Source: Pyrinomonadaceae bacterium
GTDB lineage: Bacteria > Acidobacteriota > Blastocatellia > Pyrinomonadales > Pyrinomonadaceae
Length of the DNA: 64,000 bases
Assembly (NCBI GenBank): GCA_041742785.1
Contig: JBGTOA010000032.1
Location: 6,145-70,144, forward strand
Direction of reading: 5' to 3'
In this document: positions 1 to 64,000 of the stretch, in pieces
Layout: the number at the start of each line of letters is the position of its first letter
Position numbering within the stretch: the first letter of the stretch is position 1
Position numbers and translations under genes: made by a program
Notes under the pieces: generated by a model
What the model saw: only the letters and a program-made list of their open reading frames with translations
What the model was told of the DNA's origin: nothing
Database searches by the model: none

Positions 1-157
1 AGCTGCGGCATGGCTGCGTCCGGCTGCAACTAGGGTTATCCGCGACTCCTGGGTCAGCCGAGACGAAAGTGCGCTGCGGGCCTTGCGCGTAAGCGAGGCT
101 GGTCAGAGCTAAAGTGAAGACGATAAGCGATGCTGCGCGAAGTAGATTCTGTCTCAT
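1..157 (-). CDS. secreted parallel beta-helix protein, paralog 0 (N-terminal part only; gene continues past the left edge)
   Basis: The reverse complement translates to MRQNLLRAASLIVFTLALTSLAYAQGPQRTFVSADPGVADNPSCSRTQPCRS. This is the same signal peptide plus QRTFVS...PCRSF module as the complete paralogs. Confidence 0.7.
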   Translation of the reverse strand, partial: MRQNLLRAASLIVFTLALTSLAYAQGPQRTFVSADPGVADNPSCSRTQPCRS

Positions 158-255
158 GGAGATGTTCTCCTTAGGTTGATAGGCAGTGGAGTAAGACGCG
201 CTGTCACTCTCTAGGGAAGAGCGCAGCTGTAGCGAGGGCCGGTTTAACTGCCGGA

Positions 256-285
256 TTTATAGCCCTGCCTGCGGAGGCGAGTCAA
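256..285 (-). promoter_or_regulatory. candidate sigma70-like promoter of paralog 0
   Basis: The minus strand reads TTGACT, an 18 nt spacer, then TATAAA, about 95 nt upstream of the ATG at 157. The same architecture occurs upstream of paralog 1. Confidence 0.3.
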
Positions 286-467
286 TTATTGGCGGGATGC
301 ATGAAGGATGACGCGACGCAGTGAGGCGAACTCTCTATTTAAAGAGCGAGGGCCGCGACTTCAGCGCGCGGCTCAAGGCGCACGGCGCGCTCTACCCGTC
401 TCGCCTGCGGTCGAGCATGGAGGGAATCGCTGATGAAAGTTTCTTTAGCTCTGTCGCGCTGTCACGG

Positions 468-1448
468 CTATTTCAACGCGATGACTGTGATACCTGTGGT
501 GGAATCGTCGCCGTTGCCGGCCACCATGTTGTTCCCCAGCGACTCGAAGTTTCCAACTCCAGACTGAAAGAACCCGCGACTGAAGTTATGAGCCGCCACA
601 GAATGGGAGACACGTATCTTCGCTGATGCTCCTGGGCCAGGTAACACTTCGAAGCCGTGGACGACGTTATTGCTTGAGACACACTCCGCGCAGCTCAGCA
701 CCGCGCTCGCGCCTGAGATATTGCTAGTCGCAAAGAACCCATCGCGGTTATTGAGCGAAGCGACACTGCGGTTGATCGTCACACGCGAGTTGTTGGAAGC
801 CACGAAGCCATTGTTGCCGTTGCGCTCCGATCGGCAGTTATCAATAGTGGCCAACACGCCCTGCGTTTGGATCGCCTGCAGAAGGATGCCGTCCGAGCCA
901 TTGTTCCTCACGATGCTATCTTTGATGAGGATGGTGCTTTGTTCCAGCGAAGTTATATTGACGTAGATGCCTCTATCAGCAAACCCGCTGATGACGCACC
1001 CCTCGACGTGCAGCGTGCCGACCGACGTGACCAGGATGCCATTCGACCCGCCCAACCCCGTCAGCGTCAGCCCGCGAAGGACAACTGTGTCTCCTCCCTG
1101 AAAGCCTCCCGCAGCGTTGACTTCAATCGCGTTGCTCCCTGCGGCCTGCGCCGTGACCGCCACATAGACGCCCGTCGGCGCCGTCAAAGTTACCGATTTG
1201 TTGATCGTGACTTGTCCGTAGCCCCCGCTGTCTAAGGCGACGACCTCGCCGCCTGCGCGCACCACGCCGATGGCGGCGTTGAAGCTGCGGCACGGCTGCG
1301 TCACCGAACAGTTGCTCACGGTATTGGCGTCGTTCCCGTTTTGCGCCGAGACGAAGGTGCGCTGCGGGCCTTGAGCGTAAGCCAGCGCCGTGAAAGTTAG
1401 AGTGAAGATGACGAGCGAGAAGAAGCGAATTGGCGTGCGTTGTCTCAT
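468..1448 (-). CDS. secreted right-handed parallel beta-helix (pectate-lyase-fold, DUF1565-like N-terminus) protein, paralog 1
   Basis: 326 aa ORF with signal peptide ...FTALAYAQGPQ. It has the N-terminal module QRTFVSAQNGNDAN..C..TQPCRSFNAA and repeated G/N/S/T/V-rich ~22-aa turns (NG.LV..V..L.V..C.I.GF). Confidence 0.85.
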   Translation of the reverse strand: MRQRTPIRFFSLVIFTLTFTALAYAQGPQRTFVSAQNGNDANTVSNCSVTQPCRSFNAAIGVVRAGGEVVALDSGGYGQVTINKSVTLTAPTGVYVAVTAQAAGSNAIEVNAAGGFQGGDTVVLRGLTLTGLGGSNGILVTSVGTLHVEGCVISGFADRGIYVNITSLEQSTILIKDSIVRNNGSDGILLQAIQTQGVLATIDNCRSERNGNNGFVASNNSRVTINRSVASLNNRDGFFATSNISGASAVLSCAECVSSNNVVHGFEVLPGPGASAKIRVSHSVAAHNFSRGFFQSGVGNFESLGNNMVAGNGDDSTTGITVIALK

Positions 1449-1553
1449 TGTGGTCTTCTCCTTAAGTCAGCAGGTGTTGGAAGAAGGCGCACGGGCGCCG
1501 GACGGAAGCGCGCGGCAGGCGCAAGCGTTAGCCAGACGCGCTGACTATAGTCC

Positions 1554-1583
1554 CGCCCGAAAAGGGCAGTCAATTAGCTGAGA
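1554..1583 (-). promoter_or_regulatory. candidate sigma70-like promoter of paralog 1
   Basis: The minus strand reads TTGACT, an 18 nt spacer, then TATAGT, about 105 nt upstream of the ATG at 1448. Confidence 0.3.
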
Positions 1584-1968
1584 GATGAGGCATGGAGAAG
1601 GAGAGTAAGGCGGCATGATTAGCTGAGTGCCCTACCGCGAGCGCGCGCATCGCACGCCGCCTCTCTGCGCCCGCCGGCCCGCGAGCGCGCGGAGCCTCTG
1701 AACCGATTGACGACGCTGAGTTAGGATAAGCGGTTTAGACGAACGTGCAGAGCAGGCTGGCCTGGGGCGCGCCTTAGGGAAAGAGAATTGCGGTAATGAA
1801 TTCCACTCGGGCAGCAGCTCGCAGTCCGCGCTACTGCGCCCCGACGACAGTAGTCGCGCACGAGGCGGAGCGTGTGGGCATAAGCGCGCACGCCCCCATA
1901 TATCACGCGCGCTGCCTAACGCAGCCGCCCCACTGCGCCATCGCCGCGCTGTCGCTATATCATTGCGC

Positions 1969-2955
1969 TCACGGATTCGTGTCGGTGCCCACCGCCATGA
2001 TCGCCCCCGTCTTGTCCACCGTGTTCCCCGCGACCATATTAGTCCCTGCCAGCACTTGAATTGTGAAGTCGCCGCCGAAGCTATTGATCCCGGTGGTGTT
2101 GTGGGTCGCTGTCGAGCGCGCCACCCGCATCCTTGACGTGCCGGCGGCACTGGCGACATTTCTAAACCCGTTGCCGTTATTACTCGCCACGCAACTATCC
2201 GCACTCATCTCGGCTACCCCGTCGTCAAAGCCGAATGCAAAGAATCCCGTGTCGCTGTTGCCTGACGCGATGCTGTTGCTCACCGTTACTTGTGTGCGCG
2301 TGAGGCGAGGGTAAGCGTAGAAGCCATAGGTGTTGTTCTCCGCGCGGGAACCATCTATCGAAGCCCTCACGGTCCCCGTGCTCGTCGTGATGTAGATGCC
2401 ACTACCTCCGTTATTTCTCACAATCGTATCCTTGATGAATATCCGCGATGAGTCGGCGGTGAGATCGACGTTGATGCCATTCTGAATAAACCCGTTGACG
2501 ACACAGTTCTCAACATGCAGCGTACCGACAGATGTGACGTTGATGCCACTCGCGACGCCCAGGCTATTTAAGGTCAGTCCTCTGAGCACTACGACATCTG
2601 AGGAGCCGGCGCTGATACGGATGGCATCCGTCCCGCCGATGGCCGTGCCGGGCTGCGCCGTGATGGCCACATAGACTCCGGTGGGCGCCGTGATCTGAAT
2701 GGCCTTGGTGATCTCCACCGGCCCGTAGCCGCCCGATGTTAACGCGATGATCTCGCCGCCGGCGGTCGTCACGGTCTGCGCAGCGGCGAAGCCGCGACAC
2801 GGATTAGCCGCGCTGCACAAGGAGGCAGTGTTGGCGTCCGAACCGGAGGTGGAAACGAAGGTGCGCTGCGCCGTCTGCGCTTGCGCGGTGGCGGAAAAAG
2901 TTAAAGCGAAGAGGCTGAGAGCGAAGAGGCGAAGCGAGCAGCGAAGGGTTGTCAT
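1969..2955 (-). CDS. secreted parallel beta-helix protein, paralog 2
   Basis: The ORF runs 1969..3051. The family-conserved signal peptide begins at Met33 (MTTLRCSLRLFALSLFALTFSATAQAQTAQRTFVS), whose ATG is at 2953-2955. Confidence 0.85.
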   Translation of the reverse strand: MTTLRCSLRLFALSLFALTFSATAQAQTAQRTFVSTSGSDANTASLCSAANPCRGFAAAQTVTTAGGEIIALTSGGYGPVEITKAIQITAPTGVYVAITAQPGTAIGGTDAIRISAGSSDVVVLRGLTLNSLGVASGINVTSVGTLHVENCVVNGFIQNGINVDLTADSSRIFIKDTIVRNNGGSGIYITTSTGTVRASIDGSRAENNTYGFYAYPRLTRTQVTVSNSIASGNSDTGFFAFGFDDGVAEMSADSCVASNNGNGFRNVASAAGTSRMRVARSTATHNTTGINSFGGDFTIQVLAGTNMVAGNTVDKTGAIMAVGTDTNP

Positions 2956-3173
2956 GGCGGTATCTCCTATTTGTAGGCGAAAGAGTGAAAGATAGAAGCT
3001 GCGCCGCAGTGACAAAAGCCGCGCAGCGGGGACGGTCAATTCATTCGCCAACGGGAGGCGAACGGGATTAACCTACGGCGCAGTGATCCATGACAGCAAC
3101 GCAGAGATGCCGTCCCGCGCCCATACTTTACAGCGTTGTCGCGGTCACCGTATGAGCGATTGATGCGAATGCG

Positions 3174-4163
3174 CTATTGGCCGGTGACGACCGTGACCCC
3201 GTATATGTTCAGGTTGTTGCCGCGCACGAGGTTGTCGCCCAGCGACTCGAACACGGCGGAGCCGAAGCTGATGCCGAACGCCGCGAACCCGGTGTCGGTG
3301 TTGTTGGTCGCCGTCGAGCGCGCCACCCGCATCGTCGCTGTGCCGCCAGAATCAGGGGGTTTGCCGCCAACAGCGACAAACCCGAAGGGGTTATTACTCG
3401 CCACGCAGTGATCGGCGTTCATCTCGGTAGTCGTTCCTGACACATCGCTGAGCGCATAGAATCCAGAATTACCGTTGCCCGAGGCGACGCTGTTGCTGAT
3501 CGTTACTCGTGAGCGGTTGTAAGCCAAGAAGCCATCATTGACGTTGTTCTCGGATCGGCAACCGTTGATCGAAGCCCTCACCGTCCCCGTGCTCGTCGTG
3601 ATGAAGATACCGCCTCCGTTATTTCTCACAATCGTATCTTTGATAAAGACCTCCGATCCGTCGGCGGTGAGATTGACGTTGATGCCATTCTGGGTAAACC
3701 CGTTGACGACACAGTTCTCAACATGCAGCGTACCGACAGATGTGACGTTGATGCCACTCGCGACGCCCAGGCTATTTAAGGTCAGTCCTCTGAGCACTAC
3801 GACATCTGAGGAGCCGGCGCTGATGCGGATGGCATCCGTCCCGCCGATGGCCGTGCCGGGCTGCGCCGTGATGGCCACATAGACTCCGGTGGGCGCAGTG
3901 ATCTGCAAGGCTTTGGTGATCTCCACAGGGCCATAGCCGCCCGAAGTCAAAGCGATAATCTCGCCGCCTGCTGTAGTCACCCCTTGCGCTGCCGTGAAGC
4001 TGCGACACGGATTAGCCGCGCTGCACAGGCTGGCGATGTTGGCATCGGAGCCGGCAGTCGAGACGAAGGTGCGTTGCGCCGTCTGAGCGGAAGCGACAGT
4101 AGCGATAGTGAAAGCGAAGAGGACAAGGGCGAAGAGGCGCAGCGAGAAGCGAAGGGTCAGCAT
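3174..4163 (-). CDS. secreted parallel beta-helix protein, paralog 3
   Basis: The ORF runs 3174..4364. The conserved signal peptide begins at Met68 (MLTLRFSLRLFALVLFAFTIATVASAQTAQRTFVS), whose ATG is at 4161-4163. The central ~110 aa are almost identical to paralog 2. Confidence 0.85.
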   Translation of the reverse strand: MLTLRFSLRLFALVLFAFTIATVASAQTAQRTFVSTAGSDANIASLCSAANPCRSFTAAQGVTTAGGEIIALTSGGYGPVEITKALQITAPTGVYVAITAQPGTAIGGTDAIRISAGSSDVVVLRGLTLNSLGVASGINVTSVGTLHVENCVVNGFTQNGINVNLTADGSEVFIKDTIVRNNGGGIFITTSTGTVRASINGCRSENNVNDGFLAYNRSRVTISNSVASGNGNSGFYALSDVSGTTTEMNADHCVASNNPFGFVAVGGKPPDSGGTATMRVARSTATNNTDTGFAAFGISFGSAVFESLGDNLVRGNNLNIYGVTVVTGQ

Positions 4164-4416
4164 GGGAATCTCTCCTGTAGTTAAGGGCAGCGATTTAAAC
4201 AAAGGCGCGGAGCGGGAACGCCGCGCGCAGCTTGGATAGGCGGCGCTACGATAGGCTGAAGCTTGACAGAGCGTCAAGCCGGAGAGGATTCGCTGCGGGT
4301 CGACTGTAGTCAGCGCAGCAGCGCGCAGAACGACGCGACCATCAGCGCACCAAGGCTTCAGCATGAAGAGTGAGACGAACGGCGATCTACGCGCGGCGCT
4401 TCGTCCGCAGCGCTGC

Positions 4417-5370
4417 TTACGGATTGGTGTCCGTGCCGACCGCCGTGATCGTGCCGTCTTTGTCCGTCCCGTTGCCTTCGACGAGGTTCGTCCCCGCCAG
4501 CACGCGGAACACGCTCGTTGTGCCGAATTGTCTGAACCCGGTGATGTTGTTCGTCGCCACCGAGCGCGCCACCCGCAGCCTCGCCGTGCCGCCGCCGGTG
4601 CTGCTTGTCACCAAGAACCCGCTTGAATTATTCGAGGCGACGCAACTCTCCGCATTCACCTCCGCCACCGTGCCCGACGCGGTGGTAGCGACAGTAAATC
4701 CGATACCGGTGTTGCCCGACGAGAGGCACCGGTCGAGCGTCCCTTCCACGTTGCCCAGGAAGGAAAAACCGGTGCTACCGTTCCTCTCTGAGCGCGTGTT
4801 GACCATCGAGACCCGCGCCACCGTCCCGCTGCCCGTTGGGCCGATGATGGAGATGCCGCTGCCGGCGTTATTCCTGACAATGGTCTCTTTGATGAAGATG
4901 TCTGCGCTGGCTGTGAGAAGGGCGCGGATGCCGGTGCTGGCGAAGCCGCTCACCACGCACCGCTCGACGTGCAGCACACCGACCGCCGTGACGGTGATGC
5001 CAATGTTTCCCGTCCCCTGCCGGTTGATGTTCAACCCCCGCAAGACCACCACCTCGCCCGGCGCGTTGATCGTCACGGCGTCACCCGAAAAGGCCGTAAT
5101 CCCGGCGTAGATGCCGTCCGGCGAGATGATCGAGACCGACTGCGTAATCGTCATCGGCCCGTAGCCGCCAGTCGTCAGGGCCAGCACTTCGCCGCCCGCA
5201 GCGGTCTGCGTCAGCGCGTAGTTAAAGCTGCGGCACGGGGCGCTGGGGACGCAGTTGCCGGCGTCCGTCCCGGTGGTCGAAACGAAGGTGCGTTGAATCT
5301 GGGCCTGGGCGACCAGCGTGGAGCAAAAGCAGAGGACCAGAGCGGCGAGCAGGAAGCGTAGTTTAGTCAT
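4417..5370 (-). CDS. secreted parallel beta-helix protein, paralog 4
   Basis: 317 aa starting MTKLRFLLAALVLCFCSTLVAQAQIQRTFVSTTGTD. The C-terminal ...GTDKDGTITAVGTDTNP resembles the end of paralog 2. Confidence 0.85.
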   Translation of the reverse strand: MTKLRFLLAALVLCFCSTLVAQAQIQRTFVSTTGTDAGNCVPSAPCRSFNYALTQTAAGGEVLALTTGGYGPMTITQSVSIISPDGIYAGITAFSGDAVTINAPGEVVVLRGLNINRQGTGNIGITVTAVGVLHVERCVVSGFASTGIRALLTASADIFIKETIVRNNAGSGISIIGPTGSGTVARVSMVNTRSERNGSTGFSFLGNVEGTLDRCLSSGNTGIGFTVATTASGTVAEVNAESCVASNNSSGFLVTSSTGGGTARLRVARSVATNNITGFRQFGTTSVFRVLAGTNLVEGNGTDKDGTITAVGTDTNP

Positions 5371-5545
5371 CGAAGTAGTCTCCTTAACCTTAGCAAATTG
5401 TGGTGGAAAGTTGCGCCGCCGCGAGCGCGCGGCAGCGTGAACGGAGGCGACCGTGCGCGCGATACTGGCAAGTGTCCGCGTCGGCGAGCCAGTCCTGACA
5501 GATAGAGCGGTGAGATTATCGCCGGGCGGCAGGAGGGGTCAAGGT

Positions 5546-6060
5546 CTATTGTGAGGCGCAAGTTAAGCTGAGAGGCGTGGGCGAGCGTGGGCGACCTGAG
5601 AGACGTGAGCGAGCGTGGGCGACGAAGACGGCTCTGGCCGCCGCCGCACCGCCGGACGCGGGATCCGCCGTGACGGCAGAGACATTAAATCCGCTACCGC
5701 TGTTGCCCGACGAGAGGCAGCGGTCGAGCGTCGCTGCCACGTTTCTCTGGAAGAAAAAACCGTTGTCACCGTTCCCCTCTGAGCGCGTGTTGACCATCGA
5801 AACGCGCGCCACCGTCCCGCTGCCCGTTGGGCCGATGATGAGGATGCCGCTGCTGGCGTTATTCCTGACAATGGTCTCTTTGATGAAGATGTCTGCGCTG
5901 GCTGTGAGAAAGGCGCGGATGCCGTCGCTGGCGAAGCCGCTCACCACGCACCGCTCGACGTGCAGCACGCCGACCGCCGTGACTTCGATGCCTCTGCTGC
6001 CCGTCCCCTGCCGGTTGATGTTCAACCCCCGGCGTAGATGCCGTCCGGCGAAATGTTATG
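5546..6060 (-). pseudogene. decayed beta-helix paralog (no signal peptide, internal deletion, degenerate C-terminus)
   Basis: The 159-aa ORF matches only residues ~113-260 of paralog 4 (NINRQGTG..VTAVGVLHVERCVVSGFAS.GIRA.LTASADIFIKETIVRNNA). Homology extends upstream to ~6056 after a ~63-nt gap relative to 5041-5103, then stops. Confidence 0.75.
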
Positions 6061-6134
6061 ATGCCGGTTGCAGAGCGGGCGCAGGTTAACGCGGCGCGTC
6101 TCGCGCAGTAAGCTTGCGAAGCGCGCGCCGGGAT

Positions 6135-7022
6135 TTAAGCGGGGCTTCCTGAGCGCGAACCGGTAACGCCGATCACCGTTACGCGCTGTCCCTTGCGATA
6201 TTCGCGCGGCATTGACGAAAGCGGCTTGAGAAAGTTGATGCGGGTGAAGCCGCCGTCCGTCAATATAACTTCGAGAGCGGCACGGCTCGGGACGACGCGG
6301 AAAGTCGTCGTGACGTTCGAGCCTTTCGTCGTCTGCTCGTCCGGATTGCGCGGAAAGAAGCTCAAGACAGGCTCCTTGTGTTTAGTGACTTCGGTGTCAA
6401 TGATGATCGTTTCCGTTGTCCGTCGCATCGCCTGGCGCAAGACGAAGACGGGGTCAGCCAGATGATAAAACAGGCCGAAGAAGAAGGTGACGTGACGCGG
6501 CGTGAGTCGCTTCCACCAATCGTCGTTTTCCAGATGCTCGCAGCGAAACTCGCAGTTACATATGTCGTAAACGGTGCGTAAAGCTTCGGCTTCGCGTATA
6601 AATGTTGGCGACGAGTCAATGCCCAGACAATGAGCGGCTCCGGCGCGCGTCGCGGCGAAACTCCAGAATCCCTGACAGCACGCGAGGTCTAATACTTCGC
6701 ATCCGTCCAGTGAACCGCCGTAGAGTTCGAGCAGGGGCTTGAAGATGTGTTGCTGTCGTTGATAATGGCGGTGGGGCGTAGCTCTGGTGGGCGATACGCT
6801 CATCCAAGGAAGATCAAAGGGATAATGCCAGTACCGCGTCGCCCGAAGAATCTCTTCCGCCTCTAGTTTATTCAATAATTCACCTTCGCAAGTCTTGTGA
6901 GTTGACGCAGCAGCTTCATTTGTCCGCCGCCTATCTTTATGCGCGCGCCTTCTCAGATTGCAATAGCTTCGTAGCTGCTTTTTTTTGTAACTCAAATTCG
7001 ACATCGCTTCTTCGAAAGCCAC
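6135..7022 (-). CDS. class I SAM-dependent methyltransferase (CmoB/DUF1698-like)
   Basis: Contains motif I VLDLACCQGFWSF, then GIDSS, and a W-H-Y-P-F-D-L segment N-terminal to it. The start is uncertain (Met1 or Met7). Confidence 0.6.
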   Translation of the reverse strand: MAFEEAMSNLSYKKKQLRSYCNLRRRAHKDRRRTNEAAASTHKTCEGELLNKLEAEEILRATRYWHYPFDLPWMSVSPTRATPHRHYQRQQHIFKPLLELYGGSLDGCEVLDLACCQGFWSFAATRAGAAHCLGIDSSPTFIREAEALRTVYDICNCEFRCEHLENDDWWKRLTPRHVTFFFGLFYHLADPVFVLRQAMRRTTETIIIDTEVTKHKEPVLSFFPRNPDEQTTKGSNVTTTFRVVPSRAALEVILTDGGFTRINFLKPLSSMPREYRKGQRVTVIGVTGSRSGSPA

Positions 7023-7164
7023 AAATCTCGGCGAGATCTATCATCAAGCCTTCCAAGGGCGCTCTGAGCTGGTCTTCCGGTTGACCAGTCACGGCTGGAC
7101 TTGAGAGCTTTCGTTTTGCCTGGTCCCCGAATTTTGAGATAGCGTTGTGAAGTCGTGAAGTCAT
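6937..7164 (-). pseudogene. possible N-terminal remnant of a larger (restriction/modification-like?) gene
   Basis: 75-aa ORF overlapping the methyltransferase start by 86 nt. The string GQPEDQLRAPLEGLMIDLAE resembles N-termini I associate with DNA methylase/restriction fusion proteins. This is unverified. Confidence 0.2.
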
Positions 7165-7332
7165 TTGAGCCTCATCGAAGGGGGTAAACTCGAGAATTCG
7201 TAGTGCCCAACGAAATCAGCACAGTTTTCCGAGTGGTCCTAAAATCCCAGTCAAACCACGATAGTGTATTGCCCAAAGTGGTGACAAAAAAATAAACTTG
7301 TCAGACCTGTTATCATGCCTGTTTCTTCTCAG

Positions 7333-7941
7333 CTACTTCAAAATCCCAAGCATACGTAAAAATTCAAGCCGCTGAAAAATCTGTGCTTTCTGCTTTCGGG
7401 ATTCATTTCGCTCTTTCTTGAATTCGGCTGCCTCTTCCAGCGGTACTCGCGGAACTACCTTACCGATCGATTCCTCAATTCTTGCTCTTTCGCGGCGCGC
7501 AAGCGGCAGTCTATCTAGCTTTGCTGAAACGAAATCCCAGAAATCGACTCGAAGCCATAGTTTCTCGCGGTCCCCTTCGTCAAAGCTACCCAGGTAGCAA
7601 ATAACCTTTTGTCTGGGTGATCCGTTGACACGCTGACTCTCGACTAGAACACAATACAGCGAGTCCCCGGCTTCGCTACGTCGGCGCGGATGTCGGCCGG
7701 GTTTTGTTACTGCCTTCTTCCGTCGTTTCCAGCGAATAAACATGAGGTGGAAACGGAAAAATAAAAGCCCTGATTCAAGACGGGACATCGCCTTGAACCA
7801 CGGGCTTTCATTAGCAGGGTATTCAGCTAATGCGGAGGTGCGCCGTATGTCCCCGAACACCCCGCTTCCAAACGCGACCCAGTTTAGCGGATTCCAGAAA
7901 CTTACGTTAGATCGGTGATCGAGTCGGCAGAACTGCCGCAA
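7333..7941 (-). CDS. hypothetical protein of the AT-richer recombinase segment
   Basis: 202-aa ORF. The basic N-terminus MFIRWKRRKKA at Met67 (ATG 7741-7743) is a plausible true start. I recognise no family. Confidence 0.4.
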   Translation of the reverse strand: MRQFCRLDHRSNVSFWNPLNWVAFGSGVFGDIRRTSALAEYPANESPWFKAMSRLESGLLFFRFHLMFIRWKRRKKAVTKPGRHPRRRSEAGDSLYCVLVESQRVNGSPRQKVICYLGSFDEGDREKLWLRVDFWDFVSAKLDRLPLARRERARIEESIGKVVPRVPLEEAAEFKKERNESRKQKAQIFQRLEFLRMLGILK

Positions 7942-8033
7942 AAAAATAAATCAAAAATTGTTCTAGCATCCTCAGTGACACTAATTCCCGAGCAAATGCG
8001 AATCAAGGGAGTCAAGAAGCTGTGGGGGCTAGA

Positions 8034-8318
8034 ATGCTTTCACTCGAGCGCTGTCGCAAAGTATTGGGTTCAGATACAAAGTTGTCTGACGAAGATCTTG
8101 CTACTCTGCGCGATCAGTTTTATTGTTTGGCGTCGCTTGCACTCGAGCGTAGAGATCAGCAAAAAAAATCAGCCCTGGAAAGAACAGACAGAGTTTTGGT
8201 TGATCGTGACGCTCTAGAGGAGCGGGCAGCAATCATTGAATTTGAAGGCAACGTTTCTCGAAGTGAAGCCGAGAGAAACGCTGTCGCTCTTGCGTTAGAG
8301 AATGATCACCTGAACTAG
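8034..8318 (+). CDS. small hypothetical protein immediately upstream of the recombinase
   Basis: ORF 8022(GTG)/8034(ATG)..8318. The motif EERAAIIEFEGNVSRSEAERNA is typical of small proteins on plasmids, phages and integrative elements. It ends 8 nt before the recombinase ATG. Confidence 0.45.
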   Translation: MLSLERCRKVLGSDTKLSDEDLATLRDQFYCLASLALERRDQQKKSALERTDRVLVDRDALEERAAIIEFEGNVSRSEAERNAVALALENDHLN

Positions 8319-8326
8319 AAGCCACT

Positions 8327-9846
8327 ATGCCACGCGCTGTTGGCTACTGTCGGGTTTCGTCGCCGGAACAAACAAAGAACTTGAGTTTGCCCACTCAAGA
8401 GAAGGGTTGTCGTGAGTATTGCTTCAGAGAAGGTTATGAGATTGCTGGCATCTTTATTGAAGAGGGCGAATCAGCGAAGACTGCTAGTCGAACCAAACTC
8501 AAAGAGCTAATCACTTTCTGTAGCGAAAAGAAAAATCGCGTCGATGTTCTAGTTGTGAATTCCGTCAGTCGGTTCTCTAGAGATCGATATGCGCACGTCA
8601 CTGTTCGGACGCTCCTTAGCAAGCGCGGCATTACCTTGCGCTCTGCAACAGAACCTGTTGACGATTCCCCGGCAGGAAAGTTAGTTGAAGGCATTCTTTC
8701 GACCATCGCGCAGTTTGAGAATGACGAGAAAGCCGAACGGACTAAGCGAGGTATGAAGGCCGCGCTCGAGCGAGGTACTTGGCCCTTCCCGACAACTCTC
8801 GGTTCTACGAAAATTCCACAAGCTGACGGGCGCTCTAAGATCATTCAAGATCCCCAAGTTGCTCCGCTCCTAAAGCAGGCTTTTGAAATGTTTGCTACAG
8901 GACGTTATGACAGGGTTGAAATACTTCGGATCGTTTCGGCAGAAGGACTTCTGACTAAGAAGGGAAAGAGGTTAAGCCCGCAGAGTTTTTGCGGTCTGTT
9001 AAAAAATCCCTTCTATGCTGGAAAGTTGTTAGTCAAAGGTTGGGAAGTCGATGCCAAAGGCGCTTTTGAGCCAATCGTAACTGAGGAAACTTTCAGCGCT
9101 GTCCAAGCGATACTGTCGGGCAGAAGGCCGACAACGATCAAACGTCGTCGCAGTCACCCAGACTTCCCACTCAGACATTTTTTAAGTGCGGCGCGTGTGA
9201 ACGTCCACTAACATGTAGCTACTCTACAGGGCGCAATGACAAGTATGGTTACTACCATTGCGCTAATGGCTCGTGTCGCAGTCGAAGCATTCCGAGGCAA
9301 AAGCTTGAAAGCGAGTTTCTGAAGTTGATCGAACAGCTTCAACCGAAAGCAGAATACTTGATCCTTTTCGGAGAGATCGTTTTGGATGTTTGGAAGGAAA
9401 GACAAAAAGAAACGATCAAATTGGTGTCAATGTTAGAGTCTCGAGTGGCTGAATTGAAAGCCAGGCGTCAGAAGCTGATCGAAGCTTTCGTGTATCAGCA
9501 TTCAATCGAAAAATCTGTCTACCAGGAGCAACTTGAATTACTCGAGAATGAGATAGCTTTAATCGAGCTTGACGCTTACGACGCGAAGCTAGAAGAGCTG
9601 AACGTTGAAGCGGCGCTGAACTACGCGACAGAGGCTCTTCGCAATGCGGGAAGGTTTTGGATTCAATGTTCTGCGCACCAAGAGCAGAACTTTCAGCGAG
9701 TGTTATTTCCCGAAGGCTTGGTCTTCGAACGCGAGAGTTATCGAACCGCTCCAACCTGTATTGCTTTCAGTTACTTGCAGGGAATCTCAGAGGGAAAATC
9801 AAGTTTGGCGTCCCGTACGGGAGTCGAACCCGTGTCGCCGCCGTGA
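8327..9846 (+). pseudogene. large serine recombinase split over two frames at a T6 run (9178-9183)
   Basis: Frame A (8327-9211) encodes AVGYCRVSSPEQ...VLVVNSVSRFSRD (resolvase catalytic domain) plus the recombinase domain. Frame A-1, from 9181, continues FKCGACERPLTCSYSTGRNDKYGYYHCANGSC (zinc ribbon) plus a coiled coil, ending at 9846. The joined product is ~506 aa. Confidence 0.85.
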
Positions 9847-9949
9847 AAGAGAAGCAACCTATGGTAATTCAACGGAACTTAGCGGCATGGATAGCACTTT
9901 ACCGCACTTGAAGGACTCACGGGTACGCTTATTGGACCTTTTATGGACC
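9806..9949 (-). repeat. tRNA-Glu 3'-half copy (core 9806-9850) plus ~100-nt flank shared with 31986-32125
   Basis: 9806-9850 is identical to 36680-36724 of the intact tRNA-Glu (acceptor 3' strand, T arm, anticodon stem 3' strand and anticodon). The following ~100 nt align with copy 2 with few mismatches. Confidence 0.85.
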
Positions 9950-10257
9950 GCGTTAGGATCTTGCGGGTCTGCATTAATAAGAAGAGTGCTCCGAGATGCG
10001 GCACAGCCATCCGGTCCGCTATCAGCAATGCCGAGTCTGCGCGGCAGCTTTGCATCAGACTCCAGACCGGTACACGTTTTCAGGTTGGCTCAATTGCTTG
10101 ACGGCCTTTGACTCTCCAGCCTAATGTTACTGACGAACTATAACCAAACCACGGCACGCGGGATTACGGTTCTTCCCATTGAGGTTCAAACCAGTGATGT
10201 GTTAACGCAGAATGGTTTCACTGTTGCGAAACTCGTTTTCCTCACCGCACGTAGAAA

Positions 10258-11304
10258 ATGACAGACAGACTCGAAACAGTTGAGCCGGGCGCGGGCTCAC
10301 CGCCACAATCGATAAAGGAAATAGACGTGCTGTGGATCACGGCTGGCCTGGGTTGTGATGGAGATACCATCGCCATGACTGCGGCCACGCAACCCACGCT
10401 GGAAGAAGTTCTTCTGGGCGGCATCCCGGGCATTCCCAAAGTGCGTTTGCATAACCCTTTCCTCTCGTATGAAAACGGCGAGGAGTTTATGGAGTTTTTT
10501 TATCGCGCCGCCCAAGGAAAGATTGAACCCTACATTCTAGTTATCGAAGGATCGATACCTAACGAAAATAACAAAGCGGAAGGTTACTGGGCGGCCTTTG
10601 GCAGCAATAGAGAAACAGGCCAACCGATTACGACGAACGAGTGGATTGATCGGCTGGTGCCGAAAGCGTGGGCTGTGGTTGCCGCGGGAACGTGCGCCAC
10701 TTACGGCGGCATTCATGCAATGGAGGGAAACCCAACCGGCTGCATGGGTCTCGCGGACTATCTCGGTTGGAATTGGAAATCAAAGGCGGGCATACCAATC
10801 GTCTGTGTGCCCGGGTGTCCGGTTCTTCCGGACAACTTCATGGAGACGCTGTTATATCTGCTTTACCAATCAGCCGGGCGTGCGCCGATGATTCCGCTTG
10901 ACGAACAACTGCGGCCGACCTGGCTTTTTGGGCAAACGGTACACGAAGGTTGTGATCGAGGCGGCTACTACGAGCAGGCTGAGTTTGCCGAAGAATATGG
11001 CGCTCGTACTTGCATAGTTAAGCTCGGTTGTTGGGGGCCGGTGGTCCAGTGCAACGTCGGCAAGCGCGGCTGGATTAACGGCATGGGCGGCTGTCCGAAC
11101 GTTGGTGGTATTTGCATCGGTTGCACCATGCCGGGTTTCCCAGACAAGTTTATGCCGTTCATGAATCAACCGCCGGGCTCACTCTTGTCTTCGCATGCGG
11201 TGATGACTTACGGCAAAGCGATTCATGCGCTGAGAAAGTTTACCCAAGCATCACTCAACAAAGAGCCGGCCTGGCGTCGCCGCCAGGGCAATGCCAGATC
11301 GTAG
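10258..11304 (+). CDS. orphan [NiFe]-hydrogenase small-subunit paralog (HhyS-like, no Tat signal, no cognate large subunit)
   Basis: 348 aa, colinear with the small subunit at 14038-15123. All Cys motifs are retained (LGCDGD, GTCATYGG, PTGCMG, VPGCPV, HEGCDRG, KLGCWGPVVQCNV, GGCPNVGGICIGCTMPGFP). A kinase gene follows after 21 nt. Confidence 0.9.
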   Translation: MTDRLETVEPGAGSPPQSIKEIDVLWITAGLGCDGDTIAMTAATQPTLEEVLLGGIPGIPKVRLHNPFLSYENGEEFMEFFYRAAQGKIEPYILVIEGSIPNENNKAEGYWAAFGSNRETGQPITTNEWIDRLVPKAWAVVAAGTCATYGGIHAMEGNPTGCMGLADYLGWNWKSKAGIPIVCVPGCPVLPDNFMETLLYLLYQSAGRAPMIPLDEQLRPTWLFGQTVHEGCDRGGYYEQAEFAEEYGARTCIVKLGCWGPVVQCNVGKRGWINGMGGCPNVGGICIGCTMPGFPDKFMPFMNQPPGSLLSSHAVMTYGKAIHALRKFTQASLNKEPAWRRRQGNARS

Positions 11305-11325
11305 TCAACCTTCAGGACGACGACG

Positions 11326-12981
11326 ATGGGAACGCACATCTTCAATCCGCGCGAGACTGAGATTGCCGCAGACGAAACCTTAGCGTTTCGCCAGGATGCG
11401 TCGGTAACTTGGATGGAAGCTGAAAACACGCTGATCGAACTCGCCGCTGCTTTCCCCGTAGTCAATTCCCTGTCAGAACAAGGCGCTCTATCGTTACTCG
11501 GGGGCGGTAAGTCTATCGGTGTGACCCTCGCCGATGTCGACGCTCGCTATCGCACGCTGGTAGAACAAATTCCCGCGGTGGTTTTTATGGCCTTCCTCGA
11601 CAAGGGCATCGGCGAAGCATATGTCAGCCCGCAGATTGAACAGATTCTTGGATTTTCACAAGAAGAATGGCTCAACGATCCGGTGCGTTGGTATCAACAA
11701 ATACATCCGGAAGACAAGGCTCGCTGGAGCGTCGAGGCAGCGGGTTTGTTTATGTCCGGCCAACCCTTGAAGTCTCTGTATCGAGTTCTCGCTCGCGATG
11801 GACATATCGTGTGGTTTCATTGTGAAGCGAAAATGGTTCGCAATGACGAGGGCCAGCCGTGGTTTATTCATGGCGTCGCTTTTGATATATCCGAACTCAA
11901 AAGGGCGGAAGAAGCTTTGGGCAAGAGCGAGCAGATGTTGCAAGGCCTCTTCGACTTTGCTCCCGACACCGTTGCCTTGGTAAACCACGACGGCCATATC
12001 GTTCGCATCAATGCACAAGTCGAACGGATGTTTGGATACAATAGCGCAGAACTCACCGGCCAACCGATCGAGATCTTGATACCGGATCGCTTTAGATCCG
12101 GACATTTGCAACATCGTGCCGGCTACGTAGCCGAGCCGCGCACGCGCCCGATGGGCGCGGGGCTGCAACTCTTTGGCAAACGCAAAGACGGCAGCGAATT
12201 CCCGGTCGATATAATGTTAAGCCCGATGGAAGCTGAAGAGGGTTCCATGGTTATCAGTGTTATTCGCGATATTACGCGGCGGATGCAGGCTGAAGAGGCG
12301 CAGCGAGAATATTCTGACCGGCTCAAGTTTCTCTCCCGTCGCTTAATGGAGGTCCAGGAAACGGAGCGTCGCAACATAGCACTCGAATTACATGACGAGA
12401 TAGGCCAGGTACTTACTGGACTGAAACTAAGTTTGGAAATTAGTGCGCGCCGGCCGACAGACGAAATACGAGTCAGTCTCGGTAAGGCTCGCATTCTTGT
12501 GAATGAGTTGATGGCGCGAGTCCGCAAATTGTCACTCGATTTGCGGCCGGCGATGCTCGATGACCTTGGTTTGTTGCCGGCACTCTTGTGGCACTTTGAA
12601 CATTACACTGCGCAGACGCTAGTACGTGTAAACTTCAAGCATATCGGACTCGAAAAAAGAAGGTTTGGTCAGGAGGTAGAAACCGCGGCCTATCGGATAG
12701 TGCAGGAAGCGTTGACGAACGTTGCTCGCCACGCAGGGGTGCAAGAAGCGACGGTATGCCTTTCGACGCAGCAGCACACTCTGGTAATACAGGTCGCCGA
12801 TGCTGGGACTGGATTCGATGTGGAGGCGGTCCTTAACGCCAGCGAATCCAGCGGGCTCGCGGGAATGCGCGAACGCGCCATTTTGTTGGGCGGAAAACTG
12901 AACATTGAATCGCATACCGATGCAGGCACGAGTCTGCTTGCGGAACTAAGCTTGGCGGATACTCCGGCAGCCACCTCGTAG
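11326..12981 (+). CDS. soluble sensor histidine kinase, PAS-PAS-HisKA_3-HATPase_c (NarX/DesK class)
   Basis: There are two PAS-like blocks (YRTLVEQIPAVVF...DISELKRAEEAL and LFDFAPDTVALVNHDGHIVRINAQ...IRDITRRMQAEEA). The H-box is LELHDEIGQVLTGL and the ATPase block is YRIVQEALTNVARHAG. No TM segment is present. Confidence 0.9.
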   Translation: MGTHIFNPRETEIAADETLAFRQDASVTWMEAENTLIELAAAFPVVNSLSEQGALSLLGGGKSIGVTLADVDARYRTLVEQIPAVVFMAFLDKGIGEAYVSPQIEQILGFSQEEWLNDPVRWYQQIHPEDKARWSVEAAGLFMSGQPLKSLYRVLARDGHIVWFHCEAKMVRNDEGQPWFIHGVAFDISELKRAEEALGKSEQMLQGLFDFAPDTVALVNHDGHIVRINAQVERMFGYNSAELTGQPIEILIPDRFRSGHLQHRAGYVAEPRTRPMGAGLQLFGKRKDGSEFPVDIMLSPMEAEEGSMVISVIRDITRRMQAEEAQREYSDRLKFLSRRLMEVQETERRNIALELHDEIGQVLTGLKLSLEISARRPTDEIRVSLGKARILVNELMARVRKLSLDLRPAMLDDLGLLPALLWHFEHYTAQTLVRVNFKHIGLEKRRFGQEVETAAYRIVQEALTNVARHAGVQEATVCLSTQQHTLVIQVADAGTGFDVEAVLNASESSGLAGMRERAILLGGKLNIESHTDAGTSLLAELSLADTPAATS

Positions 12982-13001
12982 GACAGACATTCTTGTCTGT
13001 C
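12982..13001. repeat. GACAGACA-N4-TGTCTGTC palindrome, copy 1
   Basis: The sequence gacagaca ttct tgtctgtc starts 1 nt after the kinase stop codon (12979-12981). Confidence 0.8.
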
Positions 13002-13025
13002 ATTGGATCTGCGGAATTAGTGAGG

Positions 13026-13047
13026 GGACAGACAAGAATGTCTATCC
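13026..13047. repeat. GGACAGAC-N6-GTCTATCC imperfect palindrome, copy 2, enclosing the regulator start codon
   Basis: In ggacagac aagaat gtctatcc, the ATG at 13038 lies in the loop/3' arm and the GAGGGG Shine-Dalgarno sequence abuts the 5' arm. Confidence 0.7.
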
Positions 13048-13739
13048 TACGCTTTGGAAAGGACGAGTCGTTAGTGTCAACGTCAGAACGAACCACAGTA
13101 GTGCTCGCCGATGATCATCAGGTTGTTCGTCAGGGACTAAAAGCACTGCTCGAGGCTGAATCTGATTTACGAGTCGTGGGCGAAGCGGGCGACGGCTTGC
13201 AAGCGATTAGGCGCGTCGAGCTAACCAGTCCGCGCGTGCTCGTGCTCGATCTAATGATGCCAGGGCTCAATGGTCTCGACGTTATCCCACAGGTTAAGAA
13301 GTGTTCACCACACACGCAGATCGTCGTCCTTTCAATGTACTCTAACGAGGCTTACGTCCTTGAGGCGCTCAGCAGCGGCGCTTCGGCATACGTGTTAAAG
13401 GATTCCAGCTCGGGCGATCTGTTGCACGCGGTCCGCGAAGCGGCGGCCGGCCGGCGCTATTTGAGTCCGCCGCTGTCTGATCGCGCCATCGAGGTTTACC
13501 AGCAAAGGGCCAAGGCCACCACGCTCGATCGCTACGAAACACTCACCGCCAGAGAAAAAGAAGTCCTGCACCTCGCCGCCGAAGGCCGCACCAGCGCGGA
13601 GATTGCTGTGAGACTGGGCATCAGCGGTCGTACCGCCGAGACTCACCGCTCAAACCTCATGCACAAACTCGATCTTCACACGCAGGCGGAGCTGATCCGC
13701 TTTGCGCTCAAGCGCGGCATCGTCTCCATAGACGACTGA
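13038..13739 (+). CDS. NarL/LuxR-family response regulator (REC + HTH)
   Basis: The REC domain reads VVLADDHQVVRQGLK...VLVLDLMMPGLNG. The LuxR HTH reads LTAREKEVLHLAAEGRTSAEIAVRLGISGRTAETHRSNLMHKL. The ATG at 13038 has a GAGGGG RBS; the longer ORF starts at 12993. Confidence 0.9.
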   Translation: MSILRFGKDESLVSTSERTTVVLADDHQVVRQGLKALLEAESDLRVVGEAGDGLQAIRRVELTSPRVLVLDLMMPGLNGLDVIPQVKKCSPHTQIVVLSMYSNEAYVLEALSSGASAYVLKDSSSGDLLHAVREAAAGRRYLSPPLSDRAIEVYQQRAKATTLDRYETLTAREKEVLHLAAEGRTSAEIAVRLGISGRTAETHRSNLMHKLDLHTQAELIRFALKRGIVSIDD

Positions 13740-13774
13740 TCGCGATTCCCACACCGCAAAATAAAAAACAAACA

Positions 13775-13806
13775 AAATACGTAGCCGCGCCAAATTAAAT
13801 ACGTAG
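13775..13806 (+). promoter_or_regulatory. direct repeat AAATACGTAG x2 (22-bp register) in the hhyS upstream region; candidate regulator binding site
   Basis: aaatacgtag occurs at 13775-13784 and again at 13797-13806, followed by a partial gtctacg. It lies ~235 nt upstream of the hhyS ATG and directly downstream of the NarL-type regulator gene. Confidence 0.3.
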
Positions 13807-13992
13807 GTCTACGAATAGACACTGGCGACTGGCGGGAGAATAATTCCGGCGCTCCCTAAAGAAGCGAACAATATTTCTCTGGCCAGTAGGCGGCGTCGGG
13901 TTAGAGCGAGGTAGGTTTCTATTTCGTTTTCGAATTTCGCATTAATCGGTTTTGAGTAGGGCGGACGTTTCTGTCTGCCTGCGGGTGCCAAC

Positions 13993-14012
13993 GATAGGCA
14001 GGAATGCCTGTC
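13993..14012. repeat. GATAGGCA-N4-TGCCTGTC palindrome, copy 3
   Basis: The sequence gataggca ggaa tgcctgtc lies ~10 nt upstream of the hhyS RBS (AAAGGAG). Confidence 0.7.
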
Positions 14013-14037
14013 CTACCTAAGAAAGGAGATTAAACCT

Positions 14038-15123
14038 ATGGCGGCAGAAGCTGCCCCGTATGGTCGCAGCACGCAGCGGCCACCGGCGGTCAAAGACGTT
14101 CACATAGTTTGGATCACTGCGGGATTGGGTTGCGACGGCGATTCGGTTTCGATTACCGCGGCGACGCAGCCTAGCGTGGAAGACGTGGTAATGGGAGCCA
14201 TACCCGGACTACCCAATGTTCATCTGCACAATCCCGTATTGGCTTATGAATGCGGCGACGACTTCATGAAGTATTTCTATCAGGCCGAACAGGGTTTGAT
14301 TGATCCTTTCGTTTTGGTTGTCGAAGGTTCCATCCCCAATGAAAATCTAAGTGGCGAGGGCTACTGGGCAGCGATGGGAACCGATGCAATTTCCGGCCAA
14401 CCCATCAAGACGACGGAATGGATCGACCGCCTGGCTCCCAAAGCTTTGGCGGTCGTCGCGATCGGAACTTGTGCAACTTACGGCGGCATCCATGCGATGG
14501 AAGGCAATCCAACCGGATGCATGGGCCTCGCCGACTATCTCGGATGGGACTTCAAGACGGGCGCCGGCATTCCGATTGTCAATGTGCCTGGCTGTCCGGT
14601 GCAGCCGGATAACTTCATGGAGACGGTGCTCTACCTGCTTTACGTCGCTGCCGGCTTAGCGCCGATGATTCCACTCGACGACGCTGGACGCCCGACCTGG
14701 CTATTCGGCAAGACAGTGCACGAGGGTTGCGACCGCGGGAGCTACTACGAGCAGGGCGATTTCGCTACCGAGTATGGCTCGCCGAAGTGCATCGTGAAGT
14801 TGGGCTGCTGGGGCCCGGTGGTCAACTGCAATGTGCCGAAGCGCGGTTGGATGGCCGGAATCGGAGGTTGCCCCAATGTCGGCGGTATCTGCATTGGGTG
14901 CACGATGCCCGGGTTCCCGGACAAGTTCATGCCGTTCATGGATGAACCGCCCGGCGCCAAGATTTCGGCCTCGGCAATTGGCATCTACGGCGCTGCTATT
15001 CGCAAGCTACGAAGTATGACTAACGCAACAGTCAACAAGGAACCGAAGTGGCGACACAACCGTCCTGAACTGACTACCGGTTATCACGCGCCCGCATTGC
15101 AAAGGAGTGAGCGTCATGAGTAG
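14038..15123 (+). CDS. hhyS: [NiFe]-hydrogenase small subunit, group 1h/5 type (no twin-arginine signal)
   Basis: 361 aa with the full set of FeS-ligand Cys motifs. The N-terminus MAAEAAPYGRSTQRPPAVKD lacks RRxFxK. It overlaps the large-subunit start. Confidence 0.93.
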   Translation: MAAEAAPYGRSTQRPPAVKDVHIVWITAGLGCDGDSVSITAATQPSVEDVVMGAIPGLPNVHLHNPVLAYECGDDFMKYFYQAEQGLIDPFVLVVEGSIPNENLSGEGYWAAMGTDAISGQPIKTTEWIDRLAPKALAVVAIGTCATYGGIHAMEGNPTGCMGLADYLGWDFKTGAGIPIVNVPGCPVQPDNFMETVLYLLYVAAGLAPMIPLDDAGRPTWLFGKTVHEGCDRGSYYEQGDFATEYGSPKCIVKLGCWGPVVNCNVPKRGWMAGIGGCPNVGGICIGCTMPGFPDKFMPFMDEPPGAKISASAIGIYGAAIRKLRSMTNATVNKEPKWRHNRPELTTGYHAPALQRSERHE

Positions 15124-16921
15124 CAGCACTACGACAGTTACTAAAACACCGACCAAGCCGCGAACTCTTGTGGACATGAACTGGGATCCAATCACGCGCA
15201 TCGTAGGCAGTCTCGGTATCTACACGAAGATCGATTTCGCGAATCGCGAGGTTGCCGAGTGTTACTCGACCTCTTCGATCTTTCGCGGCTACAGCATCTT
15301 CATGAAGGGCAAAGACCCGCGCGACGCCCACTTTATCACCAGCCGCATCTGCGGCATCTGCGGCGACAATCACGCCACCTGCGCCACCTACGCGCAGAAC
15401 ATGGCGTTTGGCGTGCGACCGCCGGCGATGGCGGAGTGGATCGTCAACCTCGGCGAAGCTGCCGAGTACATGTTTGACCACAATATCTTTCAGGACAACC
15501 TGGTCGGCGTGGACTTCTGCGAGCAGATGATCAGGGAAACGAATCCGAGCGTGTGGGAAAAGGCCAAGACTTACGCAGCCCCACACGCTGCCGATCACGG
15601 CTACAAAACCATTGCCGAGATCATGACGGCGTTGAATCCGTTCAGCGGCGCGTTTTATCGTGAGACGCTGCACGTCAGCCGCTACACGCGCGAAATGTTT
15701 TGTTTGATGGAAGGTCGCCACGTTCACCCCTCAACGCTTTATCCGGGTGGCGTCGGCACTGTCCCAACGATTCAACTCTTCACTGACTATCTGGTCAGGC
15801 TCATGCGCTACTGCGAGTTTATGAAGAAGGTTGTGCCGCTGCATGACGACCTGTTTGACTTCATGTATGAAGCGTTGCCGGGCTACGAGAAGGTTGGGCA
15901 GCGTCGCATCCTGCTCGGTTGCTGGGGCTCGTATCAGGATCCAGCGGTTTGCGATTACACCTACAAGAACATGAACGAGTGGGGCAATGCGATGTACGTC
16001 ACACCCGGTGTAGTTGTAGACGGGGAATTAGTGACAACCGATCTGGTTGACATCAACCTTGGCATTCGCATCCTGCTCGGCAGTTCCTATTACGACGATT
16101 GGGACAAGTCAGAGATGTTTGTGAAGCAAGATCCGCTTGGCAATCCCGTCGATCGTCAACATCCCTGGAATCAGACTACGATTCCGAGGCCGCAGAAACG
16201 CGACTTCGATAACAATTACACCTGGGTGATGTCACCGCGCTGGTATCACAAGGACGAACCGGGCGACAAGAAATACCTCGCGCTCGACACGGGCGGTGGG
16301 CCAATTGCGCGGTTCTGGGCGACCGCCCTCGCGGGCAAGGTCGACATCGGCTACGTCAAAGCCACCGGCCATAGCGTGAAGATCTATCTGCCGAAGACAG
16401 CAATGAAGCCCGAGGTTGAGTTTGAGTGGAAGATTCCGAAGTGGAGCAATGCGATCGAACGCGATCGCGCGCGCACTTACTTCCAGGCTTACTCAGCAGC
16501 GGCGGCGCTCTATTTCGCAGAGCAGGCGCTGGCGGAACTTCACGCCGGACGAACGAAGACGTGGAACGAGTTTAAGGTGCCTGACGAAGCAATCGGTTGC
16601 GGCTTCCACGAAGCGGTGCGCGGTGTGCTTTCGCATCACGTTGTAATTCGCGATGGCAAGATCGCAAACTATCATCCGTATCCGCCGACACCCTGGAATG
16701 CGAACCCGCGCGACGTCTATGGCACGCCTGGACCATACGAGGATGCCGTGCAGAACACGCCGATCTTTGAAGAGAATGGACCGGAAAACTTCAAAGGCAT
16801 CGACATCATGCGGGCCGTGCGCAGCTTCGATCCGTGTCTGCCTTGTGGCGTGCACATGTACCTGGGCAACGGCAAGGTTCTGGAAACACACCATTCGCCG
16901 ATGTTCGGGATGGTGAAGTAG
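15116..16921 (+). CDS. hhyL: [NiFe]-hydrogenase large subunit, group 1h/5 type
   Basis: The L1 motif is TSRICGICGDNHATCA and the L2 motif is RSFDPCLPCGVH, as I recall the published group 5/1h signatures. The ATG at 15116 is 9 nt after AAGGAG; an alternative GTG is at 15107. Confidence 0.93.
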   Translation: MSSSTTTVTKTPTKPRTLVDMNWDPITRIVGSLGIYTKIDFANREVAECYSTSSIFRGYSIFMKGKDPRDAHFITSRICGICGDNHATCATYAQNMAFGVRPPAMAEWIVNLGEAAEYMFDHNIFQDNLVGVDFCEQMIRETNPSVWEKAKTYAAPHAADHGYKTIAEIMTALNPFSGAFYRETLHVSRYTREMFCLMEGRHVHPSTLYPGGVGTVPTIQLFTDYLVRLMRYCEFMKKVVPLHDDLFDFMYEALPGYEKVGQRRILLGCWGSYQDPAVCDYTYKNMNEWGNAMYVTPGVVVDGELVTTDLVDINLGIRILLGSSYYDDWDKSEMFVKQDPLGNPVDRQHPWNQTTIPRPQKRDFDNNYTWVMSPRWYHKDEPGDKKYLALDTGGGPIARFWATALAGKVDIGYVKATGHSVKIYLPKTAMKPEVEFEWKIPKWSNAIERDRARTYFQAYSAAAALYFAEQALAELHAGRTKTWNEFKVPDEAIGCGFHEAVRGVLSHHVVIRDGKIANYHPYPPTPWNANPRDVYGTPGPYEDAVQNTPIFEENGPENFKGIDIMRAVRSFDPCLPCGVHMYLGNGKVLETHHSPMFGMVK

Positions 16922-16940
16922 CGACGGACGGCAGACCGAA

Positions 16941-16975
16941 GACCGGCGACCGGTAACATAGTTCGGTCGTCGGTC
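16941..16975 (+). promoter_or_regulatory. 12-bp intercistronic stem-loop between hhyL and the NifU-domain gene
   Basis: gaccggcgaccg, an 11-nt loop, then cggtcgtcggtc (one G-U pair). No U-tract follows. It sits in a 76-nt spacer. Confidence 0.5.
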
Positions 16976-16997
16976 GCCCGTCTCCGGTCAGGAGGTC

Positions 16998-17903
16998 ATG
17001 TTGTCGCAATCGATGGAACAGATAGAAGGGCTGATCCGGAAGATCGAAGCGCTGCCTGATCCGGAAGCGCGCGCCAGCGCCATCGCGCTCATGCAGGCGC
17101 TAATGGAATTTCACGGCAGCGGTCTCGACCGCATGATGGAAATCATCGCGGATTCTGGAGAGGGCGGCTACGCCGTCTTTGATCGTTTTGCGGCTGATGA
17201 TCTGGTTGGCAGTTTGCTGTTGCTTTACGGTTTGCATCCGCTGCCGCTGGAAACGCGCGTAACGCAGGCGCTGGATAAAGTCCGTCCTTATCTTGATTCG
17301 CATGGCGGCAATGTGGAGTTGCTGGGGGTTGACGATGGCGTCGTGCGACTGCGCATGCAGGGCAGTTGCAAGAGCTGCCCATCTTCGGCGCTGACGCTCA
17401 AGCTGGCGATTGAGGAGGCGATCTACGCCGCCGCTCCGGATGTAGTGAGTATTGAGGCAGAAGGTGTCCAGGAACATTCGCCTATTTCCAAATCCGGATT
17501 CGTGCAGATCGGCAAGACGCCGGCGAACGGCAACGGCAACGGGAAAGGCAACGGCAAGGGTAACGCTCAAATCAACAAAGACGTCTGGCAGAATGTATCC
17601 GAGCTGGCGTCCCTGGCGCAGAGTTCGGTGAAGCTGATGAATATCGACGGACGCTCGATCCTTTTCTGCCGGTTGGGTGAAACTTTCTATGCGTACGGGA
17701 ATAATTGCCCGGGCTGTAGCCAGCCGCTGCAGGGTGCACAACTGGAGCTGACCAATCTCGTCTGCCCTCACTGCCGACAACAATACGATGTGATCCGCGC
17801 CGGTCGCGGCTTGGATCAGCCAAGTCTCAACCTCGAGCCGTTTCCGTTGTTGTTTGAACAGGGACGCGCGCGAGTGGCTTTGCCCCCGATGCCCCCGATG
17901 TAG
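16998..17903 (+). CDS. hydrogenase-associated Fe-S protein: NifU C-terminal-like domain + (N/G/K) linker + 4-Cys domain
   Basis: The NifU-like block is VRPYLDSHGGNVELLGVDDGVVRLRMQGSCKSCPSS. The linker is NGNGNGKGNGKGN. The C-terminal block is FYAYGNNCPGC...LVCPHCRQQYDV. There is a strong AGGAGG RBS. Confidence 0.8.
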   Translation: MLSQSMEQIEGLIRKIEALPDPEARASAIALMQALMEFHGSGLDRMMEIIADSGEGGYAVFDRFAADDLVGSLLLLYGLHPLPLETRVTQALDKVRPYLDSHGGNVELLGVDDGVVRLRMQGSCKSCPSSALTLKLAIEEAIYAAAPDVVSIEAEGVQEHSPISKSGFVQIGKTPANGNGNGKGNGKGNAQINKDVWQNVSELASLAQSSVKLMNIDGRSILFCRLGETFYAYGNNCPGCSQPLQGAQLELTNLVCPHCRQQYDVIRAGRGLDQPSLNLEPFPLLFEQGRARVALPPMPPM

Positions 17904-17919
17904 GACAGGCATGCCTGTC
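17904..17919. repeat. perfect 16-nt palindrome GACAGGCATGCCTGTC, copy 4
   Basis: It starts immediately after the TAG stop at 17901-17903. Confidence 0.8.
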
Positions 17920-17932
17920 ATTATTTTGGGCC

Positions 17933-17952
17933 GACAGACAAGCATGTCTGTC
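17933..17952. repeat. GACAGACA-N4-TGTCTGTC palindrome, copy 5
   Basis: The sequence gacagaca agca tgtctgtc lies 13 nt after copy 4 and just upstream of the GAAGGAG RBS of the next ORF. Confidence 0.8.
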
Positions 17953-17969
17953 CGACGAAGGAGAGAACC

Positions 17970-18185
17970 ATGGGAAATGAAGGTACGACCGGACCAACAC
18001 ATACGGAAGGAACGAGAAAAGGCGAGGAAATAAAAGAACAGGATGGACAAGAGCCGGGACGTGAGGACACCGGCACTTCGCACTCTGGTCGCGGACCGGG
18101 GACAAAGAGCGCTCGAGATTCGACCGCCATCAATCCTGATAGCGTTGAGTCAGGCGACGACAGCCCGAACATACCGCCGGCGTAA
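17970..18185 (+). CDS. small acidic/Gly-Thr-rich, probably disordered protein
   Basis: 71 aa. A strong RBS (GAAGGAGAG) lies 6 nt upstream of the ATG. The composition is low-complexity and I recognise no family. Confidence 0.45.
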   Translation: MGNEGTTGPTHTEGTRKGEEIKEQDGQEPGREDTGTSHSGRGPGTKSARDSTAINPDSVESGDDSPNIPPA

Positions 18186-18189
18186 GTGA

Positions 18190-18304
18190 ATTTCAGATCG
18201 CGGATCGCGGATTTTGGATTCGTGACCTTGAAACGCTATGACAAACAATTCCGAAACGGACAAGTCGGAAATCAGCAATCCGAATTCCGCAATCCGAAAT
18301 TCTG
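18190..18304. repeat. imperfect inverted repeat built from ATCCGC/GCGGAT-type short repeats
   Basis: The left arm is atttcagatcgcggatcgcggattttggattcg (18190-18222). The right arm is cggaaatcagcaatccgaattccgcaatccgaaattctg (18266-18304) and lies inside the annotated 5' end of the next ORF. Confidence 0.55.
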
Positions 18305-18945
18305 ACAGTCCCTTCGCCGTGCTGAAACGCTTCGTGCGTCAACGTGCGGTCGTGGAACGCTGCGAGTTGTGTAGTGCGGAGTTGCCGCCCGAGCACGAAC
18401 ATCTCGTTGACATTACGACGCGCCGGTTAACCTGCGCTTGTCGGGCGTGCGCGATTCTGTTTAGTGGCAAGGCGAATCAGAAGTACCGGCGCGTGCCGCG
18501 TCGGATTCGTTATCTCGGAAACTTCGAGTTAACGGATGCGCAGTGGGATAGTCTGCTGATTCCGATCAGCATGGCTTTCTTCTTCAATAGCAGCCCGGCG
18601 GGAAAAGTGATTGCCTTGTATCCCAGTCCGGCGGGCGCAACTGAGTCTCTGCTCGACTTTGAGTCGTGGGATGAAATACGACGCGCCAATCCGGTGCTTG
18701 ACGAGATGGAACCGGACACGGAAGCGTTGTTGGTTAACCGGGTGCGCGGTGCTTCAGAATATTACCTGTTGCCGATAGACGAGTGTTACAAGCTCGTCGG
18801 ACTTATTCGCACGCATTGGCACGGCCTGTCAGGCGGCACGGAAATGTGGGACGCCATCGCAAAGTTTTTTGCCCAGCTGAAGGAAAGAGCGCGACCAGCG
18901 GGAGCAGCCGAAACGTCGAGAGAACGAGAGGCAGCACATGCCTGA
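18238..18945 (+). CDS. conserved hydrogenase-cluster protein with an N-terminal Cys pair motif (DUF5947-like by recollection)
   Basis: 235 aa with CELCSAELPPEHEHLVD...LTCACRACAILF. It overlaps the next gene by 8 nt. Confidence 0.7.
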   Translation: MTNNSETDKSEISNPNSAIRNSDSPFAVLKRFVRQRAVVERCELCSAELPPEHEHLVDITTRRLTCACRACAILFSGKANQKYRRVPRRIRYLGNFELTDAQWDSLLIPISMAFFFNSSPAGKVIALYPSPAGATESLLDFESWDEIRRANPVLDEMEPDTEALLVNRVRGASEYYLLPIDECYKLVGLIRTHWHGLSGGTEMWDAIAKFFAQLKERARPAGAAETSREREAAHA

Positions 18946-19618
18946 TTTGAGTTTTGCAGTTGAAGGCGCCGAGGCCGTCGCCTATTCCGCGACGCCGCTG
19001 CTCGCGTTTAAGTTACGCATCACCAACAGCGATCCTAATGAGGAAGTGCAGTCTATCGCCTTGCGTTGCCAGCTTCAGATCGAAGCGACTCATCGCAAAT
19101 ACGGCGCGCGGGAACAGGAGCGGTTGTTGGATCTGTTTGGCGCACCGGAGCGTTGGAGTCGAACGCTGCGGGCGATGCTGTGGACGCACGCCAACGTTAA
19201 CGTGTCACTGTTTCGTGGCAGCATCGTGGTGGATCTGCCGGTAGCCTGTACTTTTGATTTCAACGTGGCCGCCGCCAAATATTTTGCGGGACTCGACGAC
19301 GGCGAAGTGCCGCTGAATTTGATGTTCAGCGGGACGATATTCTACGAGGGCCGCGATAGCGGGTTGCAGATCGAGCAAATTCCCTGGGACCGAGAAGCGA
19401 AGTTTCGCCTGCCCGTGCGCGTATGGAAGGAGATGATTGACATCTACTATCCAAACATGGCCTGGCTGTGTTTGCGTCGCGACGTCTTCGACAAATTGTC
19501 GCAGTACAAAATGGATCGCGGGATTCCTACCTGGGAAGAAACGCTCGAAAGCATTATTCCCCCGCCTAAGAACATGGAAGACGGAGAGATCGCAATCGAG
19601 GGAAACTTACCGTCATGA
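18938..19618 (+). CDS. conserved hydrogenase-cluster protein of unknown function (DUF6084-like by recollection)
   Basis: 226 aa, translationally coupled on both sides (8-nt and ATGA overlaps). Confidence 0.7.
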   Translation: MPDLSFAVEGAEAVAYSATPLLAFKLRITNSDPNEEVQSIALRCQLQIEATHRKYGAREQERLLDLFGAPERWSRTLRAMLWTHANVNVSLFRGSIVVDLPVACTFDFNVAAAKYFAGLDDGEVPLNLMFSGTIFYEGRDSGLQIEQIPWDREAKFRLPVRVWKEMIDIYYPNMAWLCLRRDVFDKLSQYKMDRGIPTWEETLESIIPPPKNMEDGEIAIEGNLPS

Positions 19619-20688
19619 CCATGAGCCTGGTGGAAAAAATCGCCGACGCGGTGCTCTACGAAGGGTACATTCTCTATCCGTACCGGCCGTCGGCAGTGAA
19701 GAACCAGCAGCGCTGGAATTTTGGCGCGCTGTGTCCGCGGTCGTACAGCGAAGCCCAGGGGGGAACGGAAAGCTGGACGATGCAGACGCAGTGTCTGCTT
19801 CAGACGAACCCGCAAACTAAGCTCGACGTGAAGGTGCGCTTTCTTCATTTGCTGACGCGCGAAGTGGGCGTGCCCCACACTGACTGCGGATTGCCGATTG
19901 GCGAGTGCGGGCACCGGCAGGTTGCGGGTACGAGTGAGCATTTCGAGCTAATGCCGGCGCTTGAGGTTAATGGGAAACTCTTGCAAACGTGGCAAGAGGC
20001 GACGGAGCGGGAAGCGATTCTTCAGGCCATTCTTCTGGACCAAATCGGTAGTCAGCCGAAGTCTTTGACGTTTGCGTTTCCATCCGTTGAGACAGTAGAG
20101 ACACTGCGCGATGAAAGCAGCGGTAAAATCGCAGGCGTACTCGTCCGCAGGCAGCAGGCGATCGAAGGAGTGATCGAGGTAAGCGCAGAGCCCGTTGTGA
20201 GCGACGTACGCAGGGTCACTATTCAAATACTTAATACGACGCCGCTGGAAGACGCGGCCCTGAAAACTCGTGATGACGCGCTGATGCGATCGTTCGTCTC
20301 GACGCACACGATCTTGACAGTGGCGCAAGGCGAGTTTGTTTCGCTGCTCGATCCGCCGGAGGCATTTCGCGAAGCGACGGCGGTTTGCAGCAATATTGGC
20401 ACCTATCCGGTGCTGGTTGGAGAAGAGGGCACGCGCGATTGCATGCTGTCGTCGCCAATCATTCTTTACGACTATCCACAGATTGCGCCCGAAAGCGCCG
20501 GCAATCTTTTCGACGGCACCGAGATAGACGAAATTCTGACGCTGCGCATCATGACCTTGACCGAGGAAGAGAAACGCGAAATGCGCGGCGCCGATGACCG
20601 CGCGCGCCAGATACTCGAGCGCACCGAGACGCTGCCAATGGAGCAGTTGCTGAAAATGCATGGCGCGATGAAAGGCGTAAAAAGGTGA
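19615..20688 (+). CDS. conserved hydrogenase-cluster protein of unknown function
   Basis: 357 aa with an ATGA overlap to the upstream gene. I recognise no family. Confidence 0.65.
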   Translation: MTMSLVEKIADAVLYEGYILYPYRPSAVKNQQRWNFGALCPRSYSEAQGGTESWTMQTQCLLQTNPQTKLDVKVRFLHLLTREVGVPHTDCGLPIGECGHRQVAGTSEHFELMPALEVNGKLLQTWQEATEREAILQAILLDQIGSQPKSLTFAFPSVETVETLRDESSGKIAGVLVRRQQAIEGVIEVSAEPVVSDVRRVTIQILNTTPLEDAALKTRDDALMRSFVSTHTILTVAQGEFVSLLDPPEAFREATAVCSNIGTYPVLVGEEGTRDCMLSSPIILYDYPQIAPESAGNLFDGTEIDEILTLRIMTLTEEEKREMRGADDRARQILERTETLPMEQLLKMHGAMKGVKR

Positions 20689-20778
20689 ATGGTAAATGGT
20701 GAATAGTAAATAGTAAATAGCCGAACCACTTCGCATAACTCGGGTGATCCATTTACCACTTACTAGTCACCATTTACC
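20684..20778. repeat. heptad-periodic hairpin element (GGTAAAT/GGTGAAT repeats and their complement)
   Basis: The left arm is ggtgaatggtaaatggtgaatagtaaatagtaaatag (20684-20720). The right arm is ccatttaccacttactagtcaccatttacc (20749-20778). Confidence 0.7.
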
Positions 20779-20787
20779 GAGAAATCC

Positions 20788-21096
20788 ATGAACGAGTGGG
20801 AATGGCAACTGCTGGAAGACAAGACGCTCGTGGACCACGTGCTGGTCAGCGGCGTGCAACTGAAGCAAGGCGACCGCGTCCGATTGAAGCCGCGCGCAGG
20901 CGGCGACGTTTTTGATCTGGCATTGGCCGGGAAGATTGCAGTCGTGGAAGCGATCGAACAGGACTATGAAGGGCAAGCTCATCTCGCAGTCGTCCTGGAC
21001 GACGACCCGGGCCGCGATTTAGGGATGTTGCGACAGCCCGGTCATCGCTTCTTCTTTTCGCCGGAAGAGGTTGAACGGATAGGCGGTGAAGAGTGA
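20788..21096 (+). CDS. small conserved hydrogenase-cluster protein of unknown function
   Basis: 102 aa, between two heptad hairpin elements. I recognise no family. Confidence 0.6.
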   Translation: MNEWEWQLLEDKTLVDHVLVSGVQLKQGDRVRLKPRAGGDVFDLALAGKIAVVEAIEQDYEGQAHLAVVLDDDPGRDLGMLRQPGHRFFFSPEEVERIGGEE

Positions 21097-21176
21097 AGGG
21101 TGAAGGGCGAAAAGTGAAGGGCCAGAAACAGCGTCTGACGAATGAGAACTTGCTACTCCTTTTCACCATTCACTTA
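21085..21176. repeat. heptad-periodic hairpin element (GTGAAGG repeats and complement)
   Basis: The left arm is ggtgaagagtgaagggtgaagggcgaaaagtgaaggg (21085-21121). The right arm is ctccttttcaccattcactta (21157-21176). Confidence 0.65.
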
Positions 21177-21181
21177 TTTTT

Positions 21182-21709
21182 ATGAACGAGCCAAGCGTAA
21201 TGATTGCCTGCATTGGCAACATATTTTTGGGCGACGACGGCTTCGGCTGCGAAGTGGCAAGGCATTTAGCCGCGCAAACCTGGCCCGAAAACGTGAAGGT
21301 CGTGGATTTTGGTATTCGAGGACTCGATCTTGCCTATGCACTGCTTGACGGCGCCGATGTGACGATCTTTGTTGACGCAACTCCACTCGGGGACGAGCCC
21401 GGCACGCTCTACACGATTAAGCCGTCGCTCGGCGAAATTGAAAACAGCGACGCCGGTGCGATGGTGGATGCGCACAGCATGGATCCCCTGAAAGTCCTTA
21501 GCATGGTGAAATCAATGGGCGGCGAGTTTAAGGAAATTTTGCTGGTGGGATGCGAGCCGGCGACACTTGGTCCGGAAGAAGGCCAGATGGGTTTGAGTGA
21601 ACCAGTCGCTGCTTCTGTTCCGGAGGCAGTCAAGATTATTAAGTCGCTGGTGGCCCGAGTGCTTGAAGAAAGGAATCCCCAGGTAGTTTACGAATCACAG
21701 GGAACATGA
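21182..21709 (+). CDS. [NiFe]-hydrogenase maturation endopeptidase (HupD/HyaD/HybD family)
   Basis: IACIGNIFLGDDGFGCEVA...VVDFGIRGLDLAYALLDG...FVDA...DAHSMDP...ILLVGCEP. Confidence 0.88.
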   Translation: MNEPSVMIACIGNIFLGDDGFGCEVARHLAAQTWPENVKVVDFGIRGLDLAYALLDGADVTIFVDATPLGDEPGTLYTIKPSLGEIENSDAGAMVDAHSMDPLKVLSMVKSMGGEFKEILLVGCEPATLGPEEGQMGLSEPVAASVPEAVKIIKSLVARVLEERNPQVVYESQGT

Positions 21710-21846
21710 GGGAGTAGTAAGAAAGGAGAGAAATCAGAACTAGTGAAACGAAGTTGAGAGAGCAGCCACAGGAACGCGCGGCCGAAGCTTGAACTACACA
21801 GACATGCGCGCATCCATGGCACGTTGTTTGGAAGATTGTTGGCGGG

Positions 21847-21927
21847 ATGGCGCTGGTTGTCGCAGCGGCCGGACTATTCGCTTCGCCGGATGATATCAGG
21901 CGTTACGTTCGGATAATGAGAATGTAG
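21847..21927 (+). CDS. 26-aa micro-ORF: one hydrophobic helix plus a C-terminal DIRRYVRIMRM motif (not in the ORF track)
   Basis: It translates to MALVVAAAGLFASPDDIRRYVRIMRM-stop. The C-terminal motif recurs at the end of the next ORF. The RBS is weak. Confidence 0.4.
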   Translation: MALVVAAAGLFASPDDIRRYVRIMRM

Positions 21928-22002
21928 CAATCGCAATCCAGGTTACAAGTAACCACCCGACTTGCGATTCGCGGATTGAAAACTCGGAAGAGGAGATTGA
22001 TC

Positions 22003-22227
22003 ATGGCAAATAATGGCTCTGACGAATCGAAGGACATGTTGTATCTGGTTGGCGGTCTCGCTTTCCTGATTGCCGGCGCGGGCTTGATCATGGCGCATCC
22101 CGAAGTGCGTAAGCAGTTGCGGGCCGGACTCGATCGCGTGCTGCCCGGCGTCCAGGACAACCTAAACCTGGGACTGACCACTGTGGTGCCTGACTTTCAA
22201 CGGTACATGAAGATCCGTTCGATGTAA
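22003..22227 (+). CDS. 74-aa single-TM protein ending in DFQRYMKIRSM
   Basis: The ATG at 22003 is 6 nt after GGAAGAGGAGA. The TM helix is LYLVGGLAFLIAGAGLIMA. The C-terminal motif is shared with the micro-ORF. Confidence 0.6.
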   Translation: MANNGSDESKDMLYLVGGLAFLIAGAGLIMAHPEVRKQLRAGLDRVLPGVQDNLNLGLTTVVPDFQRYMKIRSM

Positions 22228-22405
22228 TGAGGGAGCAAAGAAGCTTGGGTCACAGCCGGCAGTCGACGCGCCGGCAGGCTGTAGTATTACTGCGGCGCAT
22301 GACTCGGGGAGAAGTGAACGGACAAGCATTGAGCCCGGCGCTCATTATTTACCATTCACTGTTCACGATTTATCAAGCTCGATACAACCCAATGCTGAGG
22401 ACCTA

Positions 22406-22999
22406 ATGTCAACTGAACCAATCGCCGCCGCAATACCCCAAACAGAAACGGTCACGTATCGGCTCGTGCCCGGGCAAAGCAAGTTTACGGTGCAGGCGTT
22501 TGCCGAGGGATTGCTTTCAGCCTTTGGCCACGATCCAGTCATTAACATCCAGGACTTCGATGGACAAGTCGAGTTTGTTCCCGGCACGTTTGCGGACGCG
22601 TCGCTCCGGATTGCCGTTAATGCGAATTCGCTTGCCGTCAGCAACGAGGTGAAAGAGAAAGACCGTTTAGAGATCCAGCAGACCATGCGCGAAGTAGTGA
22701 TGGAAACTTCCAAATACAACGAGATTGTTTTCACGAGCAGCAACATCTCGGTGAACCGACTGGCGGAAGGGCGCTGTCACATCAGAATCATTGGCGATCT
22801 GACTTTGCACGGGGCCACGCAAAAGAACCTTTGGATCTCCGTGGAAGCGACGGTGAGCGCAGACAGTCTGCGCGCGCAGGGTAATTTTTCACTGAAGCAG
22901 ACTGACTTCGGAATCAAGCCCTACTCCGCAGCCGGCGGCACAATCAAACTGAAGAACGAACTCAAGTTTTTATTTGATATGGTGGGGCAGAAACAGTGA
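22406..22999 (+). CDS. YceI-like (polyisoprenoid-binding lipocalin-like) domain protein, no signal peptide
   Basis: YRLVPGQSKFTVQAFAEGLLSAFGHDPV...LTLHGATQ...FSLKQTDFGIKPYSAAGGTIKLKNELKFLFDM. Confidence 0.75.
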   Translation: MSTEPIAAAIPQTETVTYRLVPGQSKFTVQAFAEGLLSAFGHDPVINIQDFDGQVEFVPGTFADASLRIAVNANSLAVSNEVKEKDRLEIQQTMREVVMETSKYNEIVFTSSNISVNRLAEGRCHIRIIGDLTLHGATQKNLWISVEATVSADSLRAQGNFSLKQTDFGIKPYSAAGGTIKLKNELKFLFDMVGQKQ

Positions 23000-23088
23000 G
23001 CAATGAGCAGTGAGCAGTGTGCAAAAAGGCCCTACGCCGCCATTCCTTGTTTTTGAACTGCCCACTGCGAACTGCACACAGCCCACTT
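22994..23088. repeat. weaker heptad-type inverted repeat (GTGAGCA repeats and complement)
   Basis: The left arm is cagtgagcaatgagcagtgagcagtgtgca (22994-23023). The right arm is tgaactgcccactgcgaactgcacacagcccactt (23054-23088). Confidence 0.45.
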
Positions 23089-23096
23089 CAAAAGCC

Positions 23097-23465
23097 ATGC
23101 ACGAACTTTCCATCGCCTTGAGCATGATCGAGATGGCCACCGAGGAGGTTGAGCGCCGCGGCGGCGCCCACGTTAATGCGCTGCATCTCAAACTCGGGCC
23201 GCTGTCCGGTGTCGTGAAGGATGCGCTGCTGTTTTCGTATGAGGTTGCCTGCCAAGGCACGCTACTCGAAGGCTCGCACCTTGTAATTGAAGATGTGCCC
23301 GTAGTGATCTACTGTCGGGAGTGCCAAGCCGAACGACAATTGGAATCGATCCAGCGATTCTGCTGTCCGGTTTGCGGGACGCTGACGTCCGATGTCGTCA
23401 GTGGAAAAGAAATGGAATTCGTGGCGATGGAAATCGAGGAGATGGAACCCGCCGTCGCGCTTTAG
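23097..23465 (+). CDS. hypA: hydrogenase nickel-insertion protein HypA
   Basis: MHELSIALSMIE... followed by CRECQ...CPVCG zinc motifs. The ORF track start at 23010 lies inside the repeat element, so Met30 is used. Confidence 0.9.
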   Translation: MHELSIALSMIEMATEEVERRGGAHVNALHLKLGPLSGVVKDALLFSYEVACQGTLLEGSHLVIEDVPVVIYCRECQAERQLESIQRFCCPVCGTLTSDVVSGKEMEFVAMEIEEMEPAVAL

Positions 23466-23587
23466 GTGTTTAGTTCTTAGTGCAATTCATGTGTCCGATT
23501 GGCCCTTGCGGTTAATCTTTCCTGGGGATGGTCCACCACAGAGACACAGTCACAGAGGCTGCAAAGAGGAAGGAAGACAAGGTCTCG

Positions 23588-24268
23588 ATGAGCACGCAAC
23601 CAAGACTAGTTGAGGTCAGGCAAAACGTTTTGAAGCAAAACGACGTGCTCGCACGTTCACTTCGTCAGCGCTTCGAAGCGGCGGGCGTATACGTCATCAG
23701 TCTGGTCTCCAGTCCCGGTTCCGGCAAGACCACTCTCCTGGAACAAACTCTAACGCAGCTACGCGCGCGTGGTTGTCGGGTGGCGGCGCTCGTCGGCGAT
23801 CTGGCAACTGAAAACGACGCGGCGCGTTTGGCGCGCAGCCAGGCGCCAGTGAAACAGATTATTACCGGCACGGTCTGTCATCTCGACGCTGACATGGTTG
23901 AACGTTCGCTTGACGGCTGGATCCTTAACGATCTGGACTGTCTCTTCATTGAAAACGTCGGCAACATGGTTTGTCCGTCCAGCTACGATCTGGGCGAAAA
24001 CTTGCGAATCGTGTTGATGTCCGTGACCGAAGGCGAAGACAAACCCTTGAAGTATCCGACGATCTTTAATACGGCCGACGTGGCGTTGCTTACGAAAATG
24101 GATTTGGCAACGGCGGTTGAGTTTGATCTAAGGGCAGCGCGCGAGAGCATCGAATCGGTCCGTCCGGAAATGCAGGTGCTGGAGCTGTCCGCGAAGAACG
24201 GCGACGGGATGGATGAGTATCTGCGGTTTCTTGAGGCGCGAATCAGCAGCCGCGTTGCTGTGGTATGA
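23588..24268 (+). CDS. hypB: hydrogenase nickel-incorporation GTPase HypB
   Basis: The P-loop is SSPGSGKTTLLE, followed by ENVGNMVCP and LTKMDL. An alternative start is 23528 (MVHHRD). Confidence 0.9.
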   Translation: MSTQPRLVEVRQNVLKQNDVLARSLRQRFEAAGVYVISLVSSPGSGKTTLLEQTLTQLRARGCRVAALVGDLATENDAARLARSQAPVKQIITGTVCHLDADMVERSLDGWILNDLDCLFIENVGNMVCPSSYDLGENLRIVLMSVTEGEDKPLKYPTIFNTADVALLTKMDLATAVEFDLRAARESIESVRPEMQVLELSAKNGDGMDEYLRFLEARISSRVAVV

Positions 24269-24296
24269 AGTAGATTTGTAAGCTGAAGTAGGAAGA

Positions 24297-24395
24297 TTTT
24301 CCATTTGTCATTTGAAATTCGTCATTTGCCATTTCCACTCACGTGGAACCTCTTAAAGTGACAAATGAAAAATGGAACTGACAAATGGAAAATCA
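24297..24395. repeat. heptad-periodic hairpin element (GTCATTT/CCATTTG repeats and complement)
   Basis: ttttccatttgtca (24299-24312) pairs perfectly with tgacaaatggaaaa (24380-24393). The central palindrome is ttccac tcac gtggaa (24334-24349). Confidence 0.7.
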
Positions 24396-24460
24396 AACCG
24401 ACGTTATTAATAGTGTGTCACTGATAGACAGGACTCTGAGGGATCTCCTGAAGTTGCCCT

Positions 24461-26788
24461 ATGGTCACTCGATCCGAAATTCTCGTGCGTGGCATCGTGC
24501 AAGGCGTCGGCTTTCGTCCGTTTGTCTACACGCAGGCCAACCGTCTTGATCTGCGCGGCCGGGTGCGTAATAACACGACCGGAGTCTTGATCGAACTTGA
24601 GGGCAAACATGGCGACATCGAACAGTTCGTTTCGGATCTCAAAGCGAAGGCGCCGCCGCTTTCCGCAATCGAATCCGTTGAATGCAATCACTACCTGGCG
24701 CCGGTCGATTATTCCGACTTTGTTATCCTGGAAAGCGCTCACGAGCTGGAGAACGATGAGCAGTTTGTTCCCGTCTCGGCGGACGTCGCGACCTGCGCCG
24801 ACTGCCTCCGCGAATTGTTTGACCCCGCAGATCGCCGTTATCAATATCCTTTCATCAACTGCACCAACTGCGGCCCGCGCTTCACGATCATTGAAGACAT
24901 TCCCTACGATCGCGAACGCACGACCATGCGCGAATTTGAGATGTGCGCCGACTGTCGCGCTGAATATGATGATCCACTGAACCGCCGCTTCCATGCCGAA
25001 CCGACTGCCTGCGACAAGTGTGGACCGCGAGTGTTCCTGTCAGAACCGCCTGCGTCAGCGTTCGGTTTAAGCCTAAACAACCCGCCCGCTAACGCAGACG
25101 GTTCTGACACTATCGCCACCGCACGTGATTTCTTATTGGCGGGAAGAGTTCTCGCCATCAAGGGCATTGGCGGTTTTCACCTCGCCTGCGACGGGCTTAA
25201 CGCAGAAGCGGTCGAAAACCTGCGCCAGCGAAAATATCGCGAGGACAAACCGTTTGCGCTGATGGCCGCCTCGGTAGCGGTCATCCGAGAACACTGCGAA
25301 GTCTCTCGTGAGGAAGAAGCACTGCTGTTGTCTACCTGCCGGCCTATTGTGTTGCTGGAACGGAGATCGAGTTCGACTATTCCGCGTGCTGTTGCGCCGG
25401 GAGTTAACAACCTCGGCTTCATGTTGCCGTATTCACCATTGCATCACCTGCTGCTGAAAGATCTGGATCGACCCTTGGTTATGACCAGCGGGAACGTTTC
25501 GGATGAACCGATTTGTTTTGGCGACGCGCAAGCGGTCAATCGGTTGGGAAGAATTGCGGACTACTTCCTCGTTCACGACCGGCGCATTCACATGCGCACG
25601 GATGATTCAGTGACGCGTGTGCAAGACGGTCGTGAGATCGTCTTGCGCCGTTCGCGCGGATACGCGCCTGAGCCGATCAAAACCACTCACAAATTTCGAA
25701 CGCAGGTTCTGGCTTGCGGCGCGGAGTTGAAGAACACGTTTTGTCTGACGCGCGACCACTACGCCTTTGTTAGTCATCACATCGGCGATCTGGAAAACCT
25801 GGAGACGTTGCAGTCGTTCACTGAAGGAATCGAACACTTTAAACGACTATTTCATGTGCGTCCGGAAGCAGTCGCGTACGACCTGCATCCTGAGTATTTG
25901 TCGACGAAATACGCACTGGCGCTCGAAGATATCTCCACGAAGATTCCGATCCAGCATCATCATGCGCACATTGCAAGCTGCATAGCCGATAACGAAATTG
26001 ACGGCGAAGTGATCGGCGTGGCGCTGGATGGGCTCGGCTTCGGCACGGACGGCCGTTTGTGGGGCGGCGAATTCTTCGTTGCAAACTTTCTTAAAGCGGA
26101 GCGCATCGCGCATCTGGCCAACGTCCCCATGCCGGGAGGCGCGAAAGCGATTCGCGAGCCCTGGCGCATGGCGGCCGTTTACCTGCACCAGGCTTTTGGA
26201 GATGAGTTCGTTAATCTGGATCTGCCGTTCATACAGGAACTGAAGCGGCGCGACTGGCCCGCGCTGCGCAGCATGATTGCGGCGCGAACCAACTGTCCGG
26301 AAACGTCAAGCATGGGCCGGCTCTTTGATGCGGTGTCCAGCCTGCTTGGTGTTCGTTCTTTAGTGAACTACGAAGGGCAGGCGGCGATCGAGTTGGAAGC
26401 GCTGGCCGGTCGAGGTTCTGCGCAGTCGTACGAATTCAGAATAAGCGATGGTAAGTTGATCGAGGCGCAAAACGTGATTCATTCCGCTGTCTCTGATTTG
26501 CTCGGCGGCACTCCGCCGGCAGTTGTTTCTGGGCGATTTCATCGGGCCGTGGCTCAGCTGATTGCCAGAATCGCGAATCAGATAAGGGAAGAGCGGAAGC
26601 TGAATCGCGTTGCCTTATCCGGTGGCGTGTTTCAGAATCTGTTGCTGCTGAGTCAAACCAAACAACTATTGCGAGCAAGTGGCTTTGAAGTTTTCTCCCA
26701 TCGGCGTGTGCCGACCAACGACGGCGGCATTTCATTGGGACAAGCATCAATCGCGAACGCGCGAATAAAGTCAGGGAGGATTACCTAA
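24461..26788 (+). CDS. hypF: carbamoyltransferase HypF
   Basis: An acylphosphatase-like N-terminus (VRGIVQGVGFRPFVY) is followed by two CxxC zinc-finger pairs (CADCLRE...NCTNCGPRFTII and CADCRAEY...CDKCGPR), then YrdC and Kae1-like domains. Confidence 0.95.
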   Translation: MVTRSEILVRGIVQGVGFRPFVYTQANRLDLRGRVRNNTTGVLIELEGKHGDIEQFVSDLKAKAPPLSAIESVECNHYLAPVDYSDFVILESAHELENDEQFVPVSADVATCADCLRELFDPADRRYQYPFINCTNCGPRFTIIEDIPYDRERTTMREFEMCADCRAEYDDPLNRRFHAEPTACDKCGPRVFLSEPPASAFGLSLNNPPANADGSDTIATARDFLLAGRVLAIKGIGGFHLACDGLNAEAVENLRQRKYREDKPFALMAASVAVIREHCEVSREEEALLLSTCRPIVLLERRSSSTIPRAVAPGVNNLGFMLPYSPLHHLLLKDLDRPLVMTSGNVSDEPICFGDAQAVNRLGRIADYFLVHDRRIHMRTDDSVTRVQDGREIVLRRSRGYAPEPIKTTHKFRTQVLACGAELKNTFCLTRDHYAFVSHHIGDLENLETLQSFTEGIEHFKRLFHVRPEAVAYDLHPEYLSTKYALALEDISTKIPIQHHHAHIASCIADNEIDGEVIGVALDGLGFGTDGRLWGGEFFVANFLKAERIAHLANVPMPGGAKAIREPWRMAAVYLHQAFGDEFVNLDLPFIQELKRRDWPALRSMIAARTNCPETSSMGRLFDAVSSLLGVRSLVNYEGQAAIELEALAGRGSAQSYEFRISDGKLIEAQNVIHSAVSDLLGGTPPAVVSGRFHRAVAQLIARIANQIREERKLNRVALSGGVFQNLLLLSQTKQLLRASGFEVFSHRRVPTNDGGISLGQASIANARIKSGRIT

Positions 26789-27055
26789 ATGTGCCTGGCC
26801 ATACCCGGCAAGATCGTCGAAATCGTCGATGTGGATAACTCCATCGCGAAAGTGGACGTCGGCGGCGTAAAGCGCAACATCAACATTGGCATGTTGGACA
26901 AAGAAGAAGCGCGCGTGGGCGACTATGTGCTGATTCACGTGGGCTTCGCGATGAGCAAGGTTGACGAGAAAGAAGCCGAAGATACGCTCAGGATACTTAA
27001 GGAGATTGGCGAGTTTGATCTGGAGTTTGAGCAGTTTAAGACGGTGGTGGAATAG
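26789..27055 (+). CDS. hypC: hydrogenase assembly chaperone HypC
   Basis: MCLAIPGKIVEI... The ATG directly follows the hypF stop. Confidence 0.93.
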   Translation: MCLAIPGKIVEIVDVDNSIAKVDVGGVKRNINIGMLDKEEARVGDYVLIHVGFAMSKVDEKEAEDTLRILKEIGEFDLEFEQFKTVVE

Positions 27056-27061
27056 TCAGAA

Positions 27062-27778
27062 ATGAGCAAACCGCTAGTTGACGATTTCTCGCGTTCCTTC
27101 TATCCGTTTCTGCACGACGAGCAGAAGCAGCCGGAAGACCTGATGGAGGAAATGACTTTCTCGTTGCTGGAGAAAGTGCGTGAGAGCGTCGAAGTTAAGA
27201 CGAAGTTTTTTGCAGCTAACAAAGAAGCCGTCATCGCTGCCTCGCTTGAACTCGCCAGGGCATTTCACCGCGGGCGCAAGCTTTTGGTTTGCGGGAATGG
27301 TGGATCTGCTACTGACGCCCAGCATGTTGCGGTTGAGTTTATGCATCCGATCACGGTGGGCCGGAAAGCGCTGCCAGCGATTTGTTTGTCAAACGATATG
27401 GCGATGGTGACGGCGGTCGCGAATGACGTCGGCTTCGATGATGTCTTCAGCCGCCAGATCATTGCGCTTGGTTCAGCCGGCGATGTCTTGTTGGGAATAT
27501 CGACCAGCGGCAATTCCGAGAATTTGTTGCACGCCTTCGCTACCGCTCGCCGCATGAAACTCGCGACGATTGGTTTCGCAGGCGACGATGGCGGGAAGAT
27601 GGCGGCGGTTTCGACTGGGCTAGTCGATCATTGTCTGACAGTGCCAACGTCGAGCATTCATCGCATACAGGAATCGCACGTGGCGCTTTATCACATCATG
27701 TGGGATCTGGTGCATACGTTTTTGCAAAGTAGGTCGCTGGTTGAAGACGAGGCACCAGCCACAGATGAACACGGATAA
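27062..27778 (+). CDS. SIS-domain protein (GmhA/DiaA-like phosphosugar isomerase fold) embedded in the hyp operon
   Basis: LLVCGNGGSATDAQHVAVEF...GISTSGNSENL. It starts 6 nt after hypC. Confidence 0.8.
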   Translation: MSKPLVDDFSRSFYPFLHDEQKQPEDLMEEMTFSLLEKVRESVEVKTKFFAANKEAVIAASLELARAFHRGRKLLVCGNGGSATDAQHVAVEFMHPITVGRKALPAICLSNDMAMVTAVANDVGFDDVFSRQIIALGSAGDVLLGISTSGNSENLLHAFATARRMKLATIGFAGDDGGKMAAVSTGLVDHCLTVPTSSIHRIQESHVALYHIMWDLVHTFLQSRSLVEDEAPATDEHG

Positions 27779-27894
27779 AGACGGATCAGACTAAAAGTTG
27801 ACGCAAAATGAATGCACAAGAGTTGAACGCCTGGTCCTGCACTGAGCCGCGTGAATCCGCGTGAATCCGTGGCCTATTCTGAGGAGTTTTCAAA

Positions 27895-29022
27895 ATGAAA
27901 TTCATTGACGAATACAGGCAAAGCGATCTGGCACTCAAACTGGCCGATCAAATCGCGCGCTTGACGACGCAACCATTGAAGCTGATGGAAGTTTGCGGCG
28001 GGCATACGCATACTATTTTCAAATATGGTATCGAGGATTTGCTGCCGCGGAACATCGAGATGATTCACGGGCCCGGTTGCCCGGTGTGCGTGATTCCGCT
28101 CGGCCGCGTGGACGATGCGATTTCAATCGCCCAACAACCCGACGTCATCTTCACCACCTTCGGCGATGCTATGCGAGTGCCTGGATCGAAGACGAGCCTG
28201 CTTGACGCCAAGGCATCCGGTGCAGATGTACGCATGGTCTATTCGCCGCTCGATTCATTGAAGATTGCGAAGAAGAACCCGGAAAAGCAGGTAGTGTTTT
28301 TGGGTTTGGGTTTTGAAACGACCGCCCCTTCCAGCGCGATGACTGTGCTGCAGGCAGCGAAAGAGAATGTGGAGAACTTCAGCTTGTTTTGCAATCACAT
28401 CACGATCATTCCGGCGTTGAAGGCCATGCTTGATTCGCCTGACCTGAAGCTCGATGGATTTGTCGGCCCCGGTCACGTGAGCACGGTAATTGGAACGCGC
28501 TGTTATGATTTTGTGCCACGCGATTACGGCAAGCCGATAGTCGTTACAGGATTTGAACCGCTCGACATACTCCAGTCGGTATTCATGATCGTGAAACAGG
28601 TTGTGGAGGACCGCGCTGAAGTTGAGAACCAGTATGGTCGCGTAGTTAATCGCGAAGGTAATAAGCGCGCTCTTGAGGCTTTGTTTGAAGTGTTCGAGCC
28701 ACGCGAGTTTTTCGAGTGGCGTGGGCTGGGTTCCATTCCGCATAGTGGGATGCGTTTGCGGCAGCAGTATGCGGCGTTTGATGCGGAGCTGAAATACAGC
28801 GTGCCGGGCTTGCGCATTGCGGATCCGAAGGCCTGCCAGTGTGGGGAGATTTTGAAGGGCGTGAAGAAACCCTGGGAGTGCAAGGTGTTTGGCACGGCCT
28901 GCACGCCGGAAACGCCGATTGGATCCTGCATGGTTTCGTCGGAAGGCGCGTGCGCTGCTTACTATAATTTTGGGCGGCTCTCGAAGATCGCTGAGAGATC
29001 GACCTCGGCGCCAGCGAGTTGA
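27895..29022 (+). CDS. hypD: hydrogenase maturation protein HypD
   Basis: Motifs present are MEVCGGHTH, GPGCPVCV, GFETTAP and GPGHVS. Confidence 0.95.
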   Translation: MKFIDEYRQSDLALKLADQIARLTTQPLKLMEVCGGHTHTIFKYGIEDLLPRNIEMIHGPGCPVCVIPLGRVDDAISIAQQPDVIFTTFGDAMRVPGSKTSLLDAKASGADVRMVYSPLDSLKIAKKNPEKQVVFLGLGFETTAPSSAMTVLQAAKENVENFSLFCNHITIIPALKAMLDSPDLKLDGFVGPGHVSTVIGTRCYDFVPRDYGKPIVVTGFEPLDILQSVFMIVKQVVEDRAEVENQYGRVVNREGNKRALEALFEVFEPREFFEWRGLGSIPHSGMRLRQQYAAFDAELKYSVPGLRIADPKACQCGEILKGVKKPWECKVFGTACTPETPIGSCMVSSEGACAAYYNFGRLSKIAERSTSAPAS

Positions 29023-29054
29023 TTAGTCGATGTTACGGCCATGCCGTTTGATGT

Positions 29055-29079
29055 GCCGGAAAGGCTCTGCCTTTCCGGC
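29055..29079. repeat. perfect 11-bp hairpin GCCGGAAAGGC-tct-GCCTTTCCGGC
   Basis: It lies in the 205-nt hypD-hypE spacer. A related copy is at 29176-29196. Confidence 0.75.
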
Positions 29080-29175
29080 AGGCTCATTCATGATTAAGCT
29101 ATGCCTTTCTTAAATTTGAGCAGCAGACAGGAATTCAGCAAGAGGCGGAGCCTCCCAGTTTAGAAAATACGGTTT

Positions 29176-29196
29176 CGGAAAGGCAAAACCTTTCCG
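29176..29196. repeat. hairpin CGGAAAGG-caaaa-CCTTTCCG
   Basis: This is the second member of the CGGAAAGG palindrome pair, ~30 nt upstream of the hypE ATG. Confidence 0.7.
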
Positions 29197-29227
29197 CACA
29201 TCAGACGGCAAAGCTGCGGAAATCGAA

Positions 29228-30370
29228 ATGACCAACGTATTCACGCCAACGCCACTGTTCGAAAGAGTTGAGCGCGCGCGGCGGCGGAAACACAAGTTTC
29301 GTGACACGCAGATCACGCTGGCGCACGGCAGCGGCGGCCGCGCCATGCACGAGTTGATTGAAGGACTCTTTCTCGAATACCTTCGCAATCCGCTGCTCGA
29401 AAAACTTGAAGACCAGGCAGTGTTTGAGATTGGTCCCGCGCCAGAAACAATTGCCGGACTTAACGGCAACGGCCACGCGCGCACTCGCGTCGCTTTCACC
29501 ACCGACTCTTACGTCGTCGATCCGATCTTTTTCCCCGGCGGCGACATTGGCAAGCTTTCGATCCACGGCACCGTCAATGATCTGGCGATGAGCGGCGCGC
29601 GGCCACTCTATCTTTCCGCCGGATTCATTCTCGAAGAAGGATTTCCCATCGAGGACCTGAAACACATACTTGCCTCGATGCGGGATGCGGCGGCTGAAGC
29701 CGGCGTTGCTGTGGTGACGGGCGATACCAAGGTTGTCCAGAAGGGCGGCGCCGACAAACTCTTCATCAACACGGCGGGCGTAGGTGTTGTTGAGTTGCCG
29801 GTAAACCTCTCAGCCACGCGAGCGCAAGTGGGCGATAAGGTGATCCTGAGCGGCACACTCGGCGACCATGGCACGACGATCATGATTGCGCGCGGCGAAC
29901 TCGAGCTCGAAACGGATATTGAGAGCGACAGCGCGCCGCTGAATTCTCTAGTGCAGGAGATGTTGGCTGAGGCGGTGAGATTGGGAGCGCTCGATCAGGT
30001 TCATTGTTTGCGCGATCCGACGCGTGGTGGCGCCGCCACGACGCTGAATGAGATCGCGATGAGTTCCGAAGTGTGCATCGAAATTGAAGAGGATCGCATT
30101 CCGGTGCGCGAAGAAGTGAAAGGCGCCTGCGAGATACTCGGGCTCGATCCGCTTTACGTTGCCAACGAAGGAAAGCTAATTGCGATTGTATCCGCGGAGA
30201 TCGCTGACCATTTGGTCGCCCGGATGAAACTCAATCGTTACTGCTCTGAGGCCTGCATCATCGGCGAAGTGAAGGCGGAGCCGCAGGGGATTGTGGCAAT
30301 GCGCACGGGCTTTGGCGGCACACGCATCGTAGACATGCTGGTTGGCGAACAGTTGCCCAGAATTTGTTAA
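29228..30370 (+). CDS. hypE: hydrogenase maturation protein HypE
   Basis: ITLAHGSGGRAMHELI, a PurM-like fold, and the C-terminal PRIC motif. Confidence 0.95.
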   Translation: MTNVFTPTPLFERVERARRRKHKFRDTQITLAHGSGGRAMHELIEGLFLEYLRNPLLEKLEDQAVFEIGPAPETIAGLNGNGHARTRVAFTTDSYVVDPIFFPGGDIGKLSIHGTVNDLAMSGARPLYLSAGFILEEGFPIEDLKHILASMRDAAAEAGVAVVTGDTKVVQKGGADKLFINTAGVGVVELPVNLSATRAQVGDKVILSGTLGDHGTTIMIARGELELETDIESDSAPLNSLVQEMLAEAVRLGALDQVHCLRDPTRGGAATTLNEIAMSSEVCIEIEEDRIPVREEVKGACEILGLDPLYVANEGKLIAIVSAEIADHLVARMKLNRYCSEACIIGEVKAEPQGIVAMRTGFGGTRIVDMLVGEQLPRIC

Positions 30371-30449
30371 TGCGCATCGGACCCCCAAAAACCGGGAGCG
30401 CGATAACTTCAATCGCGGAAATTACGCTTGGCGAAAGCAAAAGATTCAC

Positions 30450-30920
30450 CGACCAGGCGCTTTGACCGCACGTGCTTTTACTGCGGTTGAAGACGTCGTC
30501 TACCTGGGCTTGGGCGTTTTGCTGGCGGGCCGCGCACTGGCGCTCCTGCTCAGCAGCGGGATCAATTTTGTTCAGAACCGGTTGGCCCGATCCTTAACGA
30601 TGAATATCGTGCCACGTGCCACTGTTGGATCGGCTGCTGCTGATTCTCTTAGTGGTTGAGTTGTTATACACGGTTCAGGTTTCTTTGCGCGAACACCGTC
30701 TTATTCCGGAGTCGTTCCTGCTCGTTGGACTCATCGCTGGCATCCGGCGTGTACTGGTTTGACCGCGGAGTTTGCGCAAGTCAAGGAGCAGACTGCGGAA
30801 GTGCTTCAGCACTTGATCGTTGAACTAACTGTCTTGACGTTTTTGATTGTCGCTCTGGTTGTTTCCCTCGTGCTCCTGCGCAAACGCGGAGTGACGGCGG
30901 TTGCCGAAGGCGCAACTTGA
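30450..30920 (+). pseudogene. PsiE-like small membrane protein gene broken by at least two frame changes
   Basis: Three consecutive frames encode FTAVEDVVYLGLGVLLAGRALALLL, then LLDRLLLILLVVELLYTVQVSLREHRLIPESFLLVGLIAGIRRVLV, then LTAEFAQVKEQ...LTVLTFLIVALVVSLVLLRKRG. The frame switches are near 30620 and 30762. Confidence 0.45.
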
Positions 30921-30952
30921 GCGCAGTGCTTGGAGCATCTAAGTTCCTTTGT

Positions 30953-31726
30953 ATGGAAACATCATTAACATCAGTTGGCGTGTTCGCTTTGCTCGGGCTG
31001 GGACTTGTCTTCGGCTTGAAGCATGCGACTGAAGTAGATCACGTCGTAGCGGTTTCGACGATCGTCAGCGAACATCGCAGCGTCATGCGCTCGGCACTGG
31101 TAGGCGGTTTGTGGGGCGTGGGCCACACCGCATCGCTGATCATCGTTGGCGTCTTAGTGCTCGTCTTCCGGGTGGCCATTCCCTTGCGCGTGGCGCACTG
31201 GCTCGAGTTTGGCGTGGCGTTGATGATAATCGCGCTGGGCGTCTTAGCCCTCACGCGAGCACTGCAAAAACGCTCGGACGTGCACCTTCATCGACACAGC
31301 CACGATGGACAGTCGCACGTGCACATTCACTTTCACGAACAGGGCACTGAACACGCAACCGCCGCCTCCAATTCTTCGCCAACATCTTCACACTCACATG
31401 CGATTGCCAGCTTGGGGTTCAAACCGCTTCTGGTTGGCGCCATGCACGGCCTGGCGGGATCCGCGGCGTTGACGTTGCTGGTCTTAACACAGATTCAGTC
31501 GGTCTCGCTGGGATTGATTTACCTGGGGCTATTCGGTGTCGGGTCCACTCTTGGCATGCTGCTGATGTCTGGCCTAATCGGATTGCCGTTCGCTCTGAGT
31601 GCGCGACGACTTTACCGCTTCCACTATGGACTCCAAACAGTTGCAGGCGGGCTGAGTATTGCCTTCGGATTGTGGTACGCGTATGAGACAGCCATTGTTA
31701 ACATTCTGTGGCCAACCATTCCGTAA
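30953..31726 (+). CDS. nickel/cobalt transporter-like membrane protein (NicO/UreH-type, HX4DH motif, His-rich loop)
   Basis: LKHATEVDHVVAV (H-x4-D-H), GLWGVGHTASL, a cytoplasmic loop HLHRHSHDGQSHVHIHFHEQGTEH, and about 6-7 TM helices. Confidence 0.75.
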   Translation: METSLTSVGVFALLGLGLVFGLKHATEVDHVVAVSTIVSEHRSVMRSALVGGLWGVGHTASLIIVGVLVLVFRVAIPLRVAHWLEFGVALMIIALGVLALTRALQKRSDVHLHRHSHDGQSHVHIHFHEQGTEHATAASNSSPTSSHSHAIASLGFKPLLVGAMHGLAGSAALTLLVLTQIQSVSLGLIYLGLFGVGSTLGMLLMSGLIGLPFALSARRLYRFHYGLQTVAGGLSIAFGLWYAYETAIVNILWPTIP

Positions 31727-31985
31727 GGTACGCCACTCTTCCGTTTGTCTCACCCCTCAAACCAGTTCGAGAAATCAGATCTGCGTGTTGTTAGGAATGG
31801 CACCAAGAACAAGGAGCCACGGCTTGCATGTAACAGACCACCGCACGCAATCCCAGACCGGGGCCTGCTCGTCGGCATTGCTTGATCCTCGCGAGCGGGC
31901 TTTCCAGAAGCGCGCGATATCGTCCATTAAGGAAATGCATCGGGCGCGGGCAGTAAGGAAGAATGTTTAAAGTACCGAGGAATAT

Positions 31986-32125
31986 TGGCGTCCCGTACGG
32001 GAGTCGAACCCGTGTCGCCGCAAAGGGAAGCGACCTATTGTAATTCAACGGAACTTAGCGGCATGGATAGCACTCTACCGCACTTCAAGGACTCACGGGA
32101 ACTCTTATTGGACGTTTAATGGACG
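31986..32125 (-). repeat. tRNA-Glu 3' copy (core 31986-32021) plus ~100-nt flank shared with 9806-9949
   Basis: 31986-32021 is identical to 36680-36715. The flank gaagcgacctattgtaattcaacggaacttagcggcatggatagcactctaccgcacttcaaggactcacggg matches copy 1. Confidence 0.85.
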
Positions 32126-32362
32126 TGTGATTGCTCTCAGGCAAGGGGCTAACTTTCGTCAACTGGACAACGGATTTTAAGTCCGTTCAGAGGCACCAAC
32201 CTAATCTCACCAAACCCTACAACCCAATATTTATCGGACTAGCGGCCGTCAAAGTGGTGTTACGTCTCGCTCTATATCAACACAAAAAGTCCCCCATCTT
32301 CCCCTCATCTCGAAATTCAATTTGTAACAGGTCTGGCCCTTGGGAGACTGTCTGAAAAGAAG

Positions 32363-32863
32363 TCACTGACTTATAGTGAATTGATAGCACCGACTCGTCA
32401 GCACGACTGCGGAGGTCGACTCTTCGATTACCCTGAAATGAATGTCAAACTCTGAACCAGGGGGAAAGGCGGCTACGCTGCGAAACAGTCGTTCCCGGCC
32501 CTTTCCGGTATCGTCGGTCGTGATGGACTGTGGCTGAAGACCCTTACCCAGAGTGAGCCAGGCTGTGCTTGTGCAATTGTCGTCGACGACGGGATCCACT
32601 GCCCGCTGCAAAAGGTAACTCGTGTTCGGCGTGAGGTCGCGCAGCCAAACGTCGAGATAGATAATGAAGTCGCCGTCATTGGGCTGGCGGAACTTCACGT
32701 GGCCGAACCCTTGTCCGCGCAGAATAACCTCCAGGTTGAAGGAGGGTGTTTCTGGTCCCCAGGGCGGCTCCACCTGGGCAACCGCGGAGGAACTCAGTGA
32801 CAATAAGACTAACAACGCGAGCAGTGCTGGTGTGACTCTTACGAGTGATTTGCGTTTCTGCAT
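32363..32863 (-). CDS. secreted hypothetical protein
   Basis: 166 aa with signal peptide MQKRKSLVRVTPALLALLVLLSLSSSAVAQ. I recognise no family. Confidence 0.6.
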   Translation of the reverse strand: MQKRKSLVRVTPALLALLVLLSLSSSAVAQVEPPWGPETPSFNLEVILRGQGFGHVKFRQPNDGDFIIYLDVWLRDLTPNTSYLLQRAVDPVVDDNCTSTAWLTLGKGLQPQSITTDDTGKGRERLFRSVAAFPPGSEFDIHFRVIEESTSAVVLTSRCYQFTISQ

Positions 32864-33142
32864 GTCAATTCTCCTTTTGTGCGTTGATGTACGACTCTAT
32901 TTCCGTCGCGACGGCAAGGGCAGCTCTCGCTCGACTCATTGCTGCTATCCACATTTCGCTAGGTCTAAACGATCAATGGAATAGCCAAATACCGCCTTCT
33001 AATAGGTCGTCTCTGGCCGTATAATGCAGAGTCCAATGCTTTGGCAGCCTCGTCGTCGCTTGGCCGCACACCCTACAAGGAGCGCAGTCAGGAAGTCCTC
33101 AACGTGCGGTTAATTAGTTCTTAATTAGTTTTTAATGCAGCT

Positions 33143-35443
33143 ATGAGTGGGTCAGAGAGTCACTTGTACGAGTTTGGTCCTTTCAGGCTAGACACTGCGG
33201 AGCGCTGTCTGGTGCGCGATGGATGTTTCGTGCCGCTTACGCCGAAGGCTTTGGAGTTGCTGCTGGTGCTTATCCGAAAGAGCGGCCGTGTGGTCGGAAA
33301 GGATGAGTTGATGAAGGAACTCTGGCCTGACTCCTTTGTAGAAGAGGGTAATCTGAGCCAACACGTCTTCGTTTTAAGGAAGGCGCTGGGCGAGAATCAT
33401 AGCGAGCCTCAGTTTATCGAGACTGTTGCCAGGCGCGGCTACCGCTTTAGGGCAGTCGTCAACCAGGTATGGCAGAAACCCACACTGGCGCCAGAGCACA
33501 GCACTAGAGCGCAGATCGTCGACGAAGAGGAAGAGGCGGGCACGAAAACTGAAAGCTCGTTTCTCGATTTAAGCAACGCGTCAAACTCTGCGATCGGAAA
33601 TGGGCGAATCGTGAAGGCTAGTCAGTCGACCCAACCACGCTTGGCCAGCGTGGAATATCTCATCGGCGAAATCAGGCGCCATGGGAGAAAGGCTGGCTTT
33701 GCTCTAACAATACTCATCCTCACTGGCGTAGGAGTTTACTTCGTATGGCACCGTTTCGCGGGTCAAACGAGACTAATTGTGAAGCCGGCAGCTCCTTTCG
33801 AAGCGATGAAGATCACAAGGCTGACCAACGCTGGAAAAGCCAGCGAGGCCGCCATCTCTCGCGATGGTAAGTATGTTGTTCATGTTGGGGAGGAGACCGG
33901 AAAACAAAACCTCTGGGTCAGACAGCTTGCAACAACCAGCGACGTGCAGATAGTTCCACCTGCCAAGGTTAATTATTTGGGACTAACTTTCTCAAATGAT
34001 GGAAATTACATCTATTACGTCGTAGAGGAGCAAGGTCTTACCGAGCGCGTGCTCTATCAAGTGCCCGTACTAGGCGGTGTTCCGAGGAAGGTATTAGTAG
34101 ATATACGCACACCCATCACTTTCTCCCCCGACGGCAAGAAGTTCGCCTTTGTGCGTGTTTCTCCGAACGAAGAGGAAGGAGTCTTGATGATCGCAAAGGC
34201 AGACGGCAGTGGGGAGCAGAAACTTGCCTCGCGTGGGGGGGTTGATTGGTTCTCCTATTCAGGACCGGCGTGGTCACCTGATGGAAGAGTAATCGCTAGT
34301 GGAGCCGGTAGTCCTCGGGGCATGACAGTAGTTACGGTTGGGGTCGAAGACGGAGCACAAAGAGAGTTCACGTCTAGAATGTGGTTCAATGTTGAAACTG
34401 TGGCATGGCTCGCGGACGGCAGCGGCCTTGTACTCAATGCTGCCGATCAAGGAACGAGGTCTAAGCAGGTATGGCAGCTGTCCTATCCTGCCGGTGAGGC
34501 ACGCAAGATTACCAACGACTTGAATAACTACCACAAGATAAGTTTCGCGGCAGAGTCTCGCACTCTCATCACTGTAGAGGAGGAAACATTTTCGAATATT
34601 TGGACCACCACTATGGCTCATGGCGCCGACGCCAAACAGATCACGACCAGCAGGAGCGACGGACGATATGGCCTCTCCTGGACGCCGAATGGAAGGATTG
34701 TTTACGTCTCCGATGCGAGCGGCAATCTGGACATTTGGATCGCGGATAAGGATGGAAGTAACCAAACGCAATTGACCACCGACCCTGGGCAGGACCGCAG
34801 GCCATCAGTGTCGCCCGATGGCCGTTATGTCGTTTTTGTATCCGACCGCGCTGGATCTCCCAACATTTGGCGAATGGACATAGACGGAAACAACGCCAAG
34901 AGATTAACCCGTGGCATTGGCGACGTTAACCCCTACTGTTCGTCCGAGAGCCGTTGGGTGGTTTTCTCGTCCTATACCGGAACTGGCAAGCAGGTGGTGT
35001 TTAAGGTGCCGATTGAAGGCGGCGATCCTGTCCAGTTGACAGACAAGCTATCACCAGAGCCAAGCGTCTCGCCCGATGGAACGTTGATCGCTTGCTTTCA
35101 CTTAGATGAAAAACCTAACTCGGCTTGGAGAATCATGGTCATTCCGTTTACGGGGGAAAAGCCCGTCAAGTCGTTCGACATTCCACGAACAGCTAATCCG
35201 TGGAAAGAAGTACGGTGGACGGCAGACGGCCGCGCGCTAGCCTACATAGACACGCGCAGCGGAGTGTCAAACATCTGGAGCCAGCCGCTGGCTGGCGGCC
35301 CACCTAAGCGAATGACTACCTTCACAACGGATCAATTACATCATTTCGATCTATCACGCAACGGTAACCAGCTCGCACTCGCGCGTGGCCCAGTGGTTAG
35401 CGATGTGGTTCTGATCACCGATCAAAAGATAGGAACGAGATAA
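33143..35443 (+). CDS. CadC/OmpR-type winged-helix regulator fused to a TM segment and a TolB-like beta-propeller (PD40 repeats)
   Basis: The N-terminus is YEFGPFRLDTAERCLVRDGCFVPLTPKALELLLVL...VARRGYRF. The TM segment is GFALTILILTGVGVYFVW. Repeated SPDG..(I/V)(A/V)F motifs follow. Confidence 0.85.
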   Translation: MSGSESHLYEFGPFRLDTAERCLVRDGCFVPLTPKALELLLVLIRKSGRVVGKDELMKELWPDSFVEEGNLSQHVFVLRKALGENHSEPQFIETVARRGYRFRAVVNQVWQKPTLAPEHSTRAQIVDEEEEAGTKTESSFLDLSNASNSAIGNGRIVKASQSTQPRLASVEYLIGEIRRHGRKAGFALTILILTGVGVYFVWHRFAGQTRLIVKPAAPFEAMKITRLTNAGKASEAAISRDGKYVVHVGEETGKQNLWVRQLATTSDVQIVPPAKVNYLGLTFSNDGNYIYYVVEEQGLTERVLYQVPVLGGVPRKVLVDIRTPITFSPDGKKFAFVRVSPNEEEGVLMIAKADGSGEQKLASRGGVDWFSYSGPAWSPDGRVIASGAGSPRGMTVVTVGVEDGAQREFTSRMWFNVETVAWLADGSGLVLNAADQGTRSKQVWQLSYPAGEARKITNDLNNYHKISFAAESRTLITVEEETFSNIWTTTMAHGADAKQITTSRSDGRYGLSWTPNGRIVYVSDASGNLDIWIADKDGSNQTQLTTDPGQDRRPSVSPDGRYVVFVSDRAGSPNIWRMDIDGNNAKRLTRGIGDVNPYCSSESRWVVFSSYTGTGKQVVFKVPIEGGDPVQLTDKLSPEPSVSPDGTLIACFHLDEKPNSAWRIMVIPFTGEKPVKSFDIPRTANPWKEVRWTADGRALAYIDTRSGVSNIWSQPLAGGPPKRMTTFTTDQLHHFDLSRNGNQLALARGPVVSDVVLITDQKIGTR

Positions 35444-35518
35444 GAACGGTATCCGGTTGATTACTCTCGGCCTCGGTCGAGGGGTGGAATGAGCGTGTAA
35501 ACTCCTGAAAAAAAAGGG

Positions 35519-35552
35519 TGCCGAGGGCGGGAGTCGAACCCGCACGTCCTTT
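35519..35552 (-). pseudogene. 3' fragment of a type II tRNA (Leu-like): part of the variable arm, T arm and acceptor 3' strand only
   Basis: The minus strand reads aaggacGTGCGGGTTCGACTCCCGCCCTCGGCA. No matching GCCGAGG 5' acceptor strand or D/anticodon arms lie upstream, and no CCA is encoded. Confidence 0.5.
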
Positions 35553-35686
35553 CGCATCGAAAAGCCGCCGGAAGGTTAGAAAATCCTTTCACGTAGCATA
35601 CGGAGTTGCAAATAGAATCCTTAGTATTAATAAAGCAGTCGCAGCTGGTGACGACTTTCGACTTCGGTGACTTCTCATGACGGAGA

Positions 35687-36058
35687 CTAAAGGGGCTGAA
35701 TCTCAATCGCAAACTTGTTGGTGCTCGATCTCGCTTGAAATAGGCTGACATGCGTATATCTCTTATCGGTCCTTACAAATTCAATAACTTGCTGCCTTGT
35801 TTCTGAAACCATTCGTTGGCCCAGGATAACACTCACAATACAACTAGGAGGAATTGAGAACTGACAGAAGGCCATGATCTTCACGAAACGATCCTTGGAC
35901 AGCCAATGGCGCTTTTCCACCATGTGGTTGTACATCATCGTAATCTGCGCAACGGGCCCGCCGATGTTTACAAAACCAAGGAAGATAAAGTAAAGAAATA
36001 CCTCACGCCAAGAAGGCATCTCGTGATCTTCACGTTCAATCTGTCCCTGCTTCGCCAT
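35687..36058 (-). pseudogene. chromate transporter (ChrA family) N-terminal fragment
   Basis: SWREVFLYFIFLGFVNIGGPVAQITMMYNHMVEKRHWLSKDRFVKIMAFCQ matches the ChrA N-terminal signature. After ~80 aa the sequence becomes non-hydrophobic and stops at 123 aa. Confidence 0.6.
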
Positions 36059-36121
36059 TTAATCGTCGCTTCGCGTGCGAGGACTCAATTGTGGAAGCAA
36101 TCATTAACAGAGGCAAGCTAG

Positions 36122-36475
36122 TTATGTTATTCGGGAAAGCGCGACGAAATCTCTGGCGGCATTACCTTCAGGCCAACCGAACACTTCTTATTTGATCTGA
36201 CCGATAGCTTCAACAATGTCCGCCTGCCCCAGGGCAATTTCACTACGAACCTGATCGCCGGAAGAGTCAACTACAACTTCTCGCGCAAGCTTCTCACTTC
36301 AGCTCTGATGCAAATTAATTTCGCTGCGCCGATATCAACAATCAACGTTCGTCTGCGTTACATCTATCGCCCTAACAGCGATCTCTTTATCATCTACAAT
36401 CAGACGACCGGTGCGGGACTCGAACGTCCTTCTTACAGTTTGCAAATCAAACTGACGCGCGACTTCACGTTTTAG
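36122..36475 (+). pseudogene. C-terminal remnant of an outer-membrane beta-barrel protein (DUF5916-like), no start codon
   Basis: The open frame (stop at 36119-36121, stop at 36473-36475) encodes ...GRVNYNFSRKLLTSALMQINF...INVRLRYIYRPNSDLFIIYNQ...LQIKLTRDFTF. There is no in-frame ATG near the 5' end, so it is absent from the ORF track. Confidence 0.55.
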
Positions 36476-36679
36476 TGTGAGCGAAGTCCGCAAAATGCCT
36501 TAAAATGCACAAAGGTTACCGCCGCAGGTCTGCGGTAACATCCGTTCATCTCAGAAACAAACCCTCCGATTTTTGCTGGCAATATTGACGTTGGTGAAGA
36601 GAAGCGCGGATTCGCGCGTCCATTAACACGAGTATTGTCCGCTCGCTACTCAGACGAATCTTCAAATTTCTAAGAAAAT

Positions 36680-36755
<76 letters not shown>

Positions 36756-37469
36756 GCAATTGGATGAGGCCGATCGTTTGGGTGACTCAAATTAACTTAC
36801 CGATTCAAACCCTGTCAAACACGCCTTAGGATCTCTTCACCAGGCTCGGATAACGTCAGGATGCAATCGAAATAAGGTTACCGAAGTTGTTTGTGAATAA
36901 GGGGGCCAGTGATGAATATCTCGCCATTGATTGCTCGCGCAGTCCAGGTACCAATGGCGGTACGATTTCTTTTAAACGGACCAATAACTCGACGCCTCAC
37001 TTCAGACACTCCGCCTCTCTAAGCGTCAGGTCGTTTCCCGCGACTCCCACCCGTTGCTGCACTTCGAGCTGATCCTGCAACTGTCTCACCGTGAGGAGTG
37101 GGCCAAGCGTTTGAGACAGGAATCAGGTTCCTCTCAGCCTTGCAAATACCTTCGCACGCCATCCAAAAACTCGTAAGCGCTTCACTGCCTCAACCGCCTC
37201 GCACTACGCCTTATACAAAACAATAAAGATGTAACCCACGAATCTGAAGATTGCCATGGTGCGCAGATCATCTCACCGCTCGAATTCCTCACTTGAACGG
37301 CGGTCCAACCTCAGAACTTTTGCTGGGCACACTCTTTGCGCTTCAACGCAATGCGCGTTGCAGTTGAGTCCGAGAATTCGGAAGCACAAAAAGTTTTGGC
37401 TCTGCCCGCGCCGGATTAGTTTCCCCACTTTCTACCGAAATAGAGATCTACCAAAAAGGAGCTCAACCA

Positions 37470-40400
37470 ATGAGAACAGTTATCAAATTACTGTTGCTGG
37501 TTTCTCTGTTTGCGCTGCCGGTGTTTAGCCAGTCAAACACCGGCCGGCTAGTGGGAACTGTCTCCGACGCGAGCGGGGTAATTCCAGGAGCCAGTGTGGT
37601 CGTCAGAGACGATCAAACAAACAAGGAACGAACGACAAATACCAGCGATGACGGTAGCTTTAGCGTGCCCCAACTCGATGTCGGCACATATACGGTGACG
37701 GTTACCGCGGCTGGTCATAAGGCTTTTACCGTTTCTAAGGTGAAAATCGATATCGGTAAAGACCATTCACTCAATCCGGTGTTGGAAATTGGCGAGATTA
37801 GTGAAAGCGTCACGGTCATTGCCGGAGCTGACATCGTAAATTCAACCAATGCTGAGTTGAGCAATACAGTTAGCCCGAGGCAAGTCCTGGAACTGCCACT
37901 AAACGGCCGCAACCCGTTGGCTTTGCTTAACACCATCGCCGGAGCGAATGCGACCAGTGTTTCAATTAACGGCCAGAGATCGTCTTCGACCAATTACACT
38001 CGTGACGGTATCAACGTGCAGGATAACTTCATTCGCACCGGAGGCTTTGTGCAGGATCGGCCCACGGTGGACGACACCGGTGAGTTTACTGTTGTCACTC
38101 AGAATGCGAGTGCCGATCAGGGCGGCGGTGGCTCAACGCAAGTGCAGCTAGTGACGCCGCGCGGTGGTCAGGGCTTTCACGGCGCGCTCTGGGAATACAA
38201 CCGCAACGTCAAGTTTGCCGCGAACGATTTCTTTAACAACGCCGCCGGCATCGAACGCCCATTCCTTAACCGCAATCAGTTTGGCGGAAAGCTTTCCGGC
38301 CCGTTGCCGCTACCGGGATTCGGTGAGGGTGGTGCATCTCTGGTCAAAGGCAAAGCATTTTTCTTTGGTCAATATGAAAGATTCGTCTTGCGCCAACAGC
38401 GGTCCATCACGCGGACCGTATTGCTTAATTCCGCGCGCACCGGAAACTTTACTTACGTAGACAATAGCGGTGTCACGCGCACTGTCAACGTCCTTAACGG
38501 TGCCGGTTTCACCGGACCCATCCCAGCGGCAGCCGGTGGTGTGCTGGGCGTAGATCCAACCATTCAAGCTCGGGTACTTAACTTGATGCCCGGCGCGGGA
38601 AATTCCACCGTGACCAATAATGGTCTGACGCAGTTGTTGCAGTTCAATCAATCAGACAACGATACGCGCAACGGCTTCACCTCGCGCTTCGACGTCGATA
38701 TCAACGACCGCAACAACCTTTACTTTGTCTACAAGTACAACAACAACGGCGACGAGCGACAAACCGATCCGGGCGGCTTCGGAACCAATCCTTTTGTCAC
38801 GCAAAGTGGTCCAGTCAAGTTGTATTTGGCTTCGTATCGCACGTCGCTGGGTTCTCGCTTTGTCAATGAGGTGCGCGGCGCCTATCTAACGGGTGAGCCT
38901 TTTTTCCGCCAGAACTCTCTGCCCAGCGACTTCATCATCGGTACGATCGCCGCAAATGGTCTTCCGGTTGCTGGTCTGCCACTCACCTTGAGCAGCCCGG
39001 AGGCGAGCTTTGAAAACCAGGGACGCAACACCAGGCAGTACACCTTTCAAAACAACTCCTCGTATACCCTTGGCAACCACTCGCTTCGCTTTGGTGCGGA
39101 CTATAATGCGCAGCGAATAGAAGTGATCAGCAACTTCAACGTCACGCCGATCTATTCGATCACAAACGTGAACAACCCAGTCACGCCGCGGCTTCCGGTT
39201 GGTCTCTATCCGGGTGGCATCGACGCGACCCAGCGAAACCGCGCCGATGCATTGCGTTACCTGCTCGGTGGAATCGTCGGCGTCGGGTCAGTGGCCGCCA
39301 ACTTCGTCAACCCAGCGGTCGGTCCGCAATTAAGAGCGCCATCGATTCAACAGATGAACTTTGACACCTACGGCTTTTACGTCAGCGATCAGTGGCGCGT
39401 GACATCGCGGCTTTCTCTTAACCTGGGTCTGCGGTACGACCTCTTCACTCCACTAACGAATCCGGATCGAGTATTCCTCGAACCACTCATTCCGGCCGGT
39501 AGTAATATTGTCGATGCGATCATGGATCAAAACGGCAGCTACGGATTGGTCGGCACCAACACCGGCGAACCGGGTCGGTTTTACAACACCGACAAAAACA
39601 ACTTTGGCCCAATTGTGAGCTTTGCTTACACGCCGGAGTTCGGAAATGGATTCCTGAACGCGCTGATGCCGGGACAGGGAAAGACCGTTATTCGCGGGGG
39701 CTTCCGCAGCAGCTATGTCAACGACGAATACGTAACCTCGGCACTCAACGCAGCGCGTGGGAATGCAGGTCTGGATTTGACCGGATTGGCCGGGGGAGCG
39801 GCGATGATCAACGCGCGCTTCAACGCGCTGCCGAATTTCCAACTACCACCTTTCCGAACGCCGCCCATCACGTTTGCAGAAGCCAACCTCGATAATGGCT
39901 TTGCTTTCAACACCGTCTTTGCCATCGACCCGAACATACAGGTCCAGCGCAACGATGAATTCAACATCGGCATTCAACGAGAGCTGGGATTTGATACGGC
40001 ATTCGAAATCCGCTACGTGGGGGGACGCAGCAACAGCATGGTGCGAGGGGTCGATCTGAACCAGATCGACATCAACGCAGGTGGATTCCTTGCTGACTTC
40101 CTCAAGGCACGAAACAACTGCCGGCTTCAGGGCGCCACGCTGCCGGGTGCCGGAGATCCCTTGCTTCGCTGTACTGACGCTCGGTTCAACCCCCTGATTC
40201 CCGGGAGCCAGGCTTTGCCGGCTTTCAATAGTCTGCCTTTCGGCGCTTTCCTTAACAACGCCGCGGTCACTACGCCGATCATCAACGGCACCCCGGCGGA
40301 TCTGGCGCTTATCTACATCCAAAACGGTTTGGATTTCAATCCGGCGACGAGTCAGGGAATCAACTTCAGACAGAACTTCTTCGCGGGTCCCGTTGATCTG

Positions 40401-41276
40401 CTGGTTAACGGCGGACGTTATCGCTACAACGCATTACAGGCGGAGATTCGTCGTCGTTTCACCAGGGGGCTGAGCTTCCAGGCGAACTACACGTTCCAAA
40501 AGACCTTGTCGGATATCGAAACCGACGGGCAAGCCCGTTTTGATCCCTATCTCGACAACAACAATCGGAACCTGGACTATGCGCGCACGGATTATGACCG
40601 CACGCATTCCCTCAACATCAACGCCATCTATGGGCTGCCATTCGGGAGAGGCAAGCAGTTCTTCAATCAGGGTGGAGCACTCGAGCGCTTGTTCGGGGGC
40701 TTCCAAATCTCTTCCTTGATCAACGTCAGCTCGGGGGCGCCAATCTCGATCAGAGACCTGACCGGGACTCTTAATCGCGCCGGACGTTCACTTCGCCAGA
40801 CGGCTAACTCGAGGCTAACAACCGACCAGATCAAAGACCTGGTTGGAATCTTTCACCAAAACGGTAAGGTCTACTTTATCAATCCAGCGGTGATCGCGCC
40901 GGACGGCACGGCGACCGGTGGTAATCTCGGCACGACACCGACGGCCAGCTTCCCGGGCCAGGTTTTCTTCAGGGCCCAACCGGGGCAGACCGGCAACCTG
41001 CCGCGAACATTCATCAACGGACCCAGATACTTCAATTGGGACGCGGGTCTGATGAAGAACATCACCCTCACGGAGAGAACACGCCTGCAGCTCCGCATGG
41101 AAGCTTTCAACGTACTCAACAACGTCAACTTCTTTGCTCCTTCGGGCGCTAACGCTGTGGTGGTTGGTGAAGACAGCAACATCTTCAACATTAACAGCGC
41201 GACCTTTGGTCAGATCACCACGGGTAACGCTTATCCTCCGCGCATCATGCAGTTCGCGGTGCGCTTAGAGTTCTGA
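37470..41276 (+). CDS. giant TonB-dependent-receptor-like outer-membrane protein with an N-terminal carboxypeptidase-regulatory-like domain
   Basis: 1268 aa with a signal peptide. The N-terminus reads GRLVGTVSDASGVIPGASVVVRDDQTNKERTTNTSDDGSFSVPQLDVGTYTV. The C-terminus reads PPRIMQFAVRLEF. Confidence 0.88.
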   Translation: MRTVIKLLLLVSLFALPVFSQSNTGRLVGTVSDASGVIPGASVVVRDDQTNKERTTNTSDDGSFSVPQLDVGTYTVTVTAAGHKAFTVSKVKIDIGKDHSLNPVLEIGEISESVTVIAGADIVNSTNAELSNTVSPRQVLELPLNGRNPLALLNTIAGANATSVSINGQRSSSTNYTRDGINVQDNFIRTGGFVQDRPTVDDTGEFTVVTQNASADQGGGGSTQVQLVTPRGGQGFHGALWEYNRNVKFAANDFFNNAAGIERPFLNRNQFGGKLSGPLPLPGFGEGGASLVKGKAFFFGQYERFVLRQQRSITRTVLLNSARTGNFTYVDNSGVTRTVNVLNGAGFTGPIPAAAGGVLGVDPTIQARVLNLMPGAGNSTVTNNGLTQLLQFNQSDNDTRNGFTSRFDVDINDRNNLYFVYKYNNNGDERQTDPGGFGTNPFVTQSGPVKLYLASYRTSLGSRFVNEVRGAYLTGEPFFRQNSLPSDFIIGTIAANGLPVAGLPLTLSSPEASFENQGRNTRQYTFQNNSSYTLGNHSLRFGADYNAQRIEVISNFNVTPIYSITNVNNPVTPRLPVGLYPGGIDATQRNRADALRYLLGGIVGVGSVAANFVNPAVGPQLRAPSIQQMNFDTYGFYVSDQWRVTSRLSLNLGLRYDLFTPLTNPDRVFLEPLIPAGSNIVDAIMDQNGSYGLVGTNTGEPGRFYNTDKNNFGPIVSFAYTPEFGNGFLNALMPGQGKTVIRGGFRSSYVNDEYVTSALNAARGNAGLDLTGLAGGAAMINARFNALPNFQLPPFRTPPITFAEANLDNGFAFNTVFAIDPNIQVQRNDEFNIGIQRELGFDTAFEIRYVGGRSNSMVRGVDLNQIDINAGGFLADFLKARNNCRLQGATLPGAGDPLLRCTDARFNPLIPGSQALPAFNSLPFGAFLNNAAVTTPIINGTPADLALIYIQNGLDFNPATSQGINFRQNFFAGPVDLLVNGGRYRYNALQAEIRRRFTRGLSFQANYTFQKTLSDIETDGQARFDPYLDNNNRNLDYARTDYDRTHSLNINAIYGLPFGRGKQFFNQGGALERLFGGFQISSLINVSSGAPISIRDLTGTLNRAGRSLRQTANSRLTTDQIKDLVGIFHQNGKVYFINPAVIAPDGTATGGNLGTTPTASFPGQVFFRAQPGQTGNLPRTFINGPRYFNWDAGLMKNITLTERTRLQLRMEAFNVLNNVNFFAPSGANAVVVGEDSNIFNINSATFGQITTGNAYPPRIMQFAVRLEF

Positions 41277-41300
41277 TCTTAGTAGAACCGATCAGAGAAG

Positions 41301-41331
41301 AATGGGCGCGGCTTTCAAGGCCGCGCCCATT
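41301..41331 (+). terminator. rho-independent terminator
   Basis: aatgggcgcggc tttcaag gccgcgcccatt followed by tccttct, 25 nt after the stop. Confidence 0.7.
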
Positions 41332-41595
41332 TCCTTCTGAAGACCCGTGAGAGGCAGGTGTTTTGAGTTCCAACTCAGTTTGCGTTGTTTTGGGCAAGAC
41401 CCGTCGCCCTGAAGGCTGAACTCTGAACGCCTGGCCTCAACCCCGCACCTCATCGCCGAGATTTTTAGGCAACCAGCCGTATCCTTTCTCAACCTCAAGG
41501 TAACTAGCATTAGAGTTTCCTCGTCTCCCTGACAACCAATTCTCTGATAGCAAAAACTTTCCTTGACTCAATCGTTGAGGCCCGGAGACGTCTGT

Positions 41596-42755
41596 ATGAA
41601 CACAACTGATCTTTCTCCAACTCCAGTTAATTCTGGTCATTCAGCTTGCGAGTTTCGACTCACTCTCCTGGACCAGGCGATGTTAAGTGACCGGTTGCGT
41701 GCGGAGTTGCTATTTCTCTTTCGAACTGCCCGGAGCGACTGGCCCACCTTCAAGTCAGATCCAACAGCGTACCTGAGCCGGAAGGCGATCGACTGTTGGC
41801 AGTTCGCCGTTCAGAAACTCAGGACTCCCCATGTAGTGGTAAGCGGAGTCAGCGCCTTTTCTATCCTGGGAGTAATACTTCTGCCTGTTGCGCTGATTGA
41901 CAATAAAGGTAAGAGCGCCAACTCAGCCGCGACAACGGAAGCAGTCGATTATGCGGCGACGATCATCTCCTTCCCTCAAGAGCCCGATCCTGACTCTGGC
42001 AAAGGCGTCGGGGCGAACTCAAACAGACGCGTGGGATTTCGCCGCGGCGCTGGCGAAGGGTCGAAAGCCGACGCAAAGCGATCCAGTGGCGGCGGGGGCG
42101 GCGGTTTGCAGGATCAAGTCACGCAACAAAAAGGGAAGCTTCCGCCACCCTCGGATATTCCGGCCCCGATTCCAGCTCTTCCGGCCCGTCGAACGCGTGC
42201 GTTGCCTGTGGCTGGTATCGATATCGATCCCGCACTTTGGCGCGCAGATGACGCATCTGTCTATGGTGACCCGCGATCGAAATCAGCAGCCATTTCAATG
42301 GACCAGGAACCGGCGGCGGGATGGGGAATGGCGATGGCCCCGGCGTCGGCGACGGACGTGGCGCGGGAGTTGGGCCAGGCGAGAATGGAAACATCGGAGA
42401 CGGCCCTAAAGGTTCAGGCGATGGTGGTCCGGGAGGTTCCAATGGAAACTGGCCCGTCGATCCGAACCACGTTTGGCGAGCGAGTGAAGTGCAACGTCCC
42501 CGCGTGTTCGCAAAGCCTGAACCGCAATACACTGAGGCGGCCAGAAAGAATCAGATCATTGGCACGGTGGTCCTGCGCGTGATCTTTTCGCGTTCCGGGG
42601 AAGTGACAGGTATTCGCGCAATCAGCGCACTGCCATTCGGGTTGACTGAACGAGCAATTGCTGCCGCCCGACAAATTCGTTTTCAACCAGCAACTCGCAA
42701 TGGTGAAGCAGTGTCGGTGCACATGCAGTTGGAATATAACTTCAATCTGTATTGA
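41596..42755 (+). pseudogene. TonB-like energy transducer split over two frames (shift within 42267-42320)
   Basis: Frame 1 encodes a cytoplasmic extension, a TM segment (VVVSGVSAFSILGVILLPVAL) and a Pro/Gly-rich linker. Frame 3 encodes GNGDGPGVGDGRG... and a TonB C-terminal domain (PQYTEAARKNQIIGTVVLRVIFSRSGEVTGIR...). Frame 3 is closed by stops upstream of 42267. Confidence 0.6.
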
Positions 42756-43108
42756 AGCGTTATTGAGCTGTTCGACACCCTTGTGTTTACAGATAAGGCG
42801 CAAGTTGCGTGGTCTCTCAGTTGGGAAGGTGGACGCTGTCCCCGCAACCCGCTGCTAAGGATTCTGTTTTTATGACTTGAATGTTGGTTAACTTGAGGCG
42901 GGCACAGGGTCCACCTTCCTGACAGTGAGACGCCGCAACTTGAGCGTAGTTCGTTAAGAATTTTTTCCTCGGCGTGCAAGAGCTAGTCGCCGCCGCCGTT
43001 CTTGTTTCAGGTAAAGCTGGAACCAGGAAACGCGATCGGAGTCTAACAATCCGCGCACACAACTCACCCCGTCTCATTCGACCCGTGAGACCGACTTAGG
43101 AGGTAATC

Positions 43109-45631
43109 ATGCACATCGGGCGCCGTCACTTCTTCTTAAACGCAATCGCCGTTATCGCCACAGCCGCAGTTGTTGTCGCTGTCCTGGCTCTGATGAATGT
43201 CCAGGAACCGGTCGCTGCGCAAACGGGAGAGTCAGCTGGTTCACTCGTTGTTCTAGGCCCTGACCAAAAACCGAAAGCGGTCTGCCCTTTAAAGCAAACT
43301 CACGTGAAGGCCGAAATCAGCGGGTTCATTTCGCGCGTCACCGTCACCCAGGAGTTCGAAAATACCTTCAAAGCGAAGATTGAGGCTGTCTATACTTTTC
43401 CGTTGCCACAAAACGCAGCCGTCGACGACATGACGATGACCGTAGGTGAACGCGTCGTGCGCGGACGTATCCTTCGAAGAGCCGAGGCGCAGGCGGTTTA
43501 CGATGCCGCAAAGAACAATGGGCAGGTCGTCAGTCTTTTGGATCAGGAGCGGCCAAACATCTTTACGCAATCGGTGGCCAACATCCTTCCTGGCGAGCAG
43601 ATAAGAGTCACAATCAGTTATGTCGAGACTCTGAAGTATGAAGCCGGAGTCTATGAGTTTGTGTTTCCGATGGTCGTTGGTCCGCGATACGTTCCCGGAT
43701 CCGCAATGGGCTCCACAGGCAATGGCTTTTCGCCGGACACTGACAAAGTTCCGGATGGCTCGCGCATCACTCCGCGGTTTGCTCATCCAACAACCCGAAG
43801 CGGACACGACATCACTCTCGATATCAACATCGACGCTGGTGTGCCGATTGACACTCTTAACTCAAAGTCCCATGCGGTGTACATCGAGCGGGCCCAACCA
43901 CAACAGGCGCAGATCAAACTGAAAGGGGGCGCCGCGATCCCAAACCAGGATTTCGTGTTGCGTTACGAGGTCGGCGGGAAGGGAATTCAGGATGCGCTGT
44001 TGACTCATCGAGCGAATAGCGGTGGGTTCTTCAGTTTGATACTGCAGCCACCGGATCGAGTAACCAGTGAAGATGTCACGCCGAAGGAGTTGGTATTCGT
44101 GCTCGACACGTCAGGTTCGATGAGCGGGTTTCCGGTTGAGAAGGCCAGAGAAACGATGAAGCTCGCTCTCGACAACCTGTATCCCGCGGACACCTTCAAC
44201 CTAATCACTTTCGCGGGGGACACTCGCGTTCTTTTCCCGGAGCCGGTGCCGGCAACGAGTACTAATCTAAGAAAGGCACAGCAGTTTTTGGATCGCGTGT
44301 CGGGTGAGGGTGGCACCGAGATGATGAAAGCCATTCGGAGTGCGCTTGAGCCGTCCGATTCTCAAAAGCATTTGCGCATCGTCTGTTTCATGACGGATGG
44401 TTATGTAGGCAACGATATGGAGATCGTTTCAGAGATTCAGAAGCATCCCAACGCGCGCGTCTTCGCCTTCGGTATCGGTAACTCAGTGAATCGGTTCCTG
44501 CTGGACAAAATGGCTGAATACGGTCGTGGGGAAGTTGAGTACGTTGCCTCAACCGACGACGGTTCCGCCGCAGCGAAACGCTTCCACGAGCGACTGCGAA
44601 ACCCACTGCTGACAGACATCTCGATCGAATGGAATGGGCTGCCCGTCGCTGACGTCTATCCAATGCGCGTTCCAGATCTGTTCGATGCGAAACCCGTAGT
44701 GCTGACAGGGCGGTATCTGAGTGCGGGAAAGGGAATGCTGCGGCTTAAAGGCAAGATGTCTGGCCACGAGTTTGTCCGCGAGATCGCCGTGGATTTTCCC
44801 GAATCAGAATCCCAGCATGATGTCTTACCTTCACTTTGGGCGCGTCAGCGAATCGAATATCTCATGGGCCAGGACTATGCTGGCGCCCAGAGCGCTACGA
44901 TGAAGCCGGAGTTGCAGGAGACGATCACCAACCTTGGCTTGGAGTATCGGTTGATGACTCAGTTCACTTCCTTTGTGGCCGTCGAAGAGATGATCGTTAC
45001 TGATGGCGGACAACCGCGCCGGATTGAGGTTCCCATTGAAGTTCCGGAAGGCGTGAATGATGCGACTTTAGATCAAGATGCGGTTATCAAGGAAAACTTT
45101 GGCAACCCTGTGGCCCATTCACTCCCTGTCGAGAAGACCTACGCCAGGTCAATAGCGACGCGACGTGTTGGAGATGCAAAAGTGCAAGCGACCCCCGCCA
45201 GGCGCAGTGGTGGCGGAGGCGGTGGGTTTGGACCTGGTAGCGGCGGTGGAATGGCCGGAGGAGTGTCGCTAAATCGCTCGCTGACGAGGAGCGCGCCTGT
45301 GGTTCCTCTTTCTCCTGAAGAAGAGAAGCAACGGACGCTCGCCGCGAAGATCAATCCCTCGATCTCCGCATTGATCGCCCGGCTTAAGAGTAATCAAGCG
45401 GCGAAAGCCGACGAAGCGCGATTCGTGCGTGAGGGCAAGGCTGAGATTCAGGTTTGGTTGACAGATAAGACTCCGGCGAATCTTACGAAGCTGAAGGAAC
45501 TTGGATTCGAAATCCTGCTTGATTCAAAGACGTCGTCGCTGGTCATCGGGCGGCTGCCGGTCGAAAAGGTAGAGAGGCTCGTTGAGCTGGAGTTTGTCAG
45601 ATACGTCTCACCGCAATTCCTCAAGAATTAA
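43109..45631 (+). CDS. VIT domain + von Willebrand factor A domain protein, membrane-anchored/secreted
   Basis: The VIT-like N-terminus is VKAEISGFISRVTVTQEFENT...YTFPLPQNAAVDDM. The vWA MIDAS motif is VFVLDTSGSMSG. Confidence 0.85.
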   Translation: MHIGRRHFFLNAIAVIATAAVVVAVLALMNVQEPVAAQTGESAGSLVVLGPDQKPKAVCPLKQTHVKAEISGFISRVTVTQEFENTFKAKIEAVYTFPLPQNAAVDDMTMTVGERVVRGRILRRAEAQAVYDAAKNNGQVVSLLDQERPNIFTQSVANILPGEQIRVTISYVETLKYEAGVYEFVFPMVVGPRYVPGSAMGSTGNGFSPDTDKVPDGSRITPRFAHPTTRSGHDITLDINIDAGVPIDTLNSKSHAVYIERAQPQQAQIKLKGGAAIPNQDFVLRYEVGGKGIQDALLTHRANSGGFFSLILQPPDRVTSEDVTPKELVFVLDTSGSMSGFPVEKARETMKLALDNLYPADTFNLITFAGDTRVLFPEPVPATSTNLRKAQQFLDRVSGEGGTEMMKAIRSALEPSDSQKHLRIVCFMTDGYVGNDMEIVSEIQKHPNARVFAFGIGNSVNRFLLDKMAEYGRGEVEYVASTDDGSAAAKRFHERLRNPLLTDISIEWNGLPVADVYPMRVPDLFDAKPVVLTGRYLSAGKGMLRLKGKMSGHEFVREIAVDFPESESQHDVLPSLWARQRIEYLMGQDYAGAQSATMKPELQETITNLGLEYRLMTQFTSFVAVEEMIVTDGGQPRRIEVPIEVPEGVNDATLDQDAVIKENFGNPVAHSLPVEKTYARSIATRRVGDAKVQATPARRSGGGGGGFGPGSGGGMAGGVSLNRSLTRSAPVVPLSPEEEKQRTLAAKINPSISALIARLKSNQAAKADEARFVREGKAEIQVWLTDKTPANLTKLKELGFEILLDSKTSSLVIGRLPVEKVERLVELEFVRYVSPQFLKN

Positions 45632-45650
45632 ATCCTCTGGAACATTGATA

Positions 45651-45680
45651 GGGGCGTCGCTCCGTGGGCGCCCCATTTTC
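45651..45680 (+). terminator. probable rho-independent terminator
   Basis: ggggcg...cgcccc stem followed by attttc. Confidence 0.5.
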
Positions 45681-45829
45681 GGGGCGACGAATCGCTGGTC
45701 AAACCAGGGGCGCGCCCACGAAGAGACGCCACCACAATCCTGGTCGTCCGAGTTCCTGATCGTTGACAAACGAATCGCTCGCCTGTTAAACCCGCGAAGG
45801 CTTCTTAACTCCATTCCAACGAGTAAAAA

Positions 45830-46738
45830 ATGAAACTGGATCTCTGTTGCATCAGCGTCGCGCTGCTTCTACTCATTGGCTCGCCGACACCGGCTCAACC
45901 ATCCGTCAACACGCTCGACGCAAAAATCAAAGCGGAACTCGCATCTTTCAAAGGTACTGTCAGTCTTTATGCAAAGAACCTAGAAACGGGCGAGGAATAC
46001 GCGTTACGCGCCGACGATCGAGTAAAAACCGCGAGCACGATTAAGATCGCCGTCATGGTCGAAGCCTTTGCCCGGGTTGCAGAAGGCAAGGCGAAATGGA
46101 CTGATGAACTGGTCCTCGAGAAACAGAAGAAGGTCGGCGGCTCTGGAATTCTTAACGAGTTTTCCGACGGACTTCGCCTGACACTCCGCGATGCCGTTCA
46201 CCTGATGATACTGGTCAGCGATAACACCGCTACGAACTTAGTGCTTGATGTTCTAACCGCCGATGCCGTCAATGCACGGATGGAATCGCTGGGCTTCAAG
46301 AACATCAAGATCCTGAGAAAGGTTTTCGGCGGAGGCGAGAGTACGGCTGGAAAAATCGAGGACAACAAGAAGTTTGGACTTGGTTTCGCAACTTCACGTG
46401 AGATGGTTTTGCTACTTGAGAAGCTGGAGCGAGGCGAGGTGATCAATAAGGAGTCGTCAAAGCAGATGGTCGATTTGATGAAGCGAGAGCAGGCCCGGCA
46501 TGCCATTGGCCGTTCACAATGGCAAACGCCTTTGGCGAGTAAGTATGGAGCGCTGGACAAGCTCCGTAGTGCCATCGGCATCCTCTACACCAGGCAGGGA
46601 CGAATCGCGATGGCAATCACGGTTGATGAAATGCCGGAAGTCATCTGGTCTGTTGATAATCCCGGTTACCTGTTGCTGTCGCGTCTATCCGAATCGCTGG
46701 TAATTGGTTTGACCACCTCACATACGGAGAGCAAGTAA
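45830..46738 (+). CDS. class A beta-lactamase-like serine hydrolase, secreted
   Basis: It has a signal peptide, an S-x-x-K motif (ASTIK) and an SDN motif (VSDNTATN). A KYG motif replaces KTG. Confidence 0.8.
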   Translation: MKLDLCCISVALLLLIGSPTPAQPSVNTLDAKIKAELASFKGTVSLYAKNLETGEEYALRADDRVKTASTIKIAVMVEAFARVAEGKAKWTDELVLEKQKKVGGSGILNEFSDGLRLTLRDAVHLMILVSDNTATNLVLDVLTADAVNARMESLGFKNIKILRKVFGGGESTAGKIEDNKKFGLGFATSREMVLLLEKLERGEVINKESSKQMVDLMKREQARHAIGRSQWQTPLASKYGALDKLRSAIGILYTRQGRIAMAITVDEMPEVIWSVDNPGYLLLSRLSESLVIGLTTSHTESK

Positions 46739-46773
46739 GGCGGTTGTACTCCCGCGCATGACCCCGTGGGCCG

Positions 46774-46806
46774 ATGGCGGCTAACCCTGGGCTGCCATTT
46801 TCAATT
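46774..46806 (+). terminator. probable rho-independent terminator
   Basis: atggcggc, a 9-nt loop, then gctgccat, followed by tttcaattt. Confidence 0.5.
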
Positions 46807-47213
46807 TGCAGTATTCCTCCGCGTGCGCTCATCCTTATCCAAAAATTTGTAGGCTTCGAGATTATTTTGGATATAATTACCGCCCAGGGGGTTAGTGAAC
46901 TGCTGCAAAGCAGTCAAACCTCTAGGTAGTTACTTAACAGATGCTTGAGCCAACTTTCGGAACGGCAACTGCAAGGATCGATTCACAAGTTCCGTTTTGT
47001 TTGCGGCATCAATTCTATTCATCGACTGAGTTCTTGAAGTAATCCAACCGATGTGTAACCGGATGGTACCAGTCGAGCGGGTCTAAACCCTGTCTTTCTC
47101 AGCTTGCGTAATTCTTCACTCGAGTAGTTGTGGTACCGGAACATTTAGCCAGCGTTCCGAAGGACTCAACATAGTTTCCTGGTCGTAACACCCAATCTTC
47201 ATCGGAGGAGTTC

Positions 47214-50200
47214 ATGAAAACACAGAAGAAACTGCTAGGCGCTTTCCTTCTGCCGGGCGTAGTTCTCTTTCTCTTAGTGACTTCGTTCCAGGCTTTTGCA
47301 CAGGGAGGCTCATCAATTGTCAAAGGGACCGTGAAGGACCAACAGGACAGGGTGGTTGCCGGCGCGACTGTGACTATTAAGAATGCCGAGAGAAATTTCA
47401 ATCGCACTCAGGTCACTGATAGCAACGGTAATTATGCCTTCTCCTTAGTTCCCCCTGGCACCTACGTGGTCGAGACTGAAGCCTCCGGCTTCAAACGCTC
47501 GGTGCAGTCAGAGGTGCAGGCGCTTGCGGACCGGTCGACGCAAGCCGATGTCCAGCTCGAGGTTGGCAACGTGCAAGAGGTAGTTACCATCACGAGCGGC
47601 GGCGTCGATGCCCTCGCCAACACGACTGACGCCAGCCTGGGTAATAACTTTGTTTCCGAGCAGATTTTGCAACTGCCCCTCAACGCTCGTAACGTGGGCG
47701 ACCTGCTTAGTCTACAGCCCGGTGTTACGCCCGATGGTTACGTTGCGGGTGGACGAAGCGACCAGGCTAATCTGACGCTCGACGGAGTCGACGTAAACGA
47801 ACAACAGCTCGGAACGGCTTTCACTCCTGTGCTGCGCGTAAGTCCCGACACGGTCGAGGAGTTTCGTGTTATCACCACGAACGCGAACGCGAGTTATGGC
47901 CGGTCTTCCGGAGCTCAAGTTTCGTTCGTAACCAAGAGCGGTACGAACGACTGGCACGGTGCATTGTATGAATATCACCGTAATACGGTAACGACCGCTA
48001 ACGACTTTTTTAATAATTCCGCCGGGATTGAGCGGCCAACACTGCTTCGTAATGTATTCGGCGGCACGCTGAGCGGTCCGGTCGTCAAGGATCGACTTTT
48101 CTTCTTTTACAACTATGAAGGCCGGCGCGATGCCAAACAGGATGGCGTCACCCGCCTTGTTCCACTACCGAGTCTCGGTCGCGGCGAAGTTAGTTTTGTT
48201 GCCAGCCGCGCCGGCTCTCCGGATGTGGATGTGACCTTGACACCCGCACAGATTAATCAACTGCTGTTGGGTGGTCTGCCAGTTGTAGATGTGAACCCTG
48301 TTTCACTCGGCATTTTGGCGGCCGCCGCGGGGCGCTATCCGGCAAACGATCTGATTACAAACGGCGACGGGCGCAATACAGCCGGTTTTAGATTCAACGC
48401 TCCGCTCCCTGTGAGCCTGAATGCCCACACGGCTCGGTTTGATTGGAATGTCACCAGCGATGGTCACCACGTGTTGTTCCTGCGTGGTAACTATCAACAC
48501 GACCTGACTGCCAACCTTCCCTACTTCCCGGATACGCCGGCGCCAAATACCTGGAGCCATCCACTCGGTTTTGTGGTGGGCCACACCTGGCAAATCAGCA
48601 ATAGCATGACGAACAATTTCCGTTACGGTCTGACCCGAGAAGCGTTTAGCGATCAGGGTGAGTCTAACGCGAACGACACGCGCTACCGCAGCGTTCTTTT
48701 CGCCGAGAGACTTTCCAACCGAACCTTCAGTCGTGTGACACCAGTAACCAACATCACAGACGATCTGCTTTGGAACAAAGGAAATCATGCATTCCAGTTC
48801 GGCACCAACATTCGCATCACGCGAAACAGGCGAATAAGTTTTGCCAGCTCGTTCGACAACGGTATTACGAACCAATCGTTCTATGCCTCGTCGGGAGCGG
48901 TCATCAGCAATGCTGTTAACCAATCCCTAACGGCACTTACCGGACTGCCGGCTGGTTATGCGATAAACGCCGCCTGGTCGGTTCCCGCGCGACATGCGCT
49001 TGCGGCGGTCTTCGGCCGTCTCTCGCAATACACTGCCAACTTTAACTTCGGTGTCGATGGCCAGCCGTTGCCGGCCGGCGAGGGAATTCCCCGCACCTTC
49101 GCCACTGAAGAGTATGACGTGTATGCGCAGGACACATGGCGAATCAAATCCACCATGACGCTGACACTCGGTTTGCGGTATGGATTGAGCCGGCCTGTTT
49201 ACGAAACCAACGGATTTCAGACGACTCCCAGCATAGGCCTGGCGGAGTATTTGCAACGAAGGATCGACGCTTCAGCCCAGGGCCAGAATTTCACCGATCC
49301 GATAACGGTTGATCTAGCCGGACCTTTCTATGATCGCCCGGGCTTCTATCCCTGGGACAAGAATAACTTCCAACCGCGCGTATCGATCGCCTGGTCGCCT
49401 AACTTCCGCAGTGGGTTTTTGGGCAAGGTATTTGGTGCGGATGGCGATTCAGTCTTGCGCGGCGGATTCGCCATCACTAACGACTATTTCGGTCAGGCGC
49501 TGGCGGTAAACTTCAACGCGAACAACACGTTGGGCTTCTCGTCCAGCACAACGCCCGCGGCCAACACCTACAACATCACGACGAATCCAGCTCCGTTGAT
49601 TACCGGTGCGACCCAGCCGATTCGGACTTTGCCAGGCATTACGGTTCCAGCTTCCCTGGTATTCCCGCAGACGCAGCCGCAAAATTTTGCGCGGCGCATC
49701 GAAGGCTCCCTGGACACAAACCTGGTGTCCCCAATCAACTACAGCTGGAATCTGACCTTTGGTCGCAAAATGCCAAAGGGACTCTACTTTGAGACGTCTT
49801 ACATCGGGAGGCTAGCTCGCAATTTGCTCGCTACCCGTGACGTCATGGCGCCCAACAACCTTACTGATCCGCAGAGCGGGCAGGACTGGTATACCGCAGC
49901 GGGTCTTCTGGAACACCTGCGACGCAACAACGCATCCGTCGGCTCAGTTCCCAACCAACCCTGGTTTGAGAACATGTATCCGGCGGGCACCATCGACGGA
50001 ATTTTCTTCGGCCTTGGATTGAGCAACACACAGGCGGCGTATGCCGTTATGGCCATCAACGCGCCGGGATGTGCAGCTTTAGGCGGTTGTTATGAATTCG
50101 GAACTGATTGGACGTTCCTTCAGGATCTGCTCGACAGGTTCTCTGGCCGCAGACTCTTCTTCCAAAGCCAGTACGGTGCGCTTTCATCGTTCGGAACGAT

Positions 50201-50993
50201 CGCGAGCTCTGATTATCACGGTGGCACTCTGAGCGTGAGACAGCGCTACAAGGGCTTGACTTGGGATTTGAACTACACAATGTCCAAGTCCATTGACGAT
50301 GCCTCCGGACTACAAACCAGTGGCGTGTACGGTGCGGCGTTTATTCTGAATCCTTTAAGGCAGCGTGACAATCGCGCCCTATCGGCTTTCGACATTCGTC
50401 ACGTCGTCAACTTCAATTCGGTTTGGGGCCTCCCCGTTGGTCGCGGCAAGTGGCTGCTGGATACCGACAACTCGGTGGTTAACGGGTTTTTGGGTGGCTG
50501 GCAGTTGTCGAATATTTTCAGATGGAACTCAGGCCTTCCAGTCGAAGACTTTTTCGACCTGGGTGGCTGGCCCACCAACTGGAACGTTCGCAGCAACGTG
50601 GTCCGCATCCGTCCCGTTCAGGCTTCGCCAACCCGGGGCGGCGCTGCTGCGCCGAACCTGTTTTCCGATCCTGTGGCAGCGTATCAAAGCTTCCGTAGCC
50701 CCGGCCCCGGCGAAACCGGAGAGCGGAACTACCTGCGATATCCCGGCTACGTAGCCTTGGATCTGGGTCTACACAAGTCTTTCAACATGCCCTGGAGCGA
50801 GAACCACAAGCTTCAGATTCGTTGGGAAGTCTTCAATGTAACCAACACGCAGCGACTGACAGGTCCAATTGCCGATCCGACATTCGGCGTTGACCCACAA
50901 AACGGTGGCACACCTGGTCCGACGTTCGGCAATCTCACTGCAATACAGGGAACGCCGCGCATCATGCAGTTTGCGTTTCGTTACGAGTTCTAA
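47214..50993 (+). CDS. second giant TonB-dependent-receptor-like OMP with a carboxypeptidase-regulatory-like domain
   Basis: 1259 aa with a signal peptide. The N-terminus reads GTVKDQQDRVVAGATVTIKNAERNFNRTQVTDSNGNYAFSLVPPGTYVV. The C-terminus reads TPRIMQFAFRYEF. Confidence 0.88.
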   Translation: MKTQKKLLGAFLLPGVVLFLLVTSFQAFAQGGSSIVKGTVKDQQDRVVAGATVTIKNAERNFNRTQVTDSNGNYAFSLVPPGTYVVETEASGFKRSVQSEVQALADRSTQADVQLEVGNVQEVVTITSGGVDALANTTDASLGNNFVSEQILQLPLNARNVGDLLSLQPGVTPDGYVAGGRSDQANLTLDGVDVNEQQLGTAFTPVLRVSPDTVEEFRVITTNANASYGRSSGAQVSFVTKSGTNDWHGALYEYHRNTVTTANDFFNNSAGIERPTLLRNVFGGTLSGPVVKDRLFFFYNYEGRRDAKQDGVTRLVPLPSLGRGEVSFVASRAGSPDVDVTLTPAQINQLLLGGLPVVDVNPVSLGILAAAAGRYPANDLITNGDGRNTAGFRFNAPLPVSLNAHTARFDWNVTSDGHHVLFLRGNYQHDLTANLPYFPDTPAPNTWSHPLGFVVGHTWQISNSMTNNFRYGLTREAFSDQGESNANDTRYRSVLFAERLSNRTFSRVTPVTNITDDLLWNKGNHAFQFGTNIRITRNRRISFASSFDNGITNQSFYASSGAVISNAVNQSLTALTGLPAGYAINAAWSVPARHALAAVFGRLSQYTANFNFGVDGQPLPAGEGIPRTFATEEYDVYAQDTWRIKSTMTLTLGLRYGLSRPVYETNGFQTTPSIGLAEYLQRRIDASAQGQNFTDPITVDLAGPFYDRPGFYPWDKNNFQPRVSIAWSPNFRSGFLGKVFGADGDSVLRGGFAITNDYFGQALAVNFNANNTLGFSSSTTPAANTYNITTNPAPLITGATQPIRTLPGITVPASLVFPQTQPQNFARRIEGSLDTNLVSPINYSWNLTFGRKMPKGLYFETSYIGRLARNLLATRDVMAPNNLTDPQSGQDWYTAAGLLEHLRRNNASVGSVPNQPWFENMYPAGTIDGIFFGLGLSNTQAAYAVMAINAPGCAALGGCYEFGTDWTFLQDLLDRFSGRRLFFQSQYGALSSFGTIASSDYHGGTLSVRQRYKGLTWDLNYTMSKSIDDASGLQTSGVYGAAFILNPLRQRDNRALSAFDIRHVVNFNSVWGLPVGRGKWLLDTDNSVVNGFLGGWQLSNIFRWNSGLPVEDFFDLGGWPTNWNVRSNVVRIRPVQASPTRGGAAAPNLFSDPVAAYQSFRSPGPGETGERNYLRYPGYVALDLGLHKSFNMPWSENHKLQIRWEVFNVTNTQRLTGPIADPTFGVDPQNGGTPGPTFGNLTAIQGTPRIMQFAFRYEF

Positions 50994-51040
50994 TACTCGC
51001 GAACGAGCGGTACTGTCGCGATAGTATCGCGACCTTAACT

Positions 51041-51076
51041 GAGGGCTCTCTGCCAAGAGAGCCCTCTTATTATTTG
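51041..51076 (+). terminator. rho-independent terminator (possibly bidirectional)
   Basis: gagggctctc tgccaa gagagccctc followed by ttattatttgt. It lies between convergent genes. Confidence 0.7.
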
Positions 51077-51269
51077 TGCGCCCGGCAGGGCGCTCTTACC
51101 AGGGAGTGAAAGTCTCCTACGAACCCGACAGGGAGAATCGTTGGCCGGTGAGGTTGCTTAACGTACGACTGTCACGGCGAATCATCCGAGGCGAATCCTC
51201 AGAAGCAAGGAAAAGCGGGCTAAGCTCATAGGGCTCAGCCCCCCACCTTCTACCAGAGAGGCTCCAAAT

Positions 51270-52268
51270 CTATTTTGGGGTTTTGTTCTGCGAGATGTAA
51301 TCCTGGATCTTCTTCTTCTCAGCATAGTCAGGACGCTTTTCCAGAAACTGTTCGTACTCCAAAACTGCTTTGTCCTTCATGCCTGCCGCATTGTAGAGAG
51401 TTGCGAGTCGCAGGTGAATATCCGCTTTGCCAATCGGATCCAACCGGATCGCCTCATTAAGATGACCTACAGCCTTGGAACCCTTCTTTGCGCCGAGGTA
51501 AGCCTCACCAAGATAGTGCTGAACATCCGCCGACGTAGGCGCCTCGACCACGGCCTTGGATAGAGTCTCAACAGCGCCCTCGAAGTTCTTCTGCGCCAGC
51601 CTCAGCTTGCCGAGATTCACCAGCGCAAGCAGGTAACTCGGCTTGGCTTCCAGGGCTTTCTGATAGGCCGCATCGGCATTAGAGAACTTCTCCTGCTTGA
51701 AATAGACTGTTCCCAATTCAGTCCATGCCATATAGTCTCTCGCATCGCTGGCCACAACTTTCTTCAGTGAGGTAACGGCCTCATCCATCTGCTTCTTCTC
51801 AACCGACGCCAGCGCGCTGTCGTAGAGACCTTGATTGCTACTGGAACGGTTATAAACAACACCCGCGGGGGCGGCTGGTTTACCGCCACCCGGCGCCTCG
51901 GCCCTCAAGGTTATGTCGTGCCTCACGTCGGTCGGCTGGTTTTCAGCCAGGCGAATGTTGTTGCGATAAACGGACTGATTCTCATACTGCACCACGATCG
52001 TGAATTCCCCATTCGGGACGCCGCTAAAGCGAAAACGTCCGCCGCTGCTGATGGTCGTCTGCTGCATAAGATTCACTCCGGCGTACAGGATGACCTGGAA
52101 AGTGCCACCAGCAGTGAGGCCCTCAACTTTCAGGTCTCCATAGAGAACACTGCCGCGGCTGCTGAGGCGATCAGGACGTTGAGCATACGCTTCGCCAATG
52201 CCGGACAAAGCCAATAAGAAGGCAATCAGAAGAACTCGTTGGCATGCGTAAGACAGTACGGATTTCAT
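51270..52268 (-). CDS. secreted CarboxypepD_reg-like + TPR repeat protein
   Basis: It has a signal peptide, then GTFQVILYAG...GGRFRFSGVPNGEFTIVV, then TPR-like helices (AWTELGTVYFKQEKFSNADAAYQKALEAKPSY...). Confidence 0.8.
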   Translation of the reverse strand: MKSVLSYACQRVLLIAFLLALSGIGEAYAQRPDRLSSRGSVLYGDLKVEGLTAGGTFQVILYAGVNLMQQTTISSGGRFRFSGVPNGEFTIVVQYENQSVYRNNIRLAENQPTDVRHDITLRAEAPGGGKPAAPAGVVYNRSSSNQGLYDSALASVEKKQMDEAVTSLKKVVASDARDYMAWTELGTVYFKQEKFSNADAAYQKALEAKPSYLLALVNLGKLRLAQKNFEGAVETLSKAVVEAPTSADVQHYLGEAYLGAKKGSKAVGHLNEAIRLDPIGKADIHLRLATLYNAAGMKDKAVLEYEQFLEKRPDYAEKKKIQDYISQNKTPK

Positions 52269-52835
52269 TGTGCAGATCCTTTCAGGAAATTTACGGCTGT
52301 GTGTGTGTCAGTTCAGACCTTTCATATTTCAATTCATGGTCGAAGTCAACGCAAGCGGTGAACGCTTGTCCTTGCGCTCCAGTATATAGCCACATCCCCA
52401 GACCACCTTCTGAAGCTCTTCGATCGCGAGCATCTCAGAGAGTTCGGTGATTACCCGGATTGCGATAGGTGACGCGCGTTGCTTATCCGACATTTTCATC
52501 TCCAGCGTGATATTCACAATCGAGTGCTGAAGTCAATACTCTCATGAAGCTTCCCCTGAAGTCTGTCTTCAAGGCATAACCGCGAGCGGCGGCGACGGGC
52601 CGTTAGGTGGACGCCAGGTCGTTAAAAGCCTCCTTGAAAACTCCGTGATCCCAACAGACTTCTCTGGAATCGGCCCCGTCGCTGCCGCTCGCGGTTCTGA
52701 TTTGCCGGCAACACCTCTAAACTTCTGGTCCAGGGGTCAATCAACCAGCGCTTACAATAAAACCCAGAACCTAAATGCTTTCTATTACGTTATTGAGTTT
52801 GAACTACCGCGATTCTTGAATTCTGGAGATCCCAC

Positions 52836-53681
52836 ATGAAACGCCTGATCCTTGTTGTCCTGTTGGTTGCGATTGCAGCAGTAGCTGGAATTGTCCGTTC
52901 GCACACCAGTCGTGGCGTGACGTTGAGTAAGCTGCCTCAGGCAATCGCCGGCGAGTCAGAAAACGCCAACGAAACTCGCGAAGAGATTCGCCAAGCCTAT
53001 AAATTGACTTCAGGGGCTCGGGTACGAGTTTCTGGTATCAATGGAGCAGTGAAAGTAGAGACGTCTGAGACGACCACCGCCGAAGTTCATATCGAGAGAA
53101 TTGGAAAAAGCGCAGAAGCACTTGGACGGCGCAAGGTCGTGATCGAAGCGACGGCCAACAGCCTCGACATCCGCGGCAAAAAGGGCGATGCCGGCTTGAT
53201 TGCCCGGATGTTTGGCTCCAACCCGACTGAGCGCGTAACGCTTAAGTTGCCCCGGCAAATTGCTCTGGCTACGGAAGGTGTAAACGGATCAGTGATTATC
53301 GGGGAAGTTGACGGGCCGGTCGAAGTACATGGCGTCAATGGCAGAGTTGAAGTGGCACAGGCGAAGGGCGCGGCAGAGTTTCACGGTATCAATGGGAATA
53401 TCTCGGTCGCGTTGAAGGAGATTCAGAGTGACAGCGTTTCCATCAATGGGATCAATGGGAACATTGAGCTGCGACTCGCGGAAGGGATGAGCGCTGACCT
53501 CGAGGCACACGGCATGAATGGAAACGTTGTTTCTGATCTGCCGGATTTCGTCCTCGAAAAAGCAAAGCACGGAAACTACCTGGCGCATGTTGGCCGCGGC
53601 GGAAATTCAATTTCTGCTAACGGCATCAATGGGAATATTCGTTTGTCTCGGGTGATGACAGCCACCTCAGCTAAGAGTTGA
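52836..53681 (+). CDS. DUF4097-type putative adhesin (repeated (G)(I/V)NG.(I/V) beta-strands)
   Basis: An N-terminal anchor is followed by repeats of INGAVKVE, VNGSVIIG, VNGRVEVA, INGNISVA and INGNIELR. Confidence 0.75.
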   Translation: MKRLILVVLLVAIAAVAGIVRSHTSRGVTLSKLPQAIAGESENANETREEIRQAYKLTSGARVRVSGINGAVKVETSETTTAEVHIERIGKSAEALGRRKVVIEATANSLDIRGKKGDAGLIARMFGSNPTERVTLKLPRQIALATEGVNGSVIIGEVDGPVEVHGVNGRVEVAQAKGAAEFHGINGNISVALKEIQSDSVSINGINGNIELRLAEGMSADLEAHGMNGNVVSDLPDFVLEKAKHGNYLAHVGRGGNSISANGINGNIRLSRVMTATSAKS

Positions 53682-53873
53682 TCGGGAAGAATCATACTCA
53701 ATCGGCATCTGCACTGTCTTCCCACTATCTAAGTCAAACAAACTAAAATCTACTGCACAGCCGCGGTTGTGACGTGAACCCTTGCTCGGATCGGCGACAA
53801 ATATTTTTCGATCCTCAGGAAGTCGCGTCCCAGAAGGTCCCACTTGCACGCGCCGTCGGTTCTTAGAACTCAA
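53667..53873 (-). pseudogene. internal fragment of a D-Ala-D-Ala dipeptidase (VanX/DdpX family)
   Basis: FVADPSKGSRHNRGCAVDFSLFDLDSGKTVQMPIEYD matches the zinc-site region. It spans only ~45-68 aa, wedged between and overlapping the ends of two flanking genes. Confidence 0.55.
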
Positions 53874-56800
53874 TCGGCCTGCGCGTCGTCAGGGTCGGCA
53901 TGTTCCAGACTTTCAATTTCTCGTTCCATTGCGGGACCGATTCCGAGATGAACTTATTCACTTCGGTCATCCGTGCGCGATAATCCGGCTCGACCTCCTC
54001 CAGGTACTGTCGTACAAAGACAGTGGGCGCCGCATTCGTCCCGTCGATCGCGCCGAAGATGTCTCCCAGCCGATTTGAGATTTGCGACCTTCCAGGAAAT
54101 CCCAGACCCTCGCTCGATCGAGCCAGACGATCCTGTTGCGCGTCGATCTGCTTCAGATAATCCTCGAGTGCTTTCGTCAGCTCCTTGTCGGACTCTTTAT
54201 TCAAAGTCCTGGCAGTCGTCTGCGTGTTTTTTAGTTGGGTCTCGAGGCTATCCAGAAATCGCAATGCGGTATTTACTGAACTCTGCATGTCCCGGACTTT
54301 CAACGCCAGTTCCAACTGAGCTTGTAGATCGCTTGCGGGGACCGTGATGGTCGGATCCAGTCGCACTTCCAACGGTTGTTCCAGTACTTGATCGCCGACT
54401 GTCACCTTAACGGTATAGCTTCCGGGCAAAGCCAGCGGACCTCGCGGCTGTCCGCGGAATTGCGTTTCTTCATCCGTGGGTAATCTCCGCAACTCAGCAG
54501 GGGTATGGCGAAGATTCCAGGCAACCCGATTCAGTCCCGCTTCTTTTGCAGGGCTTGCTAATTCCTGCACCAGCTTGTTTGCACGATCAAAAATCTGGAC
54601 CTTGAAAGTAGTCTTATCGTCCGGCTTGTTCTTTAAGTAATAAGTGATGAGCGAGCCATCCGGCGGATTGGGTCCCGTGAAAACTGCGTCGCCGATTCCG
54701 TAGCGCGTGAAGCGTGTAGCAAAGCGAAGCGCCGGTCGCACTGGAAAAAGATGCGCGGATTTTTCGAGCACCTGCGGTGTCATCTGCTGCACTGGCGTCG
54801 CATCGTCAAGAATCCAGATGCTGCGACCGTGTGTCGCCAGGATCAAATCGTTCTCCCGCGGATGCACGAGAATGTCGTGCACTGAGACGTGGGGCAAATT
54901 CTTCAAGTTCAGCCGAGCCCAACTCGTACCTCCGTCATAACTGGCAAACAGCCCCAGTTCGGTTCCCGCGTAAAGCAAATTGGGATTTTTGGGGTCTTCG
55001 CGAACGACCTGCACGTATGCCTTCAGCGGGAGGTTGCCACTAATGTTCTTCCAACTCTTTCCTCCATCCGCTGTCTTGAAGATGTAAGGACGAAAGTCGT
55101 CGAGCATGTGACGGTCAAACGCTGCATAAGCAAGTTGCGCGCTGGTTCGCGAGGCTTCGATCGCCGAGACAGGCGAGTTCGCAGCCAGCCCCGGGATGTT
55201 TCTGATTAGGTTCGTCCAGGTTTTTCCACCATCGTTGCTCAACTGCAAATTACCGTCGTCGGTGCCAGCCCAAATCTGGCTCTTCTGAATGGGTGATTCC
55301 GCTAACGTGATGATCGTCGTGTGGTACTCCGCGGTGGTGTTTTCGATGGCGATTGGCCCGCCGGCGTCTTTCTGCTTTGCAGGATCGTTTGTGGTTAAGT
55401 CCGGACTGATCTGTTCCCAGGTTTTCCCGAAATCGCCCGACCTAAAGACTACATTTCCACCAAAGTAGACCGTGCTGCGATTGTGCTGTGAAAGAATGAT
55501 TGGCGCATTCCAGTTGAAGCGAAACTTCTCGCCCTCGGCAGGGCCATCCCCGCTGCCTCTTCCCCACGGATTGATCTCCTGTTGTTCGCGGCTGCGCATG
55601 TCAGTACGCAAAATGTTTCCGCCTTGCGATTCAGAGATGTAGATCTCCGGATCGTCGGGATGATTGATTACGTAGAAGCCGTCTCCAAAACTAACCATCC
55701 GCCAGTCATCGTTCATGATCCCGGCCGGCTCCCGTGTGCGGCTTGGCCCGGTCCAGGTTCCGTTGTCTTGCAGCCCGCCCATCACGTAATAGAAGGGCAA
55801 ACGATTGTCAGCATGAAGCTGATAGAACTGTCCCAACGGAATGTTGTTTCTATAATCCCAGTTCTCGCCCCCATCATAGGAGACGGCGATGCCGCCATCC
55901 TGACCCTGCCACATCCTCCGTGGATTCTTTGGATCCAACCAAAGCGCGTGATAGTCAATATGTGTCCTGCCCGTGATTGAGCGAAACGATTTACCGCCAT
56001 CGATCGAGACAAGGAGTAACGTGGCAACCGCGAAGATCCGATTCTCGTTTGTGGGGTCGACGCGCACAGTGGCGTAGTAGAAGCCGCGCGAAACAATGCG
56101 AGTGTCTTTGGAGACTTGTTTAAAGGTCTCTCCCTTGTCGTCAGATCGGTAGAGGGTTCCCTCCTTTGACTCGACAGCTGCATAAACGACGTTGGGATTG
56201 CTTGGGGCCATCCTTACACCGATGCGTCCGAGCAGCTTGGGCAATCCCTTGGTGATTTTGCTCCAGGTGCGACCGCCGTCGATTGATCTATAGAACCCAC
56301 CCTTTTCACTGCCGCTGCGATGCGTCCACGGTTTGCGATCAAAACTCCACATGCCTGCATATAGAATGTTGGGGTTGGACGAATCCATCTCGAGATCAGA
56401 AACGCCGTGCTCTCGGTCGATGTAGAGGGTCTTCGTCCAGGTCTTCCCTCCGTCAGTAGTCATGAACACGCCGCGCTCTTCATTTGGCCCAAAGGCGTGG
56501 CCCAACGCGCCCACGTATACGATGTCAGGATTGGAAGGATGAATAGCAATCGCCGAGACATGCTCACTCTCTCTAAGCCCCATGTGCTGCCAGGTTTTTC
56601 CGGCGTCCGTCGATTTATAAACTCCATCGCCGAACGAGACGCTGTTGCGCACATTGGATTCGCCGGTGCCCACCCAGACTACGTCGGGATTGCTCGGAGC
56701 CAGCGCGATATCGCCGATCGAAAATGTGCCCTGGCGTTCAAAAATTGGCTTCCACGTCACGCCGCCGTTCGTTGTTTTCCAGAGTCCGCCCGACCCGGTT

Positions 56801-57054
56801 GCCGCATAGACGATATTGGGATCGCCGGGAACACCTTCCACGTCAGCGGTGCGTCCACCCATGTTCGCTGGTCCGATGCTCCGCCACTCCAGTCCCTCGA
56901 ACGCCGACTCAGTGGTCGCCCTTACCGGTGATGGGGACGGCGAGGGAGTAGCTGCCGGAGTCCTGGCAGTTTCTTCCTGACCGTGGACGGGCGTTTCGTG
57001 GCTGAGGAAAATAAGAAGCAGACCAAGAGCGGCAAACGAAGAGTTTCGACGCAT
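53863..57054 (-). CDS. BNR/Asp-box repeat, sortilin/VPS10-like (GH74-like fold) secreted protein
   Basis: 1063 aa with a signal peptide. Repeated S-x-D-x-G-x-T-W motifs include TTNGGVTWKPI, STDAGKTWQHM, TTDGGKTWTKT and SIDGGRTWSKI. Confidence 0.88.
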   Translation of the reverse strand: MRRNSSFAALGLLLIFLSHETPVHGQEETARTPAATPSPSPSPVRATTESAFEGLEWRSIGPANMGGRTADVEGVPGDPNIVYAATGSGGLWKTTNGGVTWKPIFERQGTFSIGDIALAPSNPDVVWVGTGESNVRNSVSFGDGVYKSTDAGKTWQHMGLRESEHVSAIAIHPSNPDIVYVGALGHAFGPNEERGVFMTTDGGKTWTKTLYIDREHGVSDLEMDSSNPNILYAGMWSFDRKPWTHRSGSEKGGFYRSIDGGRTWSKITKGLPKLLGRIGVRMAPSNPNVVYAAVESKEGTLYRSDDKGETFKQVSKDTRIVSRGFYYATVRVDPTNENRIFAVATLLLVSIDGGKSFRSITGRTHIDYHALWLDPKNPRRMWQGQDGGIAVSYDGGENWDYRNNIPLGQFYQLHADNRLPFYYVMGGLQDNGTWTGPSRTREPAGIMNDDWRMVSFGDGFYVINHPDDPEIYISESQGGNILRTDMRSREQQEINPWGRGSGDGPAEGEKFRFNWNAPIILSQHNRSTVYFGGNVVFRSGDFGKTWEQISPDLTTNDPAKQKDAGGPIAIENTTAEYHTTIITLAESPIQKSQIWAGTDDGNLQLSNDGGKTWTNLIRNIPGLAANSPVSAIEASRTSAQLAYAAFDRHMLDDFRPYIFKTADGGKSWKNISGNLPLKAYVQVVREDPKNPNLLYAGTELGLFASYDGGTSWARLNLKNLPHVSVHDILVHPRENDLILATHGRSIWILDDATPVQQMTPQVLEKSAHLFPVRPALRFATRFTRYGIGDAVFTGPNPPDGSLITYYLKNKPDDKTTFKVQIFDRANKLVQELASPAKEAGLNRVAWNLRHTPAELRRLPTDEETQFRGQPRGPLALPGSYTVKVTVGDQVLEQPLEVRLDPTITVPASDLQAQLELALKVRDMQSSVNTALRFLDSLETQLKNTQTTARTLNKESDKELTKALEDYLKQIDAQQDRLARSSEGLGFPGRSQISNRLGDIFGAIDGTNAAPTVFVRQYLEEVEPDYRARMTEVNKFISESVPQWNEKLKVWNMPTLTTRRPIEF

Positions 57055-57194
57055 AAAGGATCTCCCGAACTGATGTTGTGTAGAAGGTAGACGGAAACTA
57101 AGTGGAACTCAGGCCGCACAGTTTAGCATTAGTCAGCAAGTCAGACATTCCTTCTATCCGTTTCACCCGCGGCATGATCGCGTACGCCGGAAGA

Positions 57195-57209
57195 GACAGA
57201 ATGTCTGTC
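57195..57209. repeat. GACAGA-atg-TCTGTC palindrome, short member of the GACAGRCA family
   Basis: It lies in the divergent intergenic region between 57054 and 57261. Confidence 0.5.
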
Positions 57210-57260
57210 GTACAAAGTATGGTAGTCTCTCGACACTCAAAAGCCGGAGGTCTTTTATCA

Positions 57261-57743
57261 ATGTTCACCTTATCGAGACTGATAACCATCTTCTCCGTTT
57301 CACTAGTGCTCAGTTCAGCCGTTATTACCGTTGTTGGTCAGGGCGGCGGAAGACTCGAAGGCGGAGGAGTCGCCACTGGGCCAAGAACACCTGAGCGGGG
57401 TTCACCAGAGCGCAAGGCAATTGTTGATGCGCTGCGTCCGCCTACTCAAAAGCAACTCAAACAACCGGTCATCTTTAGAATCGATCACTTGAAAGTGCAG
57501 AAGGGCTGGGCGTTCGTGCGCGCCTACCCACAAAAACCTGATGGCGGCGAGATCGACTACTCCAACACGGTTTACCAGGAGGCGATTGACGATGGCGCTT
57601 TCGACGGAGGCGTGATCGCACTTTTGAAAAGTGTGAACGGGAAATGGCGGGTAGTAGAGTTTGTTATTGGCGCAACCGACGTGCCCTGGGTCGATTGGGA
57701 CAAGAAACACAAAGCACCTAAAGAAATTTTCAAGATTGAGTAA
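57261..57743 (+). CDS. secreted hypothetical protein
   Basis: The ATG at 57261 is 10 nt after GGAGG. The signal-like N-terminus is MFTLSRLITIFSVSLVLSSAVITVVG. The ORF track start at 57102 is less likely. Confidence 0.6.
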   Translation: MFTLSRLITIFSVSLVLSSAVITVVGQGGGRLEGGGVATGPRTPERGSPERKAIVDALRPPTQKQLKQPVIFRIDHLKVQKGWAFVRAYPQKPDGGEIDYSNTVYQEAIDDGAFDGGVIALLKSVNGKWRVVEFVIGATDVPWVDWDKKHKAPKEIFKIE

Positions 57744-57819
57744 GCGCAGCGTCGGAGAGGCGGTTGTCAACAGCCAGCAAAAGGCGGTATAACGTCGCAC
57801 CACCAGTCTTGAATAGCCG

Positions 57820-58359
57820 TTGAGGAGAACCCCCCGTTTGCCACAGAGCCGACATCGAAAAACTGGAAAGGCCAGGAAAAAACCCAAGGGCACCTACGCG
57901 CCAACCGCTACCGGCCCACGTAGCGGGAAGAACCGTTCAGTGCGGATCATCGCGATCATTATCGTAGTTGCTCTGGCGGCATCGGTGATTGCCCTGGTGA
58001 TCAGTAACCGCGGAAGCTCTTCTGAAGTGGTCACTCCATCCGGCTTGAGGTATACCGATTTGGAGGTCGGAACCGGCGCCACCCCAATCAGCGGACAGAC
58101 TGTTACGGTTCACTATACGGGGTCGTTGGAGAGTGGCAGGCAGTTTGACAGCTCGCTCAACCGCGGCCCCGCTGACTTTCGTATCGGTGTAGGGGCGGTG
58201 ATCAAGGGTTGGGACGAAGGCTTGATGACGATGAAGGTGGGAGGCAAGCGCAAGCTGGTGGTTCCCGCAGCGCTTGGGTACGGCCCAGCAGGACGTCCGC
58301 CTGACATCCCGGGAAATGCGACATTGATATTTGAAGTCGAGTTGCTTGGTGTGAAGTAA
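57820..58359 (+). CDS. FKBP-type peptidyl-prolyl cis-trans isomerase with an N-terminal membrane anchor
   Basis: [38 protein letters not shown]...[28 protein letters not shown]...[10 protein letters not shown]. The start is uncertain (TTG 57820, or a GTG near 57940). Confidence 0.88.
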
Positions 58360-58384
58360 TCCCCATAGTAAGAGAAATAATGGT

Positions 58385-58412
58385 AGGGCGTCCCGGCGGG
58401 CGCCCTCATTTG
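58385..58412 (+). terminator. probable rho-independent terminator
   Basis: agggcg...cgccct stem followed by catttgtg. Confidence 0.5.
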
Positions 58413-58644
58413 TGAAGGCCGCCGTCACCGGTCGAATCATGATCGGGAGCGCTAGCGACCGGGCAAATTGCAAAGAAAGATCTTAAGACCCTGAGGTTTG
58501 CTCAGGGTTATTGCGTCCCTCTTAACTACTCGATAGCGACCCGGTAACCTCAAGCGAACCGAGGCCGTTTCCGCGTTTGCTCCTGAGCAAGGGCGGCGTT
58601 AATCTGATTCCCACCGGAACCGACAATTCGAGAGAGAGAAGCAA

Positions 58645-59949
58645 ATGAGTAGCGACACTCTGACTATTACCGACAATCGCACGGGACAGCAGTACGAACT
58701 TCCCATCGAACACGGAACCATTAAAGCGATGGACCTGCGCCAGATCAAAACTGCCGACGATGATTTTGGACTGATGACTTACGACCCGGCTTTTATGAAT
58801 ACGGCGTCGTGCAAGAGCCGCATCACCTTCATCGACGGTGACAAGGGCATTCTGGAATACCGAGGCTATCCGATCGACCAACTTGCCGAGAAGAGCACTT
58901 ATCTGGAAGTGGCTTACCTGCTTTTAAAAGGCGAGTTGCCGACCGAATCAGAACTGACTGAGTTTACCCGCGACATCACTTATCACACCTTCATCAACGA
59001 GAACATCAAGAAAGTTATCGACGGGTTTCATTACAACGCCCATCCGATGGGAATGTTTGAAGCCACCCTGGGAGCGCTTTCCACTTTTTATCCTGACGCG
59101 AAAGACATCTTTAATGCTGAGTGTCGCCGGCGGCAGATTCATCGGTTGATCGCAAAGGTGCCTACGATTGCCGCGTTTGCTTACCGGCACCGGATCGGAA
59201 TGCGTTACGCCTATCCCGATAACGATCTGAGCTATGAAGGCAATTTTCTCAACATGATGTTCAAGACCACGGAGTTGAAGTATCAGCCGAACCCGGTGCT
59301 CGAGCGAGCGTTGAACGTGCTTTACATCCTGCATGCCGATCACGAACAGAATTGCAGTACGCACACGATGCGCAGCATTGGCAGCGCGCAGACCGATCCG
59401 TTTTCCTCATTGGCCGGCGCGGCCGCAGCACTGTATGGCCCATTGCACGGCGGTGCGAATGAGATGGTGCTGCGGATGCTGAATGAGATTGGCTCAGTGG
59501 ACAAAGTTTCGGGGTACATCAAACGCGTCAAGGCGGGCGAAATGAAATTGATGGGATTTGGCCATCGCGTCTACAAGAACTACGATCCGCGCGCACGAAT
59601 TATCAAGCAGGTTGCTGATGAGGTCTTTGAAGTCACGGGTAAGGATCCGTTGCTGGACATTGCGTTGGAGTTGGAGCGGATTGCGCTGGAGGACGATTAT
59701 TTCGTGAAGCGCAGACTCTATCCGAACGTAGATTTCTATTCGGGAATTATTTATCAGGCGATGCGGTTCCCGGTAGACATGTTCCCGGTGCTGTTTGCAA
59801 TTCCGCGCACTTCCGGCTGGCTGGCGCAGTGGGTCGAGTTACTGCAGGACACTGAGCAGAAGATCGCGCGTCCCCGACAGGTATATTTGGGGAGCCCTAC
59901 GCGGGACTATGTGCCTATGGAGAAAAGAGTGCTGAGTACTGAGTCCTGA
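58645..59949 (+). CDS. gltA: citrate synthase
   Basis: 434 aa with ...LHADHEQNCSTHT..., GPLHGGANE and GFGHRVYKNYDPRA. Confidence 0.93.
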   Translation: MSSDTLTITDNRTGQQYELPIEHGTIKAMDLRQIKTADDDFGLMTYDPAFMNTASCKSRITFIDGDKGILEYRGYPIDQLAEKSTYLEVAYLLLKGELPTESELTEFTRDITYHTFINENIKKVIDGFHYNAHPMGMFEATLGALSTFYPDAKDIFNAECRRRQIHRLIAKVPTIAAFAYRHRIGMRYAYPDNDLSYEGNFLNMMFKTTELKYQPNPVLERALNVLYILHADHEQNCSTHTMRSIGSAQTDPFSSLAGAAAALYGPLHGGANEMVLRMLNEIGSVDKVSGYIKRVKAGEMKLMGFGHRVYKNYDPRARIIKQVADEVFEVTGKDPLLDIALELERIALEDDYFVKRRLYPNVDFYSGIIYQAMRFPVDMFPVLFAIPRTSGWLAQWVELLQDTEQKIARPRQVYLGSPTRDYVPMEKRVLSTES

Positions 59950-59961
59950 GTGGGGGAGGGA

Positions 59962-60117
59962 AGTTTCAAGTTTCAAGTTTCAAGTTGTTCTTCTTTAAGA
60001 TCTGAAATCTGAGATCTCAGATAATCTCAGATCGCAAATAATCGCATATCTCAGAAGACCGGAGACCTTTGAGACCTGAAGCCTGAAACGTGAGACCAAA
60101 GACCAAAGACCAAAGAC
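59962..60117. repeat. composite simple-repeat/palindrome spacer (AGTTTCA x3, 12-nt palindrome CTGAGATCTCAG, GACCAAA x3)
   Basis: agtttca x3 occurs at 59962-59986. ctgagatctcag occurs at 60009-60020. gaccaaa x3 occurs at ~60094-60117. Partial complementarity lies between the gtttcaag repeats and cctgaagcctgaaac. Confidence 0.7.
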
Positions 60118-60176
60118 CTTCTTCTCCATCGCGTTTGCCGATTCCCTGTTAACGATTTATATTACCCACACCTCAA

Positions 60177-60253
60177 GCACCTGTAGCTCAGTTGGATAGA
60201 GCGTCTGACTTCGAATCAGAAGGTCGCAGGTTCGAGCCCTGCCGGGTGCACCA
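60177..60253 (+). tRNA. tRNA-Arg (anticodon UCG), CCA encoded
   Basis: GCACCTG TA GCTC AGTTGGATA GAGC G TCTGA CTTCGAA TCAGA AGGTC GCAGG TTCGAGC CCTGC CGGGTGC A CCA. This is a 77-nt cloverleaf folded by hand. Confidence 0.9.
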
Positions 60254-60749
60254 ATCCCATCAACAACTTACCAGCGCTATATCTCTTCGGAGACAGGGTG
60301 TTTGTGTGCTATGGTGTGCCAACCGTTGAAAATTCGCGTGAGGAAGAGCCCTCGTCGGCGTCTCTAAGCGAGGGCTTCAGGGGAGATTTGAATTAAGACT
60401 GTTCTGAAGTCTTAAAATGCTAGTTGTTGGGTCTACGACCTAGAAAGACCTAAGAAAACCTAGAAAGAGAATCCGAGCACGGGGAACTGTAGTGCCTACA
60501 GATGTCCCCATTGTTCCCAACTCTAGGCACTACGGGCGGGGCACCGTCTCGCTTGTCTTTGCTTGTATCTGAACGCGATCGCATTCGTCGAGGTCAAGTT
60601 CTGCAAGCTTGGCGTCTGCCTGTTTCCAGAAGCCCTCGGCGTGTGACGTACGCGCGAAAGGGGTTAAAATTGCTTGCACTTGATCTCCGCCGCAAGGCTG
60701 GGCCGGATCGAGCCTTTAGCAGTCTGAACCAACGAAAGGAACATGACAC

Positions 60750-61028
60750 ATGGCGATCATCGTGCATTTCTCGCCGAGCGGATTGGACAAGTCGAAATAC
60801 GACGATGCAATTCGTCGCCTCGAGCAAGCTGGAGAAGGCAGTCCACCCGGACGTCTATATCACTGCGTTTATGACTCCGGCGGGGCTCTCAAGGTAGTTG
60901 AAGTATGGGATTCCCAGCAGTCCCACGAGCGACATGGTCAGACGATCAGGCCGATCTTGAAGTCCGTTGGCATCGACGCTGGTCAGCCCGTGGTCAGTCC
61001 GGCGCACAACGTGATCTCCGGCCAATAG
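60750..61028 (+). CDS. small hypothetical protein
   Basis: 92-aa ORF. I recognise no family. Confidence 0.45.
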   Translation: MAIIVHFSPSGLDKSKYDDAIRRLEQAGEGSPPGRLYHCVYDSGGALKVVEVWDSQQSHERHGQTIRPILKSVGIDAGQPVVSPAHNVISGQ

Positions 61029-61073
61029 GAACGCCCGCTGGCGTCGCTACTGCCAGAGCATGCGCTTGGCTTG

Positions 61074-61499
61074 ATGGGTGGGGTGGAAGCAAAGATTCTT
61101 GCCGCGCGCTGGTTGAGTCATGTTCGGTCTCCCGAGAATACCGCCGGGAGCTATCATTACAAATACGCTAGTGGTCACGAAGGCGATTCCGCTCTCGCTG
61201 GGTTTGCCGTGCGTGGAAGTGAGTTGGTTGTGTACATCGCGGCGGGCTTCGAAGGTCGTGACGTCTTGTTGGCCAGGCTCGGAAAGCTCAAGACTGGCAA
61301 GGTATGTGTCTACATCAGGCGCCTGGCCAACGTCGATCTAAAGGTCCTGGAAACGTTGGTAGCCCGATCGGTAGCTGAGTCGAAGCGTCGACGCAACTCA
61401 CTCTACACAGAAGTAGCCGCCGCACTAATTCTTAAGACGTTTAAGACATTACTGCGTGACTATTACCTTGACTCGTTTATAGCGAGTCAAAGGCGGTGA
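61074..61499 (+). CDS. DUF1801-like protein, apparently lacking the usual N-terminal ~50 aa
   Basis: GSYHYKYASGHEGDSALAGF...LVVYIAAGFEGRDVLLARLGKLKTGKVCVYIRRLANVDLKVLETLVARSV matches my recollection of the DUF1801 C-terminal core. The 3' end overlaps the convergent gene by 51 nt. Confidence 0.4.
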   Translation: MGGVEAKILAARWLSHVRSPENTAGSYHYKYASGHEGDSALAGFAVRGSELVVYIAAGFEGRDVLLARLGKLKTGKVCVYIRRLANVDLKVLETLVARSVAESKRRRNSLYTEVAAALILKTFKTLLRDYYLDSFIASQRR

Positions 61500-62924
61500 C
61501 CCACGATCAGTTACCTTCAAGATGAAATGCAGTTCTTCGTTCTTTTCCACTTGGGGTGCAAAGACATTGACCCGAGCCATGTTCTCAGCACTGTGAATTT
61601 TGACCTCCTGATGCTTCATGCTGCCAGCTTCCGGGTAATTGAACCACCAAAACATTACACTGTCTCCATCTGGGTCATAAGAGCCTCGTGCATCCAAGTG
61701 GAAGTAGCTGCCAGATTTAACCGTTAAGTTCTCTGGGTGTTTAAGGACTGGTATGGGTGGGTGATTCGCTTCAGCATAGGGCAGGACAGTCCAATCCATG
61801 CGCGCGGCGAAATCATTTTGGAATTCTTCTCGCCAACGCCAAAGCGTGACTCGGTAGTCTGTAAATATCTTTTCACCCGGCTTAAGCGAACGACCATAAT
61901 CAGAATGAGTTGGTGGTGCATACTTGTCGATCGCATTGCTCCATATTGGCCTGGTTTCAGGTTCTACCGATACTCCTCCGGTAAATCCTTTTGGATCGGT
62001 ATCTTCCAACTTAGGCACATACAATTCGTATCGGCCGCCCCATCCGCCTAATTCCGGATGCTCAGGGTTATTCAAACCGTTTGGGATTAGGTTAAGCCAG
62101 GAGGGCGTATCACCTTCCATCCCATAGGCGACATCCGGGTACATATTACCGAGCGGACCGTGGGACTGCTGAATATTTTCTGCAAGCCATTTATTGCTAA
62201 TAGTGGTGTTATCTATGCCATCGACGACCGAATTGATAGCAGTCCAGGTTGCCGCGCCATAGCCACCCGGACTTACTATATAGAAAAGCTCAGGGTAGTT
62301 CTTGCGAATCCAGGCTCCGGAGTCGTCCTGATCGGATATTGTATAAACACGAAGCTTGCCAATCAGATGTTTTAATTCATCCTCGTCTCTGGTAGCACTT
62401 AGGGTGTACAGCGCTTGGGCGAGAGTATTTACTCCCCCCCAAACTGAAATCCAGAGCGGTCTGTCATCTTCGCGTTCTAATACTTTTATGATCCAGTCTG
62501 ATCCCTCTGAATTATTACCTGGACCAACACCTTTCATGCCATAAACCGGTAGCCCTTGTTTAACCAAAGCTCGGAGCTCGTGCATTTTCGGAAAACCATC
62601 TTCGTGTTTTAAGAGGTTATCTCTGACCTTCCCGTAGGCATCGATTATCCGATGAATCGATTCGGGTGCTACCATGGCTTTTTGATGCACGGAAGTGGTT
62701 GCAACCAGTCCCTCCAAATCAATTTGATTCGAATAAACTAATAAACGAACCAAGCTCTGAGCATCATCTGGATCGGCTTCTATATCGGTTAGCACAAGCA
62801 AGCGGTGGCGAGGCACTGACTTTTGTGATTCGAGACCAGTCTTATCTACTGCTGAAAGTGGGAAGAATATAAGTATGGAAATTGCTATAGCGAAGCATTT
62901 TGAGAAAGGATATGAATGGGGCAT
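61449..62924 (-). CDS. DUF1593 (nucleoside-hydrolase-like) domain protein, secreted
   Basis: RLLVLTDIEADPDDAQSLVRLLVYSNQIDLEGLVATTS, followed by a C-terminal Ig-like region. Confidence 0.75.
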   Translation of the reverse strand: MPHSYPFSKCFAIAISILIFFPLSAVDKTGLESQKSVPRHRLLVLTDIEADPDDAQSLVRLLVYSNQIDLEGLVATTSVHQKAMVAPESIHRIIDAYGKVRDNLLKHEDGFPKMHELRALVKQGLPVYGMKGVGPGNNSEGSDWIIKVLEREDDRPLWISVWGGVNTLAQALYTLSATRDEDELKHLIGKLRVYTISDQDDSGAWIRKNYPELFYIVSPGGYGAATWTAINSVVDGIDNTTISNKWLAENIQQSHGPLGNMYPDVAYGMEGDTPSWLNLIPNGLNNPEHPELGGWGGRYELYVPKLEDTDPKGFTGGVSVEPETRPIWSNAIDKYAPPTHSDYGRSLKPGEKIFTDYRVTLWRWREEFQNDFAARMDWTVLPYAEANHPPIPVLKHPENLTVKSGSYFHLDARGSYDPDGDSVMFWWFNYPEAGSMKHQEVKIHSAENMARVNVFAPQVEKNEELHFILKVTDRGSPPLTRYKRVKVIVTQ

Positions 62925-63166
62925 TTAATGACCGTTGACTATATAAGTTTTATCACGATCAAAACAATTTGTTTTCAAGGTTAATTTTTCTACAAGCCGC
63001 GACTTATCGAAGACCGCATGAGCGTAGCCGTTTATGTACAGCGCAGCTTTCAACCCATCTTACCAGACAACTTGCACTCGAGAAGGCTTGTCCTTCATGA
63101 TCAGATCCAACCGGCGAGTATGTGAACTTCACTTTCGGCATAACGGTAGCGTGCTTTTCAAGTAAC

Positions 63167-63219
63167 CTTTTGCCTTCGGCTCGGATGCTGATCGCGCGCC
63201 GCAGCTGAAGGCTATCGTT
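63167..63219 (+). repeat. ~53-bp direct repeat, copy 1
   Basis: cttttgccttcggctcggatgctgatcgcgcgccgcagctgaaggctatcgtt recurs at 63626-63679 with a few mismatches. Confidence 0.8.
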
Positions 63220-63253
63220 GGGCTGCTGGGTTGATGGTAGATGAGGTGAGGCC

Positions 63254-63568
63254 GTGTTGAGTCGCGCATTATTCGGCGTTGGATTCTCGCTTAGCTTACT
63301 TCTGTTCGCGGTGGCGAATATTTACAGCTACGCTATGGTTGAGCCCCCTTGCTGTGACATGTTCGGCCCGTTCGGTTTCCCTCTCGCGTTGGGGAGATAC
63401 GGCGGTTTTGTCGGCAGCACAAGCTTTATTTTGCCGGGGTTGATTGCCGACGCAGTGATCTGTCTGTTGGCGAGTGTCATCTCGGGTCTGGCGTTCGAGA
63501 AGGTGCTGCCGCGCATCTTCGCGCTGGCTGGCGGCGTGGCTGCATGGCACACCAGAACTCGCCTATGA
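63254..63568 (+). CDS. small integral membrane protein, hypothetical
   Basis: 104 aa with three hydrophobic segments. Confidence 0.5.
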   Translation: MLSRALFGVGFSLSLLLFAVANIYSYAMVEPPCCDMFGPFGFPLALGRYGGFVGSTSFILPGLIADAVICLLASVISGLAFEKVLPRIFALAGGVAAWHTRTRL

Positions 63569-63625
63569 TGGTCGCCGCCGAACGAAGCCTTGCGGCTGAC
63601 GACGCGATAGCATCCTTCGAGTAGT

Positions 63626-63679
63626 CTTTTGCCGTTCAGCTCGGATGCTGATCGCGCGCCGCAGCTGAAGGCCGTCGTT
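63626..63679 (+). repeat. ~53-bp direct repeat, copy 2
   Basis: cttttgccgttcagctcggatgctgatcgcgcgccgcagctgaaggccgtcgtt. Confidence 0.8.
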
Positions 63680-63727
63680 ATGCGGAACAATTTCGGGTGG
63701 CAGAATGTCTAAACGCAGGGGGCGCTT

Positions 63728-64000
63728 ATGCAACAACATATTATCTCCCTCATTCCTGCATTACTCACCTTCGCCGTGGGCGTGGGCTGCACCCTGCTCT
63801 CTTATAAGTTCATGCCGCCGGCGGTTTCCCTGTGTGAGATAGCCCGCCATCCCGAGTGGTACGACCAGCAAGTCGTTCGCGTCAGCGGATCAGCTTCCGT
63901 GATTTATGGCGGTGCTGTAACGCAGCAGAGTGCGTTCGCGCAATATGACTATGACCCCGCTTCGGTGCTTCTAGCCTCAAAGCACGCCAAGTTGATTGTT
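63728..64000 (+). CDS. hypothetical membrane-anchored protein, 5' part (runs off the right edge)
   Basis: ATG at 63728. There are 91 codons without a stop to the window end (MQQHIISLIPALLTFAVGVGCTLLSYKF...). It is absent from the ORF track because it is open-ended. Confidence 0.45.
   Translation, partial: MQQHIISLIPALLTFAVGVGCTLLSYKFMPPAVSLCEIARHPEWYDQQVVRVSGSASVIYGGAVTQQSAFAQYDYDPASVLLASKHAKLIV

Follow-up and report, generated by a model that had tools for sequence, protein, structure and literature searches.

An orphan hydrogenase small subunit, a PAS kinase and a NarL-type regulator as a putative regulatory cassette for the acidobacterial high-affinity hydrogenase

Three genes directly upstream of the group 1h hydrogenase genes hhySL code for an orphan paralog of the hydrogenase small subunit (oSSU), a soluble histidine kinase and a NarL/FixJ-type response regulator. 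Their conservation and an operator-like site at hhyS make it very likely that this cassette regulates the hydrogenase genes, and the features of oSSU and the kinase suggest, with good probability, that the former is the input of the latter. Whether oSSU operates with a HhyL-type large subunit, so that sensing would depend on H2, is evenly balanced on present indications. Our best explanation, a signal-transduction cassette at 10258-13739 that is dedicated to the high-affinity hydrogenase and forms an H2 or redox sensor by borrowing HhyL, carries about half of the weight. The cassette is probably the long-sought sensor that switches on the atmospheric-H2 hydrogenase.

The window, that is, the whole 64-kb stretch of DNA analyzed, was read again, which reproduced exactly the open reading frames given by an earlier sequence-only reading and the 21 nt between the oSSU stop and the kinase start (Table 1). 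oSSU is located 3.78 kb upstream of the structural genes, and hhyL lies 3.8 kb downstream of oSSU. As the sequence-only reading had stated, oSSU is not followed by a large subunit, and none other than HhyL, which has both the L1 and L2 motifs, was found in the window. Public gene calls start the regulator at the ATG at 13038, yielding 233 aa, and this is likely its true start. Directly upstream of oSSU lie a fragment of a recombinase and a stretch of low GC. Synteny with relatives begins at oSSU itself.

Table 1 Features of the locus, in window positions
Feature	Position	Strand	Remarks
oSSU, orphan paralog of group 1h hydrogenase small subunit	10258..11304	+	348 aa; cytoplasmic; ligands of three FeS clusters kept; no adjacent large subunit
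oSSU C-terminal helix region, residues 301-333, FMNQPPGSLLSSHAVMTYGKAIHALRKFTQASL	11158..11256	+	Candidate kinase-docking surface
Soluble sensor histidine kinase	11326..12981	+	551 aa; N-helix, PAS_3, PAS_9, HisKA_3, HATPase_c
Kinase N-terminal amphipathic helix motif, residues 26-46, AExxLxxLAxxF	11401..11463	+	Variable linker to PAS domain
PAS_3, residues 71-190	11536..11895	+	Most conserved part of the kinase; likely input domain
PAS_9, residues 204-320	11935..12285	+	Accessory, variably present, poorly conserved
HisKA_3 phospho-acceptor (His356 in ELHDEIGQ) and HATPase_c catalytic domain	12364..12954	+	Profile matches
NarL/FixJ-type response regulator	12993..13739	+	REC and GerE HTH; 248 aa from TTG
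Putative operator	13777..13815	+	Half-site ATACGTAG (13777-13784) and 7-2-7 palindrome TACGTAG-GT-CTACGAA (13800-13815)
Promoter-like element for hhyS: TAGACA, 17 nt, AATAAT	13816..13844	+	Consensus match only
hhyS, catalytic small subunit, oSSU paralog	14038..15123	+	Likely regulatory target
hhyL, sole [NiFe] large subunit of the window	15107..16921	+	Likely regulatory target; putative oSSU partner

Conserved across soil Acidobacteria, the arrangement recurs at more than 100 loci in both Blastocatellia and Terriglobia, including those of E. aggregans DSM 19364 (L079) and a Pyrinomonas MAG (L048). Of the 78 kinase-selected genome loci that had upstream context, 75 have oSSU directly upstream of a PAS_3 kinase, and the complete order oSSU-kinase-regulator-hhyS-hhyL was present in 34 of 41 HhyL-selected metagenome contigs. 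The oSSU stop and the kinase start were separated by a median of 23 nt, with overlapping genes in 21/111 loci, and nearly all loci lacked a companion large subunit for oSSU. Five loci (L008, L009, L027, L136 and L150) have the kinase, the regulator and hhySL without an adjacent oSSU. L161 has lost hhyS by deletion, which leaves oSSU as its sole small subunit; the hhyS remnant is still readable, indicating a recent deletion, and L161 may therefore be a dead variant. The three genes form a conserved unit tied to hhySL, and neither of the outcomes named beforehand as damaging to that idea, remnant synteny in relatives or a lack of co-occurrence, was observed. A search for natural oSSU-kinase fusions returned no clean one. 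Two tests, one of oSSU and HhyS evolving in concert (z 2.7) and one of covariation between oSSU and the kinase, are confounded by phylogeny.

oSSU is an old paralog of HhyS that has been strongly conserved. The two proteins are 70% identical over an ungapped alignment (231/328 residues), close to the two-thirds estimated by eye. PF01058 and PF14720 are matched by both, as is the group 1h structure 5AA5 (HofK, E value of 1e-173). Synonymous divergence between the two paralogs of the window is saturated (dS ~2.7), with no nucleotide-level sign of recent duplication, and the orphan copies form a monophyletic clade (69 sequences) cleanly apart from that of HhyS. Across 69 orphan-type and 70 HhyS-type sequences, ten Cys residues, His229 and the Asp34/Asp36 pair show 100% conservation, except that orphan-clade proteins have D or E at position 36. 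All the FeS motifs listed in the sequence-only reading were found in oSSU, but the Cys of PTGCMG (C162) is not a cluster ligand, since it is only ~58% conserved in both clades. No twin-arginine signal was detected in oSSU, and no segment reaches transmembrane-level hydrophobicity.

Purifying selection is similar on oSSU, HhyS and HhyL (dN/dS of 0.032, 0.026 and 0.033, respectively), and the dN of oSSU is about that of HhyS. This holds also for comparisons between classes, in which kinase identity is only 37%. The distribution of constraint differs between the paralogs. Column entropy in the C-terminal helix region amounts to 0.28-0.33 for the orphan clade versus 0.73-0.94 for HhyS (57 paired loci), whereas segment 46-75, invariant in HhyS, is relaxed in oSSU. 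Constraint is also relaxed, or the sequence lost, at both ends of oSSU, which lacks the N- and C-terminal tails specific to HhyS, including the conserved EPKWRHxRxELTTGY. The proximal-cluster loops GTCATYGGIHAMEGNPTG, EGSIPNE and VPGCP, which point towards the large subunit in every [NiFe] small subunit, are equally invariant in oSSU and HhyS. Residues specific to the orphan clade are I93, C183, Q264, G268, Q304 and S332, and its extra Cys residues occupy positions 127 and 183.

Profile searches identified PAS_3, PAS_9, HisKA_3 and HATPase_c domains in the kinase, and no transmembrane-grade hydrophobicity was found, bearing out its description as a soluble two-PAS HisKA_3 kinase. All matches to named kinase and regulator families in NCBIfam were below cut-offs. 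Among 74 kinases, the share of columns conserved at 90% or more is 57% in PAS_3, 7% in PAS_9, 20% in DHp and 12% in CA, and LHD..GQ is conserved at that same level. PAS_9 is absent from the kinases of the closest relatives (L051-L054, L081 and L090) and is evidently dispensable. PAS_3 is retained where PAS_9 is missing and also where the transmitter class changes, as in L018, in which the orphan subunit overlaps by 4 nt a kinase of a different transmitter class with the same N-helix and PAS_3. PAS_3 is therefore likely the input domain. The N-helix motif is conserved in both acidobacterial classes, and a low-confidence AF2 model shows an isolated helix at residues 26-40, followed by a disordered stretch (41-67).

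The regulator contains Response_reg and GerE domains. The region before hhyS, previously pointed out as its promoter region, carries a regulator-type palindrome adjoining the -35 box of a promoter-like element that implies a 5' leader of ~190 nt. The window has a single copy of the palindrome, at hhyS, and no other operator-like site; control of the hyp genes as well, proposed in the sequence-only reading, is hypothetical. The 8-mer ATACGTAG occurs only twice, both times at the putative operator. The palindrome was found in 25 of 26 loci with a Blastocatellia-type regulator and in 0/61 regions taken as controls from upstream of oSSU; 26/29 loci have the k-mer CTACGTA, and 16-20 of 29 keep CGAATAGACA, in the hhyS promoter region. 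In Terriglobia, with a regulator of only ~30% identity, another conserved palindrome stands at hhyS.

In a lineage represented by several independent assemblies (L045/L170-L174), hypAB and a Huc-type group 2a hydrogenase follow downstream of the cassette. In this lineage alone, the oSSU-clade gene is preceded by a 1h-type large subunit of its own, divergent in sequence and translationally coupled to it by a 4-nt overlap. The hyp-huc genes of L172 and L170 are preceded by an operator and promoter as at hhyS, with promoter spacing in L172 identical to that of the window. The evidence comes from one lineage. This coupled pair favors docking of oSSU on HhyL, one form of the FeS antenna put forward in the sequence-only reading; its stand-alone form is one option only. 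It could also be that the pair is that organism's catalytic 1h enzyme.

From these data we infer the physical contacts, the signal direction and the stimulus as follows. oSSU, which keeps the three-cluster FeS wire and has lost the HhyS-specific tails, would most likely bind a group 1h large subunit, here the catalytic HhyL, as the window has no other. Electrons from H2 oxidation would then set the redox state of the oSSU clusters, which the soluble kinase would read through its N-terminal helix and PAS_3, docking probably on the orphan-specific conserved C-terminal helix. The HisKA_3 kinase would phosphorylate the NarL-type regulator, which may bind the TACGTAG-NN-CTACGAA palindrome next to the -35 box and so control hhySL transcription. 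Several points count against this scheme. In E. aggregans, the hhyS-homolog transcript was undetected although H2 was oxidized (Giguere et al. 2021, PMC8027828). Group 1h enzymes are known to be induced by carbon starvation and not by H2, and as atmospheric H2 is nearly constant, sensing it is not obviously useful. A sensor that depends on the product of its own target gene needs basal hhyL expression, and the relaxed segment 46-75 could reflect a lost protein contact. The loci without an adjacent oSSU, the lack of a clean oSSU-kinase fusion and the confinement of the Huc-linked variant to one lineage belong here too.

It may be instead, with perhaps half the likelihood of the HhyL-borrowing scheme, that oSSU holds its clusters without a large subunit as a redox or O2 sensor, equilibrating with a cellular redox carrier, the Hhy acceptor or O2 before signaling to the kinase; what the cassette reports would then be not H2 but the energy or redox status (starvation). 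Nearly all loci lack a large subunit beside oSSU, isolates have one large subunit (Eichorst 2018), and the known physiological inducer is carbon limitation (PMC8027828, PMC13098282). The relaxed or lost segment 46-75 and tails, the D or E at the proximal-cluster carboxylate and the extra Cys 127 and 183 are in line with this possibility, as are the precedents of NreABC and DosST/DosR, which combine a PAS-HisKA_3 kinase, a NarL-type regulator and an accessory sensor. However, oSSU keeps the large-subunit-facing loops with the same invariance as HhyS, the overall dN values are equal, and the coupled 1h large subunit is hard to explain where the neighboring enzyme is of group 2a.

A role of oSSU as an alternative catalytic small subunit (a second Hhy isoform with another acceptor) or as a HhyL chaperone, the two-component system sensing something else via PAS and merely sharing the operon, appears unlikely. 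It would agree with the intact cluster ligands, the 70% identity to HhyS, the L161 locus, and the L045 lineage, where no 1h small subunit other than the oSSU-clade protein was seen next to a 1h large subunit. Nevertheless, it leaves unexplained the tight, often overlapping junction with the kinase, the link to the N-helix and PAS_3 despite the change of transmitter class, the higher conservation of PAS_3 than of the catalytic core and the constraint gained on the C-terminal helix; moreover, E. aggregans oxidizes H2 without detectable oSSU transcript, and the L161 variant may be dead. The most improbable reading by far makes oSSU the remnant of a second hydrogenase operon with a recently deleted large subunit and an unrelated kinase. 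The recombinase fragment and the low GC upstream would fit, and the complete L-S pair with the cassette in one lineage means that the ancestor may have been complete. Yet conservation across two classes, monophyly of the orphan clade and a dN/dS of 0.03 with all ligands intact rule out a recent remnant, and the saturated paralog divergence and the start of synteny at oSSU also speak against it. It is possible that a dedicated large subunit was lost long ago, which would be compatible with the HhyL-borrowing sensor.

The sequence-only reading knew of no described group 1h regulator built around a lone small subunit, but the module is already mentioned by Giguere et al. (2021 ISME J, PMC8027828), whose SI-2 refers to Greening et al. 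(2015 PNAS) for an hhyS homolog and putative two-component sensory system in P. methylaliphatogenes. The module noted in Acidobacteria is the same one: an extra hhyS ~70% identical to the structural gene lies upstream (~3.6 kb), with a kinase and a regulator between. Acidobacterial isolates have one large subunit (Eichorst 2018) and two small subunits, and the hhyS homolog of KBS 83 showed 13-fold induction in stationary phase (Giguere et al. 2021, PMC8027828). To this gene-neighborhood remark and RT-qPCR of the hhyS homolog, our analysis adds a phylum-wide survey, the clade structure of the paralogs, their selective constraint, the conserved PAS_3 as likely input domain, a candidate operator and, linked to Huc, the variant that brings a large subunit of its own.

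The group 2b circuits, HoxBC-HoxJ-HoxA of C. necator and HupUV-HupT-HupR of R. capsulatus, likewise place a hydrogenase-derived FeS protein beside a soluble PAS kinase and a regulator of uptake hydrogenase. The present module is distinct, as had been proposed: it has no dedicated large subunit, oSSU belongs to group 1h and is only 34% identical to HoxB, the HisKA_3 kinase with PAS_3 has no detectable similarity to HoxJ (E 2.6), and the regulator is NarL-type rather than sigma-54/NtrC-type. The C-terminal region of the group 2b small subunit reportedly binds the kinase PAS domain, a finding said to be that of Buhrke et al. in 2004, which parallels the orphan-specific constraint on the oSSU C-terminal helix. 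With the group 1h small subunit HofK of C. necator (PDB 5AA5), oSSU shares the fold family, the cluster-ligand pattern including GCDGD and the lack of a Tat signal, but it belongs to a separate clade and is not followed by a large-subunit gene. NreABC of Staphylococcus and DosS/DosT-DosR share a soluble HisKA_3 kinase, a NarL-family regulator and a redox-active cofactor as input. The NreABC operon also encodes a separate sensor protein, NreA. DosS/DosT-DosR modulates Hhy in M. smegmatis (DosR control cited in PMC13098282). In the acidobacterial cassette, the putative input is a hydrogenase small-subunit paralog and not a GAF or FeS-PAS domain as in the NreABC/DosST type.

The orphan small subunit (oSSU), a paralog of HhyS, is followed in the window by a kinase, a regulator and the catalytic group 1h genes hhyS and hhyL, and open reading frames were found where the sequence-only reading had placed them. 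That reading had also held that no large subunit follows oSSU; the next gene is indeed the kinase, and HhyL is the sole large subunit in the 64 kb. Downstream of hhySL lies a standard group 1h cluster coding for NifU-Rieske, DUF5947, DUF6084, a maturation protease, HypA, HypB and HypF. The kinase is composed of PAS_3, PAS_9, HisKA_3 (PF07730) and HATPase_c (PF02518) domains with a conserved LHD..GQ motif, and the regulator of REC (PF00072) and GerE HTH (PF00196) domains. The conserved phospho-acceptor His in HisKA_3/HATPase_c and the REC plus GerE/LuxR HTH arrangement are those of the NarL/FixJ class, and the best NCBIfam matches of the regulator are NarL-like, below their cut-offs. No transmembrane-grade hydrophobic stretch or Tat motif was detected in oSSU, kinase or regulator, and the proposed soluble two-PAS HisKA_3 kinase with a REC-LuxR regulator agrees with these domains. 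No exact oSSU protein record was found in public assemblies, and a look-up of the kinase gave a match.

Coordinates of the cassette, its neighbors and related features (window positions unless a locus is named)
Feature	Position	Strand	Description
oSSU	10258-11304	+	348-aa ORF
oSSU residue 127	10636-10638		Cys in 90% of orphan sequences, Asn in this window; N/T in HhyS
oSSU residue 183	10804-10806		Cys in orphan clade and this window; N in HhyS
kinase	11326-12981	+	551-aa ORF; 21-nt gap after oSSU
regulator	12993-13739	+	248-aa ORF; public gene calls begin at ATG 13038
ATACGTAG	13777		intergenic region between regulator and hhyS
palindrome TACGTAG-GT-CTACGAA	13800-13815		same intergenic region; abuts promoter-like element; putative operator
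promoter-like element TAGACA-17-AATAAT			adjoins the palindrome, upstream of hhyS
hhyS	14038-15123	+	after 298-nt intergenic region 3' of regulator
hhyL	15107-16921	+	large subunit
Huc-linked cassette, example	L172:4588-13791		large subunit to group 2a hydrogenase

The genome survey and the small-subunit tree that the sequence-only reading had proposed were both carried out. Close homologs of the kinase number in the hundreds and are labeled Pyrinomonadaceae, Blastocatellia or Acidobacteriota. A scan with the kinase alignment, keeping one genome per species, yielded 80 loci, which were searched by tblastn with five window proteins. An oSSU-type gene was found directly upstream of the PAS_3 kinase in 75 of the 78 loci with upstream context, usually with the regulator, hhyS and hhyL after the kinase. 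Both Blastocatellia and Terriglobia are represented (Acidobacteriaceae, Sulfotelmatobacter, Korobacteraceae, Bryobacterales and the isolate Edaphobacter aggregans DSM 19364). The same order was present in an independent, HhyL-selected sample of metagenome contigs (34/41 loci with at least 5 kb upstream). A neighbor-joining tree built from 139 small subunits put the kinase-linked copies (69 tips) apart from the HhyL-linked ones (66 tips), with proteobacterial and actinobacterial 1h subunits outside the orphan clade. The dN/dS ratios were 0.032 for oSSU, 0.026 for HhyS and 0.033 for HhyL, and the dN of oSSU was close to that of HhyS in most comparisons, even where the kinase was down to 37% identity. 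The cassette is thus a conserved unit. Its conservation, the separate clade and the constraint on oSSU exclude the two scenarios that spoke against a regulatory unit, namely recent loss of a large subunit and absence of co-occurrence across genomes.

The window is syntenic at nucleotide level with its nearest relatives only from about position 10282 on, at oSSU itself, and the upstream flank, which is not shared, thus looks mobile or variable. A truncated serine recombinase (Resolvase and Recombinase domains, 294 aa) lies at 8327-9211, where the GC content is low (0.48 at 8-10 kb), and a weak tmRNA-like fragment (E 0.0019, below the gathering score) at 9816-9862, directly upstream of oSSU. Rearrangements were also seen elsewhere. 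In one metagenome contig (L161:5877-6007) hhyS is deleted, its last ~40 codons, frameshifted, remaining between the regulator and hhyL, and oSSU is the sole small subunit left in the cluster; as proof that oSSU can replace HhyS this locus was set aside, because the readable 3' remnant of hhyS shows a recent deletion. In another locus (L081:9889-15039) the regulator is directly followed by an insertion of defence-like genes, coding for a 1038-aa AAA/NACHT-like and a 597-aa caspase-TIR protein, which has displaced whatever came next.

We compared oSSU with HhyS and with other hydrogenase small subunits. The two paralogs share 70% identity over 328 ungapped residues; oSSU matches the group 1h structure 5AA5 chain A (E 1e-173) and Pfam PF01058 and PF14720, and is 72% identical to HofK. 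By sequence and domains it is of group 1h type and has the ligands of three FeS clusters, with the proximal motif GCDGD among them. It is neither placed directly upstream of and co-translated with a large subunit nor orthologous to catalytic HhyS, having neither its clade nor its ELTTGY tail. Ten Cys, His229 and Asp34 are invariant in both paralog clades, and position 36 is D in the window and D/E across the orphan clade; the ten Cys with His229 and Asp34/Asp36 account for the twelve ligands. The FeS-ligand Cys motifs of the sequence-only reading thus stand except for PTGCMG, whose Cys is not a ligand, since it is only ~58% conserved in both clades.

Few positions discriminate the clades at ≥90%: residues 93, 183, 264, 268, 304 and 332 are I, C, Q, G, Q and S in oSSU versus V, N, N, P, E and T in HhyS. 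Cys127 and Cys183 are both present in 56 of the 69 orphan-clade sequences. Constraint shifts, scored in 57 paired loci, were located in segment 46-75, invariant in HhyS and relaxed in oSSU, and in the C-terminal helix 301-333, clearly more tightly conserved in oSSU than in HhyS; the proximal-cluster loops do not differ, being invariant to the same degree. A conserved N-terminal peptide and the C-terminal tail EPKWRHxRxELTTGY mark HhyS (128 sequences), whereas oSSU ends in EPAWRR and a short variable basic tail devoid of ELTTGY (101 sequences). Other unusual small subunits were met in these searches. Two 1h-like proteins of the representative library (P0254, P0305) carry a C-terminal extension of ~180 aa, and a third protein (P0324) joins a small-subunit fragment to PAS-GGDEF; all are unrelated to the cassette. 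Group 1h small subunits on plasmids of C. necator (pHG1), Methylocystis, Mycobacterium and Streptomyces (L085-L088) are named 'hydrogenase expression protein HypE' in RefSeq/PLSDB, a systematic misannotation.

Conservation within the kinase is centered on PAS_3. The figures for columns at least 90% conserved in 74 kinases were 57% for PAS_3, 20% for DHp, 12% for the catalytic domain and 7% for PAS_9, and conservation extends to a short helix motif at the N terminus, AExxLxxLAxxF. The segment coding for PAS_9 (window 11910-12316) is missing in the closest relatives (L051-L054, L090), in which the rest of the locus is 81-87% identical; this difference is a recent domain gain or loss. At one locus (L018:8081-11082) the gene after oSSU, overlapping it by 4 nt, codes for a hybrid HisKA-HATPase-REC kinase; the N-helix and PAS_3 are all that this enzyme has in common with the usual HisKA_3 kinase, and a normal kinase-regulator pair lies just upstream of oSSU. 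The oSSU-kinase junction has a median of 23 nt, and the genes overlap in 21 of 111 loci. From the pairing conserved across kinases, the hybrid and the junctions, the N-helix with PAS_3 emerges as the invariant partner of oSSU, which points to a physical interface between them without proving it. In an AF2 model of the kinase, of low confidence, the N-helix (26-40) precedes PAS_3 and is joined to it by a disordered tether; the model was built on a 12-sequence alignment (mean pLDDT 65.9, pTM 0.36) and is good for domain boundaries only. Covariation by mutual information, taken over 98 oSSU-kinase pairs (kinase residues 1-200), gave top pairs resembling clade markers, among which neither the C-terminal helix nor the N-helix was enriched. 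A sequence search of the PDB with PAS_3 returned generic PAS/PAC and HIF PAS-B domains only and no cofactor clue. Three apparent oSSU-kinase fusions (P0264, P0337, P0394) from a Rosetta-stone search of 1.8 billion representatives contain out-of-frame stretches, look like frameshift artefacts, and were rejected.

A candidate target of the regulator was found at the hhyS promoter. The palindrome, a conserved TACGTAG-NN-CTACGAA inverted repeat (7-2-7-like) and putative binding site, has a single copy in the window; it is found in 25 of the 26 loci that carry a Blastocatellia-type regulator and is absent from all 61 control regions taken upstream of oSSU. Terriglobia loci, where the regulator is ~30% identical to that of the window, have a different conserved palindrome, ATCGGGGAWTCCCCGAT, in the same intergenic place (about 58-60 of 80 Terriglobia-type loci, e.g., L036-L084 and L093-L167), which is probably the operator of the Terriglobia-type regulator. 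That the site shifts along with the regulator fits regulator-operator pairs at the hhyS promoter. The predicted promoter, if used, gives hhyS a 5' leader of ~190 nt (13845-14037); no Rfam match above the gathering score was obtained in a scan of 9-18 kb, and nucleotide conservation of the leader is absent in relatives.

One acidobacterial lineage, present in at least five independent assembly records (L045, the same as contig L173; L170; L171; L172; L174) and represented by the genomes GCA_964601695.1 and GCA_035335845.1, carries the cassette in another setting. A 1h-type large subunit, an oSSU-clade small subunit and the kinase follow one another with 4-nt overlaps; then come the regulator, DUF1641, hypA, hypB and the small and large subunits of a Huc-type group 2a hydrogenase, whose small subunit matches M. 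smegmatis Huc with E 2e-189. The putative operator and promoter architecture after the regulator is that of the window. The 1h-type large subunit has retained the two NiFe-binding motifs as well as the C-terminal extension, forms a long branch basal to all acidobacterial HhyL and differs at 23 of 353 otherwise invariant columns. In metagenome contigs and the protein database, relatives of the divergent L045 large subunit above 80% were confined to its own 11-member cluster, so the lineage is real but narrow.

The favored mechanism, a comparative inference to which we give about an even chance, is that oSSU time-shares the catalytic HhyL, with no dedicated sensor large subunit, and reads H2-derived electron flow; it would signal through PAS_3 to the HisKA_3 kinase and then to the NarL-type regulator, which would act at the 7-2-7 operator. 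The main rival, that oSSU is a stand-alone FeS redox sensor, we regard as unlikely. Residue sharing between oSSU and HhyS of the same genome, a proxy for a shared HhyL interface, was 0.358 versus 0.346 in permuted pairs (z 2.7), a weak and phylogeny-confounded signal. The strongest argument for sharing comes from the single Huc-linked lineage: oSSU stands alone beside a group 1h neighbor and with a 1h large subunit beside a group 2a neighbor, which suggests that it depends on a large subunit of 1h type and as a rule shares HhyL. Extending the HhyL-sharing mechanism, the cassette might form a new 1h-derived class of regulatory hydrogenase that time-shares HhyL and is portable to a Huc cluster with its own 1h large subunit, a reading we hold tentatively, at slightly under an even chance.

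Soil bacteria that oxidize atmospheric H2 make up the main sink in the global H2 cycle, and the cassette provides a concrete, phylum-wide candidate sensor in Acidobacteria, bearing directly on an acknowledged open question. The finding is biologically meaningful, and its testable parts are now defined: oSSU, in particular its C-terminal helix; the presumed input module of the kinase, made up of N-helix and PAS_3; a candidate 16-bp operator at the hhyS promoter; and a natural variant with its own large subunit. Should subunit sharing be true, a catalytic [NiFe] hydrogenase would have given rise to an H2 sensor a second time, by an independent evolutionary route, and the cassette would be a rare sensor in that it borrows the catalytic subunit of the enzyme it controls. 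Should the new-class reading be true, this would be the first identified sensor controlling atmospheric-H2 oxidation in a dominant soil phylum.

This importance is tempered by the history of the gene arrangement, in print since 2015 and 2021, and by the purely computational basis of the present findings. The sequence-only reading was unaware of a described regulator built around a stand-alone small subunit, and on that point it has to be corrected; its regulatory interpretation is broadly right, for a module already noticed by the field and uncharacterized. Greening reportedly had the hhyS-homolog arrangement in print in 2015. An additional hhyS ~3,600 bp upstream has been described in KBS 83 and E. 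aggregans, the homolog rising 13-fold in stationary-phase KBS 83 and giving no detectable transcript in E. aggregans (Giguere et al. 2021, PMC8027828). One large subunit per acidobacterial genome has been noted (Eichorst et al. 2018). The window matches the Giguere 2021/Greening 2015 module, with a homolog 70% identical to hhyS and 3,780 nt from start to start, and in E. aggregans (L079) the kinase and regulator lie between homolog and hhyS in the same order and domain architecture. The window therefore holds a new member of that module, for which no functional study was found in the literature.

The cassette resembles in outline the group 2b circuit (HoxBC/HupUV, HoxJ/HupT, HoxA/HupR), but its components differ. 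HoxB is only 34% identical to oSSU, which is closer to HofK. Group 2b has a dedicated sensor large subunit, whereas the window has none and only the L045/L172 lineage has one, of 1h type. HoxJ is a HisKA kinase with no similarity to the HisKA_3 kinase of the window (BLASTP E 2.6), and HoxA is NtrC-type and sigma-54 dependent, unlike the REC-GerE regulator. Judged by these sequence comparisons the cassette is not a group 2b circuit, as the earlier exclusion of the known H2-sensing circuit had held. Its soluble HisKA_3/NarL architecture is shared with NreABC and with DosST/DosR, the latter modulating Hhy in mycobacteria (PMC13098282).
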